Source of the DNA: Raja brachyura
Taxonomy: Eukaryota
Reading direction: 5' to 3'
Assembly: GCA_963514005.1 (NCBI GenBank)
Contig: OY740811.1
Coordinates: 18,104,001 to 18,168,000, forward strand
Length of the DNA stretch: 64,000 nt
Shown: positions 1 through 64,000 of the stretch, piece after piece
Layout of the letters: each line of letters opens with the position of its first letter
How positions within the stretch are numbered: position 1 is the first letter of the stretch
Position numbers and translations under genes: made by a program
Notes under the pieces: model-generated
Databases searched by the model: none
The model's input: the letters and a program-made list of their open reading frames with translations, nothing else
Told to the model about the DNA's origin: nothing

Positions 1-104
1 TCTTCAGACTGAACAAGAGTCTGGACCCGAAACATCATCCATTCCTTCTCTCCAGAGATGCTGCCGGTCCCGCTAAGTTACTCCTACATTTTGTGTCCAT
101 CTTC

Positions 105-219
105 AAATGACGTCACGCGCTCCAGACGGCTGTGTGGACGCATGATGACGCACGCGACCGTCGTGCGTCAGTCACTACCGGCCTGTCGCATAAATGATGG
201 CCCAAGTGGGACAGGCCCT
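105..219. mobile_element. Truncated right end of the same MITE family
   Basis: Ends CCCAAGTGGGACAGGCCCT, CpG-rich. The left side abuts a Penelope-derived repeat at 1-104. Confidence 0.6.
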
Positions 220-224
220 TCATG

Positions 225-1300
225 ATCATCTGTGAACACTCTTTTTCAAATTTCATAATGGAGGAAGGACATTGAAGAGAATTGGTCTTTGGACAACTCT
301 TTCTGGTGATCCCCAAGTTATTGTGTGTATTGTTAATAATGGTCGTGTGATCAATGAATAGAATGCAGTGACATCTTTGCTTTCACTTGAACTGGATGGG
401 GATTATTCATCTTTCCACCACAGTTGTTACAAATTATTTGTCAGCTCAAGATTTAATGTTGCGATGGGCTGCTCCAACTTTGGAAGTGGTGTGGATACAA
501 GTGAGCCTCATGGAATCTTTAGTGACAAAGCCTTCGAATGGTCATGTTGACGATGCTTCCATGAGGAACTTGCAATGAACGTGTGAGGCTGCAATGATGC
601 CAACAAGCATAACTATCATCCTCTGTACCAAGTATAACTCAAGATTTCCCAAAGAGCCTCATTGATCAAGTTTTATTGGACTATCATGTATTATTATGCA
701 ATCAAAAACTCCCTTGCTGACAGGCAATGCTTCAGCCTGCATGCTGGTCTTCAGCTCTTGGGGGAATAACTGGTTCAGAATGTGAGGAAATATGAATCTA
801 ATGGATTTATTGAAACTGGAGCTAAATGCTGAATGAAAAGGATATGGGAGATATTGAATCATGGTTGCATTATATTCTCCATCCATCAAGTGATTTATCC
901 TACTCTCAGCAGATGGGACATATCTGGACCATCTTTTACACAATACGTCAGTTGCAGTTGTGCTCCTTGGTGTTTGGGTGCTGCTCAGTCTTGCCTAAAG
1001 AGCTCTCTTTTTGTGCCTCTTGATCCTTTGACCGTGATCTCGTTTCAAAACCATTCAAGACATTTATTCATACCTGTTTTGTCTTTGCGGGAGTATTATT
1101 CATGATGACTAGTTCTACATGCAGAGAGATGGGGAAGAGCATCTGTCCACAATGTTGCCAATAAATTGTATAAACAATGATATCAACATTCATTCACACA
1201 TCTTTTTTGAAAATACAGCTGGTATCATGATCACTAGTGTTGAAAGAAAGAGTTCATATTCCAAGTAGGACTTTAACCAGTGATAGCAAAAACAAGTCAA
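225..1300 (-). mobile_element. Highly decayed LINE RT remnant
   Basis: Minus-strand traces resembling PILFNV and VFTDD near 225-315. Otherwise heavily decayed. Confidence 0.3.
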
Positions 1301-4300
1301 GCAGCAGACGTAGTTGACCACGTGCACTTAGAAGGTCATTGGAATTCTCTTGGGTGTTCTGCTAGAAAATTAATGAGCACACGTTCACACGTAGGTGAAC
1401 CAGAGCAACAGGTTAAAAGGTTAACTAATTGAACAAAGGCTATCAATGCGATGTGGTATCTCGGCTGGTATCAGTCAGAGCGAGCAATAGAAGGATGCAA
1501 TCAAAATAAGTTACAAACAGAAAACAGGCTTGAAATTTGGAATTGGAATAATTATTCCTTTACAAATGAAAGATGCGTTGCTGGATGTTTTTGGACCATT
1601 TTATGTTCTTCTCAACAAATATGAATCAGCATTGCCATTGGCTGTAAGAGTGTAGAGATGGCACAAGTATATTAACAGTCGGGCTTGCTCAAAGCCCCAT
1701 CAACTGGGCAAGCAGCAAAGAATGACCACTCCTGTTTGTTTACAGAGAAAAAACAACTTAACCTCCATTATGTTGATGGTGCTTGATGTTACGGTTACTT
1801 TTCAGATATTGTACATTCTGGACAATTATTGCAAAGCTTAGAAAAAGAGTAATTGTGAGTTGGGATCGTGTTGAATTCATGACTACTATTTAAGTGATAT
1901 TTCTACATTGTGTTTACGTTGACATGTGTTTTTACCTTGATGTCAATAAAAAATCCTAATTAAATCAATTCTATCCACTAATTTGTAATTGGTCTACGTA
2001 CAAGACTTGCACACGGACTTGCACACGGTTTCAATCTATGGTCACCATCTGTTGCTAGCTGACCACGTTCAAACTTGTCCCACTGCGATTTCCTGAGTGG
2101 TGGGATAGCTCACAGACTTTGTCCAAATATGTTGGAATAACACCTTTAAACCAGTTTCATTGAGTCATACAACTTGGAAGCAGGCCCATGGGCCCAAATC
2201 CCATTCAAGCGCCCATTTGCACCAATCCCTTTTTGTATTTTTCCCATATGCCCATCAGTTTGCCGTGCCCCGATATTCCACCACTCCCATACACACCGGT
2301 GGCCAAATAAATGACCAACCCAAACATCTTTGGGAAACAGGAAGAAACTGGGGAGCCCGTGCAGTCACAGGGAGAACGCGCAGACGCCACACAGACAGCA
2401 CCGGAGGTGAGGATCGAAGCCACATCGCTGGTGCTGCCAATGACCTGCATGACTGCCGCCCCAGACACCGAGTTGCAAAGATGACAATTAATCATTCCAT
2501 TAAGGTGTACACGTAACACCATCGACATCACAGGACTGCATGGCAGAACATCAATCAGTCATCTGACAGGTGAGAAGCTAATAGCCCCCGTGAATCAATG
2601 GGATACGGACTTGTACTGTACCTCAGAGGAGCCTGCAATGACAGCCCACTGGTTTTGGTTTTGAGTGGGATGCAGTCATTGCTTTTTTTAAATCTGGCCT
2701 TTTAGTAGAAACTAAACCTACACGAATGATTGCCACTGTTGGCAAGTTTACTGAGGTCAGCACAGTGAACTGTGGCATGACTTCAGCTATTGCAAAGCTG
2801 TGCCTCATTAATTCACGGAGATATACTGTAGTATTCTTTGACATACTGTAAATTGTCAGATGACCAAGTGGTGTATAAAGTTACAGTGTGGGTGATCGGA
2901 TATTCACATTACACAAGTAAAGTCCTACACCTGGACACTTCAGCTGCCCTAACTCAGTCGGAGCTTTGACCATCTGATATGTTTACAACATTAGGAACAG
3001 AAGAACCCAATTAAAAATCTCTTTGCAAGCTGTTTAAATAGACCAATGTCAATCAAATTCTTAGCCCCTGTTTTTGAGAGGGTTTACAGTGAAGTGAATT
3101 GCAGGAGCAGCTGTGTTGCAGAGCAGATACCCTCCATACAACATGTTAAATGATTTCTGCTTTCTACAGTTCTACTCACAAATTGTGTTGAACTCTGGGT
3201 GTTGGTGGCAGTGAAAGAAGCTGCTCGGCTCAAGGCTGAAGCAGTGGAGAACTAATTCCAGCCCTCCTCTTGTCCACACCACAACACAGGGCTTCTGCCC
3301 TTACTGTGAGCTATAGACAGATGGGTCCTCGCACCATTGAAGCAGTGATTATTGCAACCAGTTGGAGCAGAGGACCATTCAGTTGCTGCTGGTGCCGTTC
3401 ACTGGGGCGACGTGAACTTGATCCACTTTATATTGGATCAAGTAAACCCTGGATTTGTGTGGGACAGGCAAGAACCCTGCCACACAAGTCCACATACATT
3501 GCCCCAGAGTCCATGTATCCTTGTTGGTTCTTGTTACTCGTAACCACAGGGAAGAGATGACCTTGAGCGTTTTTGAGTTAAACAGTCTCAGCTGTCAATA
3601 CAACCTTTAACCTGCTTAGCATAGGAATCTTGGACCTTCCAATTTCTCGCCATTGATTCTGAAGAAGGGACTCTACCCGAAACGCCACCTATTCCTTCGC
3701 TCCATAGATGCTGCCTCACCCGCTGAGTTTCTCCAGCATTTATGTCTACCCTCTATCCGTTGATTGGTGCCTTATAATTGGTAAGTTTAAAGCTCGAATT
3801 GATGAGATTGTCCACCGACTGGTAGAAAGTGACAATCAGCGAGGTAATCTGGTCATGATGAATGCCTTGTTATACATAACTCCTTGTTACTTTTTCTGCA
3901 GGCGTGCAAGAACATTTGTTGAAGTACATTGTCATCTTGATAATTGTATCACATGTGCTTCTAAAACTTTACCTCATTTAAGACCAAGGGCATTTACTAC
4001 AGTTAATGCAGTAAAGTGTTTATAGATTCAGACCTGTTGTCTTGGTGCAAGAATTGTTCTGGTTGGCTACACAGAGGGTAAGCCACTTACTTTAAGGTAA
4101 GAGCCTGTGATATGTAGGACAGCTCCTGCAATTGTAGTTTTATTTCTACCATCCTTTCCACACTGCTGGGAAGTGTTGCTTTGCTGGGCTAGTTGGAACT
4201 CAAGCTATCCCCATTACCTTTGGGTGCTGGTGGCTTTATATGTGAAAGAAGTTCAATGTATATGAGGTGTGCATGCATGTGTGTGTATGCCTGTATGTAA

Positions 4301-7300
4301 TTATGTGCATTAATGCTCATATTCAGATGAAACAATAGTTACATAAGAAGTGTGACGTTACGCACATTCACTTGTGCAGTCTTTTGTAGCACGAGGTTTG
4401 TCTCCATTGTTTTGATAGTCGTGCAACTGGTCCAGTATCTGCTGTTGTCCACACATTGGACTGGATTCTTTGAGGGTGCTTTTTATTTACATAAAATTCC
4501 TGCCAATCAGTTTAGCTGAGAGAATGGAGCAAGTGTTAATATCATTCCTACATTAGAGCTAAGCACAGCTTTCTAGCATCCTTGCATCATTGGTCAGAAG
4601 TGATATTAGAAGTACTTCTGAGATCCTGGTGAACGTAGTGAGCTACAAAGGTGTTTTCATTTAGCCTTGTGTTCTGTTTGCTTCACACAGAGTTATTATT
4701 TGCTCTGGCAGCCAGCAGAATTTGCTCACAGATGTGCTGCTTAACTTGTTGCGTGGCTTTGCACAGTTGAGTCCAGTACTCTAATTCAGATTGTCTGAAT
4801 AATTCCCCAGGAGTCAAAGCATTTAAAAAGTTGCAATTTAGTTTTTAAAGGCAAAGCAAAAGTGTAGAACAGTAATTCATTTTTTCGGTCAAGTCACTGT
4901 TACATGGCCAAGTGCTGTTGCTCTAATTACTCTTTGTCATACTGGTTGTTATCAGGACATAAGCACAGAAAAGCAAGAGAAGAGTGACAGCTCAGCGATT
5001 AATATTGCCAAAGATATCTAATAATCTCTGCTGCTCTACTTTAAAACATACTTTGATTTGCTGCCCTATTGCTAGTGTTGTGTCCCATTGCTAGTGTTGT
5101 GTATAGTTGGTGGTGGGGAACGTTTACTGGTGCCGTGTCAGCTTTGCTGCTTGCGATGTTTTCTACCTTCAGCTTGCCACATGTAATTATGCTGACGGAA
5201 CAAAATGGCTGCTTCTGCCACGGTGTAGAAGCAACATCTTTTTTAAACACGCTCTGGCATGTTGCTCTGGGGAAATGGGAGCTGATTAATTATCGTTGCG
5301 TTGTGAAGAGTTATTACAATGTGTCTATTGGCTTGTAATTTTCCAATATCCATCCCAAGTAAATTGCAAGTTAATGGTCCGCTACGACTAATTTATGCTT
5401 TTTACAATTGTTGAATAATGAACCAAAATTAGATCAGAAAAAAAAGTCTGAAAACTGCAGAGAAGTGATAAATCATTGAAACAACACAAACCTTCCCTTC
5501 AGCTACAATAATGGAAGCAACTATAGTAAACCCATGTTCTGGTGCAGTCAATCACAAAGTCCAGAAAGGGATTGTATGCTTGATGGTGTCTCTGATATAA
5601 AACTCTCCATTTCGTCCCCATTTGCCTGTTCTCTTCCATTAGCATTTCCAAAGTTTTCATTTTTTGGTAAATATCCAATTCTCCTTTAAACATTTTTATT
5701 GATTCTGCCACTATCTCCCACTTGGTCCTTACTCCAGATGTCATAAATGTAAATCACTTTGTTATAGGCAAACAACTATTCCCTTACTTACCCTTTGAGA
5801 TTCTCTTCTAATCCCTCCTTAATCCGTGATCAGATCTCCTGTGCATGAGGAAGAACATTCCTAATGTCTGTAGTCTCCAGATGTGACCGAAGCTGACTCG
5901 TGGCTTTCCTGGAACTGGGCTTGGATGGCCTGATTGCACATCATTCTCCGAAGAACATTTAGGACACTGACATTAATTAGGGTGTAAATTTTGCACAAAC
6001 AGCTGGAACCAATAGCCCTGGCAAACCGCCTAAATACAAGGAGGCACGAGAGATTGCAGATGCTGAAATCTGGAGCGAAATACAATTGGGGAGGAATTCA
6101 GTGGATGGAGCAGCATCTTGAGAGGAAAGGAATGGTTGACATTTCGAGTCAAACTGTTGACTATTTCTCCCACCTTCCCATTGATTGTGCTTGACCCATT
6201 GAGTTCCTCCAGCAGATTGTTTGTTGGTCCAAATACAATTTTGGTCAAGTGGGCATTGGGTGAGAGTGATGTCCTTTCACTGAGGATCAAGAATAAAGCC
6301 TTCCTGCAGATGATGAATCAAAATTAAAATCCCACATAAATTGACTCTCGTCTGGGCTCAAAGAAAGTTCACATGCACCCAACTTTGGATTATGTTTTAA
6401 GAATTGTTTCTAATCTCTCTTTCCAATACCTGTTGCAGATGTGCTCCAGGATACACTGGGAACCCCATATATGGACAGCGCTGCACCAGTAAGTCTTGAA
6501 ACCTTGCAATTCTCCAACAGCTTGTATTTTCTCGTTCCTGGCAGTTGAAATTAAATTAAGTGTAAGGATAAGGTCACAGGCCCAGATGGATTCCACCCAA
6601 TGGATCACAGCGGAAGGAGATGGCAGAGTAATCTAGCTTTACAGTATAACATTCAGCAGAGAAATCAATAGTCATATAGGACATTAAGGCAATGTAAAGA
6701 AAGATAGCACTGATCTAGGAACTCACAACCGGTCCAACGACTTGAAGTGATTAGGAGCTTGCCAACAGATCAAATAACAAAACATCCAGAACACGTGAAA
6801 TAGGAGCAGGAGTCTACCATCTGGACCTTCGAGCCTGCTACACCATTCAAGATTATGAATGACCTTGAGTCATACAGCATGGAAACAGGCCCTTCAATCC
6901 AACTTGCCCACGCGGACCAACATGCCCCATCTGCACTAGTCCCACCTGCCTGCATCTAGCCCATATCTCTCTAAACCTATCTCATCCATATACCTGTGTA
7001 AATGTTTCCTAAACGTTGCAATAGTGCCTGCCTCGACTACCTGCGGATGATGTAGGAACGATGTACCTGCACTAAAGACCTTCTAAGTTACGTTAATTTC
7101 TCTGCACGATCCCAATATCTCTCAATTCCCTTAATGTCTCAGAATCTATTGAATCTTGCTTTGAATAAACTCAACAGCTGAGCTTCTACAGTTGCCTGAT
7201 ACAGAGAATTCATTTGGAGAATATAATAAAACATGTCAACATATATCTGTAAAGAGAAATTGTTATTTAATCAACATTTTTATACTGAGGAAATAAGAGA

Positions 7301-7423
7301 AATGAAGAACTGTTTGAAAATTGAAAAATGGATATTTTTATTCTATTGAAATTTAGGACTTTATGTTAGCATTTCCGCTCTTCATAAACTGACAAATAAT
7401 GTCTGATGTGATTGTTTGCTCAG

Positions 7424-7500
7424 TTGCAGGTCGTTGTACTTGTGATTGGAGAGGCAGCATTGAAACCCAGTGTGATGCCAGTGGAAACTGTCGATGCAAG
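7424..7500 (+). CDS. HSPG2: Perlecan exon, laminin EGF repeat (AGRCTCDWRGSIETQCDASGNCRCK)
   Basis: cag acceptor (an alternative in-frame acceptor would start at 7430) and AAG|gtaaag donor. Resembles human perlecan CNCDPQGSVSSQCDAAGQCQCK as recalled. Confidence 0.88.
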
Positions 7501-7889
7501 GTAAAGGATATCTCCTGTCACTGAAGCAGTGTACCTGACCTACACAAGTGGTCCAATGATTAAAAATCCATTTTACAAAATAATGTACCAAATATTAGAA
7601 TAGCACATCGGAAGGTTATATTTTGAAAAGGTGTTTGTTTCCATTGGGTATAGGAAAATGAATTGCAGCAGTTTGTTATCACAAGAAGGGGATGCACTTT
7701 TACACCAGACCCTCATTCCAGTAGCGGAGAGCTAAGATCCTCCGAGACAAACAGTAACCTGTGCCTTTTCACCATGAGATGCAGCTGATGTAGGTGATAT
7801 TTAGACTGGCAGATATGTAGGTTCACACAGGAATAACAACTACCTGAGCAATACATCGGTACATAAATCATGTGGGTCTCTAGGAGAAA

Positions 7890-8525
7890 AGAGACTACAA
7901 ATGCTGAGATGTTGCAAGGATGACCTACTGGAGGGATTCCTTGGGTCAGGAACGACTGTGGAAGGAAATGGACAGTGGATATTTCAGGTTGACCTTTAAC
8001 CTGGACAGAAAGAGTTGAAGAGACATGGCCAGGGTAAAGAGGTGACAGGAAGTGGTGGGGCAAGAGTTGGCCAGCTATAGGTGGATCTATATGATGAGGG
8101 ATTAATTGGCCGATGGAGTCAGCGGGAAGGGTGGAGATTGAGTCAGAGGCTGGAAGGTGGGCAGAGGTGGAGGCATCGAAGAGCAGCAGATTATGAAATT
8201 TGATAAGAAAGGAAGGTGGAGAGTGGAACCAAATAAGGGAGGGACAGTGGGTAGATCAGCACAGGGGAGGGGAAGGGCTCGGGGACCCAGTGGGAGGAAT
8301 TTGTGAATGATGGGAAGATGATAGGTGGGATAGGCACAAGAAACTGGGTGTTGGGGGCGAGGGGGTTCCATTGATTTGGAATAAAGGGACGGACGGTGTG
8401 AAAGGATCTGGATAGACCAGGAGAGAGAAAATGACAGAACGGAAGCAGGTTAAACTAATTTGGAGAATTCAATGTTCATGGTGTTGGGTTGTGGCCTACC
8501 CAGGCAGAATAGAAGAGCCACTTTA
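7890..8525 (-). mobile_element. Penelope-like element 3' remnant
   Basis: Minus-strand LFCLGRPQPNTMNIEFSKL resembles the C-terminus of the Penelope GIY-YIG ORF (LIFRLG.LQP.G.N.EF), followed by pyrimidine-rich UTR and the short terminal repeat. Confidence 0.6.
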
Positions 8526-8899
8526 GCAGTGAAGGGAAGGAGAAGAAACTGACACAAAGAGCTATGAAAATGAATGAATTTTAGGTTTTTTGTGGTAGCC
8601 TGGAAGCGGACACACCACGACCATTGGAGGTGGGACAAACAAGGAGTCCTCGCGACTGAGAAAAGACTGATTTGGGCTCCGAGATCACATTCCCAAATGA
8701 AGTGCTTTCTACATGGCAGTGGAGCATAGATTAGTCTCATAGAAAACAGCACAGAAATGGGCCCTTTTGGCCCACCTAGTCCATGATGACCGTCTATTCT
8801 AATGCAACCTAGTCAGAAAACAAAACTCAATAGATGTGAGAATTAGAGCCACAGAATGTGGTGGTCTTAATCTGCACACCGCCCTGACCCACATCAGGC

Positions 8900-9350
8900 T
8901 CGCTGTTAGGATCTCCATATCTCTCCGTCGTCCCACCAGTTCCACTATCCGCATCCTTGTATCCCTCTCGTGACCACGCCTTCCCCAGCCAACAATGGGC
9001 CATTGTGGGCTCCACCCTTCCTGAGGTCATCTGTTGCCAGCCCTGATGTCTTCTGGCCTTTTCTCACCTCGATTCCCACCCCGCTCCCCACCAACCTCTA
9101 CTCCCAGTCTGAAGACCACCAACAAATTAGTAAAAGATTATTCCTCCTGAGAAGGTATCGTGCTAACAATCTGGATCAAATGCCTTCACCACCAGATAGG
9201 GACCTCAAAAGACATACCCATTTAAGAAGGGTCTCGACCTGAAATATCACCCATTCTTTCTCTGCAGAGATGCTGCCTGTCACACTGCGTTACTCTGGCA
9301 TTTGGTGTCTATCTATGGTGTAAACTACCATCTGCAGTGACTTCCTACCC
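8900..9350 (+). mobile_element. Penelope-like 3' UTR and terminal repeat fragment (paralogue at ~9625-9870)
   Basis: Shares CCTTCCCCAGCCAACAATGGGCCATTGTGGGCTCCACCCTT with ~9740-9780 and ends in the GAAGGGTCTCGACC repeat. Confidence 0.6.
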
Positions 9351-9446
9351 CATTTACACCCCTCAGCTTTAGTATGGTATATGACGAGTGTTAAATGTTT
9401 CTGGAGTTCAAGTTCATCTTGATGACATGTTTGTTTTTAATTCCAG

Positions 9447-9587
9447 CCCCATGTGGAAGGCCCGACTTGTGACACTTGTAAACGTGGCCACTTCTACCTG
9501 AGCACGGAGAACAGAGAGGGGTGCCTGCCATGTTTCTGCATGGGAGTGACCCAGCATTGCAGCAGCTCCCCCTACTACAGGAAACTG
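9447..9587 (+). CDS. HSPG2: Perlecan exon (PHVEGPTCDTCKRGHFYLSTENREGCLPCFCMGVTQHCSSSPYYRKL)
   Basis: ttccag acceptor, gtaggt donor, phase 0/0. The GCLPCFCMG motif is typical of perlecan domain III. Confidence 0.95.
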
Positions 9588-10035
9588 GTAGGTCAATGTC
9601 CGTTCCGCTAAGTGGGAAACTGCCTGATTTCTCTAATTTCAAGTATCTCCTGCGTTCCCTCCCCTCTCCCACCCCCTCCCCCACCTAGTCATACTACCAG
9701 TTCCACGATTCACATCCTTGTATTCCTCTCATTATCACACCTTCCCCAGCCAACAATGGGCCATTGTGGGCTCCACCCTTCATGAGGTCATTTGTTGCCA
9801 GCCCCAATTTGTTCCAGCCTCCAGTTTCCCTCCCCCCCCACTCCCACCTCTACTCCCTGTCTGAAGAATTTGGGTCCTGGTCTTGTGTGTCATTGATGTG
9901 GATAATTCCATCAGTTTTTATTGCTTGTGACTTCATTTTCCCAAGTCATATTCCCTTTTTAAATGGTCACACTGATTCCCAGCAAGACCTACACCTGCAG
10001 CCTCACTGGATAGTGGGCCTCCTTTCACGGAGCTA

Positions 10036-10660
10036 GAATGGGAAAGGATGCAGAGAAGATTTACAAAGATGTTGCCAGGATTCAAGAGCATGAGCTGCAG
10101 GAAGAGGTTGAGCAGACTAGGAATCTATTCCTTGGAGCACAGGAGGATGAGACACGATCTTATAGAGGTGTTCAAAAATCATGAGAGGAATAGATCGGGT
10201 AAATGCACAGTCTTTTGTCCAGAGTGGAAGAATCGAGAACCAGAGGATGTGAGTTTAAGGTGAGCGGGAAAGATTTAAAAGGAAGGTACACAAAAATGCT
10301 GGAGAAACTCAGCGGGTGCAGCAGCATCTATGGAGCGAAGGAAATAGGAAAAGGGCCTATTTCCTTCGCTCCATAGATGCTGCTGCACTCGCTGAGTTTC
10401 TCCAGCATTTTTGTGTACCTTCAATTTTCCAGCATCTGCAGTTCCTTCTTAAAGATTTAAAAGGAACCTGAGCAGTAACTTTTTTACACAACGAGCTGCT
10501 CGAGGGGATAGTAGAGGGAGGTGCTATCTCAACATTTAAGAAACATATAGACGGGTACGTGTATAAGACTGGATTAGAGGGATATGGGGCAAATGTTGGC
10601 AGATGGGACTAGTGTAGATGGGGCATGAATTGCCGAAGGGCCTGATTCCATGCTGTATGA
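10036..10660 (+). mobile_element. CR1 LINE 3' fragment
   Basis: QRRFTKMLPG..RLSRLGIYSLEHRRMRHDLIEVFK motif and CR1 3' tail. Confidence 0.85.
10285..10450. mobile_element. Inverted-repeat (hairpin) Penelope-derived insertion inside a CR1 fragment
   Basis: 16-bp TSD AAAGATTTAAAAGGAA at 10269-10284 and 10451-10466. 67-bp arms at 10282-10348 and 10356-10422. Confidence 0.8.
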
Positions 10661-11100
10661 CTGTGACCATGTTGCAAGTATGAATGGCTCTGGAATAGTG
10701 CAAAGGGAAATATTCTGAAAATGTAAAGATGTACAAAACATGGTTGGAGCTGCGTGGTTTGAACTGTTAGGATGTAGAATCCTGAGTTCAATGAGCTGGA
10801 ATTATCCTCCGTCAAATCCCAATGGTGTCCTGGTTGTGCACTTCACTCAGGGTGAACCCTCTATGACCCCTTCATAGAGGCAGACTTGAAACTTCAAGTT
10901 ATAGACCATCTGTATCCGGTACGGTCTGAAGAAGAACATTATCACCACATTCAGAAAGAGAAACATTTTGTTCCAATCTTTTTTATGCACTAAAGTAGCT
11001 TCCAGCTCCCTGATAACTTACTGCACATTCTGACGGTTCTGATGGGTGCAGTTACGTCCTTGTGTGAAACCCGGCTTTGTTAATCACCTGCCCATGTGAT

Positions 11101-11230
11101 CTGAAGAAGGGTCTCGACCCGAAACGTCACCCATTCCTTCACTCCAGAGATGCTGCCTGTCCCGCTGAGTGACTCCAGCTTTTTGTGTCTACCTTCGATT
11201 TAAGCCAGCATCAGCAGTTCCTTCCCACAC
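11101..11230 (+). repeat. Short Penelope-derived terminal repeat with hammerhead-like core
   Basis: CTGAAGA-AGGGTCTCGACCC-GAAACGTC at 11101-11128. Many related copies (e.g. ~1-100, 3658, 9225, 15472, 17367, 18420, 27153, 47160, 47404, 59010, 60396; minus strand 20950, 44679, 45569). Confidence 0.75.
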
Positions 11231-11519
11231 ATGCACATTAAATATTCCCAGTGGAGAGTCCGAATCCTCAGTGGATATTATGAGCTTTTCTTCACCCACT
11301 CATTTAGCCCCAGGTCATCTGGATGAACATGCCATTACTCACAAACTCCTTCATCTGCCAACATTAAAATAAATTGAAAGACTCGAAAACAAATCAAAAA
11401 CAAGAGCAATGTGCATCTGTCCCTAAAGTATCATTCACAACCAAGCTCTTCCTTTCTCTGCCATTTTGACACCATGGTTATTGTGCGGAGTAATTGTTTT
11501 ACTGCCTGATGGGTCTGGG

Positions 11520-12100
11520 AGTATTGAACAGTACAGCACAGGAATAGGCCCTTCAGCCCGCAATTACTGTGCCAGACATGATGCCGACCAACTGTTATCT
11601 GCCTGCACGTATTCCATATTCCTCTATTCTCTGAATATCCAAAAGCCTCTTAAAATGCCACTATTATATCTGCCACTATCACCACACCTGGTATGATGTT
11701 TTAGGCACCCACCACCCTCTGTGTAAAAAGACTTCACCCACACATCTCCCTTAAACTTTGCCCCTCACCTTAAAGTTCTGCCCACAAGTATTTGATATTT
11801 CCATCTTGGAGGAAAAAGGTTCTGACCATCTACCCTATCTATGCCTCTCATCATTTTATATACTTCTATCAGGTCTCCTCTCAACCTTCAGCGTTCCAGA
11901 GAAAATAATCCAAGTCTGTCCAAAATCTCCTGATAGTTAATTCCCTTTAATCCGGGCATCATTCTGGTAAACCTCGTGCAAAGCCTCCACTCCCTTCCTG
12001 TAATGGGGTGACCAGAACTACACACAAGACTCCAAATGCAACTTAGCAAAAGTCCTTTAAATCTGCATCAAGACTTGCTGACATTCACTGTATGCCCGTA
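11520..12100 (-). mobile_element. CR1 LINE 3' fragment
   Basis: Reverse complement of the CR1 RT end and tail (ACCACCCTCTGTGTAAAA, GACCAGAACTACACACAA). Confidence 0.75.
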
Positions 12101-12144
12101 TCCTATTGTCACTAATTGAAATGTCATCTTGGTAACTTCTGCAG

Positions 12145-12339
12145 GTCGCCAGTCCATTTGTTCCACCAAATAACTTCCAGAACTTCTCCCTGGTGAGCCG
12201 CCAGCGCACGACGCACATCACCTCCGGATTCACGGTGACGGTGAGAGAAGGCCAGCCGCAGCTCTCCTTCGGGCGCTTTGGGCAGTACACGCAGGAGTCC
12301 TACTACTGGCAGCTTCCGGAAGTCTTTCAAGGGGATAAG
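12145..12339 (+). CDS. HSPG2: Perlecan exon, start of third laminin IV module (VASPFVPPNNFQNFSLV...ESYYWQLPEVFQGDK)
   Basis: ctgcag acceptor, AAG|gtaagg donor, 195 nt, phase 0/0, YWQLP..QGDK motif. Confidence 0.95.
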
Positions 12340-14819
12340 GTAAGGCCACAGTCCATTGTGCGCGAGAGCTTTAAAGGTTAAATCAAGAGGAGATCGCTGC
12401 GGTACTCATGATGGCGCTGTTAACCTGTTCACTGCCAAGATTCCTTTTCACTATTGCCCACGTTATGTTTTTTTCCAAGATTAAGGACGACTTGACTAAG
12501 CTAAAGCTAGTATAATCGGGGGTGGCAATGAGATGATAATACTCTGACCCAGGGATACACGGGGGTGACAATGAACTGGTTAAACAAACCGTTTGTGTTG
12601 TGTCGATTGAAGATTGAATTTCCGCACGCTGTCCCCATTGTGGTAACGATGTGCCGAGTTTCTGCCGTGTAACAATTCCTGCCGATTCCCGGCTGAGGAA
12701 GCAGGAATTGGTGCGGTCTCAGTGAAGCAGGGGCTCAATGTGAGGACACTGGCAAGGTCTTCACCAGGGCTTTACCAACCAACCACTTGTATCTCAGGCA
12801 GACTGCTCCAGTTCAGGAAGGGGTGAGGAGCAGTCAGGGACCGCAGTCGGGGATGTTTGATGAAGGGTCATGCTATATAGAACGGAGGAGATCGAAGTCC
12901 GCACTTGAGCTGTGCTTGGATTCTGAGAACAACTTTCGGAGCACTGTGGGAGCCTCACTGGCTCTGAAGAATGGCAGGAAGATTCCTGATGGCCACCAGT
13001 TCCTGGTCTCTGGTAAATGAGGGTAGCTGTGGTGAACGACAAGTGAGGCTGCTCCATTGTACTGTCGGAATTCCCATTTAATAATGGTCGCACGTCCTTG
13101 ACTATCACTCTGGCAAACCCCACCCCAACACTGAATAGTGAATATTGTCCTTTTCCTTCACAATGTACTTTTTCCAACCCAGCCTGGCTACGAATTACTG
13201 TTGACGGCATTGGGATAATGCTTATAAGTGAGTGTTTGTGAATATTATTTGAATTGATATATCTAACAGAGGACATTACAGGATGCTACAGACTCCGAAG
13301 GGGAATAGTGTTATCTGACTGCATCGATTTTTACAACTGATGGAGTAAAACATAAAATAAACCATCCGTTCATTGTAAACCAGTGAGTTCTGGTGAGGGG
13401 TGATCCCACACTACAGTTTTTGTTCACATTCCTTCTGCAATTCCAATGGAGATTGATCATTTGAAACTCAGACTTGAATTATTGGCCTCGCTGAAAACTT
13501 TGATCCATATTCAGTTCAAATTACCAAATTCCGAAGTCTAAAGGTTGGATTCCACCTGTGGTATATTCTGAGAATATCAAGACTGAGCATTTCACAAATA
13601 AATGGGAAGATCATCCCTGTTCCTGTGAAGCAAGCTCATTACTGTATGAAAACTGCGAGTTTAATAAATTATTAGCCTCTTTGGAGGGAGTTAGAACATC
13701 AAATGTGGGAAGTGCACCAACATTTTGAGGCGAGGCTTTTGTTATTTTTAGAAATGACCTCAAAACAATTCTCTTAAACAAAATAATTAATAGTTTATGT
13801 GGCCAATGCCTCGGTACATTGACCATACCTTCAGTGTCCACTGCCACTTTGGCCATGCTCGTGAGATGCTGAACTTTACATCTGTTCAAGTTGATAGACC
13901 TGCTTATGTACCAAGGCTGACATTAGTATCAGGAGGTTTCGTGTTCATATCTCACTGCTGTGATTTGAGCACAAAAATCTCAGCTTTGCTTGGTTGCAAT
14001 GCGACAGAGCAACACTGCCTTCCAATCAAGGCCCTAAACTGAGACCCGATCTAACTCTGTCAGTAAAGGATCCCAGTGCATTATCTCTGGTGTCCTGGTG
14101 ATTCCCTCAATTATTAGGATATAAAATAAAGCGCAGCATAGTGGTGTAACTAATGGAGCTGCTGCCTCACAGCGGCAAAGATCCAGATTTGATCCAGTCC
14201 TCGGGTGCTGTCTGTGTGGAGTTTGCAAGTTCTCCTTGTGACCGTGTGGGTTTCCTCCAGGTGCACCGGTTTCCTCCCACGTCCCAAAGTTGTGTGGGTT
14301 TGGAGATTATTTGGCCTCTGTAAATTGCCCCTAGAATGGAGTGAGTGGATGAAAAAGTGTGATAGCATTGAGTTTGTGTGAGTGGGTGATCGATGGACTG
14401 ATTCCATGCTGAATCCTTAATCTAAACTAAATCAGGTTAACTTGTCTAAATTGAGAGAACAAGGCACTGGGAATGGTTAGCAGATCAAGCAGCATATGGG
14501 GAGTAAGAAACAGAGTTAACTTTTCTTTTCCCTCCCCTGACCCACTGAAATAATTGCCAGACAACTGCAGCTCATTATTTTGCATTATCTGGGCATTGTA
14601 ATGTCACTGTTTCTGAGTTCCTCCTCTGTGCAAATTGGCAGCAGCAAATCGTTCATTTCAGCAATGACTGGACCCCTTGTTGGCCAGAAAGAGATCTGAT
14701 GCATCCTGAGAACGTGCGATAAAACTGGGCGGTGTATGGTCTGTTATCTTGAACCCTTTGTGAAACACTGGTCAAACTGTGCTGTTTACCTCTCACTGTT
14801 ATTCTGTCCCTTTCTGCAG

Positions 14820-14858
14820 CGGGAGGAATTCTTTGCTCGCATTAGACGTGGGCACAAG
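14820..14858 (+). CDS. HSPG2: Candidate cassette micro-exon (REEFFARIRRGHK)
   Basis: Strong acceptor ttctgtccctttctgcag, donor AAG|gtagag, 39 nt, open, phase 0/0 like the host intron. No transcript evidence. Confidence 0.5.
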
Positions 14859-15360
14859 GTAGAGTGATGCCGTCTCCGTGCTTTGATGGTTGTGTTTGCT
14901 TGAGTTTGTCCCTGCACTGATGACTTTAGCGTTAATAATGCCGTGTTTTTTGGAACATAACCGAGGTGGAATTGGATCTAAACATCCAGTGTCATGGGCC
15001 AGAGTACCTTTGTGAGCATGTGGTGTGTGTCTTTCTATTGTGCCCAAGTGCTGTGCAAAGATCTGGTGCTGCTAACGACCTGTTGGCTCTGATTAGGAGA
15101 GCGGACTGCATGCCAGTAATCTCCAGGTGGTTGTCAGACACACACAGGCACCTAGTGAAAGGAAAGGGCGATGAGCTAGAAATTTACATTTCCCCCAAGG
15201 AGAAAGCCCACATTTTCTCAAGCAGGGAAAGCAATGGTTGAAGGCATTGCACTACGATGAAAAGTTTATATTATGAGAACCAATTGACAATTTAATGAAT
15301 TACCTCCCCAATGATCTGTGGCCACCACCAGTTTACATTCTTACCACCTGCATGGCACTT

Positions 15361-15808
15361 GGGCGGCTTGGTGGCGCAGCGGTAGAGTTGCTGCCTTACA
15401 GCGTCAGAGAACCAGGTTCGATCCTGACTACGGGTGCTGTCTGCACGGAGTTTGTACATTCTCCCCGTGACCTGAAGAAGGGTGTCGACCCGAAACGTCG
15501 CCTATCTCCTTCGCTCCTTAGATGCTGCTGCACCCGCTGAGTTTCTCCAGCTTTTTGTGTAACCCTCGATTCTCCAGCATCTGCAGTTCCTTCTTTAACT
15601 CCCCGTGACCTTGTGGGTTTTCCCCGGGTGCTCTGGTTTCCTCCCACATTCCACACATGTACAGGTCAATTGACTTGGGTAAAAATTGTAAATTGTCCCG
15701 AGTGTGCAAGATAGAGATAGTGCATCGGAACCGCTAGTCAGCACGGACTCGGTGACCTGAAGGGCCTATTTCCACTATATCTATAAACTAAACGAAACTA
15801 AACTAAAA
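15361..15808 (+). mobile_element. tRNA-derived V-SINE (HE1-like) with nested Penelope-derived insertion
   Basis: tRNA-like head (TGGCGCAGCGG, GGTTCGATCC), V-core GGTTTCCTCCCACA, CR1-like tail with (AAACT)n. Nested insert at ~15474-15598. Confidence 0.85.
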
Positions 15809-16439
15809 CACCTTGGCTTTCTATTGTGATAGTGAAGTAAAACCCTTTCTTCCTGTTTTATTTTTTGATTGCCTTCTCTGCTATCCATTTTAATACTTTT
15901 AACAGCACCTATTTCCCAATTGCATTCGTTATTTAGTTGAAGCGTAAAACATCATCACTTGCTTTCCTTCCCCTTTACTCCGCGCTGCTATTGTCCACTG
16001 ATCACATTACCAGCTGGAGTAAATCTGGAGCTCAAAGGTCCTTCCTGACCAGTCGGAAGCTGGGATTTAAAATAGATCAGCACATGGACTAAACCCGAGC
16101 AGGCTGGAGTATCGCTTCTCAGCACATAAATATTGTCTGATTATCCAATGACATCTCCAAGTGAGAAGTTAGTGCAGCATACATTCCCAATATCTAAATT
16201 ATTTACACACTTTTCCCCAGCAACTCTTGTAGACTTTTCCTGGTGCTTGGGAACGGTACACTGGTGCCCCTCAACGAACACAGTTAATTTGATAGCTGAC
16301 ACCTGTATAAACTTTTAATGTTGCAAAGTGCACCAATTGTCCAGAAGAACATCAGCATTATATTTTGAGATGAGGTCACAAAATGAACTGTGACCAAAGG
16401 ATTAAGGCTCAAGGTAAAAGAGGAGAATGCGAAAAAGCA

Positions 16440-16870
16440 ACTTATAACCATATAACAATTACAGCATGGAAACAGGCCTTCTCGGCCCTTCCAGTCCGTG
16501 CCAACCATTTATTTTCCCCTAGTCCCATCTACCTGCACTCAGACCATACCCCTCCATTCCCTTCCCGTCCATATACCTATCCACTTTACTTTTAAATGTT
16601 AAAATCGATCCTGCCTCCACCACTTCTGCTGGAAGATCATTCCACACAGCCACCACTCTCTGAGTAAAGAAGTTCCCCCTCATGTTACCCCTAAACTTCT
16701 GTCCCTTAATTCTCATGTCATGCCCTCTTGCTTGAATCTTCCCTACCCTCAATGGGAAAAGCTTATCCACGTCAACTCTGTCTATCCCTTTCATCATTTT
16801 AAAGACCTCAATCAAATCCCCCCTTAACCTTCTGCGCTCCAAAGAATAAAGACCCAACTTGTTCAACCTT
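16440..16870 (-). mobile_element. CR1 LINE 3' fragment
   Basis: ERLNKLGLYSLERRRLRGDLIEVFK..FFTQRVVAVWNDLP. Confidence 0.9.
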
Positions 16871-17560
16871 TCGAGGAACTTCATGAGGAAACTTTCCATG
16901 AGCATGCTAATTATCAGACTTTCACTGATACTTGATCATCAGTCATTCATGAATATATTTGGAAAGATAGCGATAATTATGTTATTCCTCCTTAATACTA
17001 ATTGGAGGTCAGGTTCTCATAGACTCTGGAAATGTAATCTATCGAAATCATAGCCTGTTGTGTCTGTTGATGTGCAGCATGCTTTGAAAGACTATGTGTG
17101 ATGGATCATATTAAATTAAACCTGCTGTCTTGTTGAGCTACAGCTGGATCCCCTTTTGTAGTCTGGCTGACTATAAAACAATGGCCAGGTTGCATTTTCT
17201 GAGACTCAGCTTGCCAACGTTGCTGTTCTTGAATGCACATGTTTTTGGCGATGTTTTATTTGACTCACAAGCAACCGGCAGAGCAGAAAAGGACACAAAG
17301 TCCTGGAGTAACTCAGCGGGTCAGGCAGCATCACTGGAGAATATGGTCGGGACCCTTCTTTGGAGTCCGAAGAAGGGTCCTGACCCAAAATGTCACCTAT
17401 CCACGTTCTCCAGAGATGTTGCCTGGCCCACTGAGTTACTCCAGCACTTTATGTCCTTTTTTTAATAAACCAGCATCTGCACTTCCTTGTGTCTACTAGT
17501 TGCTGAGCGGAATGGTGGTTTTGTGGTTACTAAATAACATGCAGAATTACATTTTAATAG

Positions 17561-17662
17561 AAGGACCCATCTTTAACTGAGGAGCAACTGAGAAAGGATG
17601 CCGCCATCTGGGAACTCTTGAGCTCCTCTTCGTCGCATTCTAGGCTTAAAAGATCTTCAAAG
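17561..17662 (+). CDS. HSPG2: Candidate cassette exon (KDPSLTEEQLRKDAAIWELLSSSSSHSRLKRSSK)
   Basis: attttaatag acceptor, AAG|gtagca donor, 102 nt, open, phase 0/0. Shares a motif with the 20479 candidate; TGCATG at 17676. Confidence 0.55.
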
Positions 17663-18729
17663 GTAGCAGTAAAACTGCATGAGGAAGTCTGAAGCTTAAT
17701 TATTACTGACCGAACGTGGAGCAAGCAATATGCAAAGGAAATCTAACACCCTCCTTCATATCTGTCTAATCAGATTATTTTGTTATTTCCAAAACTGAGC
17801 TTTATTTGTTCTCCATTAGTTCTCTTGTCTTAAGTGTGGGAAACCAAGAAACAATATGTTCAGTTCACTGTATAAGATGGTGTGAGCTAACATTGCACAT
17901 AAGCTGTAAGTGGAGCATGTGAATTACTTGTTAACGAGGATCTGGTATTAATTTCTCAAGGACTTGATGAACCATGTATCCCACATACAAATCATAGGTT
18001 GTGGTCAAGCATTCTTCCACTCTAACACATGTTTTTATAAGGGCAAAACTGCTTTAACTTGGCATTTTTCTGGACATTATATTTTCCTTTAACACTATAG
18101 TTTACGAATAGGAATAAATTTGAGATTCTCGCACTCAATGGAAATGCTTCAACGGGTGACCATGAGAAAGGGTGTGATTCTGAAATTCGCAGTTGTGAAT
18201 AAATACAGTAAAACTCAAATAATAATGGTAAGGGCATCAAATAATAGTAAGGCTGGCAAATGGGGAAAAAAGGCAAGAGAATGGGTTGCGAGGGCCAAAT
18301 GACCAGCCACGATCAAATGGTGAAGCAGACTTGATGGGCCGAATGGCTTAATTCTGCTCCTTTGTCTGAAGATCTTATGACCTAATCGCTATCAGCTGTT
18401 TGACACTTTGATCAGAAACAGGGCCCCGACCCAAAAGGTTGTCTGTCCATTCCCTCCACAGATGCTGCCTGGCCCGCTGGGTTCCTCCAACACTTTGTTT
18501 CTATCTTGTGATTCCAGCATCTGCAGTTTCTGGTGTCCCAGTCTGACGCCCAACAGATTCGGCTTGGGCTCACCTGGTTCCCTTTACTCACCCACACCTC
18601 TATTTCAGAGCACCGTTTAAATTCATTGCGGACGCTGTTTCCACGCCTTTCTAAACTCACCAGGCCCTGTTCCAATATTCCTTTTACGCACACACTGGAA
18701 AATGTAACATGCTCCTCTGTAGCGTTCAT

Positions 18730-19692
18730 AAATTCACAAGTTGTAGGAGTAGAATTAGGCCATTTGGCCCCTCGAGTCTACTCCGCCATTCAATCATGGC
18801 TGATGTCTGCCACCTAATACCATTTTCCTGCCTTCTCCCCATAACCATTGACATCCGTGCTAATCAAGAATTTGTCTATCTCTGTCTTAAAACTATCCAC
18901 TGACTTGGATCATTGACCCTCTGTGGCAATGAGTTCCACAGATTAACTACCCTCTGACTAAAGAAGTTCCTCCTCACCTCCTTTCTAAAAGAGCATCCTT
19001 TAATTCTGAGGCTAAGACCTCTGGTCCTAGACTCTCCCACCAGTGGAAACATCCTTTCCACATCCACTCAATCTAGGCCTTTCATTATTCTGTAAGTTTC
19101 AATGAGGTCCCCCCTTAACCTTCTAAACTCCAGCGTGTAGAGGCCCAGTGCTGTCAAGTGCTCATCATGCTAACCCACTCATTCCTGGAACATTCTTGTA
19201 AACCTCCTCTGTATCCTCTCCAGAGCCAGCACATCCTTCCTCAGGTATGGGGCAATATATTCTCACAGTACTCCAAATGTGGCCTGACCAGAGCCTTATT
19301 GAGCCTCAACATTACATCTCTGTTTTTGTATTCCAGTCCTCTTGATATAAATGCTAGCATTGAATTTGCCTTCCTTACTACCAATGCAACTTCCAAATTA
19401 ACTTTTTGGGAGTCCTGCACCAGCACTCCCAAGTTTCTTTGCACCTTCGATTTATGGATTATCTCTCCATTTATATAATCTATGCCTTTATTCTTATTAC
19501 CAAAAAGCATGACTCTGCACTTTGCTATACTGAATTTCAACTGCCATTTCTCTGCCCACTCTCCTAACCTGTCCAAGTCTTTCTGCATTGTCCTTGCTTC
19601 CTCTACACTGCCTGCCCCCCCACCTATCTTAGCATCAACTGCAAACTTGGCCACAAAGCCTTCTATCCCCTTATCCAAATCATTAATATACA
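18730..19692 (-). mobile_element. CR1 LINE RT fragment (~1 kb)
   Basis: YINDLD..AKFA.D.KIGG..QKDLDRLGEWAEKWQ..ALVRPHLEYC and FFSQRVVNLWNSLP. Confidence 0.92.
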
Positions 19693-20029
19693 AATAAAAA
19701 TAAAAAGCAAATGAAGCACCCATCACATTCCATCATCTGTAGCCTCTTATGGGCTCCACTGAGCATTTCCCAGCCTCTGTCGCTACTTCCACCCCTCCCT
19801 CCCTCACCTGGGACTTCATCTGCCAGTGAACCTCTCCTCACCAAAATCCACCAGTCATTTGCCTTCTCCACCTCCATCACCTGGCTCCCTCCACTCCTTC
19901 AACCTAGATGCAGGGTCCTGACCTGAACCATCGACTGTCCATTTCCTCCACAGATGCTGCCTGACCCACCGAGTTCCTCCAGCAATTTAATGTTCAGCAT
20001 CTGCAGTCTCTTGTGTCTCCAAATGAACA

Positions 20030-20270
20030 ATGAATTGGTGTATCAATGGGAAGCCACAAAGACAGATGTGTACAGCAATTCGTTCTTTCCACGCACTATT
20101 AAAGCATGGAATAATCTCCACCAAGCCACGGTTGCCCAGCCAGATGCAACTAAATTTAAAGTGGCACTTTCTTCCCAATAACCCTCTCTGGCTAAACCCC
20201 TCCCTTCACCACCTCCAGTTTAAATTCCAGTTGGAATATTTTGGAGGACCAAGTAACCAAGAACCAAGGC
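20030..20270 (+). mobile_element. 3' end of a distinct non-LTR retrotransposon subfamily
   Basis: YSNSFFPRTIKAWNNL RT C-terminal motif, a stop codon, then a short ACCAAG-repeat tail. Confidence 0.55.
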
Positions 20271-20478
20271 AGCGGGTGCCGGATCATCAGTTTTACTGTT
20301 TTATTATTCACAAAACAGAGAAGCTTCTTTCTTCAAAAGAAAAATAAAATGTAAAGATTTGTGAAGAATCTGCATGGTTATTCTCTTATTGCCAGTGTTG
20401 TGATTTGCCGTGAGTGCCGTGGTAAACTGCAGGGATGATGACTTGTTATGGATGACTTGTCCCTTCACTTCCTTGTAG

Positions 20479-20778
20479 TCTGTGCCTGATATGGAAGAGC
20501 AGAAGCGTATTGACGATGAAGTATGGGCAATTATAACGGGTTTTGCTGCTGAGCGGTTGCACAAACCACACAGTCCTGTCGTGTCCAGCGGTAAAAATCA
20601 GTCCCGGTCATCGCGCCCCTTTTCTCGCCTGGCGTCAGCTGGACCTGCCGGGCCTCCTGCTCCCTCTGCCTCTCGCAAAAGTTCAGCTCATTCCGTATCC
20701 TCCCCCTCTTCAAGAACTGCCTCTTCCCATTCTTCTCTCTCCCCATCTCTGCTTTCTCAACCTGCCGACCACAAAAAG
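20479..20778 (+). CDS. HSPG2: Candidate cassette exon, Ser/Pro-rich 100 aa (SVPDMEEQKRIDDEVWAIITGF...SLLSQPADHKK)
   Basis: cccttcacttccttgtag acceptor, AAG|gtatgg donor, exactly 300 nt, open, phase 0/0, no recognisable repeat. Overlaps ORF 20482..20823. Confidence 0.65.
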
Positions 20779-21134
20779 GTATGGAACTTTTTGCATTATG
20801 AAAAGTGTAAATCACCCCTTTAAGTACAGTCCTTGCATTCTACACAAAGTGTGTCGGAAGGAACTGCATGCAGATGCTGGTTTAATAGACACAAAAAGCT
20901 GGAGTAACTCAGCGGAACAGGTCGCATCTCTGGAGAGAAGGAATGGGTGACTCTTCGGGTCGAGACCCTTCTTCAGATATTCGAGACCACTCTTTTGGTG
21001 GAGGGTGGAACAAAACTATGCATCACAATGCAAGCTAAGATAAAGAATGCCTTTGATGAGGATCAGTGGAGTAAATGGTTAAGGTTAGCCAAAGATAGTA
21101 ACAAGTCTAACATTGTAAAAATTGTATATTAAAT

Positions 21135-21572
21135 GGTCTGATTAGGTTAACATATGAGGAGCGTTTGATGGCTCTGGGCCTGTACTTGCTGGAGTTTAGA
21201 AAGATGAGGGGTGGATCCCATTGAAACCTACCGAATAATGAAAGGTCTAGTGGATGTGAAGAAGATGTTTCCAATAATGGGAGAGTCTAGCACCAGAGTG
21301 CTACTGCCTCAGAATAAGAAGACTTGCCTTTCAAATGGGAACGAGGAGGAATTTACTTAGCCAGAGGGTGGTGAATCTGTGAAACTCATTGCCACAGTCA
21401 TTTGGTTTTCTAAAGCAAAGATTGGTAGGTTCTTGATTAATAAGGGCGTCAAAGGTTATGGGGGAAAAGGCAGGAGACTGGAGTTGAGGGGGAAAAATAG
21501 GCCAGCCTCGATCAAATGGCAGAGCAGACTCGATGGAATGAATGCCTAATTCTGCTCCTATGTCTTATGGTC
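21135..21572 (+). mobile_element. CR1 LINE 3' fragment
   Basis: GAGGAGCGTTTGATGGCTCTGGGCCTGTAC..CAGAGGGTGGTGAATCTGTG..AATTCTGCTCCTATGTCTTATGG. Confidence 0.85.
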
Positions 21573-22226
21573 TGATGGCAAACGGGCCACAGGTGCCTTC
21601 AAGAGATTGGTGCATCATGTCAGAGTCGAGACCTGGGGAGAAGCATCAGGTGAACACAGAAATGAATTTGCGATCAGTCCCTGTGGAGAGAAGTGAGGAG
21701 GTGTTTGGCGTACGACTCATTGGGGGCAGTTGCAGAGAAGCCCAGTGTAGTACTGAGACAGTCCCCCACAAAGTGTAGTGTTTAGGTGCCGTGAGTAGAA
21801 AAAATATTAAATTGCTCCTCAACTCTTTGCGCAACATTAAGTGCAGATAGGAACTCCTCAGCTGATGGTAGGCTTGAGTTGCTTTCTTTGGAGCATTGAA
21901 GACTGATTGAGGAATTCGGAGTTATGAGGGACATTGTTGGAGTGGAGAGTAGAGGTGTCCTTGAACATTGGACATTGAGGAAGAATGTTTTCCCCCAGAC
22001 AGTGTTTGGAAGCTGCAACTGTCAGTTTTAGTTTAGTTTATTGAGTATGTGGAGGAGGCGGGTACTCTGACAAAGTTTAAGCAGTGTTGAGATGACCGCA
22101 TGAAACTCCATACCAAGTGCTCATCACCCTCTGAGTTACACCAGCACTTTGTGTCCCTCTTTGTAAAACAGTATCTGCAGTTCCTTGTTTCTACTCTCTT
22201 TTCTAAGTTGTTGATTTTCCATGCAG

Positions 22227-22316
22227 ATGAAACACTTCTCTAAGATCCCCTCACTACAAGCCGAGGAATCAGCAAATCTTATTGCTTCCTCCGTGTGGGG
22301 CCCAAGACCGGAGAAG
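22227..22316 (+). CDS. HSPG2: Candidate cassette exon (MKHFSKIPSLQAEESANLIASSVWGPRPEK)
   Basis: ttgattttccatgcag acceptor, AAG|gtagcc donor, 90 nt, open, phase 0/0. TGCATG at 22332 and 22360. Confidence 0.55.
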
Positions 22317-22679
22317 GTAGCCACGGTTAGCTGCATGGAAAGTCTCAATCTATGTGACCTGCATGTCTATGGTGTTATGGTCTTCAGAAGGCTGGCTGAT
22401 AGAATATGTTAGAAGTACTCAGCAGGTCAGGCATCGTCCGTGGAGAGAGAAAGAGCCTTAATATTTTAGCGTGACTACGGTTCATTGAGCTGAAATGTTA
22501 GTGTTATTTCCATCGCCGTAAACCTGCTGAATATTTATCCAGATTGTGTTTCCCAGTTCAGTGTTTTGCTTTTTACCAGCCGGCTGCCTATTGAATTACA
22601 AACTGCAAACCTGCGAGCGGTATTATTCCTGTTTAGCAGAAGCCACTGCTTCGAATGCTTACAAAACCCGCCACATGCA

Positions 22680-22976
22680 TGTGGTAGGTGCAGTGATAGA
22701 GCTGCTGCCTCACAGCGCCAGAGACCTGGGTTCGATCCTGACCTCGGGTGCTGTCCGTTTGGAATTTGCACGTTCTCCCTGTGACCATGTGGGTTTTATC
22801 CGGGTGCTCCCACATCTAAAAGACGTGCGGGTTTGCAGTTTAATTGGCCTCTATAAATTACCCTTGGTGTGAAAAAGTGGGATAATATAAAGCTAATATG
22901 AATGGGCGATGATGGTCAGTGTGGACTGAAGGGCCTCATTCCACGCTGTATCCATTAATCAATCAATCAATCAATT
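22680..22976 (+). mobile_element. V-SINE with (TCAA)n tail
   Basis: B box GGTTCGATCC and V-core. Similar + strand copies at ~14131-14430, 32140-32425, 39140-39425, 40775-41047 and 42878-43086. Confidence 0.8.
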
Positions 22977-25291
22977 CAATGCACTGGGCCATCATTATAA
23001 ACATTCAACAAAGCAAATAGTTTGTGTGCAATATTGTAATAACTGAGGCCCAAAAAGGTGGCCCATTCTGTTTGTGATTTTAGCATGGATCTACATTCCC
23101 TAATGAGGAGCATGTTTATTTGATTGATTTTCTTTGTTAGAATTTATATTTTGTGTGGCTTTGCTGTGGATTGGCCCAGACATATGTGTTTAAACTTGCT
23201 AGCGGATATCATTTGCAAATTGTATACGACTGTCCTTATTAACCATTGAGCAGAGGTGACCCCCTCCAGAGGGGACACTTGTACTCCTTGGATCTTTAGA
23301 TTTCGTTTAGTTTTAGGTTTATGATTATTATTATCACATGTACCGAGGTACAATGAAAAGCTTTGTTTTGCGTGCAATCCAAACAGATCAGATATGCCAT
23401 ACATAGACACAATCAAGTCAAACTCAAATAATACAGATGGAGCAATGGGGACGAAACAGAGTGCAGAATATATATCTCGGCGTTGAAGCACATCAATTCC
23501 ATAGACAAACTCTGATATGTTCAATGGGTAGAGGTGAATCAGTCAATACCCTAGCGCAATATATCAGCCTCTTCCTGACTTTTCATCGGAAGTAATTTGG
23601 GTTGTTGTGTATGTCCACTGTAACCTGGTGGATTGATGTTGTTGGCCACTATTTCTAACGGCTGCTATGACAACACTGGGTGTAAGTGAACCATTGGCAA
23701 TATTAAAGGCCTGCATCGGTATGATGATACATTTGATTGGCGGGTGGGTAATTAATTAATTAATTGGATGCGGGGTCGAAAGATTATCAGAGTGATAGTG
23801 AGAGGAGCCAAGAAATGTAACTGTATTTCCCCAACACTGGTTGATAAAACACCCCATTTTGGAGCCTAACAAGCCCACAAGATCTACATGCACTCATGCC
23901 CCTTCTATTGAAAGTGCACTGCCAGAACCCTGCCGACCACCTGCCACGTTTGTACCAGATTCCTACTATTGGAACAACCAGTTAACTATCTTGATTTAAG
24001 TTTCTATCTCTTCCAAATGGAGACTAACCCTGGTTCTAAACATCAACAAAAAAAACACACAAAGTGTTGGAGTAACTCAGCGAGTCAGGCAGCTTCTCTG
24101 GAGAACATGAACATGAATAGGTGATGTTTCAGGTCAGGACCCTTCTTCCTCACCTATCCAAGTTATCCAGAGGTGCTGCCTGATCATTTGAGTTGCTCCA
24201 GCACTCTGTAACTTTTCTTGCAAAACGTAATCTGCAGTTCCTTGCATCTCTGGTTTTAAACATGGCTGAAAGGCTATTTTATGTCCCCAGTTCATCCAGC
24301 CATTTCCCCGATTCATAAAATAGAAGGGAGATCCTTTACACACCCGTTGGGGATTAAACAAGATTGCATGTATTCTGATTTGTAACACACACACACTGGT
24401 AGCAATGTTCCCTCTTCAGGTTAATTTTTACAGCAGAACAAGTGGCATTGATTAGAGTAATCTGAGAAGTTGCAGATCGCGGGGACATGGAGAATGAATT
24501 GGGGAAATAAAGTCACGTTCCAGACATGTTTAAAACCAGGGCTGGTTTCCATCTAGAGTATAAGAAATATTTTCTCTCTTTAGTCCACCACTTCCCATTG
24601 TAAAAGCGTGTTCGCAGCTCATTTTTAATCTGGAGTACGCTTAGATTCTTGTAGTCATTGTTTGCAAAATAAAATGATTTTTCAGAAAGATAAATTCCAG
24701 AATAAAATCGAAGTCCTGTCTGGTCTTCTCGACCTGCATCTTCAACTCTTAAGACTTTCTGTTTGTTGGATATGCATTCCGTCTCTGGTGTATAGAAGTT
24801 CGAGCAACTTGCATCTCTTAATAGTTCGGCTTAGTGTCACTCAAGTTTGTAAATCGGATTCTGCGTGTGGTCTGCACTCAGCTGACCATGTTAATGAGGT
24901 GAAATAGCAATGATTCAGCTAATAGGAGAGGAGGAGATGGAAATAGTCTTGAGGCCAGAAACTCAATGGGAAGGAAAGCAGCCAATATTTCAAGGGGTTA
25001 ACTTTTCATCGGAGCTAAGAATGCGCAATTAAACAAATCTCATGCCTGTCTGTGTGCACCTTTTTTTTGCATAACCTTGTAAACAAAAACGCAGTACTTC
25101 TAATTCACAGTTACAGTTTAAGTTTTGAAACAAAGTCCAGCTCTCTTGTTAAAAAAGTGTCATGTTAACAACACAGCTGTGCTCAATTTATCAACAGGAA
25201 ATGAGGGATGGATACTTGGGGGGGGGGGGGGGGGGGGAACGACTCTGCTTTGTGCAATCCTAGGGTCAGAATTTGAGCCGTTTTGCTGACC

Positions 25292-25444
25292 ATGGCGTTG
25301 CTTGCTGTTCTGTGTAAACTTTCTCTGTTCATCTTGTCTCTGCCTCTTTCTCTGTCCCAGTATGCTCTGCTTTACAAGGGCTTCAGCCTCCTGCCTGAAA
25401 ACAATTTCTATTGGCGACTTCCACATCAGTACCTGGGCAACAAG
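25292..25444 (+). CDS. HSPG2: Candidate alternative exon: signal-peptide first exon (ATG 25292) or internal exon 25361-25444 (YALLYKGFSLLPENNFYWRLPHQYLGNK)
   Basis: Paralogous to the end of exon 12145-12339 (FYWRLPHQYLGNK vs YYWQLPEVFQGDK). AAG|gtaacc phase-0 donor, ACCATGG Kozak context, polypyrimidine tract plus cag ending at 25360. Confidence 0.75.
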
Positions 25445-26552
25445 GTAACCAATAGATTCCGGTAGCGTCTTAGAAAGCCTTTGTTTCGCGCATTTGACTT
25501 TTCGTGCCAATTGGATTGAGTGATGTCTTCATCTAATTTATCATGATTGTGCCTTTGCGTCCGTACCTTTCAACTGGTTGAAATATCCTCAGTGGTGGGG
25601 GGGGGGGGGGAACGCGTCAAAGAGTTGGAATAATGCACTTCTTTTTGTTAGCCAATATTCGCAGTTCCTCGTTTCTACACTACGTATTACACTAATCCTC
25701 AACGGCAACAAGTTTCATGGCGATTCAAACTGATAACACAATCAGGAATAACTCGCTGTTTGAAGAAGGGTCTCGACCTGAAACTGAAACTGTCTGACCC
25801 GTTGAGTTCCTGTAGCTTTTTGTGTCTATATGTCACCATCTTGAGCAACTGGTGCAATTCTCCATATTACACTGGTATTGTCAGTAGAATAACGTGATGG
25901 AAGCTCCCCATGGCTGATGCCAGTCTGTGGTGAGCTACTGTTAATATCTTCCTCTGCAAGCAAGCTTTGGATGTTGATATGAAATGTCAGGAAGTCTTTT
26001 GAAAGATCCCACAGCTAGTGTTTACCTGCCATCCTTCCACTTCCAGCTTCAAACAGCGAATCAAGGAACATCTTCATTCAGTGGCAGCAACAGTTGGTAG
26101 AAAATGCCAGGCTGGCTCCCAACCCTGGCATTCCCCCATTGTTCCACTTCCCTAGACCCACGCTCCGTTCCCGAGAGCTGCACTCCATTCCCGAGAACCA
26201 CGCTCTGTTCCACAGTTACTGACCAACCAGCCCCTGAGCTAACCAAGCTATGTGCAGTGCCATGGTAGTTAATAAAAGCAGGGAATGCATTATTCAGAAA
26301 ATTTAAGTTTCTGAAAAGTACAAATTGAATCTACAATATATAAATGTATATTCAACAGCTCAAAATGTACCTTGTATAAATATCAGCTAACTATAAAATA
26401 GCTCACAATGTTTTTGCAGTTCTCTACCTTGGCAGCGCACCCAAGTGTTGACTGAACGGTGTACCGGTGAGACGAGTTCTCTTGCAATGCCGATGATCCT
26501 GTTGTAACGAGGGTGTGAAGCAACCTGGTAACTGGTCTGTCCTTTCCCTCAG

Positions 26553-26645
26553 GTGACATCCTACGGCGGACGCCTTCGTTACACGCTCTCCTACGACTCG
26601 GGGTTCCGGGGAACTGCAGTACCAGATGCGGATGTCCAGATCATT
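26553..26645 (+). CDS. HSPG2: Perlecan exon, Laminin_B (VTSYGGRLRYTLSYDSGFRGTAVPDADVQII)
   Basis: ccctcag acceptor, gtacgt donor, phase 0/0, SYGG.LRY motif. Confidence 0.95.
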
Positions 26646-27794
26646 GTACGTGGTCGCACCTCTCTCCAACAGCCCGTGCCTCATCCAAGTTTGATGGCAC
26701 TTTCCCGACGTTAAGATTTCTGCCGTGTATTTTGTGCACTGGGAACAGAAAGTTGGGAGTTGTGAAGTTAGCAAGGAAATGGGTTCGGACCTTGTCTGGA
26801 GAGGTGACCAGACATGGGTCATGCGTCAGCTTCTAACACCGGAGGCTAGTTCCAGCATCAACCTAACAGATCATTTAACTGAAGGGCCGAATGGCCTGTT
26901 TCCATACTGCATCTCTGAACTAAGTTAAAATAAACTAAACTGAGATAGTGTAGCCCTCTCAATCATTGAGTGTGGGACTCTCATTATTCCTTCTCCCCCA
27001 AAGATTTTTTGAAAGTTTCCTTGAGCAAACAATCGGGCATCTCTCTCTTTCCCCCTCAAAAAACAAGGCTTTGTTTTATGATGCTTTGGGAATAATTGTC
27101 ATTTATTCACCCTCTAGGTCATTTTGTTGTCCCTGACCCAAAATGAATCCATCTGAAGAAAGGTCCTGACCTGAAACGTCACCTATCCACGCTCTCCAGA
27201 AATGCTGCCTGACCCGCTGGATTACTTTTGTTTTTTCTTCATAAACCAGTAGTTCCTTGTTTCTACAATCTTCCTCCTTTTTTTTTATTGTAGCATTTAT
27301 TTGAATTTCAGTTTTATAATTCTACAATGTAATTTGCTGTTTTGTCCGCATTAGACTGTAAGAGGGGAACATATAGGGGCTAAGCTATAGGTCAGCCTGT
27401 GTGTAGGTAAGGCCCTCTGCAGCACACAGCACTCTTGCTTGATTAGTACAGGTGTCAGAGGTTATGGGGAGAAGACAGGAGAATGGGGTTAGGAGGGAGA
27501 GATGGAGCAGCCATGATTGAATGGCGGAGTAGACCTGATGGGCTGAACGGCTATTCCTTATGAACGTGTGTCACATTCCAAGCTTCCCATTGCCCCCAAA
27601 CTTATGGCTGGAAGAACCATTGGGTTGCTTCGAGTAGCACAACAGAACAGAAAATAATGTGGATCAGGGAGCCAAGCAACAGTATGTGACATTTATTTAT
27701 GTTTCATATGTCTTTCCACACCAGCATGAAAATAAAACGCCAGAACATAAAATAGGACCAGGCCTTTGGGTCACTCCTGCCATTCAACAAGACC

Positions 27795-28068
27795 AGGAAG
27801 GAGATGAGGAGACATTTCTTTAGTCAGAGGGTGGTGAATCTGTGGAATTCTTTGCCACAGAAGGCTGTGGAGGCCAAGTCGGTGGATATTTTTAAGGCAG
27901 AGATAGATAGATTCTTGATTAGTACGGATGTTAGGCATTATGGGGAGATGGCAGGAGGCTGGGGTTAAGAGGAAGAGATAGATCAGACATGATTGAATGG
28001 CGGAGCAGACTTGATAGGCCGAATGCCCCTAATTCTGCTCCTATTACTTATGACCTTATGACCTTATG
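27795..28068 (+). mobile_element. CR1 LINE 3' end with (ATGACCTT)n tail
   Basis: TTCTTTAGTCAGAGGGTGGTGAATCTGTGG and tandem tail. Confidence 0.85.
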
Positions 28069-28164
28069 GAACCCTTACCTAATGACCTTATGGTACCTTC
28101 TGCTTGCACAACGCTGAAATCTGTTGGATGTGGATCTGAGCTTGTTTTCCCATTGATCTTTCAG

Positions 28165-28248
28165 GGTAACGATATCACCTTGGTTACCTACCACACTCAT
28201 CAGCTGCGGCCGAGAGAGACCATGAGCTTTGAGGTCATGTTCAAGGAG
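28165..28248 (+). CDS. HSPG2: Perlecan exon (GNDITLVTYHTHQLRPRETMSFEVMFKE)
   Basis: tttcag acceptor, GAG|gtaaag donor, phase 0/0. Confidence 0.93.
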
Positions 28249-28469
28249 GTAAAGACTTGCATTTTACATATTGCACGTCAACATTCCATTGCCGTTCCAT
28301 AAACTTCAATGATGAGAAAGTGAAGACAAGTTGGGCAGCAGAGTCGTTAGCCTTGGGAGGCGATGCTTTCCTGGCCCTGTTGGTGTCTGTGCAAGGTTTA
28401 CATGCTCTCCTTCTGACTACTTGTGTGTCCACCCGCAGCCCAATTACTGGGTTGGTGGGTCAATGGACC

Positions 28470-28815
28470 CTTAGTGTAGGGGGTCGTAGGGCGAGTGGGG
28501 CTGATAGGTGAGTTCAGGTGTGTCGGGGGTGGTGGGGGGGGGTGGGTAATAGTTGGGGCTAAGGGGTGATTATCGCAGGATGAGTCTGGATTTGGCCGTT
28601 GAGGGAGTTTGAGTCTGGAAGTGGGGGGAGGGGTGGTGATCGTGGGATGAGTCTGGATAAGTGCCCCGTGGTGTGGAGGGATAATGGGGTGAGTCTGCAA
28701 GTTGGGGGGGGGGGTGGGGATATTGGTGTGGGTCTGGGTATGGGGGGAAGTCACAGGGTGTGTCTGTCTGAGTGGGAGCATGGGATTAGTGACGAGCTGT
28801 TTGGGGCGTGGAGTG
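28470..28815 (+). repeat. G-rich low-complexity intronic tract
   Basis: Many G3-G12 runs interspersed with GAGTCTG units. Confidence 0.7.
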
Positions 28816-28851
28816 GCCCAGTGCTGACCATGGATCTCCTCTCCCACACAG

Positions 28852-29082
28852 CAACTTTGGATGCGTCCAGATGGACAGCCGGCCACCAGGGAGCATCTGC
28901 TGATGGTCCTCGCTGACCTGGATGAAGTCCTCATCCGGGCCACCTACTCGACTGACATGATCTCTGCCAGCCTCTCTGACGTGAGCATGGAGATCGCAGT
29001 GCCCTTCTACACCAGCCTGGGCCAGGCACTGGAGGTGGAGGAATGCCATTGCCCGCAGGGCTACCATGGCTTGTCTTGTCAG
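28852..29082 (+). CDS. HSPG2: Perlecan exon (QLWMRPDGQPATREHLLMVLADLDEVLIRAT...VEECHCPQGYHGLSCQ)
   Basis: Near-identical to the perlecan motif RPDGQPATREHLLM.LADLDE.LIRAT. cacacag acceptor, CAG|gtgact donor. Confidence 0.97.
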
Positions 29083-30199
29083 GTGACTAATGTCTTTACT
29101 GTAACTGCAACTGACACACAGTTAGTTAGGGCTTGTGGGATTATTGTTGTCTACCTGCAACGATCAACATATTAGTACTGAACAGAAGCAGAGGAAAAAT
29201 TGGAAGATTTCTTGGGTGACCCTAGAACTTATGAAGGAATCCATTTATAGCAACATGAATAATTCCGGGACAAACTATAAATGTGGACATATTGAACAAT
29301 AAACCAACTGCTATATGGACTCATTGGGTCAGGCAGCATCTGTGGGGGGGAGTGGACAGAGGATTTTTTGGGTTAGGATCCTTCTTCGGACTGACCATAC
29401 ATCATGTGTCCACTTCCCTCCTCAGATGCTGCCTGACCTGCAGATATTTTCTAATTCTGTTTATGTTAAAAAAAAAACAACGTGCTTTTGTGGGAAGAAT
29501 TGATTTTTCTCAAGAGGTTGAATTCTCAGAATGCGCGTGCTTGTGCACTGAAAGTTCCACTGAACTGCAGTTGGCAGTTAAAAATGTAAAGCCTTGTAAA
29601 ATATGTGGTTGGGGAGAGATTGAGGAAGTGCTGAATTGCAGTTATTTGGGGCACTGCTAAGACCATTCCAGGAACGCTGCAGAACATTGGCCCATTGCCT
29701 ACCAAGAGATGAGTCTTTGCCATGGTAAGGGATTAGGAAGGTGTCTGATAGTTCCTTAGTAGAGGTGGGTATTTACCAAGGTGGAATTACATTTGAAGTT
29801 TAGAAAAATTAGAGATATCAATGAAATGTTAAAAGAATTCTGAGAAACTTGACATGGGAGACCCAGGAATGTTGCATCAGCTGGAGTGTTAGGAAAAGGG
29901 GCTCATGACATCAGGATGAGGGGTCACAGAGTTGAGGAGAAATGTCTTCACTCTGATGTTGGTGAATTTTTGCACTTTCCTGCCGGTGAGACCTGTGGAT
30001 GATCCAAGGTGGGCTTTTGGGCACAAGAGTATGCCTGCAATATTCTGTTGTGCTGAAGCAAACCAAGAATTTCATTGTCCTATCTGGGACACATGTCAAT
30101 AAACTCTCTTGAATCTTGAAGAGAATCAGGTCAGAATACAAAGCAAGAAATGTTAAGCATGGAATAACAGTTAAGCAATGTGAAGCAGTACATTTAGAA

Positions 30200-30494
30200 G
30201 GGCACACTGTGACACAGCGGTACAGTTGCTGCCTTGCAGCGCCACAGACCCGGGTTTGACCTGGACTACGGGTGCTGTCTGTAGAGTTCTCCCCGTGGGA
30301 TGGGATTTCTCCGGATGCTCCGGTTTCCCCCAACACTCCAAAGACGAACAGGTTTTTAGGCTAATTGGCTTAATAAATTTGCAAATTGCCCCTCGAGTGT
30401 GTAGGATAGTGCTAGTGTACAGGGATCGCTGGTCGACACGGACTCGGTGGAACAAAGGGCCTGTTTCTGCGCTGTATCTCCAAACTAAACTAAA
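30200..30494 (+). mobile_element. V-SINE (HE1-like)
   Basis: Same head, core and (AAACT)n tail. Confidence 0.85.
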
Positions 30495-30954
30495 CATGGA
30501 AAGTAGAGAAGGCCACAGGCGAATGAAACTCATGTTATGGCCTTCCTTAGGCAGTTTCATGCTGTAAACGTTGTAAATGTTTCATGCAAGTGCTTTTTGA
30601 GAAAATCTGACCAAGTGATATTAGAGCATACAACTAAATGTTTCATCATGAAGGTCGGTGTTGGCCAGCATCTTGTCTACATTCTGTCTCTATGGTGTAT
30701 CTCAGTGCCTTAGCCTTGAAACCTTTGTGTTCCTCCACAGGTGTGTATCCAGGGTCCCACTGCCCATGGCCAAGTCTTCAGTTCCAAAGTCCTGCACTCA
30801 GGAATTCCATCTCATAATTCTCTCCTTCCTTCTCGCCAAGTCCCTCTTTTTGGCTTCTCTTTTTTGCTTGGGTACAATAACGTGTAACTAGGATGATATT
30901 TGGGGGGGGGGGGGGGGAAGTTGTGCGTATGAGTCACTTTTTTTTCTTTTCTAG

Positions 30955-31068
30955 GACTGTGCGCCTGGTTATACGAGGACCAGCAGAGGCCTTTACCTGG
31001 GACACTGCGAGCGGTGTGAATGCAACGGACACTCGGATGCCTGCCATCCGGAGAGTGGTGCTTGCTCG
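30955..31068 (+). CDS. HSPG2: Perlecan exon, laminin EGF (DCAPGYTRTSRGLYLGHCERCECNGHSDACHPESGACS)
   Basis: Long pyrimidine tract plus ctag acceptor, gtacat donor, phase 0/0. Confidence 0.96.
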
Positions 31069-31951
31069 GTACATAGTTCCACCATCTACTTCACTGTGTT
31101 GGCAATTTACATTCAAGTTTCCACTAACAAACCATCTATCTTCAGGAAAGATTTCCAGGCACCTCTTATCCCATGTTTCCTTGGGATTTCTCAGTAGCAA
31201 GAAGATATCAGACGTGAGGCTGTTCAAAGAATCCTTCTGTTCATTACTATATCTAAAAGCTTCTGAGAGTACTTGGAACATATTTTGAATGATATTGCTT
31301 CACAAATTATCCCAAAGATGTCTTGGGAAAGTGATTTAATTGGTTAATGTAAATCATTCCAAGTGTACAGGCAAGTGGTAGAATCTGGGGAGAGATGAAA
31401 GGAACGTGAGGTAAAAGAACTGGGATGGGTTCAAGATGAGTGTCCAATGGCTAGCACAGACTCAGTGGGCAGAAAGGCCTGTAACTCTGCTGTGTGACTC
31501 CATGACTTATGCCCCATGCCGTCAATGGATCTCTGCACTAGCTTAAAGGTAGATTTAGTGAATATATTTAGGATGTGCGTAGGTGTGAGAGATGGGGAAG
31601 GAATTACATTTGCTTTTGGGGGGGGCGGTGGGGTGGGGGCGTTGACTAGTAATGCATCAGCTTCATTGTTATTTCATTTGGACGGGAAAGTAAAAGATCT
31701 TACTTTTCTTGTTGTAAAAGAGAAACTTGACTCTGTGTTAGTTAATTATTGGCAGAGGATGAGTTGGTGAACTGTTTACAACTGGCAGTGGTGAAAGCTT
31801 GAACTAATTGATTTAATACATCACAGAAGAGATATGTAACCCTTGAGCTCTTTGTTTTTCCAACACTTGTTCATGGTAATACACTGATTAACAATTCTAG
31901 TACGAAAACGGGCATAACTAAGGCATTCTTCTTTTCGACTCTGTTGAACAG

Positions 31952-32079
31952 AACTGTTTACATAACACAGCTGGGGAGTTCTGTGATCGTTGTGCCCCTG
32001 GGTATTACGGTGATGCTACAGCAGGTACTCCAGAGGATTGCCAACCCTGTGCTTGCCCCCTGCCCATCGCTGAAAACCA
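31952..32079 (+). CDS. HSPG2: Perlecan exon ([42 protein letters not shown])
   Basis: aacag acceptor, gtaagt donor, phase 0/2. Confidence 0.96.
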
Positions 32080-32829
32080 GTAAGTTACCCACTTCACCAA
32101 GCACACTACATTTAACCATCTGTTCAATCTTTTGAGTGAGCTGGACCAGAGGCCTGGATTTGATCCTGACCCTGGGTGCTATCTGTGTGGAGTTTGCGCG
32201 TTCTCCTCGTGACTGTGTGGGTTTCCTTCGGGGGGGCTCCGGTTTCCTCCCACGTCCCAAAGTCGTGTAGGTTTACAGGTTAATCGGCCTCTGTGAAATT
32301 GCCCCCGGTGTTTAAGAAGTGGATTCAAAAGTGGGATAACATAGAACTAGTGTGAATGGGTGATCGATGGTGGCATGGACTCGGTGGGCCGAAGGGCCTA
32401 TTTCCACTCTGTAGCTTCCAATCCAATTGTTCAATGACCTATCCATGGATTCTGGAATGTGGTACAGTTTTGTGCTGTCTTTCGCTATCTCTCTGAGGTA
32501 CAGGCTTCACTTAAGCAGTCGGTGACCATCAGAGGCTTCGACATCCCAACATTGGCCCCATCACCTTTACAGAAACTACAGGGCTTGAGAAGAGGCCAGT
32601 GGTTTGAAGTGTTGGGTGCTGTCTGGTGCCGGCTCACCTTGTTGAGTCTTTCCTGCTTCTATTTTCACTGCGGGGTCTACCCCAGCAGACTGCACAAGGT
32701 GACTCGCTTCCTACAGAGCAGCACCAACACCTGTGGTTGCGATGTTGGCCAGTGTTGTGGGAGAGTCGATGCCATTGTTCCCGGCGGTCACTGATCCTGG
32801 CAGTGTCGTCGTTAAAGGAGCACAACACT

Positions 32830-33135
32830 GGGCAGCACGGTGGCGCAGCAGTAGTGTTGGTGCCTTGAAGCGCCAGGGACCCAGGTTCGATCCTGACTAC
32901 GGGCGCTCTCCCTACGGAGTTCTCCCCGTAATCTGCGTGGGTTTTCTCCCCGTAACCTGCGTGGGTTTTCGCCGAGATCTTCGGTTTCCTCCCACACTCC
33001 AAAGACATGCAGGTTTGTAGGTTAGTTGGCTTGGTATAAATTGTCCATAGTGTTAATATGTGGGGATCGCCAGTATGTGCAGATTCAGAGGGCCGAAGGG
33101 CCTGTTTCCACACTATATGAATGAAATAAACTAAA
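32830..33135 (+). mobile_element. V-SINE (HE1-like)
   Basis: A/B boxes, V-core and tail. Internal ~23-bp tandem duplication TTCTCCCCGTAA.CTGCGTGGGTT. Confidence 0.85.
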
Positions 33136-33274
33136 AATGATCGGTTTAAATATATCTTTAAATGTATCTTCAAACTAAACTAAACTCACCTTGCCGGCCA
33201 TTATAGTTTCTGACTGTGTGGGTTTGAGGGCTTGTGACTTCTCTCAGCGCATGTCTCTCCTCCTTTTCTCCTAG

Positions 33275-33361
33275 GTTTTCGCCCATCTGTGAAAACAACG
33301 GAGCGGATGGTTACAGGTGTACAGCCTGTCTGCTTGGCTACACTGGGCAGCACTGTGAATA
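33275..33361 (+). CDS. HSPG2: Perlecan exon (FSPICENNGADGYRCTACLLGYTGQHCE)
   Basis: ctcctag acceptor, gtaagt donor, phase 2/2. Confidence 0.95.
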
Positions 33362-33748
33362 GTAAGTTGACCCGATGGTCAGTCCAGATACGATTCCCTG
33401 CAAACCTCTGCCAACCTTTTGATTCTTGCTTTTGTTGGAGCAAGTCTGAAACTCTCTTGCCCCCAACCTCCATTTTCCAATGACACAATTGTCTTTATAT
33501 TGCAGTTTTTTAATAACGATGTTTTCTTAGGAATACGACTGTTGCATTATCGCCAAAATACCCTTATGAATGCTCACGAGGACATGCAGGGACATGCTGA
33601 CCATGGGTGTAATTGAGTCAGGAGGGTAAAAGGATGGGGCCCGTGTGAAGTCTTTGTTTTATCTATGCACTAGTTCCCTGCTGCTGGTTTTCCATTACCG
33701 AAAACACTGGATTTTTTCCATCACCGTAACACTGCATTTTTGTTTCAG

Positions 33749-33807
33749 CTGTGCTCCTGGGTATTCCGGAAATCCAAGAATTCCAGGACAGAGGTGTCTT
33801 CTCGTAG
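33749..33807 (+). CDS. HSPG2: Perlecan exon (CAPGYSGNPRIPGQRCLLV), end of domain III
   Basis: tgtttcag acceptor, G|gtaggt donor, phase 2/1. Confidence 0.92.
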
Positions 33808-34349
33808 GTAGGTTCATGGATCCTCAGCTTTGGCTTTCCCGAGTCAACAATAAGCTCATTGGAGTCAGCTCTGATTTGTTCTGTACCTTTCCAAACCCTC
33901 TTCCAATTTCCCTCTCCCCTGACTCTCAGCCTGAAGAAGCATCTCATCCCAAAATGTCACCTATTCCTTTTCTCCCGAGATGCTGCACGATCCACTGGGT
34001 TACTCCAGCATTTTGTGTCCAACTAGCTCATTGTCCTCACTGAAGTTGAGAGGAAGATTGTTCTTCTGGCTCCATTCAATCAGATTATCAGTCTCTCTCT
34101 TGTACTTTAACACATCGTTCCGCACTATTCATCCAACAAGTGGTATCGTCGGCAAATTTAAAGGTGATTTTGGTGCCGTGTCTGGATGTGCAGTCATGGC
34201 TAAAGAGAGAATAGAGGGGGGTACTGAGCACAGTCTTGAAGTGTGCTCCAGTTTACAGCTTTTGTCCTCACTGATAATCAGAAGGGTAATTTTTTGTGTC
34301 ATGTGCAAATTTCATTTTCAACGTTCCATTCTTTTCAGTCCAAATCATT

Positions 34350-34630
34350 CACATTCAGAATTAAAAGGCGCTTTTTCAGAAAGGTGGTGAGGAAGAACTT
34401 CTTTAGTCAGAGGATAGTTAATCTGTGGAACTCATTGCCACAGAGGGCTGACTGTGGAGGCTAAGTCAGTGGATATTTTTAAGGCCGAGGTAGACAAATT
34501 CTTGATTAGAATGGGTGTCAAAGGTTATGGGCTGGAAAATGGGATTAGGAGGCAGAGATCAGACATGATTGAATGGCAGAGTGGACTCGATGGGCCGAAC
34601 GGCCTAATTTTGATCCTATAACTTGTGAAC
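34350..34630 (+). mobile_element. CR1 LINE 3' end
   Basis: RKNFFSQRIVNLWNSLPQR and CR1 tail. Confidence 0.85.
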
Positions 34631-34633
34631 ATA

Positions 34634-34971
34634 CAGTAAGCCCTCGCTATAACAGACCACGGAGGGGTGGTGTCTGTTATTGCTGATTGTCCATTATAAA
34701 GGGGGGTGGGCAAGGTTTAATCACAGGCCAGGCAGACACAGAGCCCCCGGACCCCACACGCAGTGCACCAGGGACGGATCTGGTACTCACGCCGACTTCA
34801 CGCTGCGCACTCTCTCAACTCCCGTGACCGGGCGCACGCCACGTGATGCCAGATCACCGGGGAACCTGGCAGAAGTGGGGCGGGGTGGTAGGGGATGCGG
34901 TACAACAGGAGTCTCGGTCCGCTATAACCAAAATCCCCTGTATAGAGGTCTGTTATTGCAAGGGTTTTATC
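34634..34971. mobile_element. Non-autonomous Tc1/mariner-superfamily (pogo/Tigger-like) element
   Basis: TA then CAGTAAGCCCTCGCTATAACAGACC at the left end, degenerate complement GGTCTGTTATTGCAAGGGTT at the right, GC-rich interior. Confidence 0.55.
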
Positions 34972-35501
34972 AATACAAGCAAGGGGCTATGTACCGAGTA
35001 CAGTGGAAGTTCACAGTTAAAAAAACATTTTGTTACAAACACACCCATCTCTTGGATCCCATGGGCTTTTTCTTTCTCAACCATCTGGGACCTAACTAGC
35101 CTGTAATTACAACGTTTCTCCCTTACTTCCTTTCCAGACAACTGAGCAATGTCAGCGGGTCACCAAATCTCCAGCACCATTCCTGTAATCAGGGGACATT
35201 GACCTTTGAGAAATTGTAAAATTGAAATATTGGAATTTTTATGTCATTTGAACAATAATCTTTAGCCAAATAATTAGTGGGCTGAACGCTGTAGAAAATA
35301 GATTACGGCTAGACGGAATTTCCTGTGACTGATGCAAGTAAATAGGTTAAAAATAGTGATGGAAATGTATTGAGCGTAATCATAATGGATTTCACAATGG
35401 TCAGAAATAATTGTCCTTTGTTCTATACTATACTTCCTAAAATAAATATCCTGTACATTATGAAAGTACGGTACATGAATATAATTTGCTTTTTCCTTTA
35501 G

Positions 35502-35666
35502 ATCGCAATCCTTTTGTGGTCCGCGTTATCCCTGAGAGAGCAGAAGTGGAACAAGGTGGCAGGGTGATACTGAAATGCCAGGTTATTGGTCAAGCTCCTT
35601 TCTACTACTACTGGAGCAGAGCTGATGGTCAGCCCTTGTCCAGCCGAGTTCAGCAAAGGGCCCAAG
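35502..35666 (+). CDS. HSPG2: Perlecan exon, first domain IV Ig, N-half (DRNPFVVRVIPERAEVEQGGRVILKCQV...QQRAQ)
   Basis: ttcctttag acceptor, gtaatg donor, phase 1/1, Ig Cys and Trp core. Confidence 0.95.
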
Positions 35667-36204
35667 GTAATGCTGCAGAGGCGATGTCCCCAATGGTTTC
35701 CTCCATCTTCTGTAATACTTGCGACTGGGACAACTGAGAAAGGCATTTGATATTTGCCCACCAATGTTGATGGGCACCAGTGAGAAACACTGAGATGTAG
35801 AAACAAGAAACTGCAGACGCTGGTTTACAAAAGTGCTGGCTATCCATGTTCTCCAGAGATGCTGCCTGACCCGCTGAGTTACACCAGCATTTTGTGTCTT
35901 CTAGTGAGAAACAGATCCGGGTCCTTAACATGGAAGTTTGTAAGGTGCCCGACAAACATTCTAATTTTAGGAGAGGGGTTTTTGTGTCGGACAGTGATGA
36001 AGCATGCCATTGGAATAGTTTCTATAAACGGCCGAGGAAATCCGCTTTAGAGTCATGCAGGCAGCACTTCCCAACTCCACACCAACCTTCAGATGAATAT
36101 TTGCCCTATGTTAATGCTTTACCATTGTTAACTGTTTGAGGGTGGGTCATGTATCGTGTACCTAATGCTTGTTGTACTTTATACTGAAATATTTAGCAAT
36201 GTGA

Positions 36205-36963
36205 GAGTTTAGTTTATAGATACAGTGTGGAAACAAGCCCTTACTCCCACTGAGTCCCCACAGACCAAACCAGTACACTAGTTCAAACCTACACACAAGG
36301 GACAATTTACAGAAGCCGATTAACCTACAAACCTGCCCGTCTTTGAGCTATGGGAGGAAACCAGAGAACCCGGAGAAAATCCACATCGCCACAGGGAGAA
36401 TGTACAAACTCTGTAGAGACAGCAACATAGTCAAGATCGAATTTGGGTCTCTGGCCCGCTGTAAGGCAACTCTGCCACTGTGCCGCTCCTTAGAGACCCT
36501 GAAACCTGAAGAATGGTTCCAACCCAGAAACATCACCTGTCCAATCCAATGAAAGAGATTTTAATATTTCCATCACAATGGGTGAATGTCTGATAAATCA
36601 TTTTAAATTGTGTGAAAAGTGCTGGAGGAACTCAGCAGGCAGGCAACATGAAGGGAATGGAAAGACAAGATTTCAGGTTTTTAGAGATACACTGTGGAAA
36701 CGAGCCCTTCGGCAAATTGAGTCCAAGCTAACCACCAATCACCCATCAACACTAGTTCTATGTTATTCCACTGCCTACATATTGGGGACTAATTTACAGA
36801 GGGCCAATTATCCTACGAACCCACATATCTTTGGGACATGGGAGAAAACTGGAGTTCCCGGACATAACGGGGAGAATATGCAATCTCCACACAGATAGCA
36901 CCCAAGGTCGGGTTGCTGGTGCGATGAGGCGGTGGCTCTAGCAGCTGCACCACTCTACTGCCC
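36205..36963 (-). mobile_element. Two minus-strand V-SINEs (~36205-36487 and ~36675-36963)
   Basis: Reverse V-core TGGGAGGAAACC.GAG and reverse tail GTTTAGTTTA. Another minus-strand copy lies at ~2155-2470. Confidence 0.75.
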
Positions 36964-37124
36964 CTAGGTGACCTTGAAACCTGAATTGCAGATATTTGTC
37001 TTTGTTATGGGGACTTGACCATTGAAAGCTGATTGTTTTTTTGTTAGAAAGAAAGAGCTTGTATTTCTAACATTGTAAGTGAAATAAATGCCTCATCACC
37101 TTCCACTGCATCCTTCCCGTGCAG

Positions 37125-37235
37125 GTGAAGAGCTTTTGATCGAGGAAGTCAAACCATCAGATGCTGGAGTTTATATATGTACATGCCGAAATATGGAGAG
37201 CTCCAATTCAAGTCGGGTTGAAGTCTTTGTGACTG
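37125..37235 (+). CDS. HSPG2: Perlecan exon, Ig C-half (EELLIEEVKPSDAGVYICTCRNMESSNSSRVEVFVT)
   Basis: gtgcag acceptor, gtgagt donor, phase 1/1, DAGVYICTCRN motif. Confidence 0.96.
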
Positions 37236-38309
37236 GTGAGTTGAGGACAATAATTCACATCTCACAGCTCACTTTCATTGTTTCTGGGACAATGCAAACT
37301 CTTGTGTTTTATCATATCCTGGTGCACTTTCCTAGCTCTGGTCTGTAGACAAAAGAGCCAAATCTTTTACGGTGTGTCAAGCATATTATATACAGCTGTA
37401 CTACTTCCAAGGTTTCATCATTATGTGGAACTTACTGTTAGTTTACTTTTTTAAATGTTAACAAATCCCAGTCCAATGACCAAAAATGACATTTAATTGT
37501 AAATGTACTTAACTATGAGAGTACTTTTCACTCTGTTTAACCATAAATCTTCAGCAACCATTGCATTATTGCATTGAGATAGAGTGTGTAACAGAGACTG
37601 AGGTGTGATACTTTGTTTTTGAAATTGTAGTGAATATATTCCAAACAAACTGCGTGCAGTCGAATGTAGACAGCCATTAGCCCTTGGAGTTCCTCAGGAG
37701 GGAATTATTTACTTCAAATAGCTCTGTGCATTCTTTAGTAATGTCAAAACGATAGCTCAACTACATCTGTGGAGGGTTTACAGTGCATTCAGTCAAAGCT
37801 GAGAGTTCACTCTACCCCTTTTAAATCAGATGCCATTCATTTAAATTGGTTGTTAATTCAGATTTGGTGGGAACTATTCACCCCCTTCTTTGATTTAAGT
37901 TGATTTATTTGAGAAATGGATAACTGAAATGTTCTTGAGTAAAGAGCAAATCAGAAGTATATAAGTTTAGCTGCAGAATTTAAAATGTGGGATACTCCAG
38001 CATCTGCAAAGCCGGCAGGTTTTTCAATTAAAATCACCACCTTTGGGTCACAAGCTTTCCCTCCACATTTCTTACCAGGATTGGTCTGTTGTTGTTTTAT
38101 GATTTCCTCCTTTCTCAAATGTACGGCTTTCCTTAATTTAGACAGCCACAGAATAGATGCACCTTGATTTTGGGGTGGGGGGGGGGGGGGGGGGGGGGGG
38201 ATGGGAGGTTGTGTCCAAAATTGGGCTTTTCAATGTTTATATTCAATATTTATATATTCTTGATAATGTTGATAACTCAGCCATATGCATCGACCCATTC
38301 TCTCCACAG

Positions 38310-38410
38310 CAACCTCATTCAAAGCCATAACTGTGACTGTAGAAGAGCCAAAGACACAGACTGTAAGAGCGGGCATCACTGTCAATTTTATCTGCACTGC
38401 AAAGAGTCAG
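38310..38410 (+). CDS. HSPG2: Perlecan exon (TSFKAITVTVEEPKTQTVRAGITVNFICTAKSQ)
   Basis: ccacag acceptor, CAG|gtaaac donor, phase 1/0. Confidence 0.95.
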
Positions 38411-38513
38411 GTAAACAACAGATTCATCATACTCAAGAGTCAGCCGTTCCTTTCAGTACGATAACTTTGTGCTTAAACAAGATCCAATTGCAGAATGTAC
38501 ATTGAGAGCCTAA

Positions 38514-39013
38514 ATGGCCTGTCTCACTTGGGCGACCTAATCCGCGAGTTCTGGCGAGTTTGCCCTCGACTCATACTCGCATCATGGTCGACACGAGGTC
38601 ATAGGAGGTCTTCGTAACTCTCCTTCATGCTCGAGAGTGGTCTCCGCGTACTCGAGGCCTCAGCTAGGTTGCGGTGTATTTTTCAATATGTTAATAAATG
38701 CCCGTGAGTAAAAAAAGGTTGCCATGGAAAAAATCGATACTTTTTGTGCTCGTAGGTTTAATCGTAGTAGGTCGGCATGTTAGTCATAGGTAATCGAAGG
38801 TAATCAAAGGTAGTCGTAGATAATCTTCATCATAGTCGAATGGAGGTCGAAGGAGGTCGGCTTCACTCTCCACTATTCGGTGTCCAATTTTCCCGAAGTT
38901 AGCCGTAGACAGTGGAAGCTAGTCTTCTACATATTCGAAGGAGGTCTTCAACATGTCATTTTTTCAAACTCTTCTAAACTCGCCAATTAGGTCGCCCAAG
39001 TGGGACAGCCCCT
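38514..39013. mobile_element. MITE of the same TIR family (PIF/Harbinger-like)
   Basis: TIRs ATGGCCTGTCTCACTTGGGCGACCTAAT / ATTAGGTCGCCCAAGTGGGACAGCCCCT, TAA and TTA flanks, internal GTAGTC-like repeats. Confidence 0.8.
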
Positions 39014-39982
39014 TTAGGCAGCTTTCATTCAGGCTGGGTTACCTGAACACAGTTCCGCAAAGATTTTTAGTCCTATCAGCAGATGTAAATTATGATGTGT
39101 TCAACGTACAGGATCACTTTCATATGTTCATGTAAGTGATGCTGTGGTAGAGTTGCTGCCTCACAGCGCCAGAGACCCGGGTTCGATTCTGCCTACGGGC
39201 GATGTCTGTTTGAAGTTTATATGTTCTCCCTGTTACCACATGTGTTTTCTTCGAATGCTCTGGTTTCCTCCCACATTCCAAAGACGTGCGGGTTAGTAGG
39301 CTAATTGGCTTCTGTATAGTGTCCCCAGTGTGTAGGATAGAAATAATGTTCAGGTGATCACTGGTCGGCAGGTTCAGTGGGGCAAAGGGCCTTTTTCCAT
39401 GCTGTGTCTCTAAGGTAAACAAAATCTAATGGTTAATTGCATATGTAACTGTAACTCGTGATGTGTTCAGGAGAGAGGTAGATAGAGCTCTTGGGGCTAA
39501 CAGAATCAAGGGGTATGGGGGGGAAAGGCAGGAACAACGTACTGATTCTGGATGATCAGCCATGATCATATTGAATGGTAGTGCTGGCTTGAAGGGCTGA
39601 ATGGCCTACTCCTGCACCTTTCTATGTTTCCATGAGATTTACCAATCATTGCATCTTATTTCATGGCGTTATGCACTGCCCTTTTGCTTGCTGCTATATT
39701 GTGAGGAGCTATTCCCCTGCTCCTGTGCATCACTAACCGAGTTAAAATATTGGCGCCGTAAGGCAGCAACTCTATCGTTGCGCCATTGCCACCCAAGGCA
39801 ACTTGTGAGGCAAGAGCTCTACCCACTGTGCCACAATAGAGCTGAAATTGCAATTGAGTTTAAGTGCTCAATTTGCTGAGCATTTTTGTAGAAGAAGATG
39901 TTGATTTTACTCCAGTATTTGGTTAGTAACTGCTCATTTCCTGAAGACTCACACTCATGTGTGGTGCGCTCTCTTTCTCTAG

Positions 39983-40163
39983 TCCCCAGCGTACACATTG
40001 GTGTGGACCCGTCAACATGGCAGCAAATTGCCAAACACCGCAGTGGACTTCAATGGAATCTTGACCATCCGTAACGTTCGCCCCGAGGATGCCGGCATCT
40101 ACGTCTGCACTGGCTCCAACATGTTTGCTATGGACGAGGGGACCGCTGTGCTAACCGTACCAG
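39983..40163 (+). CDS. HSPG2: Perlecan exon (SPAYTLVWTRQHGSKLPNTAVDFNGILTIRNVRPEDAGIYVCTGSNMFAMDEGTAVLTVP)
   Basis: tctctag acceptor, CAG|gtttgt donor, phase 0/1. Carries the conserved SPAYTLVWTR and CTGSNMFAMD motifs. Confidence 0.97.
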
Positions 40164-41484
40164 GTTTGTGATCTGCACCATTATGTACTCATCATCCTCT
40201 CCTTCAATGGTGCATGGCATTCCACCACCTTCCCCTGCACGACCTTCCCCTCCCTTGATTTGCATTGATTCCCTCAACGCAATCTGGTCTTAATCCATCA
40301 AATTAAATCCCGGTACTAATATTGTTTGAATTCAATTTTAGTTAAATAAAACAAATTTACTTGGAAAATGTAATTAACTGGCTTTGTTCGTCTGCATACA
40401 ATTAAGATTTTGTTACTGTTGTGCAAAGCTGTTCATTTCAACAGCTTCCGATCACAATGGTGTATGATGGATGCAAATTCTTATTCATAGCTTCTTTGCA
40501 ATATTCTTTATTAATATGATATTCTTAATTAATATAATTTATCGTTGCAATTCTCTCACAATAGACGATAGCCATTTAGCCCAACAAATCTATGCCAGCT
40601 CACAGAGCAGTCCCATTAATTCTCTTTCCCTATTTACTTTCTTCTATTTCTAATTCCGATTAATTTTCCCCCTTCATTCTCCTGCAGCCCACTCACGCTA
40701 GGGAATAACTTACAGTAGCTAGTTAATTACACCATCGTGATTTTGGGATGTGAGTGGAGATGGAACACTCACAGTGTGGCATGGTGGTGTAGCAGGAGAG
40801 CTACTCCCTTTCAGCGACAGTGACCCAGGTTCGATCTTGACTACGTTCTCCCCATGAACTGCGTGGGTTTTCTCTGAGATCTTCGGTTGCCTCCCCCTCT
40901 CCAAAGACGTACATGTTTGTAGGTTAATTGGCTTAGTGTAATTATAAAATTGTTCCCAGTGTGTGTAAGATAGTGTTCGTGTGCAGGGATCGCTGGTCGG
41001 CCTGTTTTGGGGCTGTTTCCGCGCTGTATCTCTGAACTAAACTAAACAGAGAGACTCCACTCAGTCGCAGAGAGAACGTGGCATTTCCACATCGATGATA
41101 CCGAGGTCAGGATCGAACCTGGTTTGCAGAAGCTGACGTAGGAACACTATCCAACTTCCCCCACTTGCGTGTATGCGGGGGAAGTTACTGGAGTTGGCTT
41201 GCAGAATTTTTTTTTGTCTTCCAATTGTATCAGGTTAATTCTGAAACTATATTGGACAAAAAGGTCTCCCATTGAGTTTTCAGAGATCAGAGGTGCTTTT
41301 AGACTTTCCAGTTTGGTGCTATGAAATTATGTGTAAAGTTGTAGATATTTTCTTTTGATTTTATGTATCTAAGACAACCACTGTAATATTTTCATTTATT
41401 TATCTGTCAGTTCTGACACTGACGAGCCAATTTAGTTCAACACTGTGAACTTTATCCATTTAAAACAACTATTGGATCTCATTA

Positions 41485-41992
41485 CATAGAAACATAAAAA
41501 ATAGGTGCATGAGGAGGCTCTTCGAGCCTGCACCGCCATTCATTGGGATCATGGCTGATCATCCACAATCAGTAACCCGTGCCTGCTTTCTTCCGATATC
41601 CCTTGATTCCGCTAGCTCCTAGAGCTCTATCTAACTTGAATTGGCTTCTGCCTTCTGTGGCAGAGAATTCCACAAATTCACAAATCTCTGGGTGAAAAAG
41701 TTTTTTCTCATCTCAGTTTTAAATGGCCTCCCCTTGATTCTTGGACTGTGGCCCCTGGTTCTGGACTCTCCCATCATTGGGAACATTTTTCCTGCATCTA
41801 GCTTGTCTAGTCCTTTAATAATTTTATAACGTTGTATACGTTTCTATACAATCCCCTCTCATCCTTCTAAATTCTAGTGAATGAAAGCCCAGTCTTTCCA
41901 ATCTTTCCTCAAATGACAGTCCCGCCATCCAGGGGATTAACCACGTGAACCTACACTGCACTGCCTATAGCAAGGATGTCCTTCCTCAAATT
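41485..41992 (-). mobile_element. CR1 LINE 3' fragment
   Basis: Reverse CR1 tail and RT end (GGCAGAGAATTCCACAAATTCACA). Confidence 0.8.
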
Positions 41993-44900
41993 ACTGCTAT
42001 TGAATAGTGCGCAACTAAATTTATATATCTGTATTAATTTTAAACTCTTCCCGCCAAAAAGAGACGCAAAGTTTACGTAGCGTGAATTAATTGCCTTTAC
42101 CTGTGTTAAAGATCGCACACATCCGATTAGTTAGTGTAGAATGCTGTTATTCCCTACACAAAAAGCAGGCACTCGTTAAAATGCTGACTGCATTTAATTC
42201 TTAAGGTCAAGTGAGAAGTTGTGTACAGAAATGCCAAACACGAACCTCAACTGCAGTGTTTTAAAGATTGTTTCTGAACCATGGTGTATGGGACAGATCT
42301 TGCAACGCTACCGAATGTAGTGGCAAGAACTCGAGTCCTTCACCGCTTTACAAACAGCGAGTCACCTATAGCAGGAACGTGATTAAAGCAATTGTCAGCC
42401 AATGTTTTTGTTCATACTCCTGCAAGAAGTTCAAAGCATTGTTATATAATCTGTGCTATTACTAATTGACTACTGCATGACCTGGTTATGGCATGGAGCT
42501 CCATCTATCAGCTTGAATTTCTTGCCGACCAGTGAAATGTTCTTGAAAATGTGGCTGTTACTGGTGCTTAAGTGACACACTGTGAATTGTTAATCTAGAG
42601 TTACTTCCCAGTCTGCCACTGCCATTGTACATGGTGCAACAATTAAAAATAAAATCATGTAAATCTGTTTAATTGTATTTTGTACAGAAGTAAAGCTTTT
42701 GCATATACTAACATGCATGTGTGTGCCTAGCTTTTTTTAAAATAATCTTAGTGTCTTGAAACCCAACTATTTATTGCACCACTGCTTTTTTTCCATTTCT
42801 TGCACACATTAAATCATCCCCTTCAATCATTTTTAACATTGTATGTATCGATGAAAAGATTCCAATGATTCATCCGACTCCCTGTGACCGCGTGGGTTTT
42901 CTCTGGTTGCTCTGGTTTCCTCCCACATTCCAAAGATGTACAGATTTGTACGTTATTTGGCTTCTGTAAATTGCCCCTGGTGTGTAGGGTGCGAATGTGG
43001 GATAATATAAAACTAGTGTACAGGTTGGCGTGGACCCGGTGAGCCGGAGTGCCTGTTTCCCTGCTGTATCTCTAAACTGAACTAAATTAACCATTTTTTC
43101 GGATGGCTTAGACACCAGTCACACGGAACAAGTTGCTAAGCCCAACAAATGCGTTACGTTTGAAGGAGAGTTGGGGACTGCTTGACGAATTGCCACTCTA
43201 TTAATAATCTAGCATCTAAAATTACAGATAATGTGGAGACATACGTCGAGACATTCTCCCTGATATCATTTCATAGCCACATTTCATATTTTACTTACTC
43301 GCTATACTCAAGGCTTGGTTTGGTCTTTCTGCTTCTCAGTTATGTTTTGTCAGCAAAGAAAATGTTTTTGTAAAATTTATTTCCTCTCAGAATTTGCAAT
43401 ATATCTATTAATTTGTTAAAAATTCTTAAAAGTTTGTAAGAGAGTCCATTTCACGAACAGTACCAAAAAAAACGGTCATTTCACTCAACAGTTCCTGCCT
43501 CAAATTGTAATGCGAGGGGAAAAATAGATCAGCCACAATTAAATGGCGGAGTTGACTCGATGGGCCGTATGGCCTAATTCTGCTCCTATGTCATGATCTT
43601 ATGACCACCAGTGCTGTATGAGTGGAACCCCTTGGTTGTTAGGGTAATCATTTACATTTTGTTCTTAACATGCCTGTCCCTTTAATGTCCAAAGTTCCCT
43701 GCTTGACTAAAACTCTTAGTTAGAATTTCCAAGTTAACGTATAAACTTGAAGCAAGGATCCTCAAGGATCAAAGCAATCTTGTCTCGGTCAAAAGTGGAA
43801 ATATGACATCCTAATGAGAGCACTGACTTATTCCTGGCCCTACTGCCCAACCACAAGATGAACTGGAGGTCTCAGGACCTGCTGTTCCAAATCAGACAGT
43901 GGAACTTTTTGACAGATCCAGCGTCCTTCTTTGAACTCTGAGTTTGTTTTACAACAATGTGTAGTGCCCTGCAGGCTTTAAAGGAAAATATCCAATTGGA
44001 AATTCCGTATGCAGGGTGACCATTTACAATCCAAATATAGTGTTTTCATAATTTTCCCTCCAAGTTCAAGTTACATTTGCATTACCTCATGTTTGGTTCT
44101 TTATACAGCCAGTCGGCCAGTTTATATTGTAAGACTTCTGTCAGAATGATATTGATTTTTCTCTGGTAGTGCAGTATTTTTTACAAAGTTATATTGAAAA
44201 AATGTCAGAGAATTCCAGGAAAATGCCAAGGATTGTTTTTTAGAGACACTTCACGGGTTTGGAATTCCACCGGGGAGATTTTAACCAGTCTGGGGTAGGA
44301 TAAGGCAGAGTCTTGAGTGCCCAACTGTGCGGGTAGATCTTCACCACATCTTTGGCATACAATGTAATTACAAATTAATTGGATTCAAACATTTGCGAGA
44401 TAATGTTTATATTGAAGACATCAACTTCAAAATATCCCATATAAAGCCTCAAAAAATAGAATCTGCTCGTATGATCTTGAATGTACATTCCCAGTAAGTT
44501 ATAAGCTCTTTTGCTGTTAGCAGGGGCAGCAGTTTTATGTTTGTGACCTCTGGTTTCTATGTAATATCGAACATTGTGACATCAGTTCTACCTCGAGGTA
44601 TTTACTATTCAGAAGGTAGTCAAATATGCTGGAGAAACTCAGCGGGTAAGGCAGCATCTATGGAGTGAAGGAATAGGCGACGTTTCGGGTCGAGACCCTT
44701 CTTCAGACTAGACTTATTCAGAAAGATTCCATTGGATGCATTAACCTAAAATTCCCCCCTCTCATCCTGCGGGAAATTATTCCATAATGTAGAGCATTTT
44801 CTTGAATGCCTTTCTTGTTTTGTGAAGAAATCTCTTACCCAGGTTGCACACAACATACTCACGGGGCATATTTTCATATTTTACTGGGTTACATGGGAAC

Positions 44901-46396
44901 AATTGGGGGGGGAGAACTGGAGTTAATGCCAAATGCGGGAAACAAATGGAGTTAGTCCCACCTCTTGGGACAATGTTAAAGAGATCCAAAAAGCTGCTTG
45001 GAATAATATTAAAAATGAACCAGGCATTTCAAAGTGGTACTTTGGCATTGCATACCGACTATAAATAAAGCATATAGTTCTCATCACTTTGTAAGGGAAT
45101 TGGAGATTGACTGCTTTTGACTGAAACATTCCACAATCTATGAAAAGCAAAAGACTTCTGCTGTTAATAAACATAAAATACTGAAAACAATAACCTGAAA
45201 TCTTACTCTGTTCCTCTTTCAACAAAATGATGCCTGACCTGCTGAACACTTTCAGCATTTTCTGATTTTAATTCTACAGTCTATTTACCATCTGCTGTAC
45301 CACATTCCCAAGGTTCATGTTGCTGTTCTATGATGGGGAGGACATTTGAGTGAATACTTTGAGTGGTTACTTTGTTTTTCATGGAAGTATGATTTGCTTT
45401 TTAAGTTATTAAATTTTACTCCTATACTGCTTCAGGGTGCTGAACCTGAGAGGTAAGATTCATGTGTTGGGAGAAATTGCAGTTGCTGGTTTACACCGGA
45501 GATAGACACAAAATGCTGGAGTAACTCAGAGGGACAGGCAGCAACATCTCTGGAGAGAAGGAATGGGCGATGTTTCGGGTCGAGACCCTTCTTCAGATAA
45601 CTTAATTCAGTAAAATTAATTCTTTAACACTGTGAGAGAGGTCTTGTCCTTGGACAGATCCATTTTTACTGTATGAACATACGGGATGTCCACTTCATTT
45701 GTCTGAAGATTTGGTGCTTCACAGTTGGTTTCATGTTCTCAGGATGTGTTTAGCCTTGGCAAGGTTTTTATGATATTAGGGTCTATCTCTTGTTATTAAA
45801 CCAAAATCATTGAAAGTCTGAAAAATATGAACTGAGACCTGATCACCTGGCTCTCCCAAATTCTAACAATTCCAACCACAAACACCCCGTTAGCATTGTT
45901 GATTGAATTGTCTGACCTCTTGGATTCAATGTCCAAGCATGACATTTAATTTTGATCAGAATAGGAAACTGGTTCACTTCGTCCCTTTTGTAATTAACAC
46001 TATTTGGAAGTAACTTTGCAGAAAAAAACCTGTTATTTTTGGATAAACTTTGTCCTGGTGCATGCAATTATTCTTTATGTCAAACTAATGGTATTAATAT
46101 CCAACCCACATTTCTTCGAAAGAAGCTTCACTGGGAAGTTAGTTTATGTAACCTAATACAGTGAAATAATGGCCATAATGCTGATGCCTTTAGACTAATT
46201 ATGTAGTTCTTGATACGCAGTAATTTGTTATTAATTATTTTTTATAATGTGTGGTCATTGGATTAAAGTTGCAAGTTCAAGCACTTGTGGTCAAAGATGC
46301 TTGTGGTTGAGTGCCTAGGACAAAAAAAACATCAGTGAAATTACTGCATGTGCTTCAGACTGAGAAACGTGTTTATTTTTGGTGGGTTTCATGTAA

Positions 46397-46706
46397 AGGG
46401 CCTGTCCCACTTACACATTTTTTTTTGCCTACCTGCCGGCACCCGTTGTAGTCACAGCAGGTCACCGAAAACGTTCAAAATGTTGAAAATCCAGCGGCGA
46501 CCAGAAAAAGGTACGACTCTTTGGGCGACGACTCACGACCATACAGGCGACATTTTGTGAGATGGCACCTGTATGGTCGTGAGTAGTCGCCCAAAGAGTG
46601 GTACCTTTTTCTGGTCGCCGCTGGATTTTCAACATTTTGAAAATTTTCAGTGATCTGCTGCGACTATGACGGTCGCCGAAAAAATTGCGTAAGTGGGACA
46701 GGCCCT
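46397..46706. mobile_element. Palindromic MITE, PIF/Harbinger-like
   Basis: TIR AGGGCCTGTCCCACTTAC...GTAAGTGGGACAGGCCCT, TAA on both sides, internal arms largely complementary. Confidence 0.85.
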
Positions 46707-46820
46707 TAAGAGGTTTGGTTTCAGATTTTTCATTACCCGTGGAAGAATGGGGTTTGTTTGGCCTCGTATGCAGTGGGAAGTTACTTACCAGAAATTTAAC
46801 CTGACTTGTTAAATTCACAG

Positions 46821-46874
46821 CACCGACACAGGTCCATTTTCACACATTTGAAACGGCAGAAGGATACAGACAAC
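46821..46874 (+). CDS. HSPG2: Candidate inter-Ig cassette exon (APTQVHFHTFETAEGYRQP)
   Basis: aaattcacag acceptor, consensus gtaagt donor, 54 nt, open, phase 1/1 like the host intron. Confidence 0.65.
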
Positions 46875-49196
46875 GTAAGTCAGCATGGTGTGATGATGAT
46901 GATCTATTAATTTATTTTTTTCCGGGAATCTATCTTTCTTGTATACAGATCTCTCTCCAGTAGCCCTTCGAGAAGTTGGTGTGCGTTCTTCATGAGTTAC
47001 AGGGTTACTGAGGATTAAGGAGACTCAAATGGGACTAATGCAATTGCTTACCTGGGAACCAGTATAGGCTTGATTGGCTGAATGGACACCATTTATGCCA
47101 ATATCATGATAGATGAGCTAAATATGGGGAACATTTAAACAGTTAAAGAAAGAGGCCAAAAGGGTTCCGATCCTGAAACGTCACCCATCCTTATTCTCCC
47201 GAGATGCTGCTTGACCCACTGAATTATTCCAGCACTTCTGTCTCCGGCAAGTTAGGATCCCACTTGCTACCCGAATGAAATCTCGTCTCCAATGTATTTC
47301 TTTAAAAAAGGCACATGGAGGCTTTCATGGTACTTTCACACGATCATCAAGTGGACAATTTCCACCTACTAACACCTCACATCGTCACTAAAGTGGAGAT
47401 TCTCTGAAGAGGGGTCTCAATCCGAGACGTTATCCATTCCTTCTCTCCAGAGATGCTGCCTGTCCCGCTGAGTTCAGCAGCATTTTGTGTCTACTATGTA
47501 AGCCAGCATCTGCCGTTCCTTCCTACACATCTATCCATTGCTACTCGACCTATCCATTTTAGGCAGATTTGTCCCGAACCTGATGCAAGACGAATCTCCT
47601 CTATGTCACTGAATCATTGGGAAAGATTTTCCACTCTTCAATTCCACCAAGCTAAGGGATAAAGTATGTGAGTTTAGAAAGAACCAGTCAGCAATTAGCA
47701 GCTCTGTTGACCCAGCCCTCAATTTATTTTCAAATGGAGAGCGTTCACCAACTTTCGTTCCTGATCACGGATGCTATTGGGATGCTTGATTGGGTTCCAG
47801 TGAATTCTCACACATTATTCTGTTGTAGCAATGCATGCAAGCAGACGTCTAGACACCCCTCATGTAATTCATTTTGTGCATTATTTCTCCAAAGTCTTGT
47901 GCATGACCCTGAATCATTCCTTTGCCTTTGTATTAGACCAGACATTGGGTCAGCATGCCTATCTCCTACATATCTGACTTTATTCTTAATTGATGGCAAT
48001 TGTTCCTACAATGGTTTTATCTTCTGTGATTGTTTTGGAGAATGTATGTCAAGTTGCTAAGGCCATGAGGAGGGCCATTTTGGATCAAAACTACCGAACC
48101 CCATGTTAGTGAGTGGGGTTTATAAGACCAATAAGTAACAGCATGAGAGAGCAGGAGATGAAAGGCAATTTTCAAACTATATTTCATGAACAATAACAAA
48201 ATTGATTGACCTTTATGTCAGGGAGGCAGGAAGACGCCAGTGATCCTAGTTAGTGCATTCTGACTCTGCCAAAGCTGCAGTGGCAGCAGCTGAGTTGGAA
48301 ATTTCAACACTGAGGCAGTTTGATATTTGCTGGATAACGGGAGGTCAGGTGAGTGAAGCCTTGGTAAATAGCATTGTGAAAGTGATAGAACTGAGTAAAC
48401 GTGGAAAGAGGCTTCAACAGCAATGGCCCACTCTTAACTCCTGGAAAACCTCAACAAACATTTTTGGAGCTTGGAAATTAAATATTTCATTTTAATAGGC
48501 ACAGCAGCTTATGTGCATCATTTCAGTTTGTTTGTCCGTTACTTTAGATGCCACTGTAAATGTAATTATCTGTGAATGGCTTCATAGTCCATACACCAGC
48601 TCAGAGCTGTTACTGTCTATCAAGCCTGCTCAAAATATTGTGCTGAATTTTCCAGCATCAAAGGGATCCGTTAAAGTAAAGATAAGATTTAAATAGTTAT
48701 AAAATCAAGGCCTATACTGGTGCTGTGACAGAATTAAGCAGATGTTGAACAAAGAGTTAATGTGTTACTGTGCCACCTTTCACTGCATCCATCAGCATAA
48801 ATAACAGAAACTGACTTCTCACACCATTGCTATAATACGTCCGAAAGCTGGCTGTCATCCCTGGGGCTTTTGCCAAGATTCTGAATTATCTTCGCTTTAC
48901 ACAGTGATATTGTTTGAGCTCATCTGCTGCCAGGCCAGCACAGTGAGTGCAAACCCAGCTCAGTGGCATTGTTCATAGTGTCAGCCCGCATCAGTGTTGC
49001 AGGGGATCTAGCTCATCGCTGTGGCACCACTGACATGCCTGGTCACTTCTTCATCCACAACCACACTGTCATCAACTAATACGCTGCTTCCTTGTGAAGA
49101 GCAAGTGTTGAGAAAGTTGTTTTTTTGTTAATCATGTACAAGGAAAGTCCAGGTAGCAACATTCCTTCTTAGTTTGCTGATGTTTGTGACAATTTA

Positions 49197-50774
49197 CAGT
49201 GGCTTGCAAAAGTTTTCATACCCCTTGAACTTTTCCATATTTTGTCACGTTACAACCACAAACGTAAATGTATTTTATTGGGATTTTATGTGATAGACCA
49301 ACACTAAGTGGTGCATAATTGTGAAGTGGAAGGAAAATGATACATGTTTTTTTCAAATTTTATTACAAATAAAAAACGGAAAAGTGTGGCGTGCAAAAGT
49401 ATTCAGCCCCCCTGAGTCAATACTTTGTAGAACCACCTTTCGCTGCAATCACAGCTGCAAGTCTTTTGGGGTATGTCTCTACCAGCTTTGCACATCTAGA
49501 GACTGAAATGTTTGCCCATTCTTCTTTGCAAAATAGCTCAAGCTCAGTCAGATTGGATGGAGAACATCTGTGAACAGCAATTTTCAAGTCTTGCCAGAAA
49601 TTCTCAATTGGATTTAGGTCTGGACTTTGACTGGGCCATTCTAACACATGAATATGCTTTGACCTAAACCATTCCATTGTAGCTCTGGCTGTATGTTTAG
49701 GGTCGTTGTCCTGCTGGAAGGTGAACCTCCGCCCCAGTCTCAAGTCTTTTGCAGACTCTAACACATTTTCTTCCAAGATTGCCCTGTATTTGGCTCCATC
49801 CATCTTCCCATCAACTCTGACCAGCTTCCCTGTCCCTGCTGAAGAAAAGCATCCCCACAGCATTTCACAGTGGGGATGGTGTGTTCAGGGTGATGTGCAG
49901 TATTAGTTTTCCGCCACACATAGCGTTTTGCATTTAGGCCAAAAACGTCAATTTTGGTCTCATCAGACCAGAGCACCTTCCTCCACATTTTTGCTGTGTC
50001 CCCCACATGGCTTGTGACAAACTGCAAACGGGACTTCTTATGGCTTTGTTTCAACAATGGCTTTCTTCTTGCCACTCTTCCATAAAGGCCCGATTTGTGG
50101 AGTGCACGACTAATAGTTGGCCTGTGGACAGATTCTCCCACCTGAGCTGTGGATCTCTGCAGCTCCTCCAGAGTTACCATGGGCCTCTTGGCTGTTTCTC
50201 TGATCAATGCTCTCCTTGCCCGCCCTGTCAGTTTTGGTGGACGGCCATGTCTTGGTAGGTTTGCAGTTATGCCATACTCTTTCCATTTTCGGATGATGGA
50301 TTGAACAGTGCTCCGTGAGATGTTCAAAGCTTGGATATTTTTTATAACCTAACCCTGCTTTAAACTTCTCCACAACCTTATCCCTGGCCTGTCTGGTGTG
50401 TTCCTTGGGCTTCATGATGCTGTTTGTTCACTAATGTTCTGTAACAAACCTCTGAGGCCTTAACAGAACAGCTGTATTTATACTGAGATTAGATTACACA
50501 CAAGTGGACTCTATTTACTAATTAGGTGACTTCTGAAGGCAATTGGTTGCACTGGATTTTACTTAGGAGTATCAGAGTAAAGGGGGCTGAATACTTTTGC
50601 ACGATACACTTTTCAGTTTTTTATTTGTAAAAAAATTTGAAAACCATGTATCATTTTCCTTCCACTTTGTGTTGGTCTATCACATAAAATCCCAATAAAA
50701 TACATTTACGTTTGGTTGTAACGTGACAAAATGTGGAAAAGTTCAAGGGGTATGAACACTTTTGCAAGACACTG
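49197..50774 (-). mobile_element. Near full-length Tc1/mariner DNA transposon (DD34E)
   Basis: TA target-site duplications (TSDs) at 49195-49196 and 50775-50776. About 200-bp terminal inverted repeats (TIRs) starting CAGTG.CTTGCAAAAGT. Encloses transposase fragments. Confidence 0.95.
49417..50415 (-). pseudogene. Tc1 transposase, frameshifted into three pieces
   Basis: MKPKEHTRQARDKVVEKFKAGLGYKK / ..GRPPKL..ARRKPLL..WSDETK..HTIPTVK / [29 protein letters not shown]. There are 34 residues between the second D and E. The HGGGSI motif is deleted near 49863. Confidence 0.93.
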
Positions 50775-51824
50775 TATATTTTCATGAAGGATTTCCCACT
50801 TCCACACTCCCCAAAAAAATCATCAGGGTTTTTAAGGAGGATATAGGTTGCAGAGAAATTGTAAGTTAATGCAGAGGTTCAAACTGTATTAATATACCTG
50901 AACCAACTGGATTATTTTCAGGTACAGAAGTGGAAATCTTAATTCCAAAGGTAAATGTTGGAATTCAGAAAGCCTAACCCTTGAAATTCCATGGTCATTA
51001 AAGGTGACTGTGTGTTCAACTGCATGTACAACTGGACATTAGGTTGATGCTGGTAACCTTTGATCAGATTAGAAACGCAATGCTTACAGGAATAAAGTCC
51101 TGCGGTTGTTCACATTGTCAAGATTATCCATCAGTAATGGACCATGTCAATGTAGTTCATTTATTGATTCCACGAGTGGGGGAGTCTCGAAGGAAGGCAC
51201 AAATTTAAAACTTTGAGATGCAATCATTTAAAGCTGAGGAGCTCAGGGTCAATATCTCACAGAATGTGGTGATTCTCTGGAATTTCTCTACCCCAGAGGT
51301 TGAACAATGGGGGATATTTAAAAAAGTTGATTCCATTTTTAAAGATGGAGGATTTACGTGCTGCGGGGAACAGGCACGCATGAGCCATAATGATCAGCCG
51401 TGATCATGTGGGTGGCGAGCTATGCTTGAGGGACTGAATGGCCTCCTCCTACTCTTGGTTTTTTTATTTTGTAACTTTGGTCTTGATAAATCTATCTAAG
51501 ATTCTTTCTTTAAGTTTCATTTGTGGTGGTATGTTACATTGTTGATGAATAATTTAGTAAATTGAGTGATTATTCAACACAGCTCAAATGGTGTATACTT
51601 AACTAAACAAACTTAAATGTATGCTTAATGCATTTAACTCGATGTCACCTGGACTCCTCCTTCAGACATGGGGCACTTTATCCAGAGTTGGTACAAGGTA
51701 ACTGTTACAAGGGCTATGGGGAAACTGCTGAAAAAAGAGCAAATTAATTGTTGCTTCACCTGGACATTCTGTTGGGATCCCTGGATATTGGGGAAGAAAG
51801 AGATGAAAGGAGAGGTTTAATAAA

Positions 51825-52830
51825 AAAATACACAGTGCTGAAGTAACTCAGGGGGTCAGGCAACATCTCTGGAGAACATGAATAGGCATGTTTTGGGCTA
51901 GGACCCTTCCTCAGACTGGAAGAAAGCTGGAAGAGAGGTGGGGATGAGAGGAAGCCTGACAAGTGGTAGGATACAGGTGAGGGATGGTTTAATTGGCAGA
52001 TGTTTGGTCAAAGACCAGGGATGAAAAGATAAAATGTAATGAGATAAGAAGCGAAGACGTGTGAAGCCAGGTGAAGGAATGTAGGTGGAAGGGAAAAGGG
52101 ATGAATGGATGCACATCCAGGTGGAACACATGGAAGAGAAGTGGGGAAAGGAGGGATGGCAGGGAACTGTTTGTAGGTTAGTTACCTAAACTTGGAAAGT
52201 TCAATGTTCATAGCATTGGGTTGTAAGTTACCCAAGCGACTTGTAAGTTACCCAATACGAGCTGCTATAAGAACAGGTGTTGCATTTCCTGTGGTTGCAT
52301 AGGTATCTCCTGTTAAGGGAGAGTGATTAGTGAGGATGACAGAGTGGATCAGGGAGTTGCAAAGGCGACGCTTTCTTTGGGGATATGTAACTCGTGGTGA
52401 ATATCATTGAAATGAGCCAAAATTGCTTAGGATAACAATTGAATTGGAGTTAATGGGATGAAGGTACGGGTCAGGGGAATTCTGTCCTTGCTGTGTCCTA
52501 GAGGAGGAGAAGGGGTAAGAGGGGAGCTGGGGGAAATGGATGAGAAGGAGTTAAGTGCTCTATCAAATGGACTTCACCTTTCTACAAGTCATGTCATGCC
52601 CTGTCAAATAATATAGTAGGGAAAGTCAAGGTTCAATAAGAATGAAGGTTTCAGAAGCACCTGTGTGGAAATCAGGAAAATGTGATAACTTTAATGAGTG
52701 GGAGAATGGAAGGGGGTCTGAGCAGGAGGTAGGGTGGAAGTATGTTTGGATACCAGTAGGTGTAAGCGTCAATGAATGTTTGTCATAAACCAACCCTTGT
52801 GATGGCGAAGCAGGCAGAATGTAATAAAAA
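51825..52830 (-). mobile_element. Penelope-like element remnant
   Basis: Minus-strand RLGNLQPNAMNIELSKFR near 52180-52240, followed by UTR and a degenerate hammerhead-like terminal repeat at ~51888-51916. Confidence 0.6.
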
Positions 52831-53439
52831 GGAACTGCGGATGCTGGTTTTGGTTTATACCACAGATGGATACAAAATTCTGGAATAATTCAACGGGTCA
52901 TTCAACATCCCTTATCTCCAGAAGTGCTGCCAGGCAGTTGTGCAGTTGCATGGTGGTGGAACGTGGGTCTGTTGAGGGAGGAATACAAGATCGACTCAGC
53001 AACTTAAATCATTAACCCGTTGGTGACTTGTTAATTGTATTACTATGATTTCAGTATCAATTTCACCCCCCAACTTAAAATTTATTGAGATCTATTTGTT
53101 GAAAACATTCCCAGCGTTTATGTCTCTCAAACAGTTATCTTTGCTTCTATAATGATCCAAAACACAGAATAAAATCTTCTTAAAACAAGATAACATTTAT
53201 GTTTGAAAATCACGGCCTTCATATGGGATTCAGAATGTTTTCGTTTCAATCAATTGGGCCAAGTAGGCACCGGAGCAAGTGAATTGTTGAAGGATGAAGT
53301 CAATGTTTATTCGCAGACCGTGGAGCAAACATGGGTAAATGTTGAGCAGGACTGGTTTGTTCTGATTAACAGACTGGTTAAGCTTGAAAAAAGGCAGGCC
53401 TCCCTTCCGGAAAACATGGGATGAGTTAACTCTGAGCAT

Positions 53440-54190
53440 CATAGAGTACAGCACACCACCCTTTGGCCCACGTTGTCCATACTTCAGCTTCATATTCTTC
53501 TATGCCTTGCCTATTCAAATGCCAGTTGACAAAATGTAGAGATTGCATCCAATGTAATCATCTCCTCTGCTAGCTGGTAGATCAACCAATTTCTGTCTAA
53601 AATATATTTCCCCGTCAGATCTCCTTTAAAGCTCAAACGTATGCCCTCTTATTTTTGGCATTCTGACAATCTATCCTATCACTGCCTCAGACACGTTTAT
53701 ATCTCTTGGCCTCCCTCCCTCTCAGCAATACATTCCCAGCCTATCCAAATTTCTGCATAGTTTAGTTCTACAATACAGGTAAAATCCCGATTAATCTCCT
53801 CTGCACCCTCTCCAGTACAACCACATCCTTCCTACAGTGTGGTGACCAGAGCTGCGCACTGTACTCCACAGTCTAAGCAGTGTTCTGTAAAGTTGCAACA
53901 GAACATCCCAATGTTTATATTCATTGCCCTGATGTGTAAATGCAAGCCGCATATTTCTTCACTGCCCTATCCACCTATGTTGCCACTTTCAGACCACTGT
54001 GGACTTGAACCCCAAGTTTCCTCTTTCATCAGCTTTTCTAGGCACCCTATCATTTTTTACGCATGTCCTACCATTATTTAACTTCCCAAAATGCAGGAGC
54101 TTGCACTTGTCAGGATTAAATTCTATCTGACGACACTCCATCCAACTTTCCATCTCATCTATCTCCTGCTGCATCCTTGTATAACCTTGT
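53440..54190 (-). mobile_element. Degenerate CR1 LINE fragment
   Basis: MQQEIDEMESW..QIEFNPDKCKLLHFG motif. Confidence 0.75.
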
Positions 54191-55408
54191 TCACTGAGAA
54201 AACCCAATACTACCTGGACAGTCGTTTCCATGATTTAAAAAAAACGCTTACAACAATAAAATTAAGGAACTCCGTTACGTTCCTTTGGTTATTGCCAGTA
54301 TTACATAATTTCTTCCAGAATTTATAACAGGCCTTATTTATCTAAATAAAATCAAATAAACAAATTGTTGCCAATCTTTCGCTAAATAACCTAATGTGAG
54401 GAGATGGGGAGCATGATTGTGATCCAGCCAATTCTCCGACTCCCTGCCTGTGCTGCTATTACTTTCCAACACCTTGTTATATTTTGGAATTCGTGCATGT
54501 TTATCTTAACTCTATTTCTCCAGGGGAAGAAACAACACCCTCAGTGCCAATCTCAGTCCAAGAATCATAAATCTATAGATAATGTGGTAGGCCCCAAGCA
54601 ATTTAGTTGAATTTATTATGGTAATAGATAAACTGATTGCTGTTCTTAGCTGAGGAATCAGTGGATCCAATCATAATAAATGAGACTTGATTGGTCTTCT
54701 TTGCTGAATTCATAGTCATAGAGTCATACAGCACGGAAACCGGCCGTTCGGCCCAACTTGGCCATGCCGAACACAGTCACCTATCTACACTAGTCCCGCC
54801 TGCCAGCTTTTGGCCCATATCCCAAGAAGCCAGTAAGTTCAATCTCCTGGTATAAGAGTTTACGGTGTGGCTAGAAGGATGCTAGAAATGGAGTCAGTCG
54901 GTACTTTCAAAAGTGAACTGGATAGGGACCTGAGGAATTAATATCTGCGACCTAAGAGGCGAGAGCAGGGAAGTAGGGATTTGGATTGTTCTACAGAAGC
55001 ACTGAATGGCCTCATTCTGTGTTATGATTGTATCCCTCAACATTGTTGTGGATCATTTTATTAAAAATGTGTGCCCACCATGAGCTAAACTGATTGTGTG
55101 CAGATGATCGGATTTATTCAGTGCGCCTGAAGCCCAAAGATTTTTTTTACTGCTTCACACTTGTCCTCTTTACTGCCTGGCTCATAATGCCAGGATTAAA
55201 AAAGGTGCCATGTTTTTGGACTGGTCTTCCACCAAACCATTTTGCCTTTTGTTCTTTAAAGAATGTTTAACAAATCTTCCTGATTTATCAGCCATTGGCT
55301 GTCTAGCCATCAGAATGTTGGAGGAGGACCGAACAACCAAATGTCCTTGAAGAATTATTATTATTTAAGTACTTAAGTGGAATAAAATTGTGTTTTACCT
55401 TGCCTTAG

Positions 55409-55522
55409 CATCAGCGCCTGTAGCCACTATCGAGCCTCAAATCCTGACTGTCAAGCGGGGGCAGACTGCTGAATTACGATGCACAGCGACTGGAAATCCT
55501 CCTCCAACCTTGGAATGGTTTG
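55409..55522 (+). CDS. HSPG2: Perlecan exon (SAPVATIEPQILTVKRGQTAELRCTATGNPPPTLEWF)
   Basis: ccttag acceptor, gtatgt donor, phase 1/1, Ig N-half. Confidence 0.95.
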
Positions 55523-55650
55523 GTATGTTATTCCCTCAGAATTGCATTGTTCTTTCTGTGCAGTGAAGTGACATTTGTTTTATTGCTGAAGACTTTTCAT
55601 GTCTTTAACCATGCCTTTCATAGCATTGCAAATCACAAGCAAAAAATTAG

Positions 55651-55922
55651 GGGCGGCACGGGGGCGCAGCAGTACAATCGCTGCCTTAAAGTGCTTTCAG
55701 TGCCAGAGACCCGAGATCGATCTCGACTACGGGTGCTGTCTGTATGGGGTTTGTACGCTCTCCCCGTGACCGAGTAGGTTTTCTCTGAGATCTTCAGTTT
55801 CCCCCCCAAACTCCAAAGACGGTTGGATGATTGGCTTGGCATAAACGTAAAAATTGCCCCTAGTGTGCAGGGATCGCTGGTTGGCGCAGAGCCTGTTTCC
55901 ACACTGTATCTGTAAACTAAAC
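55651..55922 (+). mobile_element. V-SINE (HE1-like)
   Basis: GGGCGGCACGG head, core and AAACTAAA tail. Confidence 0.8.
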
Positions 55923-56424
55923 ACCGTTCAGAACAGTTTGGTAATAGTGATATATATGCGCGTGAACTAAATTTTGGGGAATGTTGAGCCAAACAGGTTC
56001 AAATTTAAGACTAGGTCCTTGTGCAGAAATGGAGATGACAAAAATACTCAGAGTGGTCGGAGAGAGGCAGTGAGATTCCTCACATTGCACCAGAAGGTTT
56101 TTTAGGCTGCTTTGTCCTTCGAATCCCTGAAGAATGGTAGTAGGGGAAAAAACATTTATGTTTGAGTAGGATGCTGATTTGCACGAAAACACGGAGAGTC
56201 TCCTGATCTAACACCCAGCCTAGGTTGCCCAGTTCCCATGGAGAATGTGCAGCTTAGTCTCACACATATATCATTATTTAGCTGAAATTGGACTGATCAT
56301 CAAAGCATTCTCCAGTAATTTATACCACAATTGCCCTCCCTAAACTGCAGAGAGATAAAATAAAACAAGTTCTCATTTAAATACAAAAGATTACATGCAG
56401 CAGTTTTCTCATCATATTTAAGAA

Positions 56425-56772
56425 TAGTGAAAGGCTTGGATGGAGCGGATGAGGAGAGGATGTTTCCACTAGTGGGAGAGTCCAGGACTAGAGGTCACAA
56501 CCTTAGAATTAAAGGACATTCTTTTCAGAAGGAAATTAGGAGGAATTTCTTTAGTCAGAGGGTGGAATTGTTTGCCACAGAAGTCTGTGGAGACAAAGTC
56601 AGTGAATATATTTAAGGTAGAGATAGATAGATTCATGATTAGTACGGGTGTCAGAGGTTATAGGGAGAAGGAAGGAGAAAGGGGTTAGGAGGGAGTGATA
56701 GATCAGCCATGATTGAATGGTGGAGTAGACCTGATGGGCCGAACGGCCTAATTCTACTCCTATTCCTTATGA
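56425..56772 (+). mobile_element. CR1 LINE 3' end
   Basis: KGLDGADEERMFPLVGESRTRGHNLRIKG..RRNFFSQRV. Confidence 0.88.
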
Positions 56773-58068
56773 ACGTGCGTCACATTCCAAGCTTCCCATT
56801 GCTCCCAAACTTATGGCTGGAAGAATCCTTGGGTTGCTTCGAGTAGGCCGAATGGCTTGATTCTACTCTTATAACTTAGGACCTTGTGATTTAAACGAAA
56901 AGGTTTCAGACCATTCCCTGATCACAGACAAAGGACGATTGACAATGCAGGCTAAATATCAAGTTTGCAAATTAACAGCACAGCTGCCATTCAAGTGTCC
57001 CAAATACTGCTGGCTCAGGCAAGCGCACAAGATGAGACATGTTTTGGAATTTTGAATGAAAGGGTACAAGGATTCCGAAATTAACTTCTACAGAAGCCTG
57101 TGCAACCATGTCCAAGGAGTTTGTGCAAATCCAAACAGTATTCTTGGACACTGTCCCTACTGGTAGAGTATTTAACTGAATTGAAGATTGAATGCCAGAA
57201 GTTGAAGGTTATTACAGAACATCAACTGGTAGTTCTGATTACTTGAAATATCAAGTGTAGAGTCTACTTTAACCCTCGTTCTTGCAAGCCAGAGTGCAAA
57301 TTACCTGCTATCGCCACTTTTTCTGTTTGCCTTGTAGAATGCCAAATTGTAAGCCGGTATTTTTGAAAATAGCTGCTAACATGTGCAAGCTGGTGTCTGA
57401 TCACAATGAGACCGAGGGGATGGATTGCTCTTTTGGTATTTTCAATCCGCCTCAAATAAAATAAACTCTTTTTTCAGTTATAAATCCATTGTATTCACAT
57501 TCTGAATTGCTAAATTGCAACATCACAGGAGGTGGGGATACATAATATATCTACCTTGGTGGGGGTTTAGAACGATAAAGTGTGGTTATTCTGTGAAAAT
57601 ATTCATAGTAAAATAATGGCTCAAAATATTGATCTGTTTCCACATTTGAAGTGCAAATAATTACCTGGAGTGACCATTAAAATACTATTAAAAGTATATA
57701 GCATGATTATTAACTGAGGCACCGAGAATACACCTGTCGTTTCCCAGCTCCAGCCACCTGAGTTTGATTCTGACCTCTGGCGCTATCTCCATGGAGCTTG
57801 CGTGTTCTTCCGCGTTGTTTCCTGTGGGTGCTTCCAAAGTTTCTCTGGTTGTCAGGTGGATAGTCCACTGAGTGTAGGTGGCTGGCAGGACAATCGGGAG
57901 ACCATGTGCAACAGAGTAGGTTACAGGGAATTAAGTAGGGGGAATGGGATGATGCCGAGAGGCAACAAGTGCGCGCGTTGGGATGACTGGTTTCCTTCTC
58001 CTTTGCAAAAAGATCTGAAATTGTGCATATGGTGATAATTACATCGTGCTTTCTTTCCCATCTTTCAG

Positions 58069-58221
58069 GGGGCCAAGGCAATATTATTTCACCAAACGCA
58101 GTGATTCAGGATGGACTTCTCCGCTTTGTCGCTACGGAGCATTCCGATGAAGCAGAGTATTCTTGCAAAGCATCAAACAGTGCTGGACACAACATTGCCA
58201 CAACAGTTCTCTACGTGCAAC
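58069..58221 (+). CDS. HSPG2: Perlecan exon (GQGNIISPNAVIQDGLLRFVATEHSDEAEYSCKASNSAGHNIATTVLYVQ)
   Basis: tctttcag acceptor, gtaaga donor, phase 1/1, Ig C-half. Confidence 0.95.
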
Positions 58222-61200
58222 GTAAGAGTTGTCCCAAGTTGTCTTCATGTTACTCAGTTTCCCGAAAAATGTGCAATCATGCAACCGGTGAATGAGTTTG
58301 GATGGGCTCCTTTCAGCAACAAAGGATGAACCTCCCCCGTGTTTACACCTATGTTGAGTTAGATGATCACTGCATCCTGAGACCTGTATTTGATTATCCA
58401 TGAGCCAGAGAGAAGAAAAAATGGACCAGATCTAGGCACATGCACAAAGTCCAAAATCTTGGGCCAGGTGTAGAGACCAAGATAAAGAGAATAAGGTTGG
58501 CAGATACAAGGAACACCTCCATTCAATAGGGATTTGGTGCTTGTCAATACTTGAAGATAGACCCAAAATGTTGGAGTAACTCAGGGGGGCTCTCCCTTGT
58601 CAATACTTGATTCAGGAATGCCACAGATTGCAAAAAGTTCAACATTGTTTGGCTTACAAATGGCCCCAGGTTCTAACATCTCAGTCAAGGGAATGCTGCA
58701 CAGTGGACAAGTCGTGTCTCCATACTGTGGGCACAACAACCCCTCAAAGGAAATAGTTGACAAGGATAGTTGGTATCTGAAATGATCTGTCAGAGGTGGT
58801 GGTGGAGGCAGTAAGAGTTATTGAGTGAGGCATAATGGTCGGGATATGGAGTAATGCAGACAAGTGGGATGAGAATGGGTAGGCACGATGGTTGGCACAG
58901 ACTCTGTGGGCCAAATGTCCTGTTTCAGTGCTGTACAATGCTGTGTCCCTATTCATTCACTCTTTCAATTCACAAAGTACAACTGACATTGGTGGTAGAC
59001 ACAAAATGGTGAAGAAGGACTCGAACCAAAACGTCACCCATTCCTTCTCTCCAGAGATGCTGCCTGTCCCGCTGAGTTACTCCAGCATTTTGTGTTTACC
59101 TTCGATTTAAACCAGCATCTTTCCTACTGAAATTGGCGGACTGTACTCGGTGCACCAGTCACATTATCAGCATCTTGTGTGAAGTTGAAAGGTCAAAGTA
59201 GTTGGAATCATACTATACAGTTAGAGATCAAAACTTGAAGATAAAATCAGGCTTGATTCTACTTTCATTAGTGAGTGAGTAATGTAATGAGTGATGTATA
59301 TAATGCAGGAATAGTTGGAACCAATTACTCAAGGTTTTGCAACACTTTTCAACATCAAGTATTTCCAATAGACTTGATGGGCCGAATGGCCTAATTCTAC
59401 TCCTATAACTTGTGAAGTTGTGACTGATTGTCGTTTGGGGGGCCTGGCAAGTGATCGATGGATACAGTGGTGAGGTGAGGTACAGGTGAGAGAGAATAAA
59501 CACTCAGGATGATGGGTACGGAGCCAATTAAGCAAAAGGTAGATTTAGGATAAGAGGTAAAAGATTCTCACACAGAGGGTGGTGCAAATATGGAAGGAGC
59601 TTAAGACGAAGTGGTGGAAATGGGCACAGTTATGGCATTTAAAAGTTCCTTGGACAGCTACCATGGATAGGAAAGGTTTGGATGGATGTGGACCAAAAAA
59701 CGGGCATTGACACATTTCCGTACAGAGCAAACAAAAAATATGACCATTATCACTGCCATAAAATAGTGTTGCCGATCTGCTTTCGCTGGGCCAGTAGAGA
59801 ACATGGCCTGCGGAATCACGGTTAATATCTTCACTGGTTAGAAGTCTCATTGCTTTTGCAGAAACATTCTTGTGCAATCAGGCAGAGCAATACTCGACTG
59901 GGGATTAGACGTCTGCCTCGGACTGATGAGCTGTGTCAGGCCGATTGTTAAGGCTGTGTGTTGTTGATCTTGTGGGGTGATTGGCATAATGCAGACAAAT
60001 TAAGCAACCTAAACTGTCTGCATTCCTTCTTCCTGACAATTGGCCGAGCCCAACTTTTGTGCTGCTGAAGCAACAGTCAATGGTTTGGTTTGTAACATCC
60101 TAGTTGAAAAAAATAACCAGCTGCCAGTCAGTTAAAAGCTTTAATTTGCCCCAATTCTCAATCCCCTATAAGTTTCGTAGAGACTGCTTCTTGCTTGTTC
60201 TGCTTCACCCAGAGATATTTGTTGTACTCTCAGTATAGTTATCCAACTAAATTAAGCTGAGCATTGGTTTCCCTACATAATTCCAAGAATGACATGCTGA
60301 TGTGGACATAAAATGCTGGAGTAACTCAGTGGGGCAGGCAGCATCTTTGGATAGAAGGAATGGGTGACGTTTTGGGTCGAGTCTCGAAACTTAGTCTGAA
60401 GAAGGATCTCGGCCCAAACCGTCACCCATTCCTTCTATCCAGAGATGCTGCCTGTCTCGCTGACTTACTCCAACATTTTGTGTCTATCTTTGGTGTAAAC
60501 CAGCATCTGCAGTTCCTTCCTACACATGGTGATGTAGATATTGGGTATGACATCTAACTGATGCCAAAATATCTAGTTCAGGGAGACACACTTGCAATAG
60601 GATCCAGAGGAACAAGTCGGAATATCTTCAATATGTTAAAATTGATTAACATTTACAAGCCTATTCTGAAGGCAATTGTTTATTTGTAAGTATCCTCGAC
60701 CTTTATTCAACCTCATCTCTTAACCCACCAACCGATGCACAGAGATTAACATTTCCTCGGGACAAAATTGGGAAGAATAACAGAAACATTTTAACTTCAG
60801 TTATTCGGCCTCTGCATACTATAGGCCTTTACCAGGAGGTTGTGTTCACTTTAAATAATATTTTTTTAGGACTGAAAAGAAAAAATTGTGCCTTTGTTGT
60901 AATGTGTTTACATTATATTGCACTTTAAAAACATATTTGCGTGAATGGTCACTCCTTTTCCAGATTATTGACCTTGCCACGTGTATATTCCCTGCTCCTT
61001 CCTCTATTCCTGCTATCATTCATCACTCTCTCAGAAATAATTATTTCCGCTATTTTATTTGTATTTGGTGTTCATTGGTGGATGATGGATCTGAGCAAAT
61101 CAATGGTGTTTCAGGGAGGCTCAGGATCATAGGAGACTCATTCAGTACTGGGCAATACACCATCTTGGACCAACCTTTTATAACACATGCCCTCCAATCC

Positions 61201-62396
61201 AGGCAGCATTCTGGTAAACATCTGCACCTTCTCCAAACATCATTCCTGTGTGACCAGAAGTACACACAATACTCCAAATGCTTTTTTGGCAGGGTATAAT
61301 GAGAAATTAAAAAGAAAAAGTAAAATAGATTTGTAGTGTTACTTATGAACAGTAATGGCAGAGGAAAAATTAGGATGTTGGATCGGTAAGATTGGAATAG
61401 AATTTAATTGGACAGAGCCAAAAAAAATCTCTATCAAGCTGCCAGGGGTATTGCATGCGGACGTTACTTGTCAGAGGGAGTTGCTGAAGTCTAATGGAGA
61501 CACAAGAGAATGCAGATGCTGGAACTTTGAGGAAGAAACAAAGTGTTGGGAGAATTCAGCAGGTCAGGCAGCATCTGTGGAGGGAAATTGATAGATGATA
61601 CTTTGGGCCTGGACCCATTTTTACTCGAGGAACTCAAATACAGGGCATGATTGTAAAAAAAAAACATAGAAAAGTAGTTGTGGGAAAGTTATCTTGTTTA
61701 AAATTGAATGGCCAGAAGAAGGAGGTAAAAAAGGAAAAGGAACCGACTTCTTTCAATGTCTTCTTTGCAAACACACAGGGGCGGTTCTGCTGATGAGAAA
61801 TAAAATACTGCAGATACTGGGAATCTGAAATAAAAATAGCGAATGCTGGAAACATGCACCAGGTCAGGCAGCATCAGAGGAATGAGAAACGATCAGCATT
61901 TCAAATCAAGATCCTTCATCAGAACTGGGGAAAAGAGAAACAATTTTGGGTAGCAGGTGGGGGAGGGATGGATCAAGCAAAGAGATTATCTATTATAGGA
62001 TGACACCAAATGATTTAATTTGGCTGATAAATATCAGTTAAAACTCGATTAAGCTTCATTGTCTGTATAACTTTGTGCTAATGGTTAGATTGTGGGACAT
62101 GCCCAGTAGGCCAGACTGTATGGAAAACTAATGACTGAGCCAAAATACTGGCAGGTAGAAATGGCCAATTTTGAAACGAAGAGAAAGAGGAGGAAACGTA
62201 TCTAAAGTTGGAGAGTTTGTACAATCCATGTTCTATGAAAACGCTGTTACATATAGCATGAAGAAAGTTACAAATGTGTCATCAGATACCGGGAGCTACG
62301 TCACTGTCCTACTGACCACCCCTAGCTGTTACACGATCACACATCTGTTTGTGCAATTGATTGCATTGAAGTATAGGAGAGACATCAAACACATCA

Positions 62397-62572
62397 ATTT
62401 GCCTCAGAGGGCGGTGGAGGCAGGTTCTCTGGATGCTTTCAAGAGAGAGCTAGATAGGGCTCTTAAAAATAGCGGAGTCAGGGGATATGGGGAGAAGGCA
62501 GGAACGGGGTACTGATTGGGGATGATCAGCCATGATCACATTGAATGGTCTATTCCCGCACCTATTGTCTAT
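62397..62572 (+). mobile_element. CR1 LINE 3' end
   Basis: LPQRAVEAGSLDAFKRELDRALK..GYGEKAG. Confidence 0.85.
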
Positions 62573-62757
62573 AATTTTCTTTACTTTAAAAATATATCTG
62601 TGTTCGAAGAGTTTGTCACTGAATAATAGTTGCTTGAATAAACTCTCAACTTCTCCTGTTTTAAGCCATATAATTACATAGATGCTGACGTAGCCTCAAT
62701 AACTACGAGTGTTGCTGTCTTGGTTTTAAGTTCCCTGTCTCCCATTTGCCTGTGTAG

Positions 62758-62903
62758 CTGTCGGTAACCTGCCTCGTGTGCAGGTGAGCCCGCAACGGAT
62801 CGAGGTTCCAGAGGGCGACACAGTGAGGTTGTACTGTCGGGCAGGAGGACATCCTACACCAACAGTCACGTGGAAGAAACGGGGAGGAGAACTACCGCCC
62901 CAG
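62758..62903 (+). CDS. HSPG2: Perlecan exon (VGNLPRVQVSPQRIEVPEGDTVRLYCRAGGHPTPTVTWKKRGGELPPQ)
   Basis: tgtgtag acceptor, CAG|gtacca donor, phase 1/0. Matches the perlecan pattern PRVQVSP...TVRLYCRA...GG.LPPQ. Confidence 0.96.
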
Positions 62904-64000
62904 GTACCACTCAATTCTTCACTCAAAGATCTGAGGAAAAGTTAATTGTTCCGTCACGAGGAAACAAATGATTCAGCGTCTTTGTTTAGTTTAGAGCATT
63001 TTGGCTGATTTTCCATTACGATAACAATTAATTTTGCCACTCGTCATGAAGGAAGGAAGTTACCCACCTCAGCCGCGGTCATTGTCTCCCCGGTAATCAA
63101 CCAATCCACCATCTCTAACTGTTGGTCGTTGATGAAGTCCCACCAGGGGACATCACACATTGCTCCAGTCATTTGTAGATTGGTGGTAAATAATGACACA
63201 TTGAAATGAAGGGTGAATTTCTTGTGAATTTTCTTGTGAATTTCTTGCGCCAAAAGTATTATGGCAGTGTTATAATAGTGTGGTTACTGAATTAAGAAAA
63301 GACCATTGTCTTTTCACTGCGTAATGGTGACACCAGATGACACTTTAAAAAATATATTTCTGATCATTCATAGGGTGTGACTATCTCTGGGTAGCTGATT
63401 GTAAATTTCTTGCCCCTTTGGGAATTCGGCTGAGTGTTTTTCCAGTCCTTTACCAAGGGTAGTTAAAAGGCCACTGTGTTTGGTGTTGGACATGAGCTGG
63501 TGATCCAGGCTTGAGCTCCGACCTAGACAGTTTAATAGTAAGCAATGCCGTAGAGATCCTTGTGCACATGATGTACTCTGTGCAGTCTTCAGTAGGGGAC
63601 TCCTGAGGACTGTAGTTATTGAATTGGCAATTCAGTCTGGGAACTAAAGGTTGAAAGTGCCCACACCCTGTATTTTACAATAATCAAAGTTCTTTTGGAT
63701 AATTCTAACCCTTAGAAATATCTTGTCCAGAACTTTGCAAGGTAGGAATTACTATAGAATTATGAGCAAAACACAAAGTACTGGATGAATTCAGCAGTCT
63801 GACAGCAGTTGGTGAGAGAATCGACAAGTCTACTATAGCATTAGATTTAGTTTGCCTCACAAACAGTTAACTATCCATAAATGTCTCACTCATTGCAGCT
63901 AATGATAAGGTTGACCTTCATGGTTTGGATGCATTTCTTAATACACAGACAAATGTATAAGAACCATTGAGGAGATTCTGGGGTCAGGCACTTTTCCAGC

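Follow-up and report, generated by a model that had tools for sequence, protein, structure and literature searches.

Perlecan has a central role in basement membranes, cartilage, and neuromuscular junctions, and mutations in it occur in Schwartz–Jampel syndrome and dyssegmental dysplasia. Splicing of invertebrate perlecans adds or drops whole modules. In KIT ligand (exon 6) and ERBB4 (JM-a/JM-b), an optional exon brings in a cleavage site, and juxtamembrane shedding frees the ectodomain. Regulated alternative splicing of perlecan is described for C. elegans unc-52 and Drosophila trol in a 2018 review, which gives miniperl and the mast-cell short forms as the only human splice variants (PMC6266596). 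An exon of rat Hspg2 is activated by RBPMS, RBFOX2, and MBNL, according to two reports (PMC6613909; PMC10570038). In agrin, the y/z inserts of the terminal LG domain are 8, 11, and 19 residues long (PMC4859157).

The window analyzed here, a 64,000-nucleotide stretch of the Raja brachyura genome, contains a block of five alternative exons in domain III-3 of perlecan (Table 1). Miniperl and the mast-cell forms come from the same gene, and their events lie elsewhere. The rat exon also lies in this gene, and RBFOX2 action on one Hspg2 exon has already been shown; however, that exon is about 51 nt long and its forward primer corresponds to a motif in domain I (residue 182), while the present insert begins at rat residue 1407. 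Agrin is likewise a basement-membrane heparan sulfate proteoglycan with its activity set by in-frame exons within a folded domain, but its inserts are short receptor-binding loops, while the whole perlecan block measures 137–254 aa, bears convertase motifs, and would replace a structural strand. Unlike KIT ligand and ERBB4, perlecan would carry its furin-type motifs within a secreted folded domain, and the resulting chains would remain tethered. Across jawed vertebrates this alternatively spliced block brings in a pair of R-X-[K/R]-R motifs, a spare L4 strand, and a conserved helix carried on a Ser/Pro-rich stalk. It probably acts as a splice-controlled switch by which perlecan becomes a furin/PCSK substrate, and the L4 domain is predicted to remain folded when the block is included.

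Table 1. Exons, motifs, and candidate splicing elements of the third L4 domain (L4-3) of perlecan in the window.
Feature	Position	Strand	Remarks
Constitutive first L4-3 exon, 65 aa	12145..12339	+	Aligns to perlecan structures 9I5A/9I5B
Original strand-helix-YWQLP...GDK segment	12256-12339	+	Last 84 nt of exon 12145..12339
Alternative exon 1, 13 aa	14820..14858	+	Furin-type site 1, R-I-R-R, at 14838-14849
Alternative exon 2, 34 aa	17561..17662	+	Furin-type site 2, R-L-K-R, at 17642-17653, preceded by a predicted helix
TGCATG	17676..17681	+	14 nt after exon 2
Alternative exon 3, 100 aa	20479..20778	+	Amphipathic helix with D-x-x-[IV]-W (about 20491-20553), then Ser/Pro/Ala-rich stalk
TGCATG	20865..20870	+	87 nt after exon 3
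Alternative exon 4, 30 aa	22227..22316	+	Stalk extension, poorly conserved; many rows gapped, gap fraction 0.35 on average
Two TGCATG	22332..22365	+	16 and 44 nt after exon 4
Alternative exon 5, 28 aa	25361..25444	+	Spare copy of the 28-residue end of an L4 first exon
Next constitutive exon (VTSYGG...)	26553..26645	+	L4-3 continues
Constitutive exon closing L4-3	28849..29082	+	LE module resumes

By alignment, the gene in the window is perlecan/HSPG2 with the orthologous exon series LDLa – L4/LE – Ig: in a tblastn search, a thorny-skate perlecan (RefSeq isoform X4, XP_032903835.1; P0112) gave an ordered tiling of the window and the 100 kb upstream of it (blocks of >80% / >75% identity kept). 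The original prediction had placed five in-frame exons in the 14.2-kb intron of this domain, and its description held at the level of the letters: each segment has AG before it and GT after it, is open in phase 0, and ends on AAG, and the lengths of 39, 102, 300, 90, and 84 nt are all multiples of 3 that sum to 615 nt, or 205 aa. It had also pointed to the AAG/GT ending shared with the upstream constitutive exon; the resemblance is there but is not distinctive, because the consensus exonic AG in phase 0 restricts the last codon to Lys, Gln, or Glu. The last residue of mammalian exon 1 is Gln. A crude scan of the intron (pyrimidine tract/YAG and AG/GT[AG], in frame and open) returned six candidates, namely four of the five exons and two other segments, and a yield this small argues that the five segments did not arise by chance; exon 2 was missed as it fails the pyrimidine filter. 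The concatenated peptides correspond to the insert of XP_032903835.1 at 199 of 205 residues (13/13, 34/34, 96/100, 28/30, and 28/28 by exon, gapless) with the same junctions, and on this comparison the five segments are real exons. Their donors are weak, as had been predicted, with 0, 0, 1, 0, and 1 consensus matches at +4/+5/+6, whereas 15 constitutive donors in the window average 1.9, two of 17 being excluded as uncertain (Mann-Whitney p=0.002). Pfam gave no significant match for exons 2–4, the ESM Atlas gave no usable match for the exon-3 helix, and exon 3 and the upstream exon as queries found no homologues among proteins of up to 2,000 aa.

The host domain is a Laminin IV type A domain (L4, Pfam Laminin_B) with its beta-sandwich in an LE module, as judged from profile and model comparisons. 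The last 12 residues of exon 5 match positions 1-12 of Laminin_B (PF00052), a match that is weak alone (E=0.19); positions 13-43 follow in the next exon, positions 75-136 are also matched, and the AlphaFold model matches 9I5A/9I5B (E about 1e-18) and 4YEP/4YEQ. Exon 5 encodes a second copy of the YWxLP…GxK strand that precedes it. With the insert present, the AlphaFold2 model (mean pLDDT 61, pTM 0.49, 44 rows) leaves the first YWQLP copy (residues 69-82) mostly below pLDDT 50 and gives exon-5 residues 274-289 a pLDDT of about 70-80 with a strand at 277-280, whereas in the skipped isoform the first copy reaches 79-94. Exon 5 is therein predicted to replace the original strand so that L4 still folds. 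Residues 262-273, the first half of exon 5, are unplaced in the model despite good conservation, and the LE cysteines are of low confidence in both runs. Exon 5 resembles the L4-1, L4-2, and L4-3 tails to a similar degree (scores 50, 62, and 50), the L4-3 tail outscoring that of L4-2 in only 29 of 92 rows; none of the three domains has a separate 84-nt exon of its own, and the equivalent introns hold no exon-5 copy. Mutually exclusive use of exon 5 was considered and rejected: an internal phase-0 donor, ACG/GTGAGA (12240/12241), is supported by none of the 65 skip models, none of these has an exon-5-like tail, and an intact upstream exon precedes exon 5. The predicted replacement concerns the fold and not the mRNA.

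Furin and the related PCSK convertases recognize R-X-[K/R]-R, with a strict Arg at P1 and P4. The skate protein, 4,721 residues long, contains this motif only twice, in exons 1 and 2. Across 119 distinct inserts its density is 8.5 per 1,000 aa, versus 0.058 in the remainder of the same proteins, and it occurs in 105 of the 114 inserts longer than exon 5 alone (162 motifs versus 17±4, maximum 33, in 1,000 shuffles), although the rows are related and hence not independent. In an alignment of 95 rows, approximately one per species with some close kin or sister isoforms and with 12 single-site teleost rows placed under site 2, Lys is absent from P4 and P1 of both sites but occupies P2 in six rows at site 1 and 36 rows at site 2, which is the signature of furin; P3 of site 2 accepts 14 different residues. 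Both sites are strong in all seven cartilaginous fish, all three non-teleost ray-finned fish, the coelacanth, and all 20 amphibian rows. P1' is Gly and Ser in the window, neither Pro nor the bulky aliphatic residues that the furin criterion disallows; the site 1 column has Ala 73, Gly 7, Glu 2, and Lys 1, and the site 2 column includes Leu 14, Val 3, and Pro 1 of 95 rows, Leu being mainly mammalian. In mammals, site 1 is strong in only 17 of 23 rows, with Trp at P1 in five, and site 2 is strong in none, 12 of the 23 having a minimal RXXR that is often followed by Leu. Site 2 lies in a stretch of pLDDT <50 that is likely disordered. Two features of site 1 count against cleavage, namely its position inside a predicted helix (residues 84-98, pLDDT about 57-65) and flanks that are conserved more than a protease would need. 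The motifs of exons 1 and 2, read as sequence, fit the furin/PCSK substrate consensus, with site 2 degenerate in mammals; taken together with the spare strand, they suggest that splicing likely yields a perlecan that can be cut within one domain and still be folded.

The arginines could instead serve binding to a partner or to heparan sulfate, with the helices of exons 1–3 forming a cleavage-independent module that binds L4 or another protein, a reading that we consider improbable. The Asp and Trp of the exon-3 D-x-x-[IV]-W helix are present in all 90 and all 92 ungapped rows of 95, respectively, while the stalk that follows is poorly conserved; exon 1 is conserved beyond P4–P1; and four of the 23 mammalian rows (a loris and three squirrels) keep the exons with no RXXR anywhere in the insert. 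Predicted docking of the helix scored 0.54 versus 0.03 for the best control, with contacts agreeing to at least 84% between runs and a partner pLDDT of at least 67 in a cross-species pair, at a level (0.60 or below) where five of 78 solved complexes and all four passing mismatches (of 180) passed in a calibration that did not cover peptides; this weakly suggests that the helix docks on the L4/LE module. On the other hand, a heparin-binding patch should accept Lys at any position, yet Lys is confined to P2; site 2 holds P4, P2, and P1 amid freely varying surroundings; and the motif is nearly absent from the remaining perlecan. Binding is compatible with cleavage and may be what persists in some mammals.

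In annotated gene models, the block is conserved across jawed vertebrates and mostly included whole or skipped. After ten of 278 proteins were left out for weak anchors, an insert at the L4-3 junction was present in 203 of 268 vertebrate perlecan models, from chimaera to placental mammals, and skipped in 65, in a set (best 120 of 858) that favors insert-bearing proteins since the retrieval query contained the insert. The block is therefore not skate-specific, nor is it hidden, as the original prediction had called it, for RefSeq predicted isoforms already include it. The original prediction had described human perlecan as running on with no insert; mammals do not lack the block, as a 137–163 aa version is carried by opossum, bats, pig, carnivores, rodents, and a loris. 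Alternative use within L4-3 was borne out: the thorny skate has six models with the insert and two without it among eight retrieved, and with canonical sites and a preserved frame, these are alternative cassette exons as far as gene models can tell. The same junction has no insert in six likely non-vertebrate perlecan-like representatives, one named and the others judged by divergence, with one model each.

The original prediction had further viewed the exons as a combinatorial splicing module whose basic, Ser-rich linker splits the L4 fold; taken as freely combinatorial cassettes that tune the length and charge of such a linker, this view now appears quite unlikely. Every exon is phase 0-0 with a weak donor, and partial sets do occur in automated models, mainly in teleosts, turtles, and some mammals by rough regex classes that misplace some rows, including exon 5 alone in six of 268 models. 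However, among 56 cartilaginous-fish models, 23 skip all five exons and 30 of the 33 with an insert have the whole block, two lacking one exon and one, from chimaera, being shorter in the exon 3-4 part. Exon 5 is near-obligatory, closing 202 of 203 inserts; a draft frog model (P0073) has exon 2 and lacks exon 5. The conserved parts are the motifs rather than the linker, and the fold is predicted to be completed by a second strand copy instead of being split. It is very improbable that the exons are vestigial or rarely included and their isoform models annotation carry-over, since, although some cartilaginous-fish genomes list skipped models only (5/5, 4/4, and 3/3) and the sites decay in mammals, frames are open in every lineage sampled and exons 1 and 5 are conserved from chimaera to mammals like constitutive ones (mean top-residue frequency 0.74-0.75, with 0.74 for exon 5, versus 0.72-0.77).

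Three of the five exons are followed by TGCATG, which we take to be the RBFOX element (Table 1), while exons 1 and 5 have none within 200 nt. Four copies follow the five exons within this distance, compared with one after 17 and three after 24 constitutive exons, an enrichment (Poisson p about 0.001) that refers to the present genome and to a 200-nt window set after viewing the data. The block is thus likely promoted by RBFOX.

A splice-controlled convertase substrate, the reading preferred here, would operate in five steps. The block, mostly whole or skipped in annotation, would be included in muscle, heart, or neurons, likely under RBFOX. Exon 5 is predicted to supply the YWxLP...GxK segment to the fold and displace the original copy, so that the insert would exit the domain from a loop and leave the GDK/VxxYGG motif unbroken. 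A convertase of the secretory pathway would then cut after R-I-R-R and R-L-K-R, freeing the 34-residue peptide between the sites, with a new N-terminus arising immediately ahead of the D-x-x-[IV]-W helix. The chains would stay linked through the shared beta-sandwich and an LE disulfide, presumably between the first Cys of exon 28849..29082 and a Cys of the exon that ends at 9587, upstream of L4, so that the product would be a nicked perlecan of two chains rather than a pair of free halves. Finally, the exon-3 helix on L4/LE might mask or create a binding surface of domain III. Tentatively, the whole would amount to an undescribed proprotein perlecan, in which tissue-specific splicing brings in furin sites and a replacement strand to yield the nicked form, the freed and conserved peptide, and a tethered helix regulating domain III binding, with the spare-strand exon as a general device for inserting exons into the middle of a domain. 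Vertebrate perlecan would then have a built-in processed isoform, probably tissue-restricted; a duplicated strand that admits a large insert into a folded domain is of interest for protein evolution; and if the human gene has these exons, variants in them would count as intronic when judged on the canonical transcript.

The exons are already in databases: RefSeq perlecan isoforms of thorny skate (XP_032903835.1), frog (XP_069802948.1), and rat (XP_063143844.1) have them with the junctions of the present block. These entries are automated and carry no functional description, and neither the furin-type motifs nor the spare strand, both also missed by the original prediction, appear in the returned names. 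No paper on the block was found in the literature searched, which leaves most subscription journals outside its coverage. A duplication of exon 3 as the origin of exon 2 is only suggestive from their alignment, whose score was reached by 138 of 5,000 shuffles.

In tblastn searches a skate perlecan matches the window, exon after exon, and likewise the 100 kb before it, which identifies the gene as perlecan (HSPG2). The third laminin-IV domain (L4-3) is interrupted by a 14.2-kb intron, in which five segments are almost certainly real exons and, with slightly less assurance, alternative ones. Their positions, AG...GT flanks, open phase-0 frames and total length of 615 nt were borne out, as were their weak donors: 15 constitutive donors come far closer to the +4 to +6 consensus (p = 0.002). 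The original prediction thus stands as an observation, while its interpretation is only partly supported. A crude scan of the intron returned six candidates, including four of the reported exons; two in-frame extras lie outside the skate insert and are probably chance. Two in-frame ACG/GTGA donor-like sites within the upstream constitutive exon are used by no gene model among those examined.

Coordinates of the exon block and neighbouring features in the window (forward strand)
Feature	Position	Length (nt)	Remark
Upstream exon	12145-12339		constitutive, L4-3
Donor-like sites	12235-12246		GT at 12235 and 12241
Intron	12340-26552		
Exon 1	14820-14858	39	site 1, R-I-R-R
Exon 2	17561-17662	102	site 2, R-L-K-R
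Extra scan candidate	19134-19244		
Exon 3	20479-20778	300	helix about 20491-20553
Exon 4	22227-22316	90	
Extra scan candidate	23300-23347		
Poly-G run	approximately 25218-25237		before exon 5
Exon 5	25361-25444	84	
Poly-G run	approximately 25596-25609		after exon 5
Next exon	26553-26645		

The exons had been thought hidden, yet they are already present in existing gene models (RefSeq isoforms). A HMMER search with the upstream exon retrieved 57 proteins, among them a frog RefSeq isoform with a 190-residue insert at the identical GDK/V junction. The insert-bearing region of the frog protein served as the second query (best 120 of 858 matches used), sister isoforms were added via cluster look-ups, and 268 of 278 parsed proteins could be anchored. 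The insert is present in 203 and absent from 65 of these automated models, a ratio that is uninformative because retrieval was biased to insert-bearing proteins. In thorny skate the 205-residue insert is made up of all five exons of the window, joined in their genomic order (199/205 identical), and this species also has skipped models. Automated models carry the insert in cartilaginous fish (chimaera, sharks and rays), ray-fins (bichir, gar, paddlefish and teleosts), coelacanth, amphibians, squamates, turtles, ostrich, opossum and placental mammals (bats, pig, carnivores, rodents and a loris). Isoforms with identical L4-3 inserts (P0058-P0071 and P0193-P0203) still vary in total length, by anything from a few residues to several hundred, so further alternative regions exist elsewhere in vertebrate perlecan.

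The best explanation, which we hold to be reasonably probable, is a splicing-gated convertase switch with strand replacement: block inclusion would gate convertase cutting, and exon 5 would replace the original strand. The combinatorial use originally proposed is seen in partial sets (exon 5 is the entire insert in six models), but cartilaginous fish are mostly all-or-none, with 23 of 56 automated models skipping all exons, 30 including all, two without one exon and a chimaera form with a shorter stalk. Exon 5 closes 202 of 203 inserts across all species, the sole exception being a draft frog model, and this near-obligatory use is less exposed to the retrieval bias than the include/skip ratio.

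Exon 5 is, on structural prediction, a spare copy of an L4 strand. Its 28 residues line up gaplessly with the end of the upstream exon, 8 of them being identical. It supplies Laminin_B positions 1-12 running straight on into the next exon, and is conserved on par with constitutive exons. When AlphaFold2 models the domain with the insert, confidence in the original YWQLP copy drops (mostly below 50), and it is the exon-5 copy that is incorporated (about 70-80), whereas the original copy scores 79-94 in the skipped shark isoform. The insert-bearing model retains its match to solved perlecan and laminin L4 structures; it is modest (pTM 0.49) and places only the second half of exon 5, so that all or part of the original segment may be replaced. 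A plain linker splitting the L4 fold, as first proposed, is disfavoured by this predicted incorporation. A swap of the upstream tail for exon 5 at the mRNA level occurs in 0 of 65 skip models.

The 4,721-residue skate protein has no R-X-[K/R]-R motif other than sites 1 and 2. The motif occurs at 8.5 per 1,000 residues in 119 distinct inserts versus 0.058 in the remainder, and 162 times in inserts versus 17 ± 4 in shuffles. Furin-like proteases require Arg at P4 and P1, allow Lys at P2 and leave P3 free. Across 95 aligned rows (roughly one for each species), Lys is never found at P4 or P1 and often at P2, and P3 of site 2 is unconstrained, which argues for furin-like specificity rather than a basic patch. 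Cartilaginous fish (7/7 rows) and amphibians (20/20 rows) keep both sites intact. Against the convertase reading, mammals have a strong site 2 in 0/23 rows and lack RXXR wholly in 4/23, and site 1 falls within a predicted helix (AlphaFold2); site 1 is kept in 17/23 mammalian rows. Its P1 Arg is replaced by Trp in loris, otter and three squirrel rows (P0151, P0157, P0163, P0312 and P0318), pointing to repeated independent loss in mammals, for which a CpG transition is our guess. An N-glycosylation sequon lies 4-5 residues past site 1, at the start of exon 2, in 10/10 tetrapod and 0/5 fish rows checked, and could modulate the putative cleavage in tetrapods.

Cutting at site 2 would leave the exon-3 helix close to the new N-terminus. 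Its Asp and Trp hold their positions in every row that aligns there (90 and 92 of 95), and the following stalk is variable, with 29% Ser and 12% Pro. Fish exon 2 holds a similar EEQxRxDxxxW helix, the Trp of which is lost in tetrapods. When the skate helix was predicted in complex with the skipped shark L4/LE module, the score was 0.54 versus 0.03 for the best control (contact agreement at least 84%, partner pLDDT at least 67). In this score range the calibration, which had no peptides, passed 5 of 78 solved complexes and also every one of the four mismatches (of 180) that passed at all; docking of the helix on this module is thus weakly suggested. L4 sits between cysteines of an LE module, and these cysteines are present in the window sequence; with strands from both chains, cleavage would nick perlecan without severing it, leaving two chains still joined.

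A description of the block was not found in the literature searched; most subscription journals were outside its coverage, so absence from print is unproven. The portions available of one review list only miniperl and mast-cell splice forms and do not contain the word furin (PMC6266596), which is also absent from passages of PMC9010944; a further paper, in which furin occurs once, treats MMP processing and agrin inserts (PMC4859157). Extracts of two further papers concern another Hspg2 exon of about 51 nt, which belongs to domain I, unlike the different L4-3 exons of the block (PMC6613909; PMC10570038). The block is already known to annotation pipelines but apparently undescribed in functional terms.

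TGCATG lies 14 nt after exon 2, 87 nt after exon 3, and 16 and 44 nt after exon 4. By comparison, one copy follows 17 constitutive exons and three follow 24, counted over 200 nt, a distance set after the data were seen in a single genome; this pattern suggests RBFOX-promoted inclusion of the block. Exon 5 is flanked on either side by poly-G runs, which we take to be possible hnRNP F/H elements.

What the first reader, a model, noticed from the sequence alone, without database searches (positions are those of the whole stretch)
14820..17662. Two furin-type cleavage sites in consecutive candidate exons
Seen: RIRR in REEFFARIRRGHK and RLKR in SHSRLKRSSK. Knowledge: R-X-K/R-R is the furin/proprotein convertase consensus. 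Inference: including these exons could make perlecan cleavable in the secretory pathway, separating domains I to III-2 from a C-terminal chain that restarts with the duplicated Laminin_B start. That would be a splice-controlled processing switch.
Basis: inference. Interest (0 to 1): 0.72.

Follow-up and report, generated by a model that had tools for sequence, protein, structure and literature searches.

The report
Optional furin-site loop in perlecan
Perlecan, a main building block of basement membranes, has an optional block of exons, found in gene models from skates to mammals, that adds a loop with a likely furin cutting site, so splicing would decide whether the protein is nicked into two chains that are predicted to stay linked.

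Summary
Both motifs are real. They lie in the first two of five phase-0 exons (615 nt, 205 aa) inside perlecan's third L4 domain. A skate RefSeq model matches 199 of 205 residues, and isoforms exist with and without the block (6 and 2 of 8). Contigs of a relative fit spliced exon 2-3 inclusion. The block occurs in 65 genera examined, chimaera to mammals. Site 2 (RLKR) has the pattern of a convertase site: R-x-K/R-R in 30 of 30 fish and amphibian genera, variable flanks, predicted disordered linker; it decays in mammals (0 of 20). Site 1 (RIRR) lies in a helix conserved throughout, so is weaker evidence. Exon 5 is a conserved duplicate of 28 L4 residues that can replace the original in a model. 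RBFOX elements follow 4 of 5 exons. Cleavage is not shown; no human sequence was retrieved; ten paper searches found no description. This scan noted the same cassette before in another genome.

The parts
9447..9587 (+). Constitutive exon: end of an LE domain and Cys1-3 (codons at 9531, 9537, 9558) of the LE domain that is split by L4 III-3
12145..12339 (+). Constitutive exon A: first part of L4 III-3; its last 28 codons are the segment that exon 5 duplicates
14820..14858 (+). Cassette exon 1 (13 aa), predicted helix, holds site 1 RIRR at 14838-14849
17561..17662 (+). Cassette exon 2 (34 aa): predicted helix, then a predicted disordered linker with site 2 RLKR at 17642-17653
20479..20778 (+). 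Cassette exon 3 (100 aa): conserved D-x-x-I/V-W helix, then a Ser/Pro/Ala-rich disordered stretch; single copy in the genome
22227..22316 (+). Cassette exon 4 (30 aa), weakly conserved linker
25361..25444 (+). Cassette exon 5 (28 aa): conserved duplicate of the last 28 residues of exon A, including the Laminin_B start
26553..26645 (+). Constitutive exon where L4 III-3 resumes; joined directly to exon A in the skipped isoform
   Evidence: P0299 against the window
28165..28248 (+). Constitutive L4 exon
28852..29082 (+). Constitutive exon: end of L4 III-3 and Cys4-6 of the split LE domain (Cys4 codon at 29044)
30955..31068 (+). Constitutive exon: Cys7-8 of the split LE domain and start of the next LE
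17676..17681 (+). TGCATG element 14 nt after exon 2; others at 15107, 20865, 22332 and 22360, after exons 1, 3 and 4

Best explanation
These are the first two of five optional exons that add a 205-residue loop to perlecan's third L4 domain, and the second motif (RLKR) is likely cut by a furin-type protease, which would nick perlecan into two chains predicted to stay joined. SHOWN: exon structure; isoform models with and without the block; conservation. INFERRED steps: (1) inclusion is tissue-restricted and promoted by RBFOX proteins through downstream UGCAUG elements; (2) the included protein is cut after site 2 in the secretory pathway; (3) the chains stay tethered by the Cys2-Cys4 disulfide of the split LE domain and by the shared L4 beta-sandwich; (4) the duplicate segment of exon 5 can take the place of the original 28 residues in the sandwich, so the cut relaxes the loop and leaves helical tails on both chains as a new binding surface on domain III. 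Site 1 is mainly part of a conserved basic helix and may or may not be cut. In mammals the block is kept but shorter, and site 2 has decayed to R/K-x-R-x-x-R or is lost.
For: Exons: skate model 199 of 205 identical; 6 of 8 models of that skate carry the block and 2 skip it; 10 of 15 frog models carry it and 5 skip it. Contigs in runs X2 and X3 end exactly at the exon 3 donor, the exon 2 bin has 95/116 of their depth, unique intron bins have none, and the 171 letters upstream equal 102+39+30. Site 2: R-x-K/R-R in 30 of 30 cartilaginous fish, bony fish and amphibian genera and 9 of 13 reptiles; in 33 non-mammal rows P4, P2 and P1 are each basic in 32, P2 swaps between R (20) and K (12), while P3 takes 9 residues and P6 12. 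AlphaFold2 places site 2 in a low-confidence coil (145-161) between two helices. Tether: cysteines fall 3 before and 5 after the insert, none inside; LE pairing and undisturbed L4 insertion are from PMC6744579; model residues 32-446 align to perlecan III-2 structure 9I5A (Z 25.0, rmsd 2.7, 203 aligned). Duplicate: 19.9 of 28 residues shared between species against 18.1 for the original; the N-part without the original segment and the C-part with the duplicate fold together at ipSAE 0.87, best control 0.00, runs agreeing in at least 97% of contacts, partner pLDDT 81-83 (mark reached by 51 of 78 solved and 2 of 108 mismatched pairs; a like structure is solved, so this shows likeness). TGCATG within 300 nt after 4 of 5 cassette exons against 1 of 18 other exons, Fisher p 0.003.
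Against: No cleavage, protein or tissue data. Site 2 in full form is absent from 20 of 20 mammals, 4 of 13 reptiles and the one bird; site 1 is broken in 5 of 20 mammals, so cutting is not needed everywhere the block is kept. In the full-length model the original segment, not the duplicate, completes L4, and mean pLDDT is only 56. The cut C-product folded alone gave the duplicate only pLDDT 65-73 and an unclear register. The RefSeq models are predictions; the runs laid are only guessed to be RNA (the tool marked X2 and X3 'probably DNA'), the exon 2-3 joint was not among the 15 joints shown, and the exon A-exon 1 joint was not seen directly. The genus set was found with insert queries, which favours proteins that keep exon 1. 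A second skate's 5 models lack the block. The RBFOX test was made after seeing the motifs (two motifs looked at).
Confidence: 0.55

Rival explanations
1. The block is an uncut binding and spacer insert: the basic helices bind heparan sulfate or a protein partner, the Ser/Pro stretch is a mucin-like spacer, and the arginines are kept for binding.
For: Exon 1 is conserved at nearly all 13 positions, not only the arginines, and is helical in the model. Mammals keep the helices and the duplicate while losing full site 2 (0 of 20); three mammal genera examined (Marmota, Nycticebus, Kogia) show no intact motif at either site in their models.
Against: Site 2 keeps only P4, P2 and P1, with R/K exchange at P2, inside a linker that varies freely; a binding surface does not predict that spacing. 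In mammals P6 is basic in 9 of 10 rows, which could be a weaker convertase motif (the P6 rule is recalled).
Confidence: 0.27
2. One reading: cleavage frees domains I to III-2 from a C-terminal chain that restarts at the duplicated Laminin_B start.
For: Site 2 looks like a real convertase site; the duplicate is conserved and gains some order when the C-product is folded alone.
Against: Cys2 (codon 9537) and Cys4 (codon 29044) lie on opposite sides of both sites and pair in LE domains. The duplicate covers only 28 of the 65 residues of exon A, so the C-chain lacks the first L4 strands and half an LE domain; those N-chain residues make about 180 predicted contacts with it.
Confidence: 0.1
3. Both sites are cut and the 34 residues between them are released as a small peptide, while the flanking chains stay linked.
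For: Both motifs are intact in 30 of 30 fish and amphibian genera and the segment between them holds a conserved helix.
Against: Site 1 lies within a predicted helix next to the L4 core (pLDDT about 55); no peptide data.
Confidence: 0.06
4. The exons are an alternative transcript start, mutually exclusive with exon A, or an annotation artefact.
For: Models are computational; some hold only parts of the block; the exon A-exon 1 joint was not seen directly.
Against: In the insert-bearing models listed the block follows exon A in frame; the contig length upstream of exon 3 equals exon 2 + exon 1 + 30 nt; conservation from chimaera to mammals rules out chance.
Confidence: 0.02

Closest known systems
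Perlecan/HSPG2 domain III-3; RefSeq predicted isoforms (skate XP_032903835.1, frog XP_069802948.1, rat XP_038967229.1)
   Same: Same gene and same insert; the skate model is 199 of 205 identical and maps onto all five exons.
   Different: These are automatic models with no function attached; the perlecan reviews checked by keyword (PMC6266596, PMC9010944) hold no 'furin' and name other splice variants.
Glypicans (furin-like cleavage into two disulfide-linked subunits; PMC4859157)
   Same: Works like it: a proteoglycan core nicked by a convertase, with the chains held by disulfides.
   Different: Unrelated fold; here the site comes in by optional exons, inside an L4 domain, and the cut is only predicted.
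RBPMS/RBFOX2/MBNL-regulated Hspg2 exon of smooth muscle (PMC6613909, PMC10570038)
   Same: A regulated cassette in vertebrate perlecan with RBFOX2 among its regulators.
   Different: A single exon of about 52-56 nt; no exon of this block has that size, and its forward primer reads like the end of the SEA domain (judged by eye).
Spliced inserts of agrin and C. elegans unc-52 isoforms (PMC4859157, PMC6266596)
   Same: Basement-membrane proteoglycans tuned by tissue-specific splicing.
   Different: The passages seen describe inserts in LG and Ser/Thr regions or long and short isoforms, not a convertase motif or a duplicated piece of the host domain.
Perlecan III-2 crystal structures 9I5A/9I5B and laminin alpha2 L4b 4YEP/4YEQ
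   Same: Same L4-in-LE fold.
   Different: Neither has an insert; no solved structure was matched to the helices.

Membership tests
Perlecan (HSPG2) domain III-3 | L4 domain inside an LE domain, followed by LE repeats and then Ig domains, in exon order | tested here: met
   Skate perlecan residues about 1306-2275 map in order across 6431-62906 at 75-100% identity; Pfam Laminin_B and EGF_laminin.
Alternatively spliced in-frame cassette | AG/GT ends and frame-preserving lengths | tested here: met
   39, 102, 300, 90 and 84 nt, all phase 0-0.
Alternatively spliced in-frame cassette | Transcripts with and without the exons | tested here: met
   Predicted models: 6 with and 2 without in one skate, 10 and 5 in one frog. 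Contigs fit inclusion; skipping was not seen in reads.
Furin/proprotein convertase site | R-x-K/R-R consensus | tested here: met
   RIRR and RLKR.
Furin/proprotein convertase site | Site 2: conservation confined to P4, P2, P1, in an exposed flexible linker, small P1' (rule recalled) | tested here: met
   32 of 33 basic at each position, P3 free, P1' Q/A/S in 31 of 33; coil with pLDDT under 50.
Furin/proprotein convertase site | Site 1: the same criteria | tested here: inconclusive
   Motif in 44 of 44 non-mammal genera, but neighbours are as conserved and the model has a helix at pLDDT about 55.
Furin/proprotein convertase site | Enzyme-dependent cleavage after P1 | not testable with these tools
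   Needs expression or N-terminomics; no ProP predictor was available.
Convertase-nicked, disulfide-linked two-chain proteoglycan (glypican-like behaviour) | Disulfide spanning the cut | tested here: inconclusive
   Cysteine count and the published LE pattern imply Cys2-Cys4; residues 28-34 and 437-443 are both in the predicted interface; the bond itself was not read from coordinates.
Published RBPMS-activated Hspg2 exon | Single exon of about 52-56 nt | tested here: not met
   Supplement row against exon sizes.
RBFOX-activated exon | UGCAUG in the downstream intron | tested here: met
   4 of 5 against 1 of 18 exons within 300 nt; conservation of the elements and regulation were not tested.

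The most novel reading that the evidence does not exclude
A natural splice-gated, protease-triggered strand-swap switch: the cassette supplies a second copy of two L4 strands and a furin site; the cut lets the duplicate displace the original segment, exposing a basic helical tail on the heparan-sulfate-bearing chain (or releasing a 34-residue peptide), which gives muscle or nerve basement membranes a two-chain perlecan with a new binding site, overlooked in vertebrates for lack of annotation.
Probability: 0.2. Interest if true: 0.82.

Novelty: new variant of a known kind. Interest (0 to 1): 0.62.

Why it matters
Vertebrate perlecan is treated as a single core protein with few, uncharacterised splice forms (PMC6266596), and L4 domains have no known function (PMC6744579). 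A cassette kept from chimaera to rat gives a defined, testable isoform: a processing site, a duplicated structural segment and likely tissue-specific splicing control. If human HSPG2 carries it (not checked here), these exons could hold variants that clinical screens for Schwartz-Jampel syndrome miss, and perlecan fragments now put down to extracellular proteases might come partly from this form.

Tried and rejected
Exon 3 alone found nothing among proteins of 176-2000 residues (perlecan is longer), no Pfam family and no usable Atlas hit: no evidence either way. No run on record as RNA was listed. A first lay over the whole block was not carried out, so the joints exon A-1, 1-2, 3-4, 4-5 and the skip joint were not seen. 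In one search repeats filled the joint and loose-end tables. The RBPMS-regulated Hspg2 exon was rejected as the same event. ACTAAY (Quaking) elements: 1 hit in the ten flanks, dropped. An internal donor at 12240 that could make exon 5 replace the end of exon A is used by none of the models I looked at; dropped. The C-product model was ambiguous. No human, mouse, lamprey or hagfish protein and no teleost protein with exons 1-2 appeared among the listed hits (45 of 45; best 120 of 201); most bird and snake representatives showed no insert, which is not evidence of loss. Among the 150 representatives, only vertebrate proteins showed the short-spaced double motif typical of the insert; annotation limits this. 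Paper searches without a description of the cassette; only the open library was searched, most hits were seen as listings only, and supplements of splicing atlases that I did not open may list these exons.

Full report
Observation. RIRR (14838-14849) and RLKR (17642-17653) are in the sequence, in a 39-nt and a 102-nt exon with AG/GT ends. The window is perlecan: a skate RefSeq model maps in order from 6431 to 62906. The two exons lie in the 14-kb intron between exon A (12145-12339) and the exon at 26553, with three more phase-0 exons (20479-20778, 22227-22316, 25361-25444). All five end in AAG before the GT and together encode 205 residues without cysteine. Exon 3 is single-copy in the genome.

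The exons are real and optional. A search with an L4 exon returned a frog perlecan with the same insert. Two searches with insert regions listed 45 of 45 and 120 of 201 hits. A skate model has a 205-residue insert, 199 identical to the window's five exons. Of 8 models of that skate 6 carry it and 2 skip it; 5 of 5 models of a second skate lack it; of 15 frog models 10 carry it and 5 skip it. These are computational models. Contigs from 4 runs of two other organisms were laid on 17450-20900. In X2 and X3 one contig lies on 20477-20778 from its letter 170, with 11 differences; X5 also ends at 20778. The exon 2 bin has depths 20.8 and 62, which are 95/116 of those contigs' depths, and unique intron bins have none. 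The 171 letters before exon 3 equal exon 2 + exon 1 + 30 nt, as expected if the contig starts at a branch at the exon A donor; this is arithmetic, the letters were not shown. The tool only guesses that these runs are RNA.

Conservation. I took one protein per genus for 65 genera with exon 1 or exon 2, leaving out models with no insert, with only exons 3-5, or without a visible name. Site 1 is R-[MIL]-R-R in 44 of 44 non-mammals and 15 of 20 mammals. Site 2 is R-x-K/R-R in 6 of 6 cartilaginous fish, 4 of 4 bony fish, 20 of 20 amphibians, 9 of 13 reptiles, 0 of 1 bird and 0 of 20 mammals (R-x-x-R in 14 of 20). The two differ in kind. Around site 1 nearly every position is fixed. Around site 2, in 33 non-mammal rows, P4, P2 and P1 are each basic in 32, P2 alternates R and K, P3 takes 9 residues and P6 takes 12. 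That is the pattern expected when a protease's specificity, not a fold, is being kept. In 10 mammal rows P2 is never basic but P6 is in 9, and P1' is often Leu, which I recall as unfavourable. The set is biased towards proteins that share words with exon 1.

Structure. AlphaFold2 on the skate stretch with 43 rows (mean pLDDT 56) builds L4 from residues on both sides of the insert at pLDDT about 75-90 and matches perlecan III-2 (9I5A; Z 25.0, rmsd 2.7, 203 aligned). The insert has three helices (111-125 with site 1; 131-146; 163-183), site 2 in a coil between the second and third, and a long disordered Ser/Pro stretch. Helices 2 and 3 are an internal repeat (5 of 5000 shuffles score as high), a lead taken from earlier finding e1-9106380. 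The L4 domain sits between the third and fourth cysteine of an LE domain. PMC6744579 (passages) gives LE pairing as 1-3, 2-4, 5-6, 7-8 and reports that laminin alpha2 L4b is inserted without disturbing it. By homology Cys2-Cys4 spans both sites, so a cut would nick, not separate. I reached this before seeing the earlier finding (note; look-up), which says the same for another genome and is not independent support.

The duplicate. Exon 5 repeats the last 28 residues of exon A at only 8 identities in skate, yet is as conserved between species as the original (19.9 against 18.1 of 28 over 10 proteins). In the full model the original is used and the duplicate is disordered. Folded as two chains, the N-part without the original and the C-part with the duplicate give ipSAE 0.87 against a best control of 0.00, partner pLDDT 81-83, at least 97% agreement between runs, with duplicate residues 304-307 contacting 60-64 (the mark is reached by 51 of 78 solved and 2 of 108 mismatched pairs). 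A like structure is solved, so this shows that the duplicate is fit to complete the fold, not that it does. The C-product alone was ambiguous.

Regulation. TGCATG, the RBFOX element (recalled), lies within 300 nt after 4 of 5 cassette exons and 1 of 18 other exons (Fisher p 0.003; 5 hits against 0.63 expected). The test came after seeing the motif. It suggests muscle, heart or nerve inclusion; no tissue data were obtained.

Literature. Ten searches gave no paper on this cassette. Seen as keyword passages only: PMC6744579, PMC4859157, PMC6266596, PMC9010944, PMC10570038 and PMC6613909, plus one supplement row of the last. The known RBPMS-activated Hspg2 exon is a different, 52-56 nt exon. The cassette is present in RefSeq predictions, so it is annotated but, as far as searched, undescribed.

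Verdict. A real, ancient optional cassette in perlecan domain III-3. Exons real and optional: about 0.95. Site 2 cut in this lineage: about 0.65. Chains tethered if cut: about 0.85. Strand swap: under 0.5. New variant of a known kind, interest 0.62; held down because cleavage is untested, the site decays in mammals and the human gene was not examined.

Noticed in passing
window 46821-46874 (+): A second optional exon, 54 nt, in a domain IV linker; 11 of 13 skate models include it and 2 skip it. A TGCATG lies at 40211, after the preceding exon.
   Followed up: partly
window 25361-25444; proteins P0244, P0245, P0246, P0248: Models from a monkey, tarpon and two turtles join exon A directly to the duplicate exon 5, without the furin exons; other models drop exon 1, 2 or 3 singly. 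The block may be spliced in several combinations.
   Followed up: no
protein P0260 (elephant shrew): The L4 start reads as a hybrid of the original and the duplicate segment: either a deletion by recombination between the copies or a mis-joined model.
   Followed up: no
window 17561-17563 and mammal/tetrapod orthologues: Most tetrapods have an N-x-S/T sequon at the start of exon 2, just after site 1, which skate lacks; a glycan there could shield site 1.
   Followed up: no
window 49761-50348 (-): Open frame resembling a Tc1/mariner transposase (judged from recall), apparently a remnant.
   Followed up: no
window 18260-20350: High-copy repeats (LINE- and SINE-like) fill the intron between exons 2 and 3 and dominate read depth.
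   Followed up: no

Follow-up and report, generated by a model that had tools for sequence, protein, structure and literature searches.

A candidate five-exon cassette within the third L4 domain of perlecan, predicted in the skate Raja brachyura and other vertebrates

Alternative splicing of the C. elegans perlecan gene unc-52 affects mainly domain IV. In unc-52 and in Drosophila trol, alternative splicing tunes the size and function of perlecan, according to the excerpted text of a review (PMC6266596) that treats vertebrate perlecan as one 97-exon chain of 4,391 residues with few, ill-defined variants. The same excerpts describe shorter human perlecans, namely miniperl and the domain I and domain V forms of HMC-1 mast cells, which arise through splicing, alternative starts and processing (PMC6266596); as presented there, the short human HSPG2 variants concern domains I and V and not an insert in domain III. 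The RBPMS-activated Hspg2 exon of smooth muscle is also a regulated vertebrate perlecan cassette (PMC6613909, PMC10570038, both in partial text). In the available portions of these reports it comprises just one exon, about 51 nt long, with primers that map near residue 190, at the border of domains I and II. Domain III contains L4 domains, and the L4 domain is described in an extract of another study (PMC6744579) as a β-sandwich inserted into an LE domain with the LE disulfides left intact, its function being stated there as unknown.

The locus analyzed here differs from these systems in carrying a multi-exon insert within domain III. Among PMC Creative Commons articles and bioRxiv full texts, we found no description of an insert in domain III of vertebrate perlecan. 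The RefSeq perlecan models XP_032903838.1 (Amblyraja radiata), XP_069802948.1 (frog) and XP_020951153.1 (pig) have the cassette in the same place and order and with the same last exon, and the cassette-bearing RefSeq models are plain 'isoform X' entries with no feature, name or function attached. The cassette is present in predicted records yet apparently undescribed in papers. Compared with the skate cassette, mammalian models show neither exon 4 nor a full furin motif, and the parsed bird models show no insert. RBPMS was considered as a regulator of the cassette and rejected, because the published exon, as far as the partial reports describe it, differs and the density of tandem CAC near the cassette is low (0-2 per 250 nt).

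The window, a stretch of 64,000 nucleotides from Raja brachyura (contig OY740811.1, positions 18,104,001 to 18,168,000), carries a perlecan (HSPG2) gene of the skate-like type, as identified by sequence comparison. Twenty window segments were collinear in tblastn with A. radiata perlecan at 75-100% identity, and the L4/LE array of domain III is followed by Ig repeats in the order of known perlecan. The exon that closes the third L4 domain (exon D) matched the perlecan chain PDB 9I5A with an E value of 2.4e-23, 9I5B being likewise a solved perlecan chain. Two exons of domain I lie on the same strand about 123 kb before the window (contig positions 17980603-17982865). Inside the third L4 domain, positions 12340-26552 form an interval of 14.2 kb. 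When exon D was searched against cluster representatives, 597 matches came back; among the best 150 of these 597, which were examined, a frog protein, a poison-frog fragment and a sturgeon protein had an insert ending in a homologue of 25361-25444. The frog insert was then used on the window by tblastn, which located further exons, and a protein search with it returned 93 proteins among 355 candidates. Searches of the skate's own genome did not find a second copy of exon 5 or of exon 3, and the ESM Atlas gave no usable match to exon 3. A splice-scan exon candidate at 19134-19244 was dropped, having no counterpart in orthologues. The cassette introns (20880-24150 and others) are abundant in SINE/LINE-like repeats, as judged from very high contig depth. 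A search for RNA records over 20400-26700 listed none, and such a long query could mask a small RNA. In a near relative with about 98% identical DNA, the contig matches listed included an Ala>Thr change at 25304, an Asp>His change at 20767 and silent changes at 20514 and 25423.

All exons discussed here lie on the + strand. The constitutive exon at 9447-9587, assigned by Pfam and tblastn, encodes cysteines 1-3 of the LE domain hosting the third L4. Exon A (12145-12339; 64/65 residues as in A. radiata) encodes the first strands of this L4 and matches residues 78-126 of PDB 9I5A/9I5B (E 0.005), a region upstream of the Pfam start; its last 28 codons, termed A', form the first copy of a duplicated segment. 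The cassette that follows comprises five exons and 205 amino acids, of which 199 are as in A. radiata XP_032903838.1, and all five exons have AG/GT borders, lengths that are multiples of three, phase 0 and no stops. Exon 1 (14820-14858; 39 nt) encodes 13 basic and aromatic residues, all 13 identical in A. radiata, and was also located by tblastn with the frog insert. Exon 2 (17561-17662; 102 nt, 34 amino acids, 34/34 identical) encodes a predicted helix followed by R-L-K-R (17642-17653), a predicted furin/proprotein convertase site whose motif is kept in nearly all non-mammals that have the exon. At its tandem acceptor (17558-17563) two AG dinucleotides stand 3 nt apart, the second lying 3 nt downstream; frog models vary by one residue at the same junction, echoing this arrangement. 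Exon 3 (20479-20778; 300 nt, 100 amino acids, 96/100 identical; tblastn with sturgeon, E 1e-10) begins with a conserved acidic, Trp-bearing helix and continues as a Ser/Pro-rich linker that is likely disordered. The starts of exon 2 (17561-17662) and exon 3 (20479-20560) encode look-alike acidic helices with Trp, which in tetrapods is kept only in the exon 3 copy; this likeness could possibly reflect an old exon duplication. Exon 4 (22227-22316; 90 nt) encodes 30 further linker residues, 28 of them identical in A. radiata.

Exon 5 (25361-25444; 84 nt) encodes 28 residues, the second copy of the L4 segment. Its acceptor region (25278-25360), delimited by sequence scan, consists of an AG-free zone and a polypyrimidine tract, with branch-point-like motifs that place the A at 25289 and at 25331; the same region contains the ATG at 25292 and the frame that had been read as a signal peptide. 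Poly-G runs flank the exon at 25219-25237 and 25596-25610; such runs can influence splicing. Three constitutive exons of the L4 lie downstream of the cassette: exon B (26553-26645; 31/31 to A. radiata) continues the domain, exon C (28165-28248) was placed by tblastn to A. radiata perlecan, and exon D (28852-29082), which matches Pfam Laminin_B at positions 75-136 (E 1.7e-16), completes the L4 and supplies LE cysteine number four.

The sequence-only reading had proposed that exon 5 splices in frame to the downstream L4 exon, and this agrees with the sequence: the CAG acceptor ends at 25360 and positions 25361-25444, in phase 0/0, join 26553-26645. Its proposal that the exon repeats part of 12145-12339 was likewise borne out, with 12/26 residues matching the frog first copy (tblastn E 0.001 against the window). 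Exon 5 covers Pfam Laminin_B positions 1-12, at an E value of 0.19 that is below the cut-off, and exon B covers positions 13-43; a PDB search with the 51-aa peptide returned 0 matches. Conservation was expressed as the mean modal frequency over 44 aligned vertebrate perlecans, and was 0.77 for exon 5 and, as the highest value within the insert, 0.81 for exon 1; constitutive parts gave 0.75-0.81, and exons 2-4 gave 0.47-0.59, with exon 3 falling from 0.59 in its first part to 0.47. By sequence, exon 5 is more than a chance frame, being 28/28 identical to A. radiata and conserved at the constitutive level. The first copy A' reached 0.78, a value that cannot tell which copy folds into the domain, because the skipped form needs A'. 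Across 43 sequences exon 5 shared 11.2/28 residues with the first copy and 11.5/28 with the second L4 domain, so that it is equally near to both and the source of the duplication cannot be assigned.

Positions 25361-25444 are almost certainly an internal cassette exon, and likely the last of five optional, frame-keeping exons encoding about 205 amino acids in the third L4 domain of perlecan. This is the second alternative of the sequence-only reading, an internal 84-nt exon restoring the domain after an insert, for which orthologous models were found in 54 species (hand-picked, one model each). The linker that had been supposed to precede exon 5 was partly confirmed, in that an insert does precede it, though as four exons and not as one linker. 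Models with the insert occur in chimaera, sharks, rays, bichir, paddlefish, gar, teleosts and coelacanth, in frogs, caecilians, a salamander, turtles and lizards, and among mammals in pig, horse, cats, goat, cattle, bats and a whale. The mammalian models keep exons 1, 2, 3 and 5, and exon 4 was not seen in them; the matches to the frog insert (93 of 355 candidates) contained nothing from human or mouse. By model comparison, the cassette is conserved from chimaera to mammals and is known from predicted gene models.

Both inclusion and skipping are represented in these records. From 282 proteins, 14 under 3,000 amino acids were set aside, and the remaining 268 were classified into 183 with the insert, 83 without it and two that could not be parsed. 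Every one of the 183 parsed insert-bearing models ends the insert in exon 5 (179 with the strict motif, four with a one-residue variant), including partial inserts made up of, for example, exon 5 alone or exons 1 and 5. Two exceptions stand outside this count, a bullfrog prediction of 1,300 amino acids with exon 2 only and a Trachemys model without exon 5 and exons B and C. Six of the eight A. radiata models examined include the insert and two skip it, and in the frog cluster 11 include it and four skip it among the 15 members listed. The totals among the 268 are not frequencies, since one species often contributes many models and the insert itself served as the search query. No insert was present in any of 32 parsed bird models (P0236-P0258, P0349-P0360), which by the models' sequences could reflect either loss or missing annotation. 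All of these entries are computational predictions (RefSeq XP and GenBank) that in part draw on one another's proteins. As a rule, a RefSeq model is based on RNA-seq together with proteins of relatives.

At the end of exon 2, the motif R-X-K/R-R, which we take to be the furin consensus, is present in 39 of the 41 non-mammals having exon 2 and missing in two turtles; exon 2 itself is missing from five listed models. The position X and the flanks are variable, and the neighbouring residues change fast. In mammals the full R-X-K/R-R occurs in 0/8 sequences and the shorter R-X-X-R in 5/8, one of the eight having been read by eye. Judging from the motif, a convertase would probably cleave after R-L-K-R in this species.

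For a structural view of the long form, A. radiata residues 1378-1506 were folded as a complex with residues 1507-1823, the two predicted furin products, with no alignment used. The complex scored 0.82, the best of three controls scored 0.01, at least 54% of the contacts were common to the runs and the partner pLDDT was at least 56. The mark applied to this score is reached by 51/78 solved and 2/108 mismatched microbial pairs, and for eukaryotes by 39/65 solved pairs without a like complex, 71/105 of all solved pairs and 2/126 unrelated pairs; the pass may nevertheless be memory, since the halves of the domain resemble the solved structures 9I5A, 9I5B and 4YEP. In the predicted complex, confident contacts connect exon 5 (1638-1663) and the C-terminal strands to residues 1379-1433, and Cys1381 is placed against Cys1791 as a cysteine pair across the two chains. 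The predicted first copy (1435-1462) made no confident contacts, and the placement of residues not named here is uncertain. With moderate confidence, the model suggests that exon 5, and not the first copy, fills the slot in the domain, in a setup that favours exon 5 because it shares a chain with the C-terminal half.

An L4 starting at exon 5 would be incomplete according to this prediction, with residues 1379-1433 forming the confident interface and Cys1381 pairing from upstream. The claim that exon 5 rebuilds an intact domain start was thus upheld for the Pfam start and not for the whole structural L4 domain, as about 55 upstream residues are predicted in the same fold. An AlphaFold prediction of the sturgeon model was set aside, its pLDDT being below 50 over residues 168-451 and the record repeating half of the domain.

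We propose, with good confidence, that the cassette is optional, that exon 5 replaces the first copy when the cassette is included, and that a furin cut yields two chains that remain joined. Skipping would give ordinary perlecan and inclusion the long form, in which the first strands, encoded by exon A, would pack together with exon 5 and the exons that follow it. A tail made up of the first copy, the basic helix of exon 1 and exon 2 would thereby be pushed out, and the Ser/Pro linker would be looped out as well. Convertase cleavage after R-L-K-R would then leave two chains held by the shared β-sandwich and by one LE disulfide. This two-chain perlecan would carry a Ser/Pro linker and a basic tail that becomes exposed. 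Both parts would probably change perlecan binding or stretching; a sugar, a receptor or perlecan itself is our guess for the partner of the tail. That all parsed inserts end in exon 5 is expected if this exon must close the domain. The LG3 domain of laminin alpha-2 is reportedly processed by furin with its fragments staying associated, and resembles our proposal in that a convertase cut in a β-sandwich loop leaves the chains joined and changes binding. Unlike laminin alpha-2 LG3, optional exons here add both the predicted site and a spare part of the domain.

The same observations could be explained by an insert that serves as a flexible spacer or binding loop, with the first copy staying in place, exon 5 being spare or binding another perlecan, and cleavage being incidental. 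The equal conservation of both copies (0.78 and 0.77) fits such a role, as do mammals that keep exons 1, 2, 3 and 5 without the full furin motif, and models that hold exon 5 alone or exons 1 and 5 without the furin exon. We nevertheless consider a spacer improbable, given that all parsed inserts terminate in exon 5, that the predicted fold puts exon 5 in the slot, and that R-X-K/R-R is kept in 39/41 non-mammals amid fast-changing neighbours. Far less credible is an origin of the cassette in faulty annotation or in splicing noise at low level, in favour of which one may cite that every record is a prediction, that the excerpted review of HSPG2 variants (PMC6266596) makes no mention of a cassette, and that the matches to the frog insert include no human or mouse record. 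Such an origin, which we regard as exceedingly unlikely, hardly accommodates five open phase-0 exons whose order is kept from chimaera to mammals, an exon 5 with protein conservation equal to constitutive exons, a 39-nt exon at 0.81, or a tandem acceptor of exon 2 that is mirrored by one-residue frog variants.

The remaining alternative places an internal promoter upstream of exon 5, so that a secreted short perlecan would begin at the ATG at 25292 and the same DNA would act as both first and internal exon. COL18A1, where variants arise from alternative promoters according to an excerpt of PMC4859157, is a system of this type. The ACC-ATG-G start was found at 25289-25295 as claimed, with a frame that runs on for 51 codons without a stop until the GT at 25445; the Kozak context is strong and the upstream 23 codons are open, hydrophobic and of signal-peptide length. 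Among 153 pairings of a strong acceptor with a reading frame across the window, only four combine an in-frame ATG with a hydrophobic stretch, both Kozak positions being present only here, and the mean hydropathy is equalled by 4.6% of 20,000 base shuffles. However, those shuffles gave an open frame in 76% of cases and an equal hydrophobic 9-residue peak in 30%, leaving the hydrophobic codons weakly more than chance. The 69 nt before exon 5 are 72% pyrimidine and lie inside an 81-nt AG-free zone, so the competing suggestion, that the hydrophobic stretch is the polypyrimidine tract, largely holds, and intron read-through before exon 3 in predictions from other species (P0174, P0211, P0342) encodes similar hydrophobic peptides. 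The CpG observed/expected ratio is 0.44 against 0.41 for the window, neither a CpG island nor a TATA box was found, and the upstream 290 nt hold five ATGs. A product from exon 5 is also predicted to miss about 55 fold-completing residues and to carry an unpaired cysteine. Gene models could miss a minor, tissue-restricted start, but 0/282 proteins examined start at exon 5, the one start close to it being that of a sturgeon prediction, ahead of exon 4. A weak search of proteins of 91-2,000 amino acids with the 51-aa peptide gave 0/44 candidates. No protein starting at exon 5 was among the members listed in the frog-insert search (2,366-7,531 amino acids), and the skate-seeded search (2,292-7,296 amino acids) yielded nine matches from ten candidates, all of at least 4,169 amino acids, among the members listed. 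Kozak context aside, the signal-peptide first exon gained no support; unlike for COL18A1, the DNA and models examined here yielded no short model and no sign of a promoter or of a conserved start. We consider the short secreted form very unlikely.

That short form had also been expected to lack the N-terminal heparan sulfate sites. Mammalian perlecan has three N-terminal Ser-Gly-Asp sugar sites. In this genome Ser-Gly was absent from the two domain I exons examined, so that a loss of N-terminal heparan sulfate sites through a short form is not shown for the skate lineage, and this part of the earlier reading fell with the Ser-Gly-Asp sites themselves. The exons have Glu-Gly-Ser where other vertebrates carry Ser-Gly-Asp. 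Residues 26-125 contained no Ser-Gly in 7/7 shark, skate and ray models and one to three in the other 13 models. On this sequence evidence, elasmobranch perlecan may be without the classic N-terminal heparan sulfate chains; the missing Ser-Gly-Asp is a lineage trait with no bearing on orthology. At the cassette site, the invertebrate matches listed showed no insert carrying a second copy, as inspected by eye over the 60 upstream residues.

Basement membranes, cartilage and muscle all require perlecan. A conserved cassette in its gene probably means a second, longer perlecan with new surfaces, made up of two chains outside mammals, and the naturally occurring insert, with its duplicated segment, opens L4 function to experimental test. 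If the human gene has the cassette exons, the exon panels used for Schwartz-Jampel syndrome and dyssegmental dysplasia would overlook them. Going beyond the favoured two-chain form, we offer as a rather unlikely speculation that the cassette has been a splice-controlled strand-exchange switch since the first jawed vertebrates. Exon 5 would displace the first copy, and furin would free it with the basic helix as a tail that binds sugars or receptors or slots into another perlecan, and once a single disulfide opened, a C-terminal perlecan lacking domains I and II would be set free. Such a switch, if true, would be the first known role for an L4 domain and would reveal an unstudied form of perlecan, mammals included.
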